64,000 nt of DNA from the NCBI GenBank assembly GCA_964304625.1, contig OZ199840.1, positions 7,633,744-7,697,743 of the forward strand, read 5' to 3'. This stretch comes from Kudoa neothunni. Taxonomy: Eukaryota; Animalia; Cnidaria. Of this stretch, positions 1-64,000 are shown in pieces. A model generated the notes under the pieces. It was not told the DNA's origin and ran no database searches. It worked only from the letters and a program-made list of their open reading frames with translations. Position 1 is the first letter of the stretch. Every line of letters starts with the position of its first letter. The position numbers and the translations under genes were made by a program.

Positions 1-1361
1 GAGTTATGTCACAACTAAAGATAATGTCAATAACCGAATCAAAAAGAGCAAAAAAGTAATAACAATCCTTTTTGATGTTTCTATGTCTGATGAGGAACTC
101 GATCCTCTGATTATTTGGCATTCTGCTAAGCCGAGATGCTTCAAAAATTTACAAAATCTTCCTCTAAAATATGCATGCAGGAAAAAAGGCATGGATGACT
201 GGTGATATATTTCTAAAATATATAACTGGCTTGAATAAGTTTTTTGAAAAAAAAAATCGAAGAACGTTGTTTTATTTCTCGACAATGCGACTTAGCATTT
301 TCACATGGATTTAAGTCAAATAAAAATGTTCTTTCCTCCTCAAAACAAGACAAGTGTTTTGCAGCCTTTAGACCAGGATATTATCCATTCATTCAAAGCG
401 GCATACAAAAGAGCAATGATAGAAAAATTTGTTGCATTCACAGAAGCTGGCTCTCTCCCAACTCCCCCCAATCTTCTGGAAGTTATGTTTCTAAATAAGG
501 AAGCGTGGCAGTCTGTAAGCAGTAAGACCATACAAAATCGTTTTAAAAAAGCTGTATTTTAATCCTCTAACGATAACGACGTCAATAATGAAGTTACACT
601 CCATGAAATGATAGAAATTGATGCGGAAATTGACGAGATGATTCTGGAAGAGAATAATAATTTTCAAATGGATATTGATGATTCAGATAGCGTACAGCAA
701 AGCATAGAAAAGATAGAAGAAGAACAACATGATGACGATATATCCCAAGATTTACTAGTCGAAAATATTTCTTCAACGGTAGTTATCGAATCAATTCAAA
801 AACTTAAATGTTTCTTTAAGCGTAATGCAGTTGATGAGTACAGATTGGTCCTAAAACTGGGAAGTACACTGTCAACCTTATTATTCGAAAAATTTAGCCA
901 AACTAAGATAACTGATTATTTCCATAAAAGCGATTCTTAAAGCCGTTTCTAATAGTTGTTTTTCATTATTTTTTATTAAAATTGATAATGATTGATGAGA
1001 TATAAAAAACAATTACAAACGTTTTCGGTTGTTACAATAAGTTAATTAAAAATTAATTATGTTAAAATTCATAACAGAAGAAATTTTTATTTTATCAAAA
1101 ATACGAAATTTATACAAAAAATTCATGCAAAAAGTATATAAGGGTTCGAACTAAATATCAATCAGTATATAAAAAAATTAAGTTTATTCATCTCAATAAT
1201 AGTATTATATGGTTTCATTCTGTATTGTTAATTATTTATATTGAATCAAACAGAAAATTACATGAGTTTTAATAAAAAAATCTGGCTTAGCCACTCTTCC
1301 AGTTATCAAATTCGCCCAAATGCGCACGCTCCAACAAGTACGAAAAATCGGTTGCCTACTG
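1..1361 (+). mobile_element. 3' part of a degenerate Tigger/pogo (Tc1-mariner) DNA transposon; DDE_1 transposase remnant with frameshifts/stops at 1-940
   Basis: ORF 305-562 carries FPPQNKTSVLQPLDQDIIHSFKAAY...EAWQSVSSKTIQNRFKKA, matching the pogo DDE_1 motif LQPLDQGII. ORF 608-940 ends QTKITDYF, typical of Tigger C-termini. Right TIR ATCGGTTGCCTACTG ends at 1361 followed by TA. Confidence 0.85.
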
Positions 1362-2015
1362 TATAACTAAAATTACACGAAGCAGGACAAAATAAGAAAT
1401 AACTAAAAATATAAAATTTTTATTTTATTTTTTTAAATAAACATAGTAATATTCAAATTGGCTTATACAACACATATTTTTCATTTTAGAGTTTGAATTC
1501 GTTTTGACATGCTAGTTGTGTAATTATCCAAGAGGGTCCATTGGACCCGGTGTGTCCAAAGCCCAAAGGGTTGTTTATTATTTACATAGAAACAAAAAAT
1601 CATACACAAGTTGGTAGATCGTATAAACGAAATAAAAATATAAACCAAATTTTTGAGCAGCCAGACACATTTAAGTTTTTCCGACTATGTTGAGAGTGCT
1701 ACAGTTAGTGAAATAATCATGAACACGTTCCAATGGACCCTGTTGTGCAGTAGCGAAATATTGTTGTGCGTACGTATTAATGTTAATTGATCAATTTTGT
1801 TATTTTTATTAATGATCCCAAATCCATTAAATTGTTAAATTTGTAAATGACCTTTAACCCCAATAAACCCGTACTGCAGCCATAGACTTTTCTGGTTAAC
1901 CCCTATGTAATCCATTTGAATGGTGAATACTTAACATTAATACATGTGGAAATTTTGATAGATATTACTCATACCAAGGCTCGAAAAAAACATCATTGCA
2001 TATAAATTTATCAAA

Positions 2016-2029
2016 TTCGCATGCGCGAT
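2016..2029. promoter_or_regulatory. NRF1/Ewg-like GCGCATGCGC-type element ~65 nt upstream of the VPS28 ATG
   Basis: TTCGCATGCGCGAT, a GC-rich near-palindrome in very AT-rich DNA; the same core recurs upstream of other genes in the window. Confidence 0.5.
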
Positions 2030-2088
2030 CATTAAATTCCAGGGCCCAGAGATCCTTTTTGAACAAGTACGTTGTTCCTTGTTGACAT

Positions 2089-3066
2089 ATGGACTCTTTG
2101 CAATCATCAGTTTCAACAGAGAATAGAAAAAAGTATATTACTTAATTATATGCAACCATTGATAACATTCGGCGTCAATTAGTGTAGATAATCAAGCGGA
2201 TTTGTTTTCAATTCTTGTTACATTGGACCATCTGGAGAGAATTTATATACGAGACCTCATTCAAGATGATATGTAAATTTTGATGTAGTTCAGTGTATTA
2301 ATGATCATTTTAGTTATTATTCACATTGCAGTAAACTTTTGGGCCAGTTCCAAGTATTTATTTGTTTGTTTGTTTCTTCGAGATTTGGTAATCAGACATC
2401 ACCTTTTAAAGACCCTTTTCAATCTAGTTAAATGTGATGATATTACTGATATTTCCACATTTGTTAGAAAATATAAAGTACAAGATTTAAGGTGTTTCTG
2501 GGGGTTGTTTTAAATTTCTTTTAGATCGATTGTCCATTCGCGTTGGAAAGAATTACCGCCGGCCAACCTCAAAACAGTACCTCTATAGAGAGTAATCCAA
2601 ACAGAGTGGCAAAAAATGTTGCACTTATTGTTGCCGTATTTCCATAACAATCAAAATGAATTTCTTTCTTATTTCAAATCTATAGTTGTTTATCACATTG
2701 ATGGATAAACTGAGACTAAATACCAGAGCTATGGATGATGTAATAGATCGGTTTTTGTGAGAGTTATTCTTACGAACAAATTTCTTTGGCGATAGATTAC
2801 CCCAGATTTAAAAGATTTGATCCACACTATCAAACTCTACAAAACCGGTACCAACACATTTAGTTTGGATATACTCGAGAAATGGTATCTATTGAATGTT
2901 GGAATAAACATCTGGTTTATAAAGTTTTTAACCGTAAGCTATTAGGTATGAAACACTAAGCAAAATGAAAGCCCATGATGAGCTTGACGATTTCCAAATA
3001 AGACAATTTTTGTATGATCTTGAAGTTCTTTACAGTGATTTTAATAAATCACTTCATGACACATAA
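2089..3066 (+). CDS. VPS28: ESCRT-I subunit VPS28 (8 exons, introns ~47-61 nt)
   Basis: Spliced translation: MDSLQSSVSTENRKNVDNQADLFSILVTLDHLERIYIRD...IDCPFALERI...LFITLMDKLRLNTRAMDDITPDLKDL...MKAHDELDDFQIRQFLYDLEVLYSDFNKSLHDT*. This matches VPS28 motifs FITVMDKLRL and DELDDSQVRQMLFDLE. Confidence 0.93.
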
Positions 3067-3289
3067 TCGATTTTATTGTTTATTTTTATTGACACTATTA
3101 CGTTTTTTTGAGTATGTTTATGTTTTGGGAATTATATGTGCTCCTATTGATTATCATCCGTGGTTAATATTTTTGTAACGATTAGATTTTGATTTTTGAA
3201 ATCTTTATTCAATATGATGAATAAATCTTACTGTTTAATTCCTACTTATAAATATAAAATTTCTAATTTTTGAGAGGAATGTGCAACAA

Positions 3290-3405
3290 GTTGTTGGAGT
3301 TGGAATTCGACCTGACTTAGCGAATTAAAAGGTGTAGGTGTTTATTAAGCCCTATTGGTGATCGACGCACATGGAAATTGGCGGATTATAAGCCTCACAT
3401 AATAA
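3290..3405 (-). repeat. Dispersed repeat with a tRNA-like segment (copy 1 of 3)
   Basis: Similar to 16830-16945 and, as reverse complement, to 28605-28712; minus strand has CTTTTAA and the B-box-like GGTCGAATTCC. Confidence 0.5.
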
Positions 3406-4294
3406 ATATGATAATTAAAGTCGTGGAATCAATAATTCAGTTTCAAAATTTTCATTTTAATATATAATAATAATTTCAAATCATTAAAAATGAAATCTGA
3501 ACAAAAAAATATCCAAGATTCATTCCGGGAGTAATTAATTGAATCATGATATAATTAGGAATTATACTTCAAAATATAAACTTTATAGGATTGGTACAAT
3601 AAAACGTATCTACAATTTCAAAATCGCGACCAATAATAAAGCATCACTCGTAAAAAATCAATATGAGGTTAAGTTGTTTTAACCAGATTAGACAAAAATC
3701 AACCTTTCGAAATCGTTTAATCATTCTATGCCCAATTTTTTTGTTTTCGGCCTAAAGATAATATATTGCGTTTATAAATGGTTATTTATAACGAGTTAAA
3801 ACATTCGAAAACGAATTTATCAGCCGTTATAATCAAATCACAGGAAATAATGAAAATTAAGTAAAAATCATATTGGTATGTATTACTAACACGTAAAAAT
3901 ATCAATTTTATTATTAAATGCATTGAAAATTTAGTTTTTATCTGAGTTGTAAACAATAGCTTATAATAATGAATATTCTTACATGGATGAACTTTTTTGC
4001 GCTCGCGCGCCAATTTTGGAGCCAACTTTTTATTTTCAAACTATTCAATATCTTAAAATATTTAAAACGGAAGCTTTAAAAATGAGGTACAATAAATTGC
4101 TGCTCCATATAAAAAATATATAAAGTTGATGCTTTCAAAAAGAGGTCCAACAGATTGAGTTTTAGTCTATGTATTTTATTCTTGAAGTAAACATACTATA
4201 TAATTATAAATAACGACAATAATTGTTCATTCAATAATACGCAATAATAATCCTTCTATAAATTTTTTGATTTAATTTCTCAAATTATAAAATA

Positions 4295-5447
4295 CTAGCG
4301 CGAACTGCCCAGCGTTGCTTGGGGAAGATTTTGCCTAGATACGCTTTTTAATAGCATTCAAAAAATATATTGAAGTTTTGAATCAACCCATAGAAACAAA
4401 ATAACTAAAAAATTTTATCCATCATACTTCAACTATTTGGATTAAGCAATTTAAATTATGATCATTTCTTTGAAGAAGGAGCGTTCATTTAAAAATTTCG
4501 TGGCTCGGCACCAACGCTAAATAACATAAGGTTAGCATCGTATTTTTTCATTCCCAAATTATTTAAATTCCGTTAAAGTGTTATCCAAAACGTTGTTTTT
4601 TGACTAGGGGATTTTTAAAAGTCGAATTCTGGCCCGGCTCTGGAACTGTGTGCACCACTAACTTTTGAAGAGATAAAAAAATAGAGGAAGTAATAGAGAT
4701 AGAAGAAAACGTATAAAAACTAATTGATATTGCTAAAATTAGCATCGCTTGACCCGGCATAAACATTAATGCATTTCTCCCAACCAAACAGCTAAAAATC
4801 GCTTTAATATCAACATAAATAATTTATATAATTAGATAAAGTGAGAGTACAACCATCTGCATTGAATCTAATCATTGAAAGTTCAACATAGCGGACGATT
4901 TTAATGAAATCCAAGGACCCAGCGCTTGCATTATAATTCTTTAATCTATCCTATTATAACATGCTCAACCAATTCGCTATTAATGATTCGAATATAGACT
5001 TTTGTTCATATCTAAAACAATGAATAGAACTTTTAAAATATACTTATCAAGTCATATACGTTAAAACTCCACGAATAAGGAGTGTATATGTGAAAAACCA
5101 AAAATATACACGTAACATTATATACAAAGTCAGATGGCAGCAATTAACCAACATTTTATAGAGTGTATAAAGGGAAAGGTTAACTTAAACCAACCATCCG
5201 AAGGTCATAAATAGGTGTTAATCCTATTGTTGAACTCAAGTAATCTCATAAACAAACGTTGAATCGACAAAATCACCATTTTCTAAATATTTCTAGGAAT
5301 ATTTGATAGTGTGAAAACGATTTAAAGATTTGTTGAAACATTGTGATTTTTAAAAAATTTAATAAGTGTCTCTGTATAAGGAAACAAATTTGACGCACAT
5401 GCGTACTTGCTGATACATACACGGACACTTTAGCTTTATATATATGA
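4295..5447 (-). mobile_element. Non-autonomous Helitron (DINE-1/Lep1-like architecture), copy A
   Basis: Minus strand starts A|TCATATATATAAAGCTAAAGTGTCCGTGTATG and ends with hairpin CCCAAGCAACGCTGGG plus CTAG|T; the terminal ~120 nt match 15277-15394 as reverse complement. Confidence 0.8.
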
Positions 5448-6153
5448 TGGTAGATGATAAAATTTTTAAAAGTTTATTAAACAGTTGTGCAAAAATTTGA
5501 TGAGCCGAGATGGAAAAATAACGTTTTAGACAACACTTTTAGGAGAATTTATATAATTTAGGCATGAAAAATAAATAGGACACTAACATTCAATTATTTA
5601 GTGTTGGTTGGTAGCCACAAAACTTTTAATTGAAGCTCGAGGTTTGTACACCCCGCCCAGAAATGATCATGATTTAATCTTCGCTAATCACAATCGTTAA
5701 AATGTTATGCTTTAAAAAAGTTTTAGTCAGACTCCATTTATGGCTTAATTTGAATATAAATATATTTTTCGAATGTTTCGTAGAAATCTCTCGCGCCAAT
5801 TACTCCTGGGACACAGCTGGGCAGTTCGCTCTAATTAAAACTAAACTCTTAGATCACATTCCGATACATTACCGAGATACTATGAGACGTTTGTAATCTC
5901 CGCACCATCCTTTATTAAAAAATCCCTCGATTTTTTCGCTCTAAAATCAAGAACCAGCTCCAACTGCAGTAGTAGTAGGTATACATTTAATTTCACTTAG
6001 GACGGGACAAATGTTATAATAAGCACATCCTTAATTAAAATTCTTATTCTTTTAAAAAATAGAAATCTGAAAGTTTGGAAAAAATCAACGTTTAGAAAAC
6101 TAACAATTTAAGATTTTGTTATTAAGTCAACACAAAGCATGTGTGGCAATATA

Positions 6154-7206
6154 CAGTCGAACCCCGTTTGTCCGAAAATGTTGGGACCAGGCATTTCCCT
6201 TTCGGATATTGAAATTTCGGTAAAACGAAGTTGGATGAGTGTGCATATGCGGCGGGAAAAAATTGTAGATTGGATACATCATTATTTTTCGTTATTCAAT
6301 GTTTGTTTTCTATTTTTAACGCATATTTTATTCTATATACATATATATATATATATATACATAAGTTATGCCTGTGAATACAATGTGATAACATTAGTTT
6401 AAGGTACAGTAGTTTTAGATCCAGCGTAATCTGTGTACGCACACCACAGATGTGTGCGGCTTTAACACCACCGCGCCATACTTGAATGATAAATTCTAGA
6501 TTCTAAAAATAGACCATTGTTATTAATTTTTTATAATTTATTTTCAATTGGTTATCGTGATCTGTACTAATAATGATGGTTATAATAATAAAATAACAAT
6601 GAGGAGTATTTTCCCAGAATTCTCCATAACGATAATTAGAATTTCCTCATTAATTAAAATGTCATATTCCAACAATTTAATATTTATTAAGGATTGTAAA
6701 GACTCAATAAGACCTAAAAATGGAGGTGTTATGGGAAAAAACTGATGTGTGAACATAGTTGAATTGAGTCAATTCCGTGGATAAATTGGTCTTATGAAGT
6801 TGCTGCTAGTTTGTGATTAAACAATCAATAAATTCTATTTTAATATTTTATTACTCATGAAAAAATATAAGGGAATTTGTCTTTACCCAACATTATTCGT
6901 TCATCATGAACATAAAATACTATATTATCTATGTTACGTCATTTCTATTAATCAAACATAAATTTAAATTGAATATATAATGAACACATGTATCAACAAA
7001 ATAAATTTAGGTGCTATTTTAACCAGGCGCTAATCCATAATTTAAGGCATTTTTATCGGAGAATTCCAGCCCAAAATTGTTTCGGATTGCGGTTGCTGAA
7101 AGTTCGGTTAAACGAAAATTTTTTATTTAAAACCTACATCATTTTCAAATAAATTTTAAAGAAATCATTCGGATAGCGCGATTTTCGGATAAACGGGGTT
7201 CGACTG
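6154..7206. mobile_element. pogo/Tc1-type MITE with TA target duplication
   Basis: TIRs CAGTCGAACCCCGTTTGTCCGAAAAT / ATTTTCGGATAAACGGGGTTCGACTG match at 25/26 positions; TA on both sides. Confidence 0.88.
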
Positions 7207-7729
7207 TAATACATCATAAACCGGCGTACGCAGCAGAAATTTAAAATGTACGTCGTTGAGAGGCTGGCCAATTTGACAGAGACATTCAATCCACGTATTT
7301 GCGGAAATATCTGCAACATCTATTATATGAGTCTGAGTGTTTCTCTTATCGCCTCCTCAATGATTGGTAGAACGAGTAGAACACCATGGAAAAGAATGAT
7401 GAGCACTGGCACCGTAGGAGGTACTTTATCGAAATAATTCTGCATATTTTATACCATCTTCAATATAGTGTCGACCGTCGTTCTCGGATATTCCATTTAT
7501 TCTCTCTATAGGGACGGAACCGGCCCCTGATATTGTGATTCAAACAATAGACTAATAGTCTATCAAATTAATTATATCCATTTTTGAAAAGATAATTTTT
7601 CCGTGTTTTGTTAAATTTGAGACACATTTTTGGCGTGTAAAAATCGAGTTAACCCCCTCCGAATTTTCTCGACCATCTCCGAATACATTAAACCCCGCTT
7701 TGCGTACGTTTTGGCCGTGTGTCTGGGTG

Positions 7730-8730
7730 ATGGCAGAGGACAGCAGTACGTATAATTTGTGGCGTGTACGGCACACATTAACGCAGGTTTGTTGGAGTGG
7801 ATGTTTACTGTTCATCTTGTGGTAGATGGTGCATGATCGTGGTTATCTTGTGGTTCAGGAAGAATTGGATATGACCTTTGAACAATTTAAAGATATTTTT
7901 GGTGAAGAACCTTCGTATATTAAATCACTTTTCACGCATTATCTAATATGATACCAACCAGCCGTAGCTCATTGTCAATTGTAGTCGCTCACAGCAACGA
8001 TGCTTCAGGTTTATTGTCTCTTGACGCCGAACAAATAAACAACTATCATTGATTGTAGATCAAATGTTTATCTTTTTCCCAGATGAAGAAAAAATCAACA
8101 CAAAAACTATTAAACAGTAACCATTTTTCTATTTTCTACTTATTTTCTCTAATTTACCTATAGATACTGTCAAAAGCTTCAGGAAGAAAATGTTTCAAGA
8201 GCTATTCTGGTGGTGAGAAGTTCTTTAACGCCCTCAGCACGACAAGTATTCTTTTTTGGTAGACTTAATTGTATTTGATGTCTGATGGTGATTATTAGGC
8301 TATCGCTGAACTAGCCCCTAAGTACATTCTGGAATCGTTCGTGGAGCAAGAGCTTTACGTAAATATCACAGAACATGAAGTATGATTTCTTATGTATTCT
8401 GACTTATTGTTTTATTTTTATGCTTACTAATAAATGGTCATTAAATTTTATTGTATTTTTTTCAATCTAGCTCGTTCCTGAACATATAATAATGGCTGAA
8501 CAAGAAAAAAAGGAACTTTTACAACGTTACAAGTTGAAAGACCATCAACTACCACGTATTCAATCAAACGATCCTGTTGCCCGTTACTTGGGAGCTATGA
8601 AAGGACAGGTATGATCGTGTTGGATGAATTTTGTCTGTTCAATGAATTTATGTTACTTGAATAGGTTTTGAAAATTATCAGACCTAGCGAAACAGCCGGT
8701 AGATACGTCACCTACAGGTTAGTTCAATGA
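7730..8730 (+). CDS. POLR2E: RNA polymerase I/II/III shared subunit RPB5 (8 exons)
   Basis: Spliced translation: [41 protein letters not shown]...[10 protein letters not shown]...[15 protein letters not shown]...[16 protein letters not shown]...[19 protein letters not shown]. Confidence 0.97.
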
Positions 8731-11453
8731 AACCATTAGCTGAAAACATTCGTTTGTTTAATAGTTTGTGTGTAGTGATATCTAATTTCTTTTTGTTTTC
8801 GTAATAAAAACACGTCTGCGACTAATTATGACTAAATCCTGCCCCAATTGAGCATGGGTCTAAAATATAAGATTATGCTCTTGATAATGTGTGCCCTTTA
8901 GAAATTCGGGGATGTTGCACAATATTAAATGTCTATTGGACTTTCATGTTTAATCCTGTAGTCATAATTTTAATCAAATTATCATGATATCAACTTTTTT
9001 TAAATATATGATGAAAATTTCAATGTTTGCCTGTCAGGTTGTGGACATCCTCAAATTGAAGGTTCTAGGTGTTTATAAATTTACCCGAACATCGTGTAAA
9101 TAATTATTGACTATTATTTCTTTGGTAGAGGAACTTGGTGTTAATAATTTAAAACATTTTTGTTATCGAACGTTACGAGGTGAACCTTTAATCAATGTTC
9201 AGCGACTTAGTAAGGAGAAAATTTTATTATAAATAATTATTTTTATATAATGGGGGAAAATTTATTAAATAAGGTCATATGCCTTTTATCGATTAAAATA
9301 ATAGATGTTGTAAACCATTTTATTAATCAAATAAGAAAAGTTATGTTGGATTATTAAGTGAAACGTGTGAAGACAGCAAATATTAAAACAGACTTCAATC
9401 GAAAAAAATGTTATTAATGTGATTTAAATTTTGAAAATTCAAACTATCTTTATACTGCTTTTTTGAAACAGATATTCAAGACTGGAGCTACGAGTGGCAA
9501 TATCTTGAGTTCAGACATCCACCGCGGCTCAGTACTCAATACTCAGTACTTGGGAAATTTTTTAAAATTAATCGGATCCTTTTTCATTTCGTTCAATCTG
9601 ATGGAAAAAGTAGGATATTATATTTTTTACTTTCTTCCTGATGCATTTACATTGGTGAGTAGTTATAAATCAACAGAACCTTAATTAAAATCGATATTAA
9701 ATGAGAAAATTTCAAGTTGTCATTACAATAATAATTATCAAAATAACTCTCTTAGTAGAAACAAAAACAAATCGTCACTGTTTAATTTTTGATTTTAAGC
9801 TTCATTGTAGTTATTTTTGTTTTCTCTTTTTAATTCAATTCGTCATATATTGACAGTGTGAGGAAAATCTTAGTCAATTGTAAAGTGAATAGAAAGAATA
9901 TCCGGTTAATCGATTTTCCGCGTATTCTGGTTATATTTGGCTACACAGAGGGGGATTTAAGCTTCTGAAGACCTTGGGGTAAAAATTACCTCAAATCAAA
10001 GTTAATTTACTGAAACCTTTTTTTGTTTTATAAAATTTGGGCTAATTCAGAGTATCCTAATATATTTTATTTATTTTGTTAAAAAAGAAATAAATAGGTT
10101 CTTATAAGAAAAAATTTTAAGTTAAATTTGACAAAAAAATATCAATATATGGAATCCCATTTATTTCGTTATATTTAATGATTTAACATCAAACAAAATA
10201 TTACAAAATCTAGTAGATATACTCATTCAAAATAATACGTATTTTTCCGACGTATGCTTGCATAATAAATATGTAGAATAAATTACGCATTGAGTATACG
10301 ATATAAATAATAAATTTTTGAGAAAACCCTTCCCTAAGCTCTCCGAATGCAATAAGCCCAATATAATATTATTTGAGTAATCTGAATATTTGTTTGATTA
10401 ATATTTTTGGTAATAGAAACCAAAGAAAATAAAGGATGTATTGATGTTTTTGTCATTTTCACGAGGAAAAAAGTTAATGTGATTTTGTTTCTTTTCTTGA
10501 AAGAATGATGATAATGTTGTAGAACGAGATTTTCTTTTTATCATTACTTGTAATGTGCGGTTGATACAGTCTTTTGACTTACTCTCTTCAAGAAAGTACA
10601 TCGAAATTTATTACGTGCATATTAAGTATACGCTTAGCTCGAAGGAATTAGGTTAGTAAATAGGAGTTTTGATGAAGAATGATGTGAACCACTTAAATTA
10701 CAACAATTCTAAGATGAACTCTTTATATTCAATAGTTTAATTAAATAATAAAATAATTTTACAATGCGAATTTACTGGTTCAATTTGAATAGGGGTTTTA
10801 TTAAGTCATCCCAGTATTATTGCTTTTGGTTTATTGTGATTGGTTAGATTTTTGTTTCCTTTAATGAAATTATTGAAATTATTTTAAGTTAATTATTTCA
10901 CTACTAGTACAAAAATTTATATGCAATCGGTGCAGTCCGAAGCCAATTATGTTTAACCTTTCAGGTCTGTATATAGTCCATTGAAACCCCAAAACGACGT
11001 GGTATGTTGGTAATTTTAGAGAGTTAAGATTAATGAAGGATAAGATGAGTTTCAATTTTTTTTATGAAAAAATCAAATAATAAAGTTTAACCAAATAAAC
11101 TTTTAACCATCCACATCTTTAAAAACCTTGAAAATTGTCAGATTTTAATCATGAAGTAACAGCAAAATGATTAAGTTGTGTTGGAATATCTACTACAATC
11201 ATTATCAGGTAGTTTAAGTCACCCGATTTTTTAATTTATAATAAATCATTATTTTTCTTTTAAATCAACTAGTAAATAAAAGTTTACTTAATTCCGATCA
11301 AAACTAGACCTTTGATTGAACAATATCAAATTTTTCGATATTTAAAATATCAAAAAAAGCTTCCGGTTCTGATGATGCTACACAAAGAAATTTGATAAAA
11401 ACCAATATCGGCGTGAATATCGTAAAAATTAAGTTTGACAACAGCAGGATTTA

Positions 11454-13341
11454 CTATCCAGGGATTTGCTCATGAGGAAGGTAACTGGACAGACGAATAT
11501 CAAAAAAGGCGTCCTCCTTCAATTTTCTTAGGTTGGTTTCCGTTGTGTTCAAAACTAAAAACATCTATAAAATCTAAACAATAACTAACTGAAATACGAG
11601 GTTTTGAAAAGTCATCTGCGAAAACTATTTGAGGGGCATCTATGTTGATACTTTCAGTATCGTAGTGAATATCGAGAATTTCATCTTGAAACACAAACAA
11701 ATTTTGCTAACGCCCACAAAAGTTTTAATTTACCGACAGGCTTTTTACAAAGATAATAATGAGAGTTGGTACACAAATCGGTCGACCAAACACCAGCATG
11801 GTCAATAGCTGCACAGTCTTCTGATTTTTCTTGTTCAACTGAGTTTTTTGATTTTTTATCCCAGTTTTCATAATTGTAGGGGCCTGTATAAGTAAAACTG
11901 ACCACAGAGTTACCGCTTCAAAAATTATACTTGTTTCGTTATCGCTCCACACGTATTTTCCCTCATTTTCAATATCGTTATATCCTATCCATGCCTTTCT
12001 ACATATTTTCATTAATAGTTATTCGTTAGAACTATTTTCTTACCCACAAGGTCTAACTTGTTCTTTAACAAAATCATTTTCCTCATCATCTATAATACTC
12101 GCAAGTTCGCCATCAACTTCTTTGCATTGTTGTTTGGCATCGTTCCATGTTGTGAAGTTGGCTACCAACCTAAAGCAGAATGTCTTGTATGTAGTTTCAA
12201 ATTTTTTCCACAAAACGGGGCAGTCTAAATTTTTCAGTACACCAGATTTAGAGGCATTGAGTGTTGATAATACTTCGTTTATAATAGACATTGCTTGACG
12301 ATTTATATTTAAAAGTTCTAAATATCCAACGTTTCATGAACGGGCCATTCAAATCAGATGCAGCCTCCACCACGAATATAGTATGTTTGTTCTGTTTACC
12401 AAATTTGGCTTTGATCGCGTTCACCTAAAGTTATTTTATTCTCAATTAGTTCATATATCGATAGAAAACATACCACGATAGGGTATCCAAATTTGTAACC
12501 AACGTATGTGTCATTTTTTGCGTTGAAACGATTCGCTTTATTCTCAAACCAACCATTGGAAAAAATCATGCGGTTTTTTAGATGATCTTTTTCGGATTGT
12601 CCCTTGTATTGACCTACCATAATAATAAGTGCTTTTCGAATAAATAAATTAATTAATTAACTAAGTATGTGTTCGGTTGTAACTGCATCTTTGTCCAATG
12701 CATTATGATAGAACAATAACGATTTGATCATCAGGGGCTTCGGATTCGAAATTATCGCTCTCACTCTCCAAAATTCTCTTGGAGCTAAATTTAATAAATT
12801 AAATCATCGGGTTTGTATTAGGTATAACGAGCGCTCCAGTTAGCAGTCAATCTCACCTGTTTCTTCTTCACTACAGTAACCGCAGGATCTTCTACAAAAT
12901 GAATACGTATAAGATTCATGCTCGGCGCAGAAACAAGGATCTTTCGATTGCACACATACACTCCGACTTACTTGTGGATGATCTGAGCATTTAAACACTC
13001 TGTCTATATCCATCAATAATATCCCATCCTCTCCCGCGTCCAAGTCTAGATAGCGGGAGCAAAAATATATTACTTTGGTGTGCTAGCAATTCAGGTGAAT
13101 CTGCCAATGCACTGTCGTAAAGTTGTGGGATACTTCCTTCGATGGTATTATTATTAAATGAAAATGATTGGTTTTTTGTCGTTTAATATATTTGATTGGA
13201 TTTGCTGCTTTAGTTTATCGGTAAAATTAGTGGCTTTGTTACAACCTAGGATACTGACATCATTTTGCTCCAGTGTCAACTCTAAAATTTACCGATTGTT
13301 TTCGCAATTATTAAAAGAATAAAAAAAATAAGCCATTTCAT
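11454..13341 (-). CDS. Secreted multidomain protein: signal peptide, KR site, ShKT domain, unassigned beta-rich domain, C-type lectin-like domain (multi-exon; 3' end uncertain)
   Basis: N-terminus MKWLIFFILLIIAKTIA(A)NPIKYIKRQ. ShK signature C..C..C..FCRRSCGYC at ~12870-12995. CTLD: CPVLWKKF..FCFRLVANFTTWNDAKQQCKEVDGELASI...AWIGYNDIENEGKYVWSD...EDCAAIDHAGVWSTDLCTNSHYYLCKK. An all GT-AG path gives an open frame. Confidence 0.8.
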
Positions 13342-14386
13342 TTTCGAAATTTCTTACTTCTTACTCAAGGTAGTCACAATCAAAACAAGCCAACACCTTG
13401 ACAATAGCAACACATGACAACCAACCAATAATAATTAATTATAAAATCATTTATAAACATAATTTTGTTTTTTCCAGCTTTGATATCAATTAATTAATTT
13501 TTGGGATTTCCCAAGTTTGACAGATGAATTTTAATAAAGGATTTTCGATTATTGCTATAATGATAATATCATTGAGAATAAACAAAATTCCAAGTGGGCT
13601 GTTTATTGTTTTCACATACATTAAGATTTATTTCTTTTAAAAATGAACTTTTCATATCAATTATCTCGATTAATATTCGTTTGAAAACCCAAAAATACAA
13701 ATCTTTGCAGATCTACACAGATCTATAATGGAAGTTGTTTATTTTTTATGTTACGGAAACCCTCGTCGGACAAGGATATTTTCAGATTAAAATTACTAAT
13801 TTTCAAGGACTCTAAGGCGTTATAACAATAAAATCTAAATAAATAACTTAAACGCATGCCAAATCGTCACTTTCACGTCAGATAACATTACATTTAGCAA
13901 AAAATGGTGATATAGCTTATTCATAGGGTAGCGCAAGAATGCATCTAGAAGTAACAATAAAAAGGTAAGAAAAGCAATATAACAGACATAGGAAACCTGG
14001 TTGGGTTTCTGCTCCGGAAATATATAAATGCTTCGGCTGTAACGAATTTTTCACAATAAATTAGTAAATTTATATATTAATATTTAAAAGAATATATTTT
14101 CATTGCAATGCGAGAACAATGTAACGAACGTTTGACATTTTTATTGGGAAATATCTAGTTTTATGCTACTTTTATTTCAAAGTTTGCCTGATTTTGTTAA
14201 TATTGAATTTAATATTTCATATACTTAAATTGTGGTTAGAAATCGTAAAGAACAATAATATTAATATCTTGCAACCAGTAAAAATGAGTAAAAAATTTGC
14301 TTTGGGATATAATTTATCCTTTATTTTGTTTTTTACATATTTATATTTAGAAGATGGGGGATAATATTTAATTAACTTTATTTACA

Positions 14387-15393
14387 TCCTTTATATATAT
14401 ATATATATATATATATAAGAGGACTGTCGGTATGTTTGTTTGTGTGTATGCCCCTAAGTACGCATGTGAGGGTAATTTTTTCCTTATAGAGAGCCATATA
14501 TAAAATTTTTATAAATTTGTAACATTTAAAAAATCGTTTAATTGTTTTCGGACTACTAAAGCTTCCAAAAAGTATTTATGAAATAGTGATTTTGTCGGTT
14601 TAAAGTTTGTTTTTCGGATTAAATGAGTTCAACTATAGTAGGATTAGCACTTGCTTATTTCATGGTTATGGTCGGTTGAAGTTAACTATCTTCCTTATAT
14701 GCTCCATCATATGTTCATTAACTGCTTCTATCTATCTTTATGTATAAGGTTGGCGTTTCTATTTGGGTGTCTGTTTAAACACACTCCTTATTTGCGGAGT
14801 TTTAACGTATATGACTTGATAAGTATATTTTATAAGTTCTATTAATGGTTTTCAATGTGGTAAAAAATCTATATATGTTTCATAAATAACGAATTCGTGG
14901 AGAACGTTAAAGTTACATTGATTGGAGCGTTATAATGGAAATACTGCGTTCATAGGTTTCATTAAATTGTCCGCTAAGTTTTACTTTACGTGATTAAATT
15001 CAATGCGGATGGTTGTACTTTTATTTCACCAAATTATTTAAACTGTTTATGTTGAAATCGACGCAATTTGTGGCTGTTTATGATAAAAGCGCATGTATGT
15101 TTATGCCGAGCTAAACGATGCTAATTTTAGCAATATCGGTTAATTTTCATAAGTTTTCTTTTATCTCTTTTATTTTTTCTATTTTTAAATGGACGCAGGA
15201 ATTGATACTTTCCTTCACAGAAATTATCATAATTTAAATTGCATAATCCAAATCGTTATAGTAAGTTGCTTCAAAATTTTTAGTTATTTTGTTTCTATGG
15301 GTTAATTCGAGATTTCAATATATTTTTTGAATGCTATTAAAAAATGCCTCTAGGCGAAATCTTCCCCAAGCAACGCTGGTCAGTTCGAGCTAG
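14387..15393 (+). mobile_element. Non-autonomous Helitron, copy B (same family as 4295-5447, opposite orientation)
   Basis: A|TCCTT(TA)n...GTATGTTTGTTTGTGTGTATG 5' end; 3' hairpin CCCAAGCAACGCTGG then CTAG|T; internal blocks (e.g. 14660-14730) match 5130-5200 as reverse complement. Confidence 0.8.
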
Positions 15394-15527
15394 TTGCTAT
15401 TAAGTTTCTTTATGTGCTGAAAATATCGATTAAAAAAATGGAGAATTATACAAGTATTGTCTAATAACAACAAAATTTAGCGTTATCAGGTCCTCCCTCG
15501 CGGCGTAGTCGTTGTGGATCACGGCTA

Positions 15528-15995
15528 CAGTAGGCAACCGATAATACGCAGTTTCATCGATACGACGTATATCCAAATTTATATTGGATGAAACGTTTTA
15601 TAATATTTTTGAGATATCTATCAAAAAAATGACCATTTCCATGAAACTGAAAATAGAATAAATTTTATTTCAAGACAATGTTAGTTGACAATTAGAGAAT
15701 GGTATAGATGTGCATAAATAAAGATTTTACGGTTAAAATGTAAACAACTTTTTTCATATTGTGCTAAAAAATGAATAAGAAATAAAATAATATTTCGAAT
15801 TTTTAGAATTGACCATTCACTAAATTTTATCCCAGTGTAAAAAGATACAAATATTATATCAATAAATATGATAAAAATAAATAAAACACAAATAATAACT
15901 ACGCACGCAGTTTAGTATGTGTCATCGGTTGCAATGTTTAATACGCACTTTTTTGGATGGTCCTGAGGGGATCACTTATTATCGGCAGCTTACTG
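15528..15995. mobile_element. Tigger-family MITE with TA target duplication
   Basis: TIRs CAGTAGGCAACCGATAATA / TATTATCGGCAGCTTACTG (16/19), flanked by TA; the first 15 nt are identical to the TIR of the element ending at 1361. Confidence 0.8.
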
Positions 15996-16829
15996 TATAT
16001 AATAATAGTTGCTCATTAATTCAAAACAAACTGAAATTTTTTAAAAATTCTAATTTTACCACCGGCCGGAAAAATAAGAACTCAGGAGAAAGAACACAAA
16101 AATATCTATCGTACTTAAAAGATTTTGAACTTTGAAACAAATTCAATTAAGAAGAAAAAGTTTTTTACGCAGAGCATTGGCATGGTATTGTTTTCTATTG
16201 TGTACATAATTCTTCACCAATCCAATTATACTCCCGGAAAAAACGTCTCAATTGATTTTCCCGCGTAATCGAACCTCCAACAACCTCCCTATTTCTATCA
16301 CTATTCCAGCAATCATATCATCATTGATGAATTGGGATGAGAACCACATAGCTAAATTTTCATGCTTTTTGAATCACTCACCACTGCCGAAATTTCGAAT
16401 TTTCTATTGCACAATGCAGCTGGCGCTAATAATATTAGCAAATATATTAGCCCTCAGATCTATATATTATTCATCCTACTGTTTGTTTTTAAAATTGTCT
16501 TCTTTCTGCATAAACGCTTTTAGTATCAACAAAACATTTACCCACTTTAAAAAGGGTTATTGAGACTTTCTTTTGAGTACCGAGATGGCAGAAGCTATTG
16601 GGACGGTAAATTTTTAAACTCAGTAACTCTTATTTACAAACCGCTTAGAGATTTAATTTTTTAGAATCTGCTATATTTAATCATTTCTGGTTTACCGCTC
16701 ATCAAATAAATGACTATTTTTATTCTTATTTATTAAAAAACAAGCATGCCTCGTGTTTATAAAATATAAAAAATAAATATTACATAAAATAAAATAAAAT
16801 AATAAAAATGAGATATACGATGTAACACA

Positions 16830-16945
16830 AGCTCGGAATTGGGATTCGAGCCTGCGTTATTAGCATTAAAAGACAATGGTGCGTGCAGTACCTCTCTGCT
16901 CTCGATCACGCATATGATTGGTGGATTACAACCCTTATAATCTAC
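16830..16945 (-). repeat. Dispersed repeat with a tRNA(Lys)-like segment (copy 2 of 3)
   Basis: Minus strand reads ...AGCAGAGAGGTA...GTCTTTTAATG...GGCTCGAATCCC (A-box, anticodon-loop and B-box-like motifs). Confidence 0.5.
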
Positions 16946-17341
16946 ATGTTACAGGGGATAAATATTTGTTGGTCGCTATACAATAGATTATAAAGGGTTT
17001 TCTTTCGATAACGTTCGTATAATTTTATTGAGCAAATCTCCTTCTAGAATTTTTTTTCTTTGTTTTTTGCTCCTACTGAATTTATTCTGAATATCCCTTC
17101 TATGTGTTCAAACTCAAAAGTGTTTCTGACTCAAAATTAGCGTCACTTCAATATTATTTACCGTGCCGAAGGCCACCATTAAATATGTAAATATGCTTAA
17201 TAGTCATATATTTGTTAGAAAAGAAAAAATCCCACGTTTTATTTACAAATCCGCTTTATATAACAAACAAATCGAATAACATTTACTCCATTTTGACGAA
17301 ATCAATCATTTAAGCGGTCGAACATCTCGAAACAACCAATT

Positions 17342-17355
17342 TCACGCATGCGCGA
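17342..17355. promoter_or_regulatory. NRF1-like element, probable BET gene promoter
   Basis: TCACGCATGCGCGA, followed by a G/T-skewed region running into the BET ATG. Confidence 0.45.
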
Positions 17356-18596
17356 AATTTATTAACTTTAAAAATATTTACCGGCATTCAATCAATCAAG
17401 CATAAAAATAAAACTAACACTATTTAATAATAAACCAAATAATTAAACTGATTAATTTTTAGTATCTTCTACTAAACGAAACAATTTGTAATTAATCCTA
17501 ATCCATTTAATTCACTCTAAACAATATAATAATCTTAGCATTTAATCGTAGCAGTGAGTCAACGACGTGTATTGGCTAGTCGATGTTAGTTTTGTTGAAT
17601 CGAATTTGCTGTTGTATTCAAGCTATTGATAGTTCACATGAATGATTTTCGGTGTGAACATTTGTATTATTATTGCATAGGATATGAAATGTTGCTATGG
17701 TTGCTTAACTTATTTGTGCCAAACGTATTCGGATATTTCGATACCTGGTTATGTTCTGTTTATAGCAGATTTTGATTTGATGGTGTCGACCTATTCTGTT
17801 GTGGATACTTTTCTTCGATGGGATAGGTTTTTTTGAGTGGTGGAGATTGTTTGGCCAATCGAAAACTCCTCTATTAGGAAGAGGATTATTGTAGTGAAAC
17901 ACCTTCACCGCTGGTCGTTGGTTGTGTATTAGTGTTCACTGCATTAGTTTGTAGTTAATTATTGTTTTTAAAGTGTGTGATTTTTTGGTGGGAATATAAG
18001 TTAGCTTGATTGATTGTTGGTTCGAGCTTTTAATAGTGGGCATCATTGCAAGTATTAGTGGCAGCTTTAATTTAGTCTGCGCTTCCATTTATTTGCGTTG
18101 GTTAATCGTGTATCTTCGGTTCCCGAATCTGTAAACTGAAGCTGAGCGTACAAGCGGAGTGTTTAAAGGTATGTACTGTGGCTGGACAGGGCGAACTAGA
18201 TGGGGTACTGCGTGTGTGGTGTATTCGGTCGCCAGTATTGTTTATTTTGCTGTCACATGAGTACATTATATGTCGTGATGTCACTGCACTCGATATTAGT
18301 TTGTTGTAGTGGTTATTTTTACATAAACAATTGTTATCTGAATTTGTTAGTGTTTTGAAACACCAACTGAGTGGTGGTTTCGGGGTTTACCTCATTAATA
18401 TCGACTCATTTGTGTGCTATTATCTCGGTTGATTAAGATAGATGGTTTTTGGGGGTGCTCATGTGTTATTTATTAGTAGAATTGTCTCGCGAATACACCT
18501 TCATGTAGCTATCATAGTTTTGTTCTCTCTTTAATACGCCATATTGGCAATATCAATGTCGTTGCGACGTATTAACTTATGCACTGATTTTAAGTT

Positions 18597-21500
18597 ATGG
18601 GAAAATCTAAGGACAATCTTGGTATATCCAATAATGAGAATATTGATATCAAGAATCGCCACAAGCGTAGTTCTGTGAATGGTGAACGAAAAACCGAGCC
18701 AGAATATGTGGAAATGGAGTCATCATTGGATGACGCCAACAATAACACGGCCACCGAACTGCTAAACACATCCAGAGATGATGAAAATAATGAGGAAGCC
18801 AATGAGTTATCCCATAACAACGAATCCAGCATCAATGATGATAATAACACTCAACAAACATCATTTGCCGATGTTTCCACAAATTCTGCTATTGTTAGTA
18901 ATCACAAACGTTCCAATCAACTTGAATACATTCAACGTATCGTACTGAGAGCACTATGGAAACACCCTCAATCCTGGCCTTTCAGGGTGCCTGTGGATCC
19001 TGTTAAGGATAATGCTCAAGTAATACGTTAATATGTTGTTTTTGTTTCAGATAATTAATCGTCACTATTTGGAATGCTGTGTGTCTTCCATCTAATCTAT
19101 CTATTCATTTAGGATTATTACACTATAATCAAAAATCCAATGGATTTGGGCACGATTCGTGGCAACCTTTTGAATGGTCGATACGAGAATGCCGAGGAAT
19201 GTATCAAGGATTTTCGTCTTATCTTTGAAAACTGTTACACGTACAATTCCGAAGGATTGGTACGATTGTCATTGTTAGGTTGCGTAACCGGCGGGCGGCT
19301 GCTGTTGCATCACCAATTTAGCTTTGTATCATGGTATCATGTATCCACATTCAACGATAATTTGTATCATTGAAGGACACATGGGCGTGTTTGCATGCAT
19401 ATCAGTTTAAGTTCATCAACCTAATTAATGGCATTAGTAGTTAATCTTTAAAAAAAATCTGCGTTGGTTTAATCTAGGATCATTTAAATGTAATTTATGT
19501 TTATTTTTTCACCAAAAGTTAGCTAAGCATTTATTTGTCCGTTAGTAGAGTGCTATATTTTAGCATGTTTCAGCAAATGAAATTAATATCTCTTCTTGTA
19601 ATTTGAATCAATTGTCGGCGCCACTTAAAATAGGATGATTATTAATTATTGCATTCGTTTAATTCTCTAATACCCTTTTAATTATTTGTTTTTTTACAAT
19701 TATTGACGCCATAAATCCAGTGTATATGTTAAACGTAGTCATGATTCCTAATTATGTATTTTTTTTATCGAAAAGAATCATTAAGGTGGAAACTACACCT
19801 TTGACGTTTATTGGAGAAATTTATTGTCAATTAATCGCTATGACAACCACATTAAATTTGAGCGTAAGAATTTTTATATTACTTTGGGTTGTTTTTAATG
19901 AGCTGATCTTAAAAGCGATAAAATTTTATTATTGTCGTCTAAATTTATCAAAGTAGATATTAATGCACTGATTTGGTTTATTTAATCAGTTAACCACCAC
20001 GATAATTAATCTATAGAATTATTCTATAGGTTTCTAGGAAATTTAACCCTTCGTGGTTGGTTGTTCCATTTCACAGAATACAATCTGTGATAATTTTTCT
20101 CATTTGCAATATTATTAACTGCATTGTATCAAAATAGTTAAGTTCTCTGTTATAGTACTTTTTATTTAGAGGGGAAGTTTAAATTTGCATTTATTTTTAG
20201 GCTGACTAGAATTTCGTATTTAATCTGTTACCATAGTTACGTATAGCTTATTCATTGGTCGTTATAATTATTTATTGCCCAATTGCATTCTCAATTATAC
20301 GAGTGATTTGTTAATTTATTTTGACGTAATGATGCATTGTTCAATGTTATAATAGTTTTTTGTTGGTGAAGTTAACGTAGGTTGGTTTGAGCCGATGTTA
20401 TTTAATGATCTTAACTCCGTAAAGCAACACGCCATAAATATTTAAACTTAGATACGGATTACAACATGCAATGTGTGATGCAATAGCAATCGTTCCTGTG
20501 CGCGTGGTGACCTATAATATAATTTTTAATGTAAAATTTTATATTCAAGATGATCAGAGGTATGTGTGAATGTGTCGAAGCGTGTTTTAACGAGAAAATA
20601 AAAAATATGCCACCGTTATCAGCCAATTCGGACAATGGTGAGAAAGACATCGTTCACAATGAATCTAGGTGACATTTTGATTGAGCGGAATTTGACTAAA
20701 TTATAATTGCAGTAAAAATGGAAATGTTGGTTCGAAAAAACGACATAAGGACAGTGGCAGTGTTAAAACACCGTCCAAAGTATGCGGTTCTATGTGTGTA
20801 CCATTGTTATGGAGTGTGTTGGTAGAAAAAAAAAATTACACCCAACCTGCACGAATTCATCATCAACTAAGTCGAGCACCTCTCAAAAAAGTGACCTATC
20901 CGTAGGTTGGACACCCGAGAAAAAAGCCGCTAATGTCGATCACACACCTCGTCGTGACGCGCGCAAATGCACCATGTAGATATTTTTCAATATTATTTTT
21001 CAGTCAATAGCAGCCATATCTAATTATAGTTTAATCGAGATATAACTTTGAGTGTATTCTTTTGCACTATTATAAATTGCTACAATCTGTAGTGTTAATG
21101 GATCGAAATCACACACACCCTCACACAATCGTCATCTTTCATTCAATTTTTTTGCGCATACTTCGAACATTCCAAATGCATCCACTTCAGCTGCCCTAAA
21201 ATACTGTCTCTCTATTGTAAGAGAGCTCTTTACCAAGAAACATGCAGATTATGCATGGCCGTTCTATGATCCGGTCGATAGTCAATCGCTTCAGTTGCTC
21301 GATTACGACAACATTATACATTATCCTATGGACTTGAATTCTATATGTAAAAATCTCGAAGTTGGGAAGTATTTGACTGCATTCGAATGCATTACCGATT
21401 TGAGACGTATGGTCACCAACAGCTGTCGTTACAATCCACCAGATCATATTGTCAGTCAGGCCGGGCAACGTCTTATTGTGGCTATAGAATTGCTCATAGC

Positions 21501-23019
21501 GAAGGCGCCACCCGATGTGTACGATTTCTTGGTGGTTGCTCCCTGTTCTATTATCGTGCCAAAAATCGATGCCTTGCCGGAAGCCGTCACAGCTGCGGTT
21601 TCTATGTGCAAACAAACTCAGAGTATTAAACTTTAAAGTCTTTATTAAATTTTAATTTACGTTGCCGTAGGTGCTACCAGCCAAACGAGGTCTTCCAGCA
21701 TTTCCAAAACAAAAAAATCCAAAAAAGAACAATCATACATCTCCGATGAAGACTATGATGATGATTTTGTCGATCCAATAACATCAAAAGCTCAACATGG
21801 AGGTGGATTCGTCAGTGTGGAGATGAATCATGCGGAACCCATGACCTATGAAGAGAAACGCAAGCTGTCACTGGAGATCAATCGAATGCCCACCGAAAAG
21901 TTGGGTGATATCATTGCATTTTTGTCCGACTTGGAATCCGATATTTTTAAAGAGAAAAATCAATCTGAAGTTGAAATCGACTTCGATAATATGAAACCAG
22001 AAACACTCAGATCGCTGGAAAAATATGTCAAATACCTTAACAAACCCCAAAAATCTCGCAAGAAAAAACCCACAGCCTCGAGCATTTCCTCTAGCTCCAC
22101 CCAATATAGTGACAACAAAATGAGAACCACAACTAATACCAGTTCCAAGTTACCACCATCCCCTATCACCAACATATCAAATCCTCTCACGTCAACACTA
22201 AAAAAACCATCAAATTTTTCCTCCACTGGAGGAAAGTTTAAAGTCGTGTCTTCACTCCCTTTGAGCGAAGAAAGCGACTGTTCCGATGACGAAAATGGTG
22301 AAACAACAAATATCTCCAAAAAACCATTGTCAGCTTTATCCAAACCCACATCAACCCATTCTTCTACTATGGTCAATACATCTTCTATTCCTAATGTCCA
22401 CTCAAATATTTCCATCCCAAAATCTTCGTCCAATAATCCGAGCAATGTAGTTTCTTCTAACAAGTTATCAGTTCCCACACCCAATACCGCCTCTAAACAT
22501 GTTGCAAATAAACTTACGTTCGATACGGTTGATCTTTCACTCCTGCCGTCATCCATGCTAGATACTTCAAAAAAAACCGACTTTTCATCTGTCGACCTCA
22601 TTAACGAAGCGAAAGCTTCAGTCAAACAACAAAAGTTAGCCAATTTGAACTCCACTGTCACTCACACCACTGCCGCCTCTTCTACAACTAGCAGTGAAAA
22701 CGACAGCATCATCAAAAGTCAACAGTATACTCCGGTGACCTTTTCAAATTCTTCCGGTGAATCTCCGTCCGTAAATGGTCGATTCAGCAATAGACACACT
22801 TTATCTGTCCTAACGTCGTCCAATTCAACCGGAGTCGATACATCAAGCAATAAACCTGAATTACGAGGTGATACCAATGCTCCACGAGCACCCACCACTA
22901 TCGAAGAGAGAGAACGTATGAAACAAGAAGAACGTCAACGACGTCTTGCTGTTGCGTCTACCACGCATTCTAACAAAATCAGTGGCGACATGATTCCTTC
23001 CTTTGATGAAAAATTGTAA
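18597..23019 (+). CDS. BET-family protein (BRD4/fs(1)h-long-like): BD1, BD2, ET domain and C-terminal P-TEFb-interacting motif
   Basis: BD1: [31 protein letters not shown]...NCYTYN, split by introns 19020-19112 and 19260-20549. BD2: [18 protein letters not shown]...PMDL...RYNPPDH. ET: [18 protein letters not shown]...[20 protein letters not shown]-terminus [12 protein letters not shown]...[10 protein letters not shown]. Confidence 0.95.
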
Positions 23020-23180
23020 ATTTTTAGCTGAAACAACATTATTCTGTTTGTGTTCATTTGTTTTATTTTTTGTGTTTAAATTATTTTTTTTTATTTTCTG
23101 TTTCGTGATATTGTCAATCAAATAAATACGAATATTTCTCTCTTTATAACATATGAATTTTATTTATGTTTATATCTTAA

Positions 23181-23601
23181 CTAGCGCAAACTCTGGCTCA
23201 TGCTCAGAGTTCTTGCCCAATGTTTTTACGTAACAAATTTTTTTTTGTAATTCGTAACATTTATTTAACTCATTGGGCGCATGAACCTTGTTTAATATTT
23301 CCAAACACGAATAGACACTGCTGAGCGTTTGAATTTCCTATTTAGAGCTCCTAAAATATCGATTTTCTCCTTGTTGTTTGCAGTAACCTCTAAATCATAC
23401 CTCTTACATCACGTGAAAATGTTTTTAGTCATTTTGCAAGATGCAAACCTTTTATAATTTTTTACGTATTTTTCTGTGTTAAAATAAAATTTTATCTTTC
23501 CATATGTGTGCTCAAATGTAGCGATATGTCTCTCCATCAAAAATGAAAAATGCGTACACATTGACACACACACGGATTACCGGTTTGCTTTATATAGTAG
23601 A
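23181..23601 (-). mobile_element. Short non-autonomous Helitron, copy C, just downstream of the BET poly(A) signal
   Basis: Minus strand A|TCTACTATATAAAGC...GTGTGTGTG 5' end; CTCTGAGC..GCCAGAG hairpin then CTAG|T; AATAAA at 23121-23126. Confidence 0.7.
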
Positions 23602-26389
23602 TGGAAAAATTATGCTTTTTGAAAACAGCTATTCTGCATATTCTCTTTTTGGAATAAATTAGTAATGATTGTTCTTATAGTCAAATATTTTTTTAAAGTT
23701 ATGTTTTAAATTACATCTAAATAAATATAAAATTTTGATTGTTGTATTATTAGGTGTGTGTGCGCATTAGTACAGTACTTGCAATATAAGTAAAAACTAA
23801 CATTGATCTACACCATTGATTCCAAGAGAATTTAGCACAAATAACTTACAGTTAAACAAAATAATAGAAACTTGAAACTCATAAATTCTTTGGAATGTAT
23901 AATTATAGCGATATTCTCGAAACAATATTATCTATTTATTCTATCTATATGAGATAGAGACTGGTGATTCTCATCCCATAGAAATAAATTTCAGTTAACC
24001 AAACCGTTATCAATATATAAAGTGGAGGAATCAAAATATAACTTAAATTTTCATTCAGATAACGCCATTTCAGGATAATCGGGAATTCAGTGTATTCAAT
24101 GAAATTGCGCATGCTCTGCGTACAATATATTGGTTTCTTTGTGTAAAATACACGTTCATTTTTCACAAAGTACAAAGTAATTAGTAAAATTTAATTAGAA
24201 ATTATTTTTTTAGTTTTTGAATTTTTTCAGTTAATTTTAGAGTTAAAACAAAAATTTTAATTTACTATTTCTCAATTAATTGTCATGAGGATTTATTTTT
24301 TTTAATTAAATATGGTATTCAATATTAAGAATCCGTTTTAAACATGTTTAAAAAAATAAATATTTGGTTCATAGTATTTTACATTCCTTAATTACGAATT
24401 TATATCGAAATCAAAAATCGTAGACATTTCAGTATTATTTTTAATTCCCATTGTTAATACTAATTAAATTTTAGTTGAAGGTTTTGTTACTTAAGTTTAA
24501 TTCTATAATAATTTTCTATTATGTATAACATAACATACTAAAGAGTTTATTTTTCGGACTGCATAAATGTGAGTGACATATAAGGAGGATAACATCAATA
24601 TAAATACGAGCATACGCGATAGATTTCCATGTATTAGCCACTAAGCATATCTTTTTGCACAATAAAAAATATTAATTTCATAAATATTTATATAACTAAC
24701 TAATGAAATTCTCGCTATAGAAGGATTTCAGATTAATAATGCTTTCAGTATATAGATTAGGTTGTAAATACCTTAAAGTTTTAATAGTTAATTTGAAGAT
24801 ACAGTGCAATTTGTAAACATACTCGTTCCATGGAAATATTTCGTTAATAATTTTATTAAGTAAAAGTAATTAAAAATAAACAATTTTTCATATAGAAATA
24901 TGCTATATTACTAATAAAACAATAATATATCATTTAAGTCAATATAATATTTATGAGATAAATATATCTTAAGTCATGATTGAGAAACACTGGTATATAG
25001 AGATGGAATAAGCTTAAATAACAAATTTCGTTACAAGAGAAGAACGAATAAATTATTTAGACTGTTGAAATTTTCGCGAGGGATTCATGATGTTTAGAAA
25101 GATCAAAATGTTAACATTTTTTAAACTTTAGGTTCTCCATCAAATTAAATTGAGTTTAAGTAATCTCTACCTGCAACAACCTGAACTTTTGGGCCATTTC
25201 AATATAGTTGTGTTTTGCCATTATAATCAGTTAGCCACAAGACAAGGCGTTCAAACTGGCTACATATCACTTAGAAAATCGTTGCTTTAGCCCCCAATGG
25301 AATTAAAAAAAATTATTGTTTATTCTGAAGTCTCTATGTAAACAAGATTCTTAGATTAAACTTCACAACGTCGTTTCACGTAGCTTAAAAACCAGTGCAA
25401 TGCCGAATATTTCAGCTAATAATAATTTATTGAAAAAATAGCAGAAAAGCTGTCCGAATTGTCACCTTAGTTCGTATGAAACCAATGAAAAGAACTCTAG
25501 AGATTTTAGATATAAAGTTATTTTAAACATATTAGAAAGAAAATTATGTCTAACTTAATCGAATACGATATTGTATTTTTATGAGATTTAAATCATAAAA
25601 ATGCATGATTAGATGATGTACCATAAGGTTTAATTTTAGGTCTTAAATCATTAAAAAATATTTTTAAAATTGGTTACAAAAAACATCAAATTTACGATTT
25701 TTAATAAATAAATTATAAATACTTATTTTTCTTTATGTATGAAACAATTTTTGAGTATCTATTGGCTCTTCAAAATTTAATCCCTTGGGTTTAGCTTTAA
25801 TTGTGGTTAATTATTTTGAGACAACTTTTATGGTATTATTAATTAGTATTAAAATGATTTTCACGCCCGTACACATGACGATTAGGATTCTATTTTAATC
25901 AATCAAAATGTATTCTTTTTAATTTTGTTAATACATGATTAGAATCATAATTTTTAATATTATATTTGGTGTAATTCCTTGTGTTGTTTATAAGATCAAA
26001 GTAAAGGTAACATTGTGAAGAATAAATAAATATTTATCTTGGTCATAATATGAATATACACATAATTCCTCCTAGGAAATAATTACACCAGGTTACTGCT
26101 TTTATCAAATGTGACAACAATCAGCAAACTAATTTGATCAACAAATAATTATTATTTGTTTAAAATGAACACAAACATGATGTTCTTGAAACTAATCTAA
26201 ATTATTTTAAAAATTAATTGAGTTTTTTATTAGATACATCAAAGTATAATTAACTGTTAACTTGTAGTGTAGCTTGAGAAATATTAACAGCCTAGTATCG
26301 GTTCTAAATAACATTCAGTATTTTTATTAAGTACCTGCATAATTTTACACAAAGGCGTTATACATTGAAATAATACAAATTTAAAAATA

Positions 26390-28219
26390 ATGGCTTCACA
26401 AATCGCTTTAATAAGGGATAAGTAAATAAATCTTTAACGGTTCTTTCAAGAAAAATTTTATTAGATCATTTCGTTGTGTGATATACGCAGGAATTCTTGG
26501 AATTGGATCGTCAATACCATTAAATGTTTTTCTCATAACCAATGATGTAATTTTTGATACTCATTATCATTTCACTAAATTTTTTCCCGTTTTATTAGCA
26601 TTATTTAAAGAATTATGAAGAGTATTTTACTTTTGGAGGAACAACTCATTTTATCTTTCTTTGTTGTTGCGGCATTTCCTTGTTTTTGGGATATTTTGTC
26701 AACGCATTCTACTTATACAAGTAGTCTAATCTATTTTAATTTTAAACAATTATTTATAAATAGGTTTAACCGAATTAATAGAGTATATGTTTATTTGAGT
26801 CTAATATTGGTATTATTGTGCGTCGTATTGATATATCATTCAATTTATATAAGTAAATTAATTTTTTATAGTATCAGTTGTCTATGTATATATATATAAA
26901 TGAAAAAAACGCATAGATATGAGGACCTCTATTATTTTGTCAATGGTTTTTATCCCAGCAATAATCTGTAATCTTTCTCTGTCAATTTGAAAGTTATTTT
27001 GACATTTAATAGTTATAGCGGCTATATTACAAGGAACGTTATTTGGTATGCTTTCGTTATTTCCAAAATATTATCTGGCATCATTTTTATTTGGGCGAGT
27101 ACATTGATTTATTTTTATACAAGATAAATGAAACTTTAGTCTCTCTTCGGTTTCTTCGTTGGAATAATAAAGTTGATTTTAGAAGCGTGTAATTTTTATG
27201 TGAGCAATGCAGTGTTTGAGGTGTTTTTCTATTTATACAGGCGAGGTTTCATCCTTTGTGAAAATAATTTTATACAAATGTCTATTTACTATTTCCATTA
27301 CAATGTCGATTTTATTCTTTCATTTTTTCACAAAAAACGTAATTCTTCCATCAAATTTTACCTTGTCATTGTCACCTTCTATTCAGAATTATTATATCTA
27401 CATAATGAGCTTTTCACAACCTATAGTATAATATCAAAACCTAGATATATGTTAAATCCTATTTTCGAAGTCATTTTACAGACGTTCATTTGGCCTAATT
27501 ACTGAAATAAAAATATACGCAAGAATAATAAAAAAGGTATAATTTTTAAATTGGAGAATTTTTAAAAAAATTTAAAAGGTGTACATACCATTCACCACTG
27601 TTTTTCTCTGTTATTTTTCCACATTTGCCGTATATCCGGTTTTACCATCAAACATAAAGTCAAATTCACCAAAAGATGCATGGGGTCGCTAATATATTGT
27701 TTATTTTATACATTGGGATACAATTTAGATCACTATTTCAAAATAATTAATACTTATATTTGTTTCGGTTTTGGCGAATGTTTTGGTCGGGTGCTAGCAA
27801 TCTACAGCTCTACGGTTAGTTATGTCAATTGTGAATCGCTTCTTTATATCATTTAATCATTTAAGCTGGAAGGTGATTCTTATGCGTTGCCTATTTTAGC
27901 CTTTATGAGAGTTATTCTGATATTATTACTGTTACTGTGTAATAAAACACATGGTGTGGCTGAAGTTTTTCCCAATGCACTTGATACCGACATTTTCCCC
28001 ATCGTACTTATGCTATTGTTTTCATTCACAAATGGCTTATATACAAATTGTTCATTTTTGTCTGCAATAAAGTATTTTCGTAAAATTTAAAGTATATTAA
28101 ATAGTGAAAATAGGTTATCATCGTTGGATAAAGTTGAATTATGCCTCACTCTAGCATCGTTAGTAATGGGCTTTTCAATCATGACTGGTTCATTCGTTTC
28201 ATATTTGTTCTTTATCTAG
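26390..28219 (+). CDS. Equilibrative nucleoside transporter (SLC29/ENT family), divergent, many short introns
   Basis: Spliced motifs ILGIGSSIPLNVFLIT (TM1, cf. LGIGSLLPWNFFIT), AILQGTLFGMLSLFPKYY (cf. LQGSLFGLAG.FP), FGECFGRVLA (cf. FD..GR) and LMLLFSFTNGLY (cf. FAFSNGY). Confidence 0.85.
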
Positions 28220-28604
28220 TAGATTATGGCTCGATTAATAGTTTAGCTATATTTATTAACATAGCAAACTTGTATTAATTGTTGATTTTCAATTGTTATA
28301 AAATTTTCTATTTTTTGAGTTAAAATTATGATCATTCTTCAGCAAATGTAAAGGGGAGTTCCTGCGATAAAAATAAATAACATTGCGCATGCCTATATGC
28401 AATATAGGATTAAAAATTTCGGTGCCAACTGAAAATGAATTCATCTTAAGATTATCTTAATTCTAAATTCACTAATCATAATTGTTAAAAGTATTAGTAC
28501 ATTCCGAAAAATTTTACAGCATATATATCAAAAAAAATCACTCTTCTACAACATTTAATGGATCATTAAAATAAATACAAAACAATAATTTGTGGAAGGA
28601 TTCC

Positions 28605-28712
28605 GGATATAAGATTTGTAACCAGAGCCAACATATGCGCGATCAGCAGCAGAGCGATGCGGCACCACCGTCTTTTAAGACGACTCTTGAGATGCGACCA
28701 CGCCTGGCTCAT
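28605..28712 (+). repeat. Dispersed repeat with a tRNA(Lys)-like segment (copy 3 of 3)
   Basis: TATAAGATTTGTAACC...CATATGCGCGATCAGCAGCAGAG...CGTCTTTTAAGACG aligns with the reverse complement of 16830-16945. Confidence 0.5.
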
Positions 28713-30956
28713 TCTTTAAAATTTGATACATAGACCGATACATTACATTTATACCTTAATGACTTTCATTTTTCGTCCATAACATCCTAAATTGTGTCAT
28801 GTTACATGCTGTGCGCAAGACATATGCGTGCGTCTTCAATTATTCTGAAGTATACTGTGCTGAAATCTATTAATTTTAGCTAATTTAATCATAAGATAGT
28901 GTTTAATATTCTTACTTAATTTCAATACACCATTATAACCTAAATAAGTCGTATAATTTAACAAAAAAGTAATTTGGTAGAAAAAAAATGCATATAACTC
29001 TTTGAGAAAGCATTTTAAAAACTTTTTTTATATAAAGTATAATTAAATACATTGTATTTTAGTTTATAAATTTTTTTTTGAACGATTAAAAAATTATATA
29101 AAATGATATATTAAAGTTATTAAATTTATCATAACTATACAAATTCACTTTTACTAAATTGTATAATTATTTAATCGGTTAAGTAGTATTATGTATAAAA
29201 AAAATAATTAAACACATTTGTTATATTTTATAATGAAATTAACGAAAATACAACAATAATAAAAAAATGAGTAAATAACAAGTAATTAATATATAGTAAT
29301 ATACAATCATAAGATTTGTTAAGTATAAATTTTACTAATATATAAAAAATATTATTTTTTATTTCTAAGTTATTTTTTAATTTATAATTTATTATATCAT
29401 GAAACCTAACGTTAAAGTAAATTGTTGCTACATAACACAATTTTTTATACATGCACCATGAGATAGGTTCCTGATTGTATATATCCTGTATTTCAAACGT
29501 TGTAGATTTTATTCAACAATTATAAATACGAATACAATAAATAAATATTTAACAATAATTAGTATACTAATAAATCAATTAATATAAAAAAAATACGACA
29601 AATTATTCGTCAAAGTAAATTGTTAGGTAGAATAATCAATTGTGATTTTTCGGATATTGCATATATTTATTAGTACGCCATAATAAGTAACTCCAATAAA
29701 ATATGATTAAAAATAAATGAATCAGATATAACGATGTTTTCGTATTTCACGCAAGCGCATATTATCGACTGATGGACTATAAGTCAACTATACTCAATTC
29801 TTTAAATATGTTGTGAATTATTGTTTAATGTTATCTATACAATGTCACAGAATTGAAACTTTATACGTTTGCCATAACGACCTGTTGTTGGATTATATTG
29901 ATAAAAAAATATTACTATGAGTACGCCATTTTCTATGTGAATCATTACAATATTCTACAATTGTTGTCTACCATAATTCGATGGTTTAATTATTGACAAT
30001 TAAATAATTTATTTATGAAAAATGTTAGGAAATTAGAAATTCACATCATACAAATTAGGTTTTTGTTGAAACGACGTCATTAAATGAACTCATAAGTTAA
30101 TTTTTAATAACTATCAATTCATTTAAAAATAAAGATATTGCACATTTATGGAACGATATGTATAACTTCAAACACGCAAAAAGAACTACTTAACTAATCC
30201 GCGAATTAATTCATTTACAGATTAACAATCAATAAGTAGATTATAATTGTGTCGGTATTCACACATTTGGTCGGTATTTATTCTAGTGATAATCACAGTT
30301 ATTATTCATTATCATAGTATAATAGAATTAATTATTAATAATAGAACACTTGTTTGCTTTATAAATAAGTTTTTTTCGTTGGTAACATACAAAGCCCTTT
30401 CTATGCTATCCAAATATTTGTTTTATTCTGATGGAAGATCCCCAGAGTCTGACTGGGGGATTAAAAAATACCTGGCTAATGTAGATATGTGAAACAAATA
30501 ACATTATTCGAGTACAAATTCCCTAATGTATAGGGGAAACCTAAATCCACCTATTTATGTTATTGTTGAAAGTAAACTATTAAGTATAGCCTAGTTATTT
30601 TAATGGTGGCGGTGATTACCTCATCAGAATACACAAAACAGCCGCTCACCGAACAAAGTCCGATGTTGATATTTTAATCCCGTCGTCTTTGGCGGTCATA
30701 GCAATTTCGTGAAAAATGATTTTACATCATGTTTTTAAAAGTTTTTTTTAAATTAATTAACAAGTTTGCAAAGAATAAATAAACTCTATAGAATAGTTAA
30801 CAAAAAATTTGAAATATATTTCTTGAATTATGTTAATTGTAATATGCTTATATGGTGCAAATGCGGCGGCGCAAACGTCGTTTTATGGGCGTTTCCAATA
30901 AATCGGTGGATTTCGTTTAATCATCAGTCGTCGTCAATTACGCAGTAACATTAGAA

Positions 30957-31268
30957 ATGTCTGGAAGAGGTAAAGGAGGAAAAGGTCTAGGAAAAGGTGG
31001 TGCTAAAGCCCACAGAAAGATCATTCGTGAATCTATCAGAGGAGTCACCAAGCCAGCCATTAGAAGAATCGCTAGAAGAGCTGGTTGCAAACGTATCGGT
31101 GGTCCAGTATACGAGGAGTGCAGACAAGTCTGCCGTCTCTTCCTTTCCAAGGTTGTTGGAGATGCCATCTGTTACACCGAACATGCCAAGCGCAAGACTG
31201 TCACTGTTATGGATGTTATCTATGCCCTCAAAAGATCCGGACGTACTTTGTACGGTTTTGGAGTCTAA
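30957..31268 (+). CDS. H4: Histone H4, highly divergent, intronless, solitary
   Basis: 103 aa, gapless against canonical H4; [16 protein letters not shown] tail, [18 protein letters not shown] and GRTLYGFG retained; CCAAT at 30895-30899. Confidence 0.97.
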
Positions 31269-31448
31269 TTTTTGTTATTACTAACATCTCTTTTTTGTTG
31301 ACCAACTTTTCATATGTATATTTCGGTGTCATATATTGCGTTTTTGTTTCGCGTGCTGTTTTCGGTCTGATTATTGATTTTACTGGTGCTACTGCGTGTT
31401 CGTCGCTCCTGCTCGAGTCTTGAGCGTTTAAGTTCGCATTTTTTTGCG

Positions 31449-32359
31449 TTATACTTGCTCTGTTGTTGTTTTTATTTTTCCCAAATTGGGTAATCGTAAA
31501 TTATTAAAATAATTAAAGTGGACCATTGAAATTTTAGGATCGCGAACATAGCATTGATTGATGACACTGGCAGGGTCAATAAATATATCTTGACAAAGTA
31601 TTGAAAGTTGAGGTAAAACACTTGATCGCGTTTTCCAAAAGTTAGGATCGACTGATCTTGTTAAATCTTTCGCCTCTTTACATAACAAATCGAATTCATT
31701 CTTTAGTTGTCGCCTGTCTTTAATCCGTAAAAAGTAACAAAGATCATCAGCATTGAAATGTTCAATTGAAATTATATCTTTTGAATCGAGATTTTTAGAT
31801 ATTGAACATTTTAGTTCATTAATAATTTTGTAGCAAATAGTTCTTGTCGATTCCAAAGTCATCCTTTATCCAGTTACAAATTTTCGAAGTACAATTCTCC
31901 TCTGTTTCAATTATTTTTGAAAAATCACATAATGGAGTAAGTCCATTGATTAAAATATTTATAGAAACCATCAAAATTATTATTTTTAAGGTGTATCAAA
32001 AAAGAGTGTTTCGCTTTCCTATTTTTTAACGTAGGGATGAAAATTTCATGAATAATATGTGAAAAACAAGAGATTCTGGCGATATGAGGTTTCATAATTT
32101 TCAATTCGATATAATATTTTTTCATGTAAGATGCCGAGTCAGAAATAATAGCGATACATTGTATATGTCTCGAAGAATCTAACATAATAGTTTTGCGTCT
32201 ATCTGTGGAACTATCACGGAAACAGGCCAAAATGCTAAAAATTGGTCGGTTTTTAGCATCTGGGAACTTGTCAATTATTAAACTAAATATTTTCCTTAGA
32301 TTGCTTTCTTTATTAATCGAAGAAAATGGAAGGCCATCAAAAGCAACTATTTTAACCAT
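31449..32359 (-). pseudogene. Fragmented hAT transposase (DUF659/CGGBP1-like)
   Basis: FDGLPFSSI, IISDSASYMKK...HIARISCFSHIIH (D and C..H motifs) and FWKTRSSVLPQLSILCQDIFIDPAS (hAT dimerisation-like), split over frames. Confidence 0.7.
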
Positions 32360-33473
32360 ATCTATTTCTATTTTATTTAAATTCGTCGCGATAACATATA
32401 TTAGTTAGAGATTTTAAATCGAAAATTTACAACCCTACTCATAAGATAAGACTCTATTTTTTGAAAACTCAATCGTCGATGACCCTTTTTGCAGCCAGTC
32501 ATTTACCCTGATTAGGTTCGAATACACTTTTAGTAAGTTTTCAAATGGAGGGAGACTATTTAGTTTCTAACCTTCCTTAGGTTTATTTGGGTATTGAATA
32601 ATCCTACAAAAACTGAATTCGTTGAAATCCGTCATGACAATTTCTGATTAAAGCTTAATGTTTGAGTAGATTTCACATTTGTATCATACAATAAATATTT
32701 TTCTTATTATTAGCGCTACAAAATAGAATATTTAGTGGGAACAATATCTGCAAACACTCAGAATGAACTTTGCAACAGTGTTTAGTATGTCTGAAAAAAC
32801 AGTAATGGGCTTCTTATCAATTTTACATACACAACATTCAAGCCTTTAAAATATTTTCCACATATTTGGTGAGCTGGGTTATAAAGTATTCATAATCTCT
32901 TTAATGGAATTTGAATCGTCATTTTAATTACTATCGATGAAATCCATCTACATTATCGCAATAAAATAAAAAAGCAGGTCATGTGATCGTTGGTATTGGT
33001 AATAACCGTATAACCTCAAATTTCTATACCAGTTAAACCTAAAATTTAATTGATGTAATAATAATTATTTTGTCTATCAATTGGTGAGGAAAAAAATTAA
33101 TTGGAGCGTAAACTTGATCCTATGAAGAGCAAACAAATCGCATATACAACCAATACATTCTTGTTGGGGTAAAAATTTCCCCCGAATTCATTAGGAGTTA
33201 AAGGTGAACCGTTACGAATGGAAATCAGAAACAAACTCTATAAATATGTAAGACGATTTATTGCTATTTGCGGAATGACAATTTGATATGGATAAAACGT
33301 TTTTTGGTCTACGATCATATATCAATTTTAATTATTTCTTAGTGAATGTGTATGTGTATAGGGAGAAATAAATAATAGATGATTGGCGGATTTATGCTTG
33401 AAAAACTTGTTTGATCCAACAGATCCAATGATTAAATTTAGTTTATTTTAATTTTATTGCTAAGCTAAAAAGA

Positions 33474-33762
33474 ATGGAAGTCGTCTGAATGCGGTCGTCG
33501 GCTCTACGGAAACCCCCTATTGAGTTTTATTTCGTTCCTGTACCCTGGCGTTTGTTTATGAACGCCCAAGTTCTACCCTTCCGCCAGGCTAGTTTCTCAG
33601 TCGCAGGCAAGGCTACGATAAATCATAAATCCTTGCGATTACTACAGTCTTCCTACTTAATTTCGGATAAGGATTACAAGAACGACTGGACTAGATCTCG
33701 AATTCGCAACCTCATGGTACTCGAGCCACGCCTAACACCACTATGCCTAATTGTCCAGGCTA
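33474..33762 (-). mobile_element. tRNA-derived SINE-like element
   Basis: Minus-strand head GGACAATTAGGCATAGTGGTGTTAGGCGTGGCTCGAGTACCATGAGGTTGCGAATTCGAGATC (A-box and B-box-like); GC-rich body; degenerate flanking duplication aagctaaaaagaa / aagctaagagaa. Confidence 0.55.
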
Positions 33763-34760
33763 AAGCTAAGAGAAAAGTTGATGAAGCCCCCAAAAATACT
33801 ATTATTTTTTTCAACAGAGGACAAGTATAATTTATCTGGTGTCATTCCACCGTAGCTGTAGTAGAGTTATAAAATGTGAAAAGACATGAGATCGTTTATA
33901 AAGACTTAAAACCTTTTTAAGTGAAAAACGAAGCAGTCGGTAGATCTTCCTACAGATTATTAAGTTAGCTATAATATAGCGCTATTAGTTGAGCAGTATT
34001 GTGGGGGGGGGCTTATAAGTTTCAGATGGTGTCTTTGAACGGTATGACAGTCCAGCAAATAATTTTTCCCACTTCTTTTTGACATTAGATGAGTCAATTG
34101 GCATTGGTTCAAAGTCGTTAGAGATTACTGAGGTACGTAAAAATACACAATATAGATGAATAAATAAATTCCTTCACTACTTCAATCTAATAAGCTTATT
34201 TAACTTTTCTCATTGATGTAACTCAACATTGCTAATGAAACCTGATCGAATTAATATAGGCGATGAATTGCAACAGCATCCATCACATTAATGCATCACT
34301 AATGCCTCAGTGTGAAGAATCTACTCAATTTAGAACATTTGGTAAACTTATTATTCATAAATTATTGTGCAGCTTCTTTTCTGAGCTTCAAATTCGTAAA
34401 TTTCCACAAAATGTGATCCATAACTCTAATTTTTACGTACGTTGCCTCTGCCAATTTTAATTAAAATAAAAAATGTATACAAACCACATTAATATCACAA
34501 CGGAATTTTTGAACCTAATAATCATGTAAATTTAAGCCTGTGTAACTCGTTTATATTCACAAATTATTTGTATAAATTGTTTCACTTCGATTTTGTTGTA
34601 ACCACCAGAAATGACAATAAAGTTTCCGACTACTGAAGACAAAACGACGCAAAGCTCAAGAGAATAAAAACAGAATAGAGAGTTACAAAAATTCCGATTT
34701 CTCATATATTTCATATAGATTATACAAAAGCTAGTAAATTGTAATGAAATGTTTTGAGAT

Positions 34761-35714
34761 CTAATATTTGAACAGTGTGACTATTGCAAAAGTGGCATAA
34801 AGCATAAAACTAGGATAACAAATAAGAACGAATTTGTCTGCTCCTTGCATAGCTTTGGTGATGAGTGAGGCGGACGAAATGCTGGACCAGAGGATCATAA
34901 GCATAGCGAGAATGATTCCATGGAGTGACCTAATTTACAATAATTACAAAATTGTATTATAAAAAAATGATTGTTGGTTGACAACGAATAAATACGTCAA
35001 TTCATAAACCAAGGAAACAAGAGCCAAGAATATCATAGGAATTAGAGAGTAGCCGAAAATGCTGGTCACACTGTAGAAAGGGAGAGTTTGTGGAGACATT
35101 AGATTTACCAAACAAAAAAGTAACAAAGAACCCACTACTGATATTCCATATATGATACCAAACCCACTGAATTTTCCCGACTACAAAACCCGTCGAGTTA
35201 GCTATATAAATCAATCCAAAAGCTGGACATACTAGCACCAGCAGGAATCCATATGCCAAACAATACAATATAGGACCACCGAGATCTGCGTCATTAACTA
35301 GATCGATTTCAGTGCGTTTAAAAGGTATCAACACTAGAATGGTCTAAAGATATAATTGAAATTTTAAAAGATTCATGTAGAATCCACTTTTTTCACGATT
35401 TGAACAATATCTATTTCCAATTCTACAAATTTCAATAATAATCATTTTCACTTAGTCCAATAGAAGATATAACCTTCTAAAAGTGGAATATTGTCGTCTA
35501 TTCCATCTATGTTTGTCTGCGATTTGTTATTATAGCCATCCATACTTCCGTAACCATTAGTGGGGTCAAAAATGTTGGGTTGTCCATCGGAATATTGTGG
35601 CATTCCGATATTTATCGGATTATAGACTAGGAAATGATAGATTTTATTTAGTTATTTAGTAAATAAAGATGAGTTATTGGTAAATCTACTTTCATGAGGT
35701 AGTTGGTGATGCAT
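34761..35714 (-). CDS. YIPF5: Yip1-domain Golgi/ER protein (YIPF5/Yip1A-like), multi-exon
   Basis: Spliced motifs DDNIPLLEELEIDI, VNDADLGGPILYCLAYGFLLVL, SGKIQWVWYHIWN region, SVTSIFGYSLIPMIFLA, MILWSSISSASL, ICYPSFMLYATFAIVTLF. Confidence 0.88.
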
Positions 35715-36092
35715 TTATTGAGTTTGGGCATGCGTGAGAATAATGACAATAATGACAGCGCAGTCGTTCCTCCAATACTCTTCTCTGATAATTTAAATTA
35801 TATTTTTTAATTTAAAATACACTGATTATAAATTTATTACTATTCAATTTTGTCGTTAGTTCTTTTAACTAAAAAAAGAATAAATTCAACCGACATCTCA
35901 GGCCATTCTCAATCAGCGCCGTCTGCCGCTTGTCGACTATTGACTGGTGGAATCAAAATCTATTTTTATAATACGATAAACAAGTAAAAAGTCTGCATTA
36001 TTCATCAGAGCTAAAAATTTGAGGAAAATCGAATTTTTACGAATGCATTTCAATTTCTCTCTTTAGTGGAAATTTAATTGAAAAATAATCTA

Positions 36093-37359
36093 CAGTGAGG
36101 TCTCGATAATAGGCACTAAATCGGGACCAGCTTTGCCAACCTAAACCGGATATTCTACATAATCAGAATTTTTTGTAAAAACAGAAGTTACATTTAATCA
36201 TATGTTTAAATATTATGTTGATTTAAAATTAACTCAGAAACTTCACAGTTGACATCATTTGGTCGATGTGTTGAAAAATTTTATCAGTCGTACAAGATCA
36301 TCTAATGTAGAGTACAGCATCCTATTTCTTCTGATGTTTTCGATAGTCCCAGAAAGAAAAAATGCTCTTTCCCAAGCAGCGCTAATCAGAGTTAGTTAAA
36401 GTAAGGGTGTGCTATATTCCAAAATGACTTATGATCATAATAAAACTATGTTTTATCGCTAAGAACGATGAAAAAAAAACCAAAATATTAGTCTCAACTG
36501 AAGCATAACATTTTAAAATGTATAATTGTAACTAACTTAAAATTTATCAAAAATTATTTCCAAATTTGATCGGATCTCGCATCCCCTAAGATGCGGGCAC
36601 CCCAGCAATATCGAGTGTTGGCGCACGCGCAACAAGATTAATTTTTTATTACCTAATGAAAAATGATTTATTTTATTTGAATTATTTAATTGTGAATATG
36701 AATGACATCGATCTAACAGTATTAGAGATTTTTTTAAAGTTATTGTTTTCATGATTATTTCATTTTCTTTTAATTTTACTCATTCTTTATTGCATATTTT
36801 CGTTGAGTACCTAGTTGATAAAAAAGGAAATTTATTGATCAAATCATAAACAATATTATCATCAACGCTCCCCGTTTTTCTATGGAGAATGAGTTTAAAA
36901 ACAAAAGCGACTCTTAAAATCGTCAACCGAATCTTTGCTTCAACAGAAATCAATGATTTTAGTAACATTAGAAATTTTTTTTGTCTTTTCGAAGTCCTAA
37001 CACTATCCGGTCGTATAACTCAAATTCAAGTTGGATACATTTTGCATTTGTAATCCTTTCACAAATAGAAGCAACATTGGACTTTATTATATCAGGTCTA
37101 TTGAGCAAAATTTTATTCAAAGAAGAATAACCTTTTCTAATTTGGATAAAACTCAACATAACAGAATACATGGTAATCTATGATGCTCTAGAGTCATTTA
37201 TTGGCATTTCAAATTGATTAATTGAGTCATAATATTAAATGATTTCAATTTTTCATCAACATTTTTTCTTCTGTCACAATGCCGATCTCTCAAATGTATA
37301 ATTTAGTTGATTAATCGGATCAAAGTTTAAAGTAACCACTCTATATCGAGACCTTACGG
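36093..37359 (-). mobile_element. Degenerate pogo-like element with transposase remnants
   Basis: TIRs CAGTGAGGTCTCGATA / TATCGAGACCTTACGG with TA flanks; minus-strand fragments such as SLILLDRCHSY resemble the DDE_1 LILD..H motif. Confidence 0.7.
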
Positions 37360-37366
37360 TATATAA

Positions 37367-38390
37367 CTAAGGTGGCCAAACTCGCCCATAGAGGGAGTCA
37401 ACTTTAAGGTTGCCCAAATTTTCAAGAGCCACAAGGCATTAAAATTATTTATGTACCTTTTCCTTATTTAAAACTTACATTTTTGGAAAACTTTTGTTAA
37501 ATATTAAGAGAAAATGTTATAGAATTACAAATAAAGGTTTTTAATTTCTCTTATTCGATTAATCGCTGGGAAACTTTATATAATTTTTACAGGTATAATG
37601 TATGATGGTTTTTCAAAAAAATAAATTAGTTGTTTATGATCCCAGAAACTTGTCCTCTACGAAAAAATTCGCAAAAATAATAAAATATTTTTCATTTTTA
37701 ATCCTTTATGGTAGTCTGACAAAAAATAAAATTAAATATATACAAATAAAATAATTACAAAAGAATTTATTGCTTTCGAAATTTTTGTTTGTAGAAATTG
37801 TTTCTAATGTTACAAGTTTTTTATGTTTACATATTAGCGGTAAGCTAACGGTAATCTGGTACGTATGCTGTTAACGCTGTACGAATTAGTTCCGTCAGGT
37901 GTTTATTTGTGAAGGAGGGATCTACGAGGCTTCGATTTTACAAACTTCATCGTTAAATAAATGGGCTCACTGCAATGAGTTGTTCCAAGGATAGAAACAA
38001 GTTGATGAAAATTCCTTTTAATTTGGAATATTTATTTTCTGGAACGTATTTCCAAAATTTTCTTGGTGAGTTGGAATAACGAACCATCTTAAAAGCTTTA
38101 ATGCGTGTTTCATTATTTCGATAGCTATCACTTTGGTAATGGATAAACATTACTTCTAATTGCACTTCCTAATAGAACTAGTAATAATGCTAATTCGCAT
38201 AAAATATCAAAACTATGTAATAATTTTTAACTATATTTTCTAATCCAAAAAATATCTAATTTACGATTAAAGAGTTCAATTGATTAAATAGTTTAAACTT
38301 TGTACTTATCCGAATTAACGAGCTTGTCGAGTTAAAAAAAATTCAACTCAAACAAAATTTTTTCCAAGAGCCAAAGTTTGGCCACCCCTG
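37367..38390 (-). mobile_element. Internally deleted hAT element (GTF2IRD2/SPIN-like remnant)
   Basis: TIRs CTAAGGTGGCCAAACT / AGTTTGGCCACCCCTG; 8-bp TSD GTATATAA / GTATATAC; remnant KFWKYVPENKYSKLK of the hAT dimerisation domain. Confidence 0.8.
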
Positions 38391-38509
38391 GTATATACGG
38401 AAAGCTGGATTTAAATGAAACAAAAATGCGAAAAAGAATGAAAAAATAAATTGATTAATTGAAAAAGGGTAAAGAAAGATGATAATACAAAATTCAAAAT
38501 TTGCGTATG

Positions 38510-40006
38510 TCAAGTGGATCTTAGACTGAGAAATTCGACCACACTTTCGTTCGAAGTCATCTCAGGACACAGTCGGCCTTGAAGTAGATCTATGAGATCG
38601 GCGACCTTTTGAAAATTGAGAGCGTTGTTATTGGACAAGGCGATCCAACGACGTAAACTATTGATCAATTGATTCAAAGTGGTATCCTCTTTGTGTCGAC
38701 TGGCAATGAAGTCTTCAAGAGAGGCGGTAAACACCTCACAGATAGAGTCATCATTTATCAATGTTCGATCCAAAATATCACTAAGAATAGTAGAAAATAA
38801 TTAGTATCGAAACAACAGTGATCTACCTACCTCATTGACTTTAATTGAGCAACATATTCCTCATCATCTTCAATAAGAATAGCCTCCCGCTCTTTCAACA
38901 AACCTTTCAATAAGATAACAGTACTGGTCCAAGTCTTGGTGTTGGTGGGAAGAGATAGCAATTTTTTGAACATGTGATTATAGTGGGAATTGGACAAGAA
39001 ATCGATGGCACACTTGGGACAACCAATCAAAAATGTTTCCATAGCCAGCGTGACTCTCTGGAGAAACGAATCAAACAACTCCACTTTAAAACTATTCTGA
39101 TCGAAAATAGATTCCACGATTCCCAACAAAAACTTATTGTATTCCAACTTCATCAATATATCTTTCACTTTTTCATTACTAGAACGACAGTATTAAAAGA
39201 GTAATCCAATCAAACATCCAAAATCTTACTTTTGAGCAGATGAAACAAATATACGAACACATTTATCAAGTATGGCTCTATTTGGGTCATCCGACAAATC
39301 TTGAGAGGGATCATCCAATAGTTGTTGGAGAGTGGTTTTTATTTTGTTCATAAAAAATTCGTAACCATTGTAATAATGGAAATCTACAGCAAGATCACCA
39401 TCGTGCAACAAATCCTGCAAATCATCCAAATATTGAGTGATATCAGAGGTGTTATTTTGGATGGATTGTAAAAATTCTCTCATAAGCCCAGATTTTGTTT
39501 TGACCGACGTAAAAAGAGCATCCATAAATTGTTGCCATTCTTCGAGCTCTTTTTTGGTTTTGGGATCTAAAACAGTTAATATAACAACATCTCCAAGAAA
39601 GAATACACATACTATCAACGATGGAACCATTGTTATTATTTTTATTATTGACTGTACCATCGTCTAATTTACGAATGGAATCCCAAAAGTTTTTATCCTT
39701 TGAAATTTGTTGAAATTTTTGTCGATATGTATTGTCTGAGTCAATTGTTAATTTAGGCCCCTCCTTATTTCGAGCTTTCAAATCGTTATCACTATTAGTG
39801 ATAATTTTAAATGGCAACGAATCCCCTTGGTGAGGACCCTCTGCTAATCTGGTGTTGGCGATGTCATTCTCTAAATCTAATTTGGTATCAAGATTCGAAA
39901 TAATAGGCTTTTTGTAAGGGTCATCATTCAACCCATTAATTGGTATAACCACACATAAGAAAACAGAAAAAAATATTAAAACCAAATATCCACCAGGCAA
40001 CCGCAT
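38510..40006 (-). CDS. SIL1: SIL1/HSPBP1-family ARM-repeat Hsp70 (BiP) nucleotide exchange factor with signal peptide (4 exons)
   Basis: Hydrophobic N-terminus YLVLIFFSVFLCVVIPING; YLDDLQDLLHDGDLAVDFHYYNG (cf. LEDLEYYVHQMDNAQDL..GG); SSAQNNEKVKDIL (cf. A.QNNPKVQ). Confidence 0.7.
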
Positions 40007-43000
40007 TTTCTACTTGCCGTCGCTTACACGCGAAGATTAGCGAGTTAATTTTTATGATTGCGAAACACGTCATCAATTTTCCTTGTCAAATATGTGTACA
40101 GATTGAAAAGAAACCACATTTTGGATCTAATTTTTGTTTTAGAAAGACGCAATCAGCACTAAATTTTAGTCACCGAAGCATTAAATTTGGCTTTGATTCT
40201 CTTCTATGCTTGTTTAATCTTAGAAATTAACTAGCTTGCAGACGCAGAAAATAATGAAAAATTATTTGTTGGGATAACTAATATATGGAGTAGTGATATT
40301 TGGAATTCGACGATGTAGAATTATAGTAAACTTTATAAAATAATCTTATAACTTCCACGAGAATTAATCCTAATTAAAAATATCTAATAAGATTAATTAA
40401 ATTGATTGGTTTTAATGGAATTAATAGTAAACTATTAAAGCGGGACCTTTTATTTACACTTTTGAGCAGGAGTCTAAACTCAGGTCAGGTTTGAATTTCC
40501 TTTGGTTGCAATGAAGGAATTTTTGTGAAATTCTGAAATATATTGAATATGTATTATAATATAGCTAAAAAATATTTATTTGTTAATTTCGTATTGTAAT
40601 TTTTGACTTAAAATTAAAATACAAACAATATATTTTATCTGATTTTTTTACTTTGAAATATTAATATATTATTTAACTTACAATGCGAAAGAAAATCATT
40701 TTAAAATAAATAGTTTAATTAAATCTCTTGTGTATAGTTGTCATTGTAATCAATTTTTATTGGTTCTTTACGGCCTGCGTGGGTGTCGTGATTTATTGTT
40801 TATAATCAAAACTTTATTCATCTGAATATTTTCGATTGTAAAAGTAACGATTTTTTTCAATTGCAAGATGAATGAATTTAATGACGTATAGATTTATTAT
40901 CTAAATGTACTATTTTTATGTGTTACTTTTAGAATTGTTTTAACTGCCAGACATAATACTATGACATTAACAAACGTATAATCTACTTACAGATAATAGT
41001 AGTTAATATATTAATTAAATAATTTATTATTATCTTGAGGATTCTAATAATATTTCTTTAGGATCTTTAATAAGAATATTGCCTCTTGTATTATAAGAAT
41101 TCATCAGATATCCAAAAAATGGAAATTTATTAGATTCCCTAGATTTTTTGTGTTTATAAAAATTAAACGTTTGAAAATAATTTCATGGCTTTTATTAGGG
41201 AATATAAGGTTACGAATTTTGAGATGTATTATGTTAATGTAATAACTTCTTAATAAACAATAAAATAAAAATACATTATTTATATCAAATTAAAAGAACT
41301 TTTTCCTGTAAGAAATTCCAATTTATTTTATATAGATACATGATTGTCGTAAATAAAACAAGACAAATGAAAAATGTTAGATTTTATTTAAAAACTTACA
41401 AAATTTTAAACTTTTCTCTCACAACAATAGTGATACAATAAAAATTTTTGATATAGATAGGTTACTGATAGAATATTTTTGAAATGTTAAATATATTCTT
41501 TTCTGAACATAATTTGTAATTAAGAAATTTATTTATCCTATAGTTATAATTAAAAATATTTTTATTTGAAATATTTATGTAGTTTTAAATCTCATAATTA
41601 TTTTTAAATAAATATTGACAATTAAACATATGTCTAAATTAAGATAATTTAATGAAAATAATTCATTGAAGTTTGTTATTACATAAGAAATTTTACAGCT
41701 AACTAATTTAAAAATAAATATCTTAAAAATATTGGACTATCTAGCTTTTGTATCACTCTTTTTAATGTGTATTAATAAGATAAACGTTGAATTAATCCGG
41801 TTTCACAGAACTCCCAAAAAATGAAAGGGATAATGATAATTGAACAATATTTTGGAACAACTATAATTAGGATACATTTGTAGCTCAACAATTAATTAAT
41901 AGAGGCAAAAATCAATTGAATAATTTAAATAAATGCAACGCCATCATTTTTTCTCAAATATACAAATCATCATTTCAATTAAACAAATATATTAAAATTA
42001 GCCTTATAAATTATGAGTTAAGTTATATTTAATTATTATAGGGATAAATTGAAACGTTTTCAATGCTACGTTAAAAAGCACCGAGTTTTTACTTTCATCA
42101 TAAAATACATCAATATATATTCAAATAAGGAATTATTTTAAACATATTTTTCCAAATAATTACATGATTTATTAAAATTTATTATAGGGGGTAAAAAAAA
42201 TGAAAATCGTTTTTTTGAATTAAAAGAAACCTTCAAAATGAAGTTCATACGAGAAGATATAATATTTATTAAAATAATCAGAAGTAGTCATAAAATAACA
42301 TAAATATTTGTTTTATCGATAATTTAAAAGAATTAAGATGTCTCCGTTTATTATTATTTATTTAAATAGATAGTATATCTCCCCTATTGATTAAAATTTA
42401 AATATTTGCATATATCCAACAATAATATTACTATAAAATAATGCAGCGTTAACACAATATCAAATAGTTGATATCAATATACAAATTAGAAAAAATTCAT
42501 AGAACAGCTTATCGGATTTCTATAACATCCATAACCAACATTAATGTTAAAAAATAATATAATAAACACATGAATAAAAACACTACATTGAGATGAGATA
42601 TTTCCTTTTCCTTTTCCTTTTCATATGAAGAATTTATGACTTTTATATGGTATCTTAATACAATAAGTAACCAATTTCACACACTTTTTTTCGGGTACTC
42701 CTTGTTTATTATTTAATTTAGTCAATATTTAATGCCAAAAAATACAATATTACTTATTATTATAAAAGTATTTAATCTCAATGAACAAAAAACTGCCATT
42801 GCATCACGTTTTAAAACATCTATTATCTCGATTTTGAATGGCATCCTAGAGATGAAAAATAAAATAATCAAAACCTATAAATGTTTTTAGAATCTACAAA
42901 TAGAAATTATTTGCACGCAGGACTATTTAATTCTGTCGATGTTGATGTATATGAGTAGATTGAGTGGACATGAAGAAAAAAGATTGTAGTAGGCGTCGTC

Positions 43001-43921
43001 ACGATAATCGTCAAGAAAAATTTATTAGCCGAAGAAAAAGGTTTACCTTCATGTGCAATTCGTGGTGGATTTCGCTGTCTAAAAAAAGGTCCAATATTTA
43101 AAAATAAAATTTTATTAATTAGTCTGCTGATGCTACGCCTAAAACTACCTCAGAGTGGATAAATCAAATCAGAATATTTTTTAAAATATACTCTGAAAAT
43201 TTTATTCACAATGTAGACCAAACTGTGTTATTCCACCAATAGCAACAATAAGAGTATTTCATAGATTGCTGAAAAATAGTTTTTTGCTGTTAATACATTT
43301 ATCGAGTTGTAATTATTTAAAAAAAAGTAATATATAATTAGCTGGCCTTTTTAAACGTAACTTAATCATTATTAAATGTCAATTTTTTCTGAAACAACTG
43401 TGCACGCAAATGCGTGAAATTAGATTCTTATTGTATTATGAAATATTTATATTTATTAATTAAAATTCTGAGGGCTGAAGGAAGAATGTGTGATGCACTT
43501 AAAGAAACAATGAGCGATGGAAAGACCCTTATAATTATAAGGCACTTAAATCATTAAATATTTGAATGTGAATAAATTTCCGAAATAATGATAACTTTCT
43601 GAACATATTTAAGTTATTGTTATAGAAGTAAAAAGCGACAAAGCGTAATTCACAAAAATTAAATCTTAACCTTTAAAATGCTCCTCAGTTTATTTTTCAT
43701 TTAATATGATAAAAATAATTTAATTTATAATAATTATATCAAATAAAAAAATCTTACAAGTAATATGAGGAAGAAAAGTGATGCTAATTCACAGAAAATT
43801 ACATGACGAACATGTCAATAAGAGGATTCATTATAAAAAAAATTGATTTTACTCAAAGAAACAGAAAAAAAATAATTTTAGATATAATCTCAAAAATTGT
43901 AAATTGTTTACGTGAAGTATA

Positions 43922-46900
43922 TTAATGTTGATAAATATGAGAACAGCGGTTATATAGCTCTCTTTCACCCCGTCTTCGTTGTCGATAGTGCAGAAATAAG
44001 GCAAGGAACAAACTACCAAAAATCAATCCCAATATTACTGAGCCACTTACCCAAATCTTTTTATATACATTACTTTCAGTGTGGTATTTATCATTCGGAT
44101 GGATGCTTTTATTGTGATTATCCGTAGGGTTAACGGGAACAATATCATTGAGGTTGGAAGGTAAGGGATTCTTTTGAGTTGAATCCATTGTTTTATTGTG
44201 TTTTGATTCGAGTGTAAGTAAAATGTTTTTGGTCAAATTCAAATGATCACCGAGAATATTTGAAAATTCCATGTCAATTACAAACAAATCATCTGGAAGA
44301 TGCTGAAGGTAATCATTGATGGACGGGTCGAAAAGGTTTGCTTTTCTTGTAAAACGTGAAACACTTATATTAATTTCCTCAGTTTTATCATCAATGGTCC
44401 TAAGGGGATCTGTTTCATCTTTTTCTAACGAACTCAGATTTTGCTTAGTTTCGTCGATGATGAAGATGAGATTTTTCATTTCGACTTCTAGATTAGCCAC
44501 AAAACTATTATGTTTGTGAAACTCAGTGATGTAGTAGATTTGTTTTTGATGGTAGAATTGTTTTACAGTATCTCGAGTGACAGCAAATTGATTGGTGTAG
44601 TTTTGGTACTTTTCAAGCAACGACTGATGTTGTTGTTGTATAAGGGCTGGTAGTTGGTAGGAGAAAATTGTTTTGATTTTATCAACTGTTTCTACAATCT
44701 GATTATAATACGTAACAAAAAAGTTAATGTTGATTTGTGTCAATTTGGATAGATCAATATCAGTTTCATTTTTTGTTTGTTTGAGTTTCATCGATAGATA
44801 GTCATGGGCTGAATTGATATGGGATTTGACCGAACTGAATTGTGAGTGTAGAGTGTTTGTAGCAGCAGCTAGTTTGTCCGATCTAAATTTAAGTTTGGAA
44901 GCAAAATTTTCTATTTGCCTCAGTTTTTCCCAAATCTCGGGCGCATCAGATGTGTAATCGTCAAAAATTTGGTTTATATCCTTGGCTTGTGTTTTGAGTT
45001 GGATTTTTAGATTCTCCATATGAGTAAAGAAATTATCAATGTCCACCTCAAAATTTTTCATATCTTGTTTCATTTGGCTGAGCGTGTTGTTATGATGGAT
45101 AATATTATTGGAAAGTTCTTCTAGTTTTAGGGCCACATTGTTATGATCGGAGTTTTGGGTTATTAATGCAAATGGTGAGGAAAAATCTTTCATTTGTCGA
45201 CTATTTGAAATAAGCAATACATTTACCTGTTCTTTTTTGATGTCAAATTGCTTTTTTTTGTTTGTAATGTTGCTGTAGTTGGATTGCAGGTTTTTTAGCT
45301 GTGAAAAGAGTGATGAGACATTATTACAACCTTGGGCAATCTCATTATTGTATTGTGTAAAAGTATGTTCAATCGAAGGAATCGAATCTAGCGACTGCTC
45401 GATGAATCTATTAGAGAAAAGGTTTTTAATGTGGTTGGTTTGATTGCGTGCGGTATCAGTTTCATTTTGGAAATGTGCTTTTTTCGAATCGCAATCTTTA
45501 AGTATAGGTTCCATTTTTCGATTTAAATATACCAACCGGTCGGTCATAGTTTTATTTCTAGCGACGAATTTTTCTGCGTGGGTTTGGTATTTTATATTAA
45601 ACTTATCATGGTTTGCTTTCACCTTGTCTAGTTGATCACGTAGAACTTCCAAAAAATGGTTATTATGAATTTTAATCCAGCGGTTATTCGCCTCAATTCT
45701 GTAATTAGAATACATCTGTAGAGAATTGTCTAATGTGGTTCTAAGTAAACTAATTTCAGCCAAGTCGTTTTCAGGATTGTACAAAGTTTTGTTGTATAAA
45801 TCCACAATTATATTCTTTTGTTGTTGATTGAAATTAAGGTTAGCTGCATCAATCTTTAAATTAGCTACATATTTTTCACATAAAGGAACTGGATCTTTTA
45901 TGGAATAATTGCAGGTATATCCTCGTAATATCTTGCTACAACAGTGGAATAAACGCGAGTCGTTGAATGATTTCTCAATAGTGAGATCATAAAAATTAGT
46001 AATGTCCAGATAGATCCTTTGATTTTGAGTTTGTTTTGATTTAAAATTGTTATCATAATGAGTTTCTCGTTTACCGATCTCTTTATCAAGAGCATCTAAT
46101 TCGTGAATGATCCCATCAAGTTGACGTTGTAATTCGGCGGACATTTCCATTTTTATGGATGCATACTTTATTTTATCATCGTTTAATTCGCTGAGGAACT
46201 GTTGTTTAGAATTAAGGATTGATTGCCGCAAATTTTGAAGGTTTTTTATTAAATCCAGATGTTTTAGTTTATTTTGGTGGGTAATTTCGTCAATTGCGTT
46301 CAGTAGTTTTAAGTTAAGGCTGGATATTAACTCTCCCATTACGGCATGTTTGTTTCGTAAACTCTCCAAGTTATCCAAACGCTTCTTTAACGAAATTGCA
46401 TCAGAAAGAGCCCCTGAATGATATATCTCTGGAGTAAACTCAAGGTACTTTAATGGTACAAGCAATTTGTCCTTCGTAGAAGTGGTATCCAAATTATACT
46501 TTTTGTGAACTTTTGAAAATTGCTCATGATAATTCTCGTATTGTGACATAAGTTTCAGGATTTTTTTTTCATCTTCCTCCACTGACTTGATTGCTAAATT
46601 TTTTTTCCCAACCAACTGATGGATTTTGTTGTTGTGCTCGTCGTTGGTGACGGTTTTATCGTTGACCAGTTGAATAATGTGCTCTCTAACTTGGTTATAA
46701 ATGGAATATTGTAGTTCAATTGAACCAAAATGAGAGTGGATTTGTGTGTAAAGCGATTTAATTTGTTGTTCCATGTCAACCAACTGACCGTACCAAAGTT
46801 CAAACATAATATTTTGGAAGACTATTGGAAAATTGTAAGTGATAATTCTGTAGTAGAAATCATTGCTTATAATATTGAAAGGTTTATCCCACAACTTTAC

Positions 46901-49900
46901 ATCCTTTTCAGTGTAGGTTTCTCGTAGTTTATGAAATCTTTCGACGTATTCGTTCACATTTCTGGTTAAATCATCGATAACTCCAGCTATATACTCAGGA
47001 GGACTGACACTAGTAACCGCTTGAGGGAATTTTTTAATTCGATTGTACCTAATTTTTATTGATTCATAAAGTTGTATGAATCTAATATGACGGAATAAAG
47101 AGTTCACACCTTCGTAATCATCTTTATGATACTTATTTTGAAGATGTGAATCCATTAGTTGCTTGATGTGATTTACGGTGGACTTCAAGCTGTTCATATT
47201 GGTAGTTGAGGAAGTTGAGTCAAGAAGCAAAGTGCGATGGACGTCAAATTGCTCTATTTTGGTGAGTAATGAATCCATTTCTAGATCAGTGCTATTGAAT
47301 TTGCTGTCAATATCAGAATAGCTATTGAGTAGCTTTTCACATTCGTCGGAAACATTTTCCAACTCACTCATATTTGTTGCCAAACTAATGTCAAACTGGC
47401 AATGAATACTTTGTTCGTGAATTCTAGTCAATGTATTAATTGTGTTGTTGAACAGATTTAGGTGCTTGATTTTGTATTGGGAGAATACGGTTGCCTCGCG
47501 ACTAGCTTCTTCATTTAAATTGGACAAATGCTTGAGGTAGGAGTTGATTTGGCTGTCCAACTGAGACAATATCGTATCAGATATTTCGGTCAGTTCGGCT
47601 GAACAATCAATACCATAAAATTTATCACAGAATTCAACCAAAGATTTCATATGTTGTTGGATATCATTCTTTTGCTCGGTTAACTCGTTGAGTAATGATT
47701 GATATCGGTGAGTGGGACAGTCTTTGTCATGATATTGGAAATATATTTGTGTAAGAACAGGATTTATTTTTTTATCAACTAACGCAAATCGGATAGAGAA
47801 ATGTTTTTTACGCAATTTCACCAAATGTTGAATGGAATTAAGGCGTTGCAGAATACCAGAATATTGAGCGTCAAGTTGATGTAGATCACTAAGATTTTCG
47901 GAGATAAATTGACTGGTACTTGATAGATAACCCGTCGATTGCTCCAATAATTGTTCCAATGCTTCTAACAGATCATTGATCGAAGATAATTGGTCGTCTA
48001 AGTCTTGTTGTCGTTTTTGAGTGGTTTTGATTTTCTCTTTCTCAAGCACAATGTCATTGTATTTGTAACCAAACAACTGTTTCACACTGGAATCAACCAG
48101 TGAGTGAAAACTTTCTGGATGATCGTTTAGATGAGAAACCAGGTAGTTTCTTATATCCTTTATCTGCTTGGTGGATGGAGAATAGTTTCTTATTTGTTTG
48201 TAAACTTCCACTTCGGACTCCAGTTCGAGCATTTTTTCTCCGGCCAACGTTACACGCGCTTCAAATTTTCTATATTCACTCATAAAGTCCAATAGTTTGG
48301 CTTCTATATTTGTATAACTTCTGTGATAATGTTTCAGCGCTAACAATGCTGTTGATCTTAACAATGTTATATTAAATGGATGATAAAATTCATTATGTTG
48401 TGTAATGTTGTTCGCTTGAAGAATATATGTCGAATGCAACAGATGGTAGTTGGTTGAGAGCAGTTTTTGCTTATTTTTAATTTCGACTAGCCGATTGGAT
48501 TGAGAAGTCATCTTTTCGACTGTCAAATCAATGTTAGATGTGAACTCGGTCTTTTCTTCACCATCTAGATTAGAGAAAATTCTAGCATCCAAATAAGCGT
48601 GATTTTCCCTATAGATTGTTTCGTTAACTAAGTCCATTTGACGTTGTAATCGAAGGGTGCTATCCTTGAGGTTATATATATTGGTTTCAAGTGTTTCACT
48701 TGTGGTAGCTACCAATCTTTTCAAGTTGCTCACCTTATTTTCTATATCAGTTGCCATACTGAAAAGGTCATGACGAAGCTGTTCATTTGTTAAATAGCTT
48801 TCCGAGCCCCGCACACCGATAAGGTCAAGTTCGTATGCGTAGTGTGTCTCAAGTAATTGTTTTGAGTAGCCATCGGTCTGCGCCAGATTTTTTAACTTTT
48901 TGAGGTAGTTCATTTTAATAGTGTTTATATTTTGGTATCTATCATTTAATTTTTTAAAGTGGTTTAATTTTTCTTCCAATTGTCTTAGTGTGCTACGACA
49001 ATCATCAATCCCAGGCACAATATCAATACTATTATTCTGAATGATTTCTCCTAACGAGTTCATAATTTGTTGGCCGTATGTTGTCAAATCATACCAAACA
49101 CTTTTAACTTTCAGATGTCCTTCCAACCTGTTAGCAAGATCTAATGCATTATTGATGAATTTTACGATTGAATCGTGATTGTTTATTATATCATTTTCTC
49201 TCGATGTTATTTTGTTTTCCAGATACCATTCAATTTCATCGATATCGTTATACCATTGGTACGCAATATTCAAGTATTTATCAAAATCAAAATAAATCGA
49301 TAATGTAGGAATGGTTTGTGGGTTATTTATGTTATCCAAGTACATGGTACTAAATAGTTTTGATGCTTCATTGTAGAAGTCATTCACTTGGGTTGTTATC
49401 AACGTGATACTTTGCTCTAGACTCTCGTTGAGATCGTCCACTATTTTAGGATTGTTTTTCTCATTGGTCAGTTTTTCGGTAATTTTATCATTGCTTTCGT
49501 TCAATTCGTTGAGTAGCTTCACTTCAAGTGCGTTCGCTCGGGCCATAACCTTATGTCTTTCCGAAATAGGTAAATTCATGTATTCTCCGCAAACCACATG
49601 TATTTGTTTGATAATTTCAGATATCTTTATTCGGTGTTGCTCGATTTCATCAAAAAATTGATCATTTTTGAGATTTGAGGCTATTTGTTGTGCTTCATCC
49701 AAGTCAGGAGTATTAAATTTTCCTGTATAAGCCGTTATAATGTCAATTATGCGTTCATTAATCGATTGCATTAATCCACCAAAACTTATTATTGGGTTCA
49801 ATACAAGTATATTTGTCATATTTTCTTGAAATATCAAAGGCAACATAATTTTATCTTCTAATTGGTGGCGGCTCACTGTGAGTTGATTGTAACGAACGTA

Positions 49901-50191
49901 TTTATCCTTATAGTTCTTTCTTCTGTTGTCCATCTCAATAAAACGCTGTTCAAGAAATGAGTAGACTTCTTGAAATTGAGTTGAGTTCTCTTCTTCAGAC
50001 AATTCACAAACGTCATTAAGAATGGACGCATCCGAAACATATTGACTGGGGCTTTCGTCCAAAATTTTATTTTCCACTACCAATTTAAAAACTGAATAAT
50101 TAATTAAAATATGTACTACGCATATGTATTAGTTAATGTTGTTACTGAAAATTAGTGCCAGACATCTTAAAATGAGTTCTCCAAACCTCAT
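43922..50191 (-). CDS. Orphan ~2071-aa type-I membrane protein with a giant alpha-helical/coiled-coil ectodomain
   Basis: Exon 1 at 50191-50146 (MRFGELILRCLALIF), a 54-nt GT-AG intron at 50145-50092, then one 6.17-kb open exon. C-terminal TM IWVSGSVILGLIFGSLFLALFLHY, basic stop-transfer RQRRR and a 20-aa tail. Confidence 0.9.
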
Positions 50192-51640
50192 TTGTCTATA
50201 TTCGTTTTATACTTTAAATTTTAAAATAGGTTTGTTATCGCCTAAGAGTATTGTTATCCTCATATAATTTAATCAATTATACAATTTTGCTTATTCTATA
50301 ATATAAATAGAGTATTTCATAACTGAGGTCTGTTTATCTCCTCTGGATATTGGCTACTTTCTCCTCCTTCTAGCTCTCCCATTCCAATTGAGGATACAAT
50401 GAACATTTGATAACACGAAAAAACTTACATCCTATGATTTTTGTATAATTATTAAGTGAATCAATTCGAAGAAAAATTTAATTGACACATCAAACCGCTT
50501 AGGCTGAATTTAAAATTATTTTGTAATTGATGAAAGATCGACAATGTCAAAAAATCATGACACAATCATAAATTTATGCTTATATGTGTATAAAATTAAA
50601 ATAATTCATATTATTGACCAATATAAATTACTTTAATCATTACAATCTAATAATATTTCGGATTTATTTTTTATCTACATTATTAATGTTTGTATCAAAT
50701 AACTAAAGATATTTGAATTTATTCGATGAAAGTATGTTTTTTGTGTACCGAGAGACGTATAATGATTAGCTAAATAAATTATATCAAATTCATCAAATGG
50801 TATAATGGAACAATAGTAAGACAGTGGATATACTTATGGATCGGTCTAATCCCTTCTTCGGCATTGACCATCCTTACGGTAAGGAATATCTTTTGGAGTA
50901 GCTGAGATATTACACTACTGATTTCCCGAGTGTGTAAAGCTATTTTTTATTTTCCTGAAAATAAAGTTTTATAAGGTTACCATTTTATTACAATTTAATG
51001 ATAAGATTGAGCGTTAGATGCTACTTTTTTGTATAATTTCGCCTAGGTATATACTTATTTTTAATAATAATACTTGGTGGAATTATAATTTTGTAGTGAA
51101 AATGTTTTATGTCTACTATACGTATTAGTGGAATTTGAGATGGGCTTACATAACCGAGAGTGACACAAATAGTTAATTTAATTAAAAAATCGTCATATAT
51201 TATTTTGTTCACCTTATTTAAAATTATATCTCTTTCGTAAAATGTATAGACATATGTATATGATAACTGCATCTAATAGCTCACTTAATGAAAAATATGT
51301 ACTTTAGTTTTTAGGAGGCTCTTATTTAAACTGATTTATATTTGAATGATTATAGATACATCATAAATGTTATTTTTATTTTTTGTAGACAACATAATTT
51401 CACCTATTTGTCTGGAATTTTATTAATGTCTGTTCTGATACCTGCAGCCTTATAGATTAAATTTTGATGGAAGTTTAAACCTAAGTTATTATAAATATCA
51501 AATAAGTATAATTTTATAATTTTTAGTGTATGATACTTGAAAATGAATTAGGCGAGATTTTATTTGGACTTTATAAATATTGAGGATGATCTGAATTTAT
51601 ATTCTTTATATATAATAAATTAGTTTAAATTCATATTTAA

Positions 51641-52825
51641 TCCTCTAAGGTCAGCAAAAACGACCACCTTTCAAGGACTTTTGGGGTCCAAAAGACCCCC
51701 ATTTTTATTTGATGAATTAACTTAATAAATATAGATATATTATTTAATTTCGTGGGGAAAGTTTCTGTCGACTAAATTTGAAGAAAAAAGCCGAACATTT
51801 GTGTAATTAATCCGTTATAATCTCATCGGTACTGTATTGGGTTGAAACGCAATTAATCGTTATATAAACCGTTGCTGAATAATCTAAATTTTTTAAGGAA
51901 TAAAGAATTCAAGTGAATTGACTTAATGATTAATCTTTTTTGATGGAAATATTCCATTTAATATTCTAAATTATTGTTCAGGAGCATATTGTTACTCTGC
52001 TCAAATAATGCCACACGACCCCGTTTTTACTGTACAAAATAAGAGTGAAACTGATGAGCGTATTAATGAATTTCAATCTTTGGGAAGTGAATTTGAAGAA
52101 AACTATACGGAATCATCTGAAACATGGATTGAATTGGTGGAATGTGGTAATAATGAAGACCCAATAATCAATTAATGTGGTATTATGTGGAGTTTTAGTA
52201 AACTCATAACATCAAGAATCGGTGCGGAAAATATCATTAAAACCGCCTGGCCCTACTTTATATTGCACTCATCACGTTAAAAGCATGTTAGATTGCTTTT
52301 CATCTTTTTCACAAACATAATTTTGAATAAATAATCAAATATATCAATTGTTTTTAAGATTTCATTTCAAAGGTCTAAATTTAATTACTAACTGTATTTA
52401 AATACATTATATTTATTTTTTAAGATTCTATGAACTTATTTTTTGTGGTAAATGAAAGTTTGCCATGTCCATTTTAATTAACGGTCACATGTGAATAATT
52501 AAATCCTTACGAAAGATAAACATCAATTAATTAAGTTCGTACCATATTTCTAAATTTTTATGTTACTTAAACGAATAATGCTTGTATAGCTACATTTTTA
52601 TTTATTTTTAAAGTATATTGACCAGAAGACCCAAAAAGTCCTTGGAGGATAATTTTTTGTTCTACACCTAATTTTTATTCACTCGACTTAAGATTTTCAA
52701 TGAATGATCATTATTGAAAGTTAGGAGATTAGATAGAATTTTACGAATTTCTGATTATTGTGTACATAATACTGGATAAATTAATTATGGTTTGGGGTCT
52801 AAAAGACCCCAAAGTCCTTATAGAA
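51641..52825 (+). mobile_element. Internally deleted piggyBac-like element
   Basis: TTAA on both sides; inverted terminal motif AAGGACTTTTGGGGTCCAAAAGACCCC / GGGGTCTAAAAGACCCCAAAGTCCTT; frameshifted remnant SRIGAENIIKT..GPT..SMLDCFSSFF resembles the PGBD N-terminal region. Confidence 0.7.
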
Positions 52826-55490
52826 TTAAAAATTCATTCTAAAATTAAAACATCTATGTATAATAAACAAATTTTAGAATTTAAAACATTTGAGCAGAAA
52901 CCTCATCTCAAGAGAAACCACACGCAATATTCTCTAATTGTTTATTTTTCGTTAGACTCGCACTTCACGAAAATATTTACGAATGTTAAAATTTTTATAA
53001 ATAAATGAGTTATTACTATTAAATTCAGAATTTTGTTCATATCATGGTTATTTATGACAACTATTTAAACTTGCGATTTCTTCTAGGTGGGGATCCTGTA
53101 GGCCAGCGATTCCCGATTCATTTTAGTTTCCTTACCCCCTACCATTTACGAGGACAACTCCGGACCCCCTCTCAAAGAGATTTAAAATGGGCTTATTTTT
53201 AAATGGTTAAATATTTTTATTAAAATTACATTAAAAAGAAAAAAGTCGTCCACTGTAACAAGAAAACAAATGTGAATAAAATAAATCTGATAATAAATTT
53301 AATTTATAAAATTTTTTCGTCTTTTTGTGCAATAATTAGGTAAACATGAGGATTTTTATGAGATAGATATTAATAAATCATAATTTGTAAATGAACTATA
53401 TATGTTAAAATTTTTGTGCAAAATATCAGATGTAAATAGCTGAGCTTACGGGAGATTTTGGATTTTGTATTTTGTTGTTTAATTATAAATTTAAAAATTA
53501 AATGAAGAAAATAAATGTGACCCAATCTCAAATGCAAAGTTTTAATTTATATAATTTTAGAGTGTCAATTGATTCTATTTTAAAATATAAAAATTTAATT
53601 CTTACTTGCCTTGTAGGTTTCTTAGAAATAATAAGTAATACAATTTTTAATGATACAACTCAGTTTAAAATTCGTTAAAGTCATTTATCTTCCACAGTAA
53701 AAAATAAATATTTCATAATTTTTTATGTTGTACTACTTGGGATTTGAACTAAATAATTTATTTATGAATGAAAAAGAGAAACTTATCATTTTTTTAAATT
53801 TACTAATAAATAAAAAATAGTATGTTAAAAACATAACTTAATTTTCAATAAAATTCATCAAATAGTTATTTGTTTATCAGACTTATTTCAACTTCGATTG
53901 TGCGCGAATCGCACATGATATATTTTAGAGAGAGATTCTGATTACTTAGAATCGATACATTATGTACAAAGCACGCTTAGCCGTACAGTTTTTTCGTTGA
54001 TTCTAGTTGCGAGTCTCGAACCCCCATCGGGAAGCCCTGCTATAGGTTTCCGCTATACTCTACTGAAGGTAACGCTAATATTGAAAATATCTGGATAATA
54101 GTTTTAGTTTAATTTTAAAATATCACAACGGGTCCTTTTTATAATTTAATCATTCTTAAAACATCCTAATGAGATGATTAACAACGTAGGTCAATTTTTG
54201 CATTATAAATTAATATGATTAATAGAGAATAAACGTCATTAGAATACTAACTCCAATAGGTTACGCTTAAGGAGAAAAATCATTTTAAAATTATAATTAT
54301 TAAATCTGTAACAAAAATCCCATTGTTACATAATAAATAATCTCATATTTTCATAATTCAGTAAGTAAAATTTTAGCATTCTCTTCAAAATTTATAAAAC
54401 AGAAAATCTACAAATTAAAAATGTAAATCAAGAAATGTATTTGAAAGTTTTGTAAATATCAATAGTTTCAAAACATTGCAAACGGAGATTCGTTTATGTT
54501 GGACAAGACTATCTTGAGAGTCAAAAACATATGCAATAAGTCATTCACCGCTAAAAACCTTGGATTTATTAGTAGTATAGAAAACATCAGTTCATTACTT
54601 TGAAATATATAGCGTCAGTTATTATACCAATAAATAGATGCATTTTAAATGTATATAATAAATAAATAAAGATTAAATAATCATAGTATCCATCAGTACT
54701 TTTTATTAAGAAAATAACTTAATAAAATTTACGTAAATGAGGACCTAAAAATAGCGTTACACATGTAAGAAATCATTTTTGTAATATTCAAACTATTCAT
54801 GGAGATATTAATCATAAAAATAGCCTTCACCAAATTTTAAACAAATATAAGGAATACTTTTAATTTTACGACATATAAAATACATAATGCTACTCCCACA
54901 TAGTTTGACCCCGTAAATGAACACATTTATTTGTAAGAATAAACAAATCCCTTAACGTTTTTAAAATTTAATGATAAACAATTGATATATTTGTTGAAAT
55001 ATCTATATACTGCGTTATTATAAGGATAATATGCACGTATTACAGAAAACTATCAAAGAAAAAACTTTTAATTGTTATGATCAAACATAGAAAAAACCAC
55101 ATTTTTTCTATCAAATATTTTAATGGGTTGAATCAAACGAAAAATTTTGACGCAAATCCTAGTAAATATTTGTTTATCTAAAATGAATAGTTGTTTGTAA
55201 AAAATGGTAGTTTTCTTTTAATTTGATTTCGTAATAGTAATTATTAGGGTTGCACCAATTGCTCATTTTTTCCAACGACAATTAAAATTTTTAGCATTTG
55301 CCGATACCGTTACTAAGATGTGTGCGTGCCTATGTTGCTTGTTTTAATTATGTGATTAAATTAAATTTTATCTTGGTTATACAAAAAAACTGCCTAATTT
55401 ACCAAAAACTAATTTATTTTCAATATTAAAAATAAATATCCAGAATATTTTTCTAAAAAAAAGAAAAATCTCATATTCGCACTATATATA

Positions 55491-56093
55491 CTGGCACGAA
55501 ATGCCCAGCTTTGTACGGGATTGGGAATATTTTATCATAGAAGAACCTGTTTAAAAAATAAAAAAATAAATGAATCCTTTCAATTAACCAGAGAAGAGAT
55601 TTAACAAACGTTTTTTTAAAATATCATACTTCTATCGACTGTGTTAAATCTAGTTAAAATTGAGATCATTTTAGAGAAATCATAAAATTAGCAAAATCTG
55701 TAAATTCAACGATAACTAGAGACGATTTGTTTATATATGGTTCAAATTAATATCACTTTATCCGGCCTATTTTCATTCATTCATTCCTCAAAACAGCTTT
55801 GTAACCTTTAATATAAAAATGTTTTAAAACAATTAGATAAACTAAAATTTCAATGCACATATTAAATTATATCGTTTAGAATTAAGTTTAGCGGATGCTT
55901 TAGCGAAATTTGAGGACCCCATTCAGTCTTAGGGCTTTACTTGATCTGATTATAACATACGCTATCAATTCGTCGTCAATTTACTCAATTAGTATCTTTC
56001 GATATTACTTAAAACCATCTATAGAACTATGATTGTTTACTTAACAATAAAATATATTTAAAACCTCAGTATAAGGAGGGTATCTAAGCATAC
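55491..56093 (-). mobile_element. Diverged Helitron copy D, truncated at a hAT MITE
   Basis: 3' end CCCGTACAAAGCTGGG hairpin plus CCAG|T on the minus strand; blocks such as GCGGATGCTTTAGCGAAATTTGAGGACCC match 4891-4920. Confidence 0.6.
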
Positions 56094-56101
56094 ATCTAAA
56101 T

Positions 56102-57118
56102 CAGAGGTTTCCAAAGTGGTCGATGAGAACTTCTAGAGGGTCGATACGTGTTATAGAGATTCCACTAAATTAAATTTAATGGGTTTTTTTAAGGTGATGC
56201 TCCTCATGCTACATTATTTAATTATATTAATTATAATTACCCCATAACATTTGTTTTTTATTTTTAAGTTAAAATCAACCTCCACCTTTCCTAATTATAT
56301 AATTCAATATTTTTCATTCATGTAGAGACACTTTGTAGTTCATAAAAACTAGCGAATACACTGGCTTTAACAATAGTTTATATAAGTTTATAATTGACTA
56401 AGAAGTATAAGTCTAACTTTTAAAATTGATTTGAATCAAAATTACAAAAGCTACAAAAATAATAATAATCATCTGAAAATGGCGTTTGAACCCGACGAAC
56501 ACTTAAAAACCTCTTCAACCGACCTCGGACTAAGAAAGCACTATATCAGGATAAAGACTAAGATATTCTTATTAATTTTTAGAGGCAACCAAGAATAAGT
56601 ATGAGCTTTTTTATAAATGATGCAACTTAATCTTAAAATCTGCCGTTGTATTTATGTTTGTGCGAAAGTATGTAGCTATGATCATATACAAGCGATCTAA
56701 CTTGGGAGACCAATTGAATATTATTTATGATAAAAACAGATTCATTATGGTAGATTTACAAATATCTAAAATTTGGCTGTTATATTTTGATGTAACATCG
56801 TTAGTAAAAGTTTTTTTGTTGTGTTGGTATAATTTTTCATTTTATTATATATTGGAAATAGAATATTAATGGGATATATTTCACATATTTTTATTTATTC
56901 CAGTAAAAAAGTTGAATATACTCTGATATTTTTAATAAAATATTTGGAGGGGGTCGGAAAAAAAAGAAAACTTGGAGACTCCTGCCTAAACTATATTTTT
57001 CCTTAGACACCCTTAAGTAAGTCACAGACCACATTAAGAAAAAATTGCCTTAACTAATTTTGATGTCACTTAATTTACTCCTTGTCATTTAAAATTTATC
57101 TCCAGTTGGGAACCCCTG
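56102..57118. mobile_element. hAT MITE
   Basis: Ends CAGAGGTTTCCAAAGTGG / CCAGTTGGGAACCCCTG; flanks ATCTAAAT / ATCTAGAG (6/8, Buster-type central TA); an extra right-end-like copy at ~56970-56984. Confidence 0.6.
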
Positions 57119-57364
57119 ATCTAGAGGATTACAAAAGCTCGAAATAAGTGTACAATAAATGCTTATATCTTATCATTTTTTTATTTTCTTCATGCTCCAA
57201 AATACTTATTTACAATCAAGCCCCACAGGAATAAACTCGGAGAAAATAGAGACACATCAAACAATTCTAACATAAATAATAAGATAATAAGACAACAAGA
57301 TAACAATATGACAAGAGTGGATTCTAACTAAACTACAGATATACAATTTTGAAAAATAGGAAGT

Positions 57365-60300
57365 TTAGGATTCAACAGTTTGGTCGCCTTTAGCTTTACT
57401 GTGATCATCGTCATAGTTGTTCTCTTTAGCGATGAGGCTAAATAGTTCCTTGACTTTACGAGCTCTTTCACGATCACTATAACAACATTAAATTGAAATT
57501 AAAATTTTCAGTCTAAGATACTTTGCCAAAGTTTCTTCAAGCTGGACCTTGGCGAGAAATTGGTTGTCTTTTCTGATTTCACGTATGGCTCCCTAATAGT
57601 TTGATTGAAGAATTATTCACAATGCAATACACTGGATTCATTAAAAAAAAGCTAAAAACCTTGAATTCACGTTTATATTTGTGTTTGAGTTTTTGTCTTT
57701 CGTTTATAGCTTTATTGGACGACTTGTTTTTACTGAATGGATTATAACTTAAAGAAATTAGGAATTAAATGAACGTTTCATCTATTAATTTACTTGTTTG
57801 AAGCAATAATGTTCGGCTCTAGTTGGTTGACAGTTCTAGTGGGAACGATCAAAAGCTTAACTGGTGGTTTGGGAACGGTTTTCATGGAGTTAAATTGCGA
57901 TACAATAGCTTCGATTTTGTAATTTATCGCCGAGGAAGAATTTTCGCTTTTTCGCATGCTTTTTAAATAAATATTATACATATAATGATGCTAATTATTT
58001 GGAATACTTTTGAACAATATTAAAACAATTGGAAAAAATCTCATTGAAGCATGGATCATTCTCGTATATGGTGATCAGCTGTTTCAACATCGTCAACATT
58101 AGTTCGATTTGTGAAGACTTTAATAAGCGAGTTTTGATCTCCATCCTAAAATGTCACCCAATTAAAAGACTTATCTCAAGCAGCACAAAAACCTCGAAAT
58201 TCCAAATATGATAGGGGCACCTTGAGAAGGACTCATATCCAACAAAACATTGTACATAATTCGTTCCCAACATTTTATCATTTCGGGGACAATTTTTTTC
58301 GACAACCGCACCCACTATACCAAAAAATTCACGAAATTCACTTAAAGATCAACAAAAAAATGAATACCCTAATGATATTCGTCATTAACTCATGAATAGC
58401 CTCAAAGTCGAAACAAAATTCATTCGAAGTCAACTAAAACAACAATTCACTAGGTTACCATTCACAATATAATTACCAAATTCAATATTTTTGTTGAGAG
58501 TAGATTAGCTGGGGAGGTAACAGGATGTTTGTAGCTATTCATTGGAAATATACAACTTATTAGGTGGATAAACTTGATGGACGAATTAATAAAATTTTGT
58601 TGTAACAAATGACTATCAGAGTCATTGTTGGATGAAAGCAACATGGATTCATCCAATTTTTCGTTTAATTTCAAAAGAATTTGTTGAAAATAATCACACG
58701 CAGATCGCACGTCTATTTTCGTCAGTAAAAAACATACCCTAAACAAAATTCATAACATAACGATAAAACTAGCAACAAATCACCTGATTAACTGATCATT
58801 AACACTCGTTTGAGAAATTTCATGAGAGTACTCAGAGTAATACTCAACAAGAACATACAGAAATTTCTACATCAACAATAAGTGGGTTAATTAATCATAC
58901 AAAGGCATACCTGGTAGCAATCCTTCGTAAGGTGCTTGTTGGTTGTTTCAAATGATTTCAAATATTCCAATCGTTCGTCATCAGTTTTTCTTCAAGCAAA
59001 CAGAATTAACAATCCAAATCAACCACAACAACAAATACTTATCGACATTAAGTAGTTGATAGAGTTGTTTAGAATTCAGAGGTACTATACAATTGAATAG
59101 AACTTGAACGAGAAATACACGTACTTGTTTTCTTCAATGCACTATCATTATTAAAACAGTCAATAGGAGTGTTTAAGTCAAATTGAGAGGTTTCTGGCTC
59201 ATAATTTTTTAAGTATTGTGGTTTTGAAAATTCTTCTTTATCTTTGATGCTAACAATTCCAAACTATTAAAATGACCAATAAAACAGTCGGAGTGTGTTG
59301 TGTGATTTGGGTAAAAACAACAATAATCAATGTATTAAAATATTAAAAATTTTGGAGATTGTGACAAAAAATTGAAATTACCCAAGGGAATCTGCCGAAA
59401 TTTTCGAATTCAAATAAGAACGAATAGGTCTACTCGTCGAGGTGACTTTTTCTACTTGAGATTGATTGGTTGGATCAACTTTTAGAATTTTAGCATCTTC
59501 AGCCAATTCGTCCTCGTTATTTTTAACAGAAATAGCCACTCGCTTCGAACTATTCAACATTAACAACTCTCGATCATAATCATTGTTGGTTGTTGAATCG
59601 GCATTGGTTTTGATAGATGCATTAGTAGATTCAACATCAATTCTAGAAACGGCATCCTTAAATTGCGACCATTCGGTATCTAATGTGTCGTAGATTTGTT
59701 TCAATTCATCAACTTCAGCCTAAAAACATAAGTTGAAAAGAGGGTCGATCTAGAATGTAAAAATACTTGATGTTGATTGGATTTGTCTACGATGCTCTGC
59801 ATAAATGAATTTTTGGACATGTAATCGTCATAGTACGAAGGTGACTTAAAACAATAACTTTACAATGATCCCATGTTTTTAAAATAATACTTTATTGTCG
59901 TCTACTGGTTGAAACAGATCGTCGTCAAAATTCCCGCCAAAATGATTGTCAATATCGTCAATGTAGGTGGTTTGGATGAAATCTACATCATTATTGGATT
60001 GATATTGTGGGTTGCCTTCGTATTGGAGATGTTGTCCTCTATGTGTTAATGTAAGTTGTTCCGCCACACCTTCAAGATCGACATTTGCGCCCTTAAAAAC
60101 ACAAGTCGAAAGATAAATAAATATTAAAAGGGAAATATTGCTTACTTGTTGTTTTCTAATGTTATCTATTCTTTTATCCACGTATTGGTTAGTCTTGGAA
60201 ACAATTACATCACACAATACAAACTAATTTTACTCTGTTCACATTATTATATTCTTTAAGAAGTGTATTTTTTCTCTTAATAATTAAATAAATTTATTAT

Positions 60301-60496
60301 TTAATTTGTTGAATACTTTTAATTGTGCTCTTGAGCGTGACAACAAAGGTTGGCCTTTAGAATGTTTTTCACTTTTACCAATCACTGGAAATTTCACCTG
60401 GGAAATCTGGGTATCGAAAGCATTTGTTTTCAATTTGTTTCTAGAAAGAAATCTCTTTTTTCTTAATTTCGTCACTCGCTCGCTGTGACGTACCAT
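57365..60496 (-). CDS. NOP14: Nucleolar protein 14 (SSU processome), many short introns
   Basis: Spliced motifs KGQPLLSRSRAQLKRKNTLLKEY...YVDKRI, LTLTHRGQHL, HFGG, LDTEW, SYKHPVTSPA, and INERQKLKHKYKREFKGAIREIRKDNQFLAKVQL...DRERARKVKELFSLIA. Confidence 0.93.
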
Positions 60497-60671
60497 TCTC
60501 GTTATGATCGGCTAACATCGGAACGTTACAAACATTACCAAAGTTGTTAATACGATTGATTTTAAATGTTTTTCTATAATTATAGCGCTTTATATAAAAG
60601 ATTTTTTTACGGGGAAATGGAAAGTTGCTATTTGTTTATAGTTAGTATCTTAAGAGATGACATTAAAACCA

Positions 60672-61176
60672 GCCGAGGTCAAATAGCCCAGTGATGTGAT
60701 GATTGGACTCGATACCCGGAGGTACTGGGTGCGATTCCCGCGATTGGTCAATCTCTGTTTCCGTACGAGTGTCTCTACCCCCTAATGTGTGTGTGTGTGT
60801 GTGTGTGTGGGGGGGGGGTGTTGTTAGAGTGTGGTTGCATTAAAGTGTAATTCCACTTGCAATTACTGTTTGAGCTAGCAGCAGAGAAGGTTAAATCAGA
60901 CGTTTGAATCGTCGGGGAAGCGGTAACAGACTTTAAATCTCTGTTGAGCCAAAGTTCTTATGGATTTTTGGATAGGGTTTGGGGTGGAAGTTGTCCCGCA
61001 AACGAGGATGTTCAATAGATTAAACTCCCACACTACCGCAGAGAAATAAGGGGCGAGGGGGTTGATATTACTCGACCTGCGATTCCCACCGCATTAATAG
61101 AATAGGATGGCCTAACCAACCATAACTCCCCAACCTAATAAGTCATACCAGGGGTTTTATATTGTAAACAAAAAAA
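60672..61176 (+). mobile_element. Full-length tRNA-derived SINE with internal (GT)n, A-tail and target-site duplication
   Basis: Head with TAGCCCAGTG (A-box) and GGTGCGATTCCC (B-box); A-run at ~61170-61177; TSD AGATGACATTAAAACCA (60655-60671) / AGATGAAATAAAAACCA (61177-61193), 15/17. Confidence 0.75.
60786..60818. repeat. (TG)n microsatellite plus G-run inside the SINE
   Basis: tgtgtgtgtgtgtgtgtgtgtgtggggggggggg read directly. Confidence 0.9.
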
Positions 61177-61292
61177 AGATGAAATAAAAACCAAGGGACG
61201 ATTGCTATTGACCCAGGTTAGACATAGTACAGCCCGTTATGCTATTTATTCGCTTATCGATTGCAAATAAGATGCTTCTATTTATTCTAAAT

Positions 61293-63167
61293 CAGCGCTT
61301 CTCAACTAAAACTGGACTCGCACCCCCATTTTATGAAAATACGAAATTCGCACCCCTTCGCACATGATGGCGGAGAATCTTTTAAACCGTGCATTATTGA
61401 ATCAGCACAAATTGTATTGAGTGAAGAGGTTGCAAATAAACTTAAAAGGATTCCTATGTTGAATAATGTTATCCGAAAATGAATCGACGCCATTGGAGAG
61501 GATATCCTTAATCAAATAATTTTGGAGATCGAATCATCACCTTTTACGATTTCAATCCAATTGGATGAATCCACGGACGTTGAAAATTGTAGTCAACTCA
61601 TCTGTTTCGTTCGCTACGTAAAGGAAACCACAACAACCGCAAAAAACATTTAATACGGTGAAATATTTTTAAAATAATGTGGATATTTCTTTGAATCGAA
61701 TTGGATTTGTTTTATTAATCAGAAATGAAGTACCTAATGTTTTGATTACACATTGTTTCCTTCATCGTTAAGCGTTGGTGTCTAAGACTTTACCGGATAA
61801 TTTTAAAAGAATTACGGATACGTGTGTGAAAATTATCAACTTTATTCGCGGAAGAACATTAAATCCTCGCCTGTTCGAGGCATTTTGCAGTGAATTTGAC
61901 GCTTATTCTTCTGCCATACTATTTCATACCGAAGTTAGATGGCTTTCTCGGTGTAGATTCTTGGAAAGCTTTTTTAACCTTCGACATGAAATTCAAGAAT
62001 TTTTAAGTAGACAAAATTCAGAGCTGGCTGAGGCTTTTGAGGAGCCAGACTTTTTATTAATACTGGCCTATTTGAAAGATATATTTTTACACCTTAACGA
62101 TTTGAGTTATTCTATTCAAGGGAAGGACATGAATATTGTGACAACCTCTGAAAAACTGCGTGCATTTCGCAGGAAATTACTTTTGTGGAGCTTTGGGATT
62201 CAAGATGAAAATTTCGCAAACTTTTCATCTCTTGATGAAGTTCTTCAATTTGAAGATAATCAAAAAATCGACAAAATATAATGTCTAACATTGGTTACCA
62301 CCTTAAAGCGTTGATTCTCTCATTTAATGGGTATTTTTCGACAGGAAATTTGGATGCATCTGACGTTTGGATCATCAACCCATTCTCATTTAAATTTGAA
62401 AATGTGCGTAATGACGACCACAATATTGAAGAGCTAATTGATTTGCAAGAATGTCAATCAATGAAACTCATATATGACTCAAATACACTTGAAAAATCTT
62501 GGTGTCATGCTCAGACTGCTCATCCATTCTTTGCAAAGCTGGCGTTGAACATTCTAATCCCATTTTCTACAACTTGGTTGTGTGAGTCAGGTTTTTCATT
62601 TTTGGTGCATATAAACAACAAATATAGAAATTTGTTAAATCCTGAGAATGATTTGCGATTTTCGTTAACTAACAAAGAACCACGATCTGAAATAGTAGTT
62701 AACGATCGTAAAGGAAACGAAAGTAGATAATCAAAAAATATTTTATCCTTTTTTTGTTTCTATAAAGTTTTTCAATAAATTTATTGGTTTCTTTGCGTGC
62801 CCATTTCATTCCTATTTTGAACATTGTACGTAAATGATTTAAACATCAATAGATTTATTTGGATTTTCATAGTAAAATTGTTAAAAGATACAATCAATTA
62901 TTTTTTTAAATTATGTTTATAAAATTCCAAATATTTCGTTGTACTTTAAGTTTAAAATATGGAAAATTAGTCAAGAAAATTCTTAAACGTTTGTTCCAAG
63001 CTGTATTTTTATAAAGTCCAATTAATCATAAGAATAATTTATACTTTAAATTTGAAATGTATAAATTTAAATTGTAATTAAGGTCGTGTTAGACAACTGG
63101 TTTTCTTTGATCCCTTTTACGGTGAATAAAGATTGGGTTCGAGAGTAAAATTTGAAGGGAACCACTG
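61293..63167 (+). mobile_element. Degenerate Buster-type hAT transposon (ZBED5/ZBED8/SCAND3-like transposase pseudogene)
   Basis: SIQLDESTDVENCSQLICFVRY, THCFLHR, ILFHTEVRWLSR, LAYLKDIFLHLNDL, LIPFSTTWLCESGFS, with stops and frameshifts; termini CAGCGCTTCTCAA / GGGAACCACTG. Confidence 0.88.
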
Positions 63168-64000
63168 CTATAGAGAGAGAAATAAACACAAACAAAAAAT
63201 TTTTGATATATTGAGGCCAATTGATTTTTATTTTAAACGCTGATTATACTTACCGAATAATTAAATCGACCAAAATATCCTCACAACTAATACATCGAGT
63301 GTTCCCTATTTATCATTTTGGCAAGTAAAAATTTTCAGAGTACTTCCTTCAAGTTTGATCCCATTATTTTGATTTCTTAGGAACAATATGAATCAGGCGT
63401 TTTAGTTACCTTCTGATCCTTTGATTGTTAACAAGTAATGGTTGGTAGAAACATAATAAATATTAATCAGTGTTTAATTTAAACATCCAATATTGATTAA
63501 TAGCCTAAGAATTTGCATTCTAAACATGAAACATTGATCACGCTTGATTTTATCGTTCAGCGAGCTTGGGCGAAGTGTTGTATTAGCTCGCCGAATTGAC
63601 TTCGGGAGGATTAACTGACCCAATGAAGCATCTTTTTCTCGAATTTCAGCCGGTAGAAACGTCCTAAAATTTGCACGGCATTTTGAAATACTTTTTTATT
63701 AACTATGGTAAAATAAACGTCTGGAGTCCAAAAGACCACAAGTTCGTTGGAATGTAATTTTCTATTTCAATGGGAAATTTTATTAATTTTGTTTTCAAAG
63801 TTTTCCAAGTTGAAAATGTCGTAATTCAATGGAAACAACATGAATTTCAAGTGTTTGAAAGAATAATTAACTTATTATAATCAATTTAAAACTCGACAAA
63901 TGAACACCTTATTAGCGTCTACACAACTTGAGTATGATCAAATAAATGAACTATGAATTTTATATTTGAAAAAATTGTAATTCTGAATTACAACCCTAAA

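Follow-up and report, generated by a model that had tools for sequence, protein, structure and literature searches.

The window analysed here, a 64,000-nt stretch of the Kudoa neothunni genome, carries a gene for histone H4 (Table 1), which a six-frame genome search placed at C3:7664697-7665008. Searching PDB chains with phmmer showed that their H4 chains match residues 1-102 of the Kudoa protein without gaps (E = 3e-47), and the histone-fold Pfam models CENP-T_C, CBFD_NFYB_HMF and TAF scored above their cut-offs on the same ORF. A GC-rich element and a TATA-like sequence lie upstream of the gene, and a short motif lies downstream of its stop codon. The window also contains two long ORFs, one of which bears a BET domain and, as judged from its sequence, probably forms the C-terminal exon of an acetyl-lysine reader of the Brd type. 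The other runs uninterrupted over 2053 residues and is unusually long when compared with the median exon of this genome (112 bp).

Table 1. Features of the window, further core histone genes of K. neothunni and H4 genes of related organisms. Positions without a prefix are those of the window; C denotes contigs of the assembly and L retrieved loci.
Feature	Position	Strand	Remarks
Histone H4 CDS	30957..31268	+	103 codons plus TAA, intronless, ATG-to-TAA ORF intact
GC-rich upstream element GCGGCGGCGC	30863..30872	+	starts 94 bp before the ATG
TATA-like sequence TTTTATGGG (putative core promoter)	30881..30889	+	12 nt 3′ of the GC-rich element
Motif TTTCGGTGT (possible 3′-end signal)	31321..31329	+	53 nt 3′ of the H4 stop
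400-residue ORF with BET domain	21817-23019	+	E = 3.7e-19
2053-residue uninterrupted ORF	43922-50083	-	no Pfam match
H3 gene	L007:1468-1887 = C1:6944180-6944599	+	139-residue protein
H3 gene	L008:1486-1905 = C3:4112201-4112620	-	identical 139-residue protein
Main H2A gene	L014:1492-1884 = C1:10023197-10023589	+	ends in SQEV, an H2A.X-type motif
H4 of relative, P0025	L019 (Logan SRR33849685)		carries A17
H4 of relative, P0123	L044 (Logan SRR31175926)		carries A17
H4 of relatives, P0063 and P0124	L045 (ENA ERZ17095740)		more distant; P0063 carries A17

A scripted comparison with canonical H4, using as reference the protein P0082 after removal of its vector residues, revealed 28 substitutions in 102 residues and no indels, that is, 73% identity. 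The unchanged positions include residues 1-16, H18, R19, K20, R23, K31, R35, R36, K44, R45, Y72, H75, K77, R78, K79, K91 and R92, together with the C-terminal segment G94-G101. All the acetylatable lysines of the tail (K5, K8, K12 and K16), plus K20, are therefore retained, and the individual residues listed from R35 to R92 are those that we take to have structural or DNA-contact roles, as in established nucleosome structures. Most of the changes inside the fold are conservative V/I/L swaps, and 13 of the 28 would fall in helix alpha-2 if its limits are placed as in nucleosome structures. Kudoa H4 is thus exceptionally divergent for an animal. These results agree with the original prediction, made from the letters of the window, which had described an intact H4, very divergent for an animal, with the same 28 substitutions and no indels, many of them conservative, and with residues 1-16, K20, K31, R45, K77, K79 and K91 kept. 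The same prediction had taken the frequent C-ending codons as a sign that the gene is expressed, which was overstated: H4 has 29% C-ending codons and a GC3 of 0.39, compared with 25% and 0.40 in the HSP70 gene and 27% and 0.40 in the BET-domain ORF of the same genome. The codon usage of H4 is ordinary for a Kudoa coding sequence and gives no special sign of expression.

The basic patch K16-R17-H18-R19-K20, whose completeness is a feature of canonical H4 and does not define the fold, is incomplete in the Kudoa protein, where R17 is replaced by alanine and the other four residues are retained. When we examined the basic-patch motifs of the retrieved H4 proteins, position 17 was R in 288 out of 294, A in four, Q in one and C in one, and all four A17 motifs belong to relatives of the Kudoa gene. 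R17A is indeed the rare natural state that it had been proposed to be. The protein also contains four cysteines, C43, C54, C58 and C71.

H4 genes of the same type were present in three other samples. The contigs that carry them are AT-rich (21-30% GC), and their organisms were assigned taxonomically solely on the basis of the shared derived residues and these AT-rich flanks. The proteins encoded at L019 and L044 contain 26 substitutions each with respect to canonical H4, mostly common to the window H4, and share A17, C43, C54, C58 and C71 with it. The more distant P0063 contains 17 substitutions and has R17A, L37I, G41A, T71C, A83V and Q93S in common with the window, which indicates that these changes are old and have been stably kept; A17, I37, A41, C71 and S93 are common to P0025, P0123 and P0063, and so is V83 except for P0025, which has C83. 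In at least four sampled Kudoa-type taxa, A17 is the fixed wild-type state. The exact Kudoa protein was absent from a collection of 15 billion sequences. When a profile made of four sequences was compared with 5.8 billion proteins, only the clusters of these divergent H4s outranked canonical H4 among single-domain proteins; at 50% protein clustering, the divergent H4 merges into canonical clusters. A clade-specific 13-residue peptide gave 0 matches in a metagenome scan, and the peptide KGGAKAHRK gave 10 matches in JGI metagenome contigs, all of them chance matches in non-histone ORFs, so that this search yielded no further H4.

Pairwise comparison of the coding sequences showed 60 nt differences and 11 amino acid changes between the window and L019 (dN 0.081, dS 1.07), 60 nt differences and 10 amino acid changes between the window and L044 (dN 0.062, dS 1.32), and 45 nt differences and a single amino acid change between L019 and L044 (dN 0.035, dS 0.85). 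The resulting dN/dS of the window gene against these two close relatives was 0.05-0.08, values that are approximate because dS is saturated, and no pairwise dN/dS exceeded 0.2. Hence, as the original prediction of a selected gene implied, H4 is now under purifying selection, which is weaker than in other animals.

The assembly that we searched consists of four contigs of 17.15, 12.04 and 11.05 Mb and 18.2 kb, with H4 on C3. It was made from reads of infected yellowfin tuna (Weber, Paulini and Blaxter 2025, PMC12239612) and is described as 40.2 Mb in length, with an N50 of 12.0 Mb, three chromosome-scale scaffolds, 30.41% GC and a circular mitochondrial genome, at a long-read coverage of roughly 7x and a BUSCO completeness of only 40% (PMC12239612). 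Depth over the window, whose GC content is about 0.30, was about 2-6 per DNA run that contains the stretch, all such runs coming from one study, a low value that fits a minor parasite fraction among host reads. Contig C4 (18,219 bp; L023 and L031) encodes a very divergent COX1 with 8 in-frame TGA codons, which identifies it as the mitochondrial genome; its GC content is 44%, versus 30% for the nuclear genome. With default settings, ARAGORN recovered not a single tRNA from it, and in -mt mode the anticodons were mostly implausible, which suggests that this genome is tRNA-poor. A (TAAACC)n array, reading GGTTTA on the plus strand, was located at one end of C2 (C2:12039536-12040071, with 85 overlapping matches over C2:12039536-12040069) and at no other location, and no telomere repeat was seen in the initial 2 kb of any of the three chromosomes. 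This agrees with the (TAAACC)n telomere reported at a single chromosome end of the K. neothunni assembly (PMC12239612).

Searching the 40.26 Mb of this genome with either the Kudoa H4 or a canonical H4 as query returned one H4 locus, which the canonical query reached at 73% identity; counts from such genome searches are lower bounds. With the Pfam Histone model we recovered two H3 genes, an H3.3-like gene, a CenH3-like gene, two H2B genes, two H2A genes and an H2A.Z-like gene. Since no second H4 locus was found, the gene does not encode a “variant” in the sense of the histone field and must supply all nucleosomes. The new H4 variant proposed by the original prediction, that is, a paralog standing beside a canonical H4, therefore finds no support, no canonical copy having been found. 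The other possibility it had named, that the sequence is the already described standard H4 of this lineage, holds in one part: the protein is standard in its lineage, and the literature searched contains no description of it. We consider it highly probable that Kudoa H4 is the single, lineage-standard nucleosomal H4, and neither a specialised variant nor a pseudogene.

Apart from short islands, similarity among the window, L019, L044 and L045 is confined to the CDS, so that the flanks offered no synteny for comparison. At the H4 loci of the window, L019 and L044, the sequence GCGGCG(N)CGC begins exactly 94 bp 5′ of the ATG, its GCGGCG lying at 30863-30868 in the window. GCGGCG or CGCCGC also occurs 68-103 bp 5′ of both H3, both H2B and both H2A genes and of the H3.3 gene, against a background of 7 matches in 102 kb; the chance of finding it in a 50-bp window is 0.0034, and that of finding it in five independent gene families is about 5e-13. 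The cytosolic HSP70 gene also has one match, about 50 bp 5′ of its start (L024 position 3374), which implies that the element may be a general strong-promoter motif and not a histone-specific one. We regard it, from its sequence and position, as a candidate promoter element of Kudoa. The TATA-like sequence has its counterpart at L019 in TTTTATAG, placed at the same spacing, and the TTTTAT(A/G)G pattern is found in two of the three loci. Downstream of the gene, TTTCGGTGT is conserved 38-53 nt 3′ of the H4 stop in three species (38-51 nt in L019 and L044) and may act as a 3′-end signal. The same motif was also seen 3′ of the CenH3-like ORF (L010).

The histone 3′ stem-loop (Rfam RF00032, Histone3) gave no match in the window at the gathering score, none in the region 30600-31900 at E up to 10 and none at eight histone loci of Kudoa and two related organisms at E up to 1. 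The SLBP_RNA_bind domain had no match in the genome either, and control genomes were equally without a match, so that this negative is uncalibrated. Given that neither stem-loop nor SLBP domain was found, histone mRNAs would be polyadenylated, as the Kudoa H4 mRNA probably is. No read (0) of three metatranscriptomic runs with the same species label fell on the stretch, a result that speaks neither for nor against expression, and very few RNA reads have been reported to map to the parasite (PMC12239612). Purifying selection and the conserved upstream element speak indirectly for an expressed, functional gene.

We then compared H4 with the other core histones of Kudoa. The two H3 genes differ at 48 of 417 nt, all of the differences being synonymous (dS 0.81, dN 0), and their protein is about 86% identical to H3.1 and H3.3 by a hand count from the alignment. 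Its tail carries a 3-residue GAG insertion, and ARKS has become ARKT at K9 and SRKT at K27; further inside, F78Y lies beside a retained K79, and both C96 and C110 are lost, leaving zero cysteines. The ENA contig L046 encodes an identical H3 with 55-60 silent differences. Between K. neothunni and the organism of SRR33849685, 8 of 139 residues differ in H3 (dN 0.053) and 11 of 103 in H4 (dN 0.081). By these sequence comparisons, H4 is the most diverged core histone in Kudoa and is still evolving faster than H3, whereas H3 is usually the faster of the two. The main H2A is ordinary and its acidic patch is intact (E56, E61, E64, D90, E91 and E92). An intron or a frameshift divides the second H2A copy (L015) between reading frames, two in number, and the H3.3-like gene contains one or more introns. 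The remodelled core nucleosome envisaged by the original prediction is thus borne out in so far as H3 has also diverged, with its insertion and its altered ARKS motifs, and not as regards the H2A acidic patch and the DNA-contact residues of H4, which are kept.

A two-chain model of H3 (residues 42-139) and H4 (residues 20-103) reached a score of 0.82, with 0.00 for the best control; of 78 solved complexes, 51 attain this mark, as do 2 of 108 mismatched pairs, and reaching it may reflect memory of solved nucleosomes and shows likeness, not binding. The runs agreed in at least 91% of contacts, with a partner pLDDT of at least 80. Kudoa H4 is predicted from this model to pair with H3 in the usual histone-fold way. 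Residues in predicted contact with H3 account for 17 of 25 H4 substitutions versus 45 of 84 residues overall (hand count), a slight excess that we treated as not significant.

Among the partners of H4 that the original prediction had proposed to check for loss or compensation, a Dot1 domain was not found, ISWI is present, H3 has diverged as described above and a CenH3-like gene is present. The first of these results derives from a six-frame, exon-by-exon HMM search that returned no match to DOT1 (PF08123) in the genome and, like the SLBP negative, it concerns a fast-evolving genome with short exons, in which absence of a match is no proof. In the same genome, the SLIDE domain of ISWI and several genes for MYST acetyltransferases (MOZ_SAS) were recovered. 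One of the latter was detected across split exons, which indicates that multi-exon genes are within reach of the search and gives a rough measure of its sensitivity for Dot1. The failure to find Dot1, even though K79 of H3 is retained, suggests a loss of H3K79 methylation. The N-terminal exon of ISWI (L049 minus strand 4384-4857, C1 about 1234644-1235117) contains KHTRKRK, separated by an insertion from DDELLDED, where the ISWI of other animals presumably has an RHRK-type AutoN motif directly before the acidic stretch; we judged this arrangement insufficient as a sign that AutoN has co-evolved with the AHRK sequence of the tail.

The number of substitutions, unusually high for an H4, and the lack of reads in the three metatranscriptomic runs of the same species label could point to a decaying or non-functional copy of the gene. 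Such a pseudogene is hardly credible, and we regard this explanation as effectively refuted: four taxa keep the ORF intact, dN/dS is low, L019 and L044 have accumulated 45 nt differences at the cost of one residue, the DNA-contact and modifiable residues are all kept, the upstream element has been conserved at an unvarying distance from the ATG, and this is the only H4 found in a genome with full sets of the other histones. It is also very unlikely, if somewhat less so, that the gene encodes a specialised, for instance stage-specific, paralog and that a canonical H4 is absent from the low-coverage assembly. The modest coverage and BUSCO completeness of an assembly obtained from infected tuna (PMC12239612) leave room for this explanation and for a second H4 in an unassembled region, and genome-search counts are lower bounds. 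However, two independent queries, one of them a canonical H4, led to one candidate, every other core histone was recovered in one or two copies each, and the same type of H4 recurs in three other samples. Moreover, the profile search of 5.8 billion proteins showed no intermediate, AT-rich canonical-like relative in the clade, and the promoter element of H4 is that of the bulk core histone genes.

A different kind of alternative accepts the gene as the standard H4 and takes its divergence as adaptive and not as tolerated drift, the four cysteines and the neutralised basic patch giving chromatin a new property, e.g. redox-sensitive, unusually open or unusually compact, suited to the parasitic life cycle. 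Cysteines are absent from 248 of the 255 sampled H4 cores and four or five of them are conserved in Kudoa-type proteins, Kudoa H3 has lost both of its own, and the higher dN of H4 with respect to H3 inverts the usual order, all of which speak for adaptation. We nevertheless find it unlikely, since every pairwise H4 dN/dS is at most 0.2, the changes are mostly conservative V/I/L swaps and the whole proteome is evolving fast. Indeed, the terminal branch leading to Kudoa HSP70 in a tree measures 0.68, the median being 0.066, and the best identity of this protein is 78%, to arthropods and rotifers, which points to an animal-like lineage and to fast evolution across the proteome, in line with the rapid protein evolution reported in parasitic cnidarians (PMC12239612). 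A nematode origin was rejected, as neither the spliced leader SL1 nor TTAGGC repeats were found, and an arthropod origin had no support from the cuticle domain Chitin_bind_4, which gave no match here or in its control.

If Kudoa H4 is taken as the single, lineage-standard H4, its 28 changes would have arisen on the long, fast-evolving myxozoan branch. The intronless gene would be driven by the TATA-like promoter and by the GC-rich element common to the core histone genes. Its product would pair with its own diverged H3 through the ordinary histone-fold handshake, DNA would be wrapped by the unchanged DNA-contacting arginines and lysines, and MYST acetyltransferases and ISWI would be available to act on the kept tail lysines. 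Together with the co-diverged H3, this H4 would build all nucleosomes.

The consequences of R17A are known from Drosophila, where replacement of all H4 by the R17A form gave no adults and produced small, delayed larvae with abnormal chromosome structure (Zhang et al. 2022, PMC9667139). H4K16ac was strongly reduced and lethality was male-biased, and according to the same study R17 reaches into a pocket of Dot1 that is acidic (PMC9667139). The engineered flies resemble Kudoa in that the same change affects the whole H4 supply of the animal, and differ from it in that the change is lethal before adulthood, whereas A17 is the wild type in Kudoa-type organisms. We propose that R17A may be tolerated because the readers of the basic patch have been lost or changed: a missing Dot1 would lift one constraint, and the remaining ISWI and MYST enzymes would have to work with an A17 tail. 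The causal tie between Dot1 loss and tolerance of R17A is one that we infer; ISWI, which also reads R17-H18-R19, is retained. Putting these observations together, one may tentatively imagine, although as a whole we would lean against it, a rewired H4-tail system in Myxozoa, at least in Kudoa, in which the charge of R17 has been lost, Dot1-dependent H3K79 methylation no longer takes place, A17 is accommodated by adapted ISWI and MYST enzymes, H4 has become the fastest core histone with four conserved cysteines, and the stem-loop/SLBP system has been replaced by polyadenylated mRNAs under the GC-rich element.

Kudoa H4 is an orthologous, lineage-standard H4 in an unusual sequence state and not a new class of protein. 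With canonical metazoan H4 (PDB 1eqz_D and 6c0w_B) it shares its length, an identical tail through K16 and the DNA-contact residues. It differs from it in having A17 instead of R17 and four cysteines instead of zero, in being single-copy and in that no 3′ stem-loop was found. Other departures from the near-universal H4 are the divergent H4s of protists and H4.V of Oryza; the latter is described as a paralog with tissue-specific expression, unlike the only H4 found in Kudoa. In Myxozoa, histones form clades of their own, as stated in a survey of Myxobolus bejeranoi (Maor-Landaw et al. 2023, PMC10454682). The variants that its text names for the tree are H1/5, H2A, H2B, H3 and H5, without H4, and it gives no residue-level account of H4, R17 or cysteines (PMC10454682). 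In the literature searched, we came across no account of a myxozoan H4 at the level of residues, no natural R17A and no report on the status of Dot1 in myxozoans.

Myxozoan proteomes are known to evolve fast, so that a diverged H4 in this group is unusual and not inexplicable. Still, H4 is a textbook case of a protein kept unchanged by the number of its partners, and a change of 27% in the only H4 of an animal is informative. An animal H4 that naturally carries A17 represents a ready-made experiment on which of these constraints are universal. It raises the questions of how much of the requirement for R17 stems from Dot1, ISWI, MOF or fibre folding, of whether H3 and H4 can leave the canonical state by co-evolution and of how histone genes are regulated when the stem-loop/SLBP system is absent. 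From an applied point of view, Kudoa species are parasites of fish muscle, and the histone surfaces of the parasite differ from those of the invariant H4 of its host.
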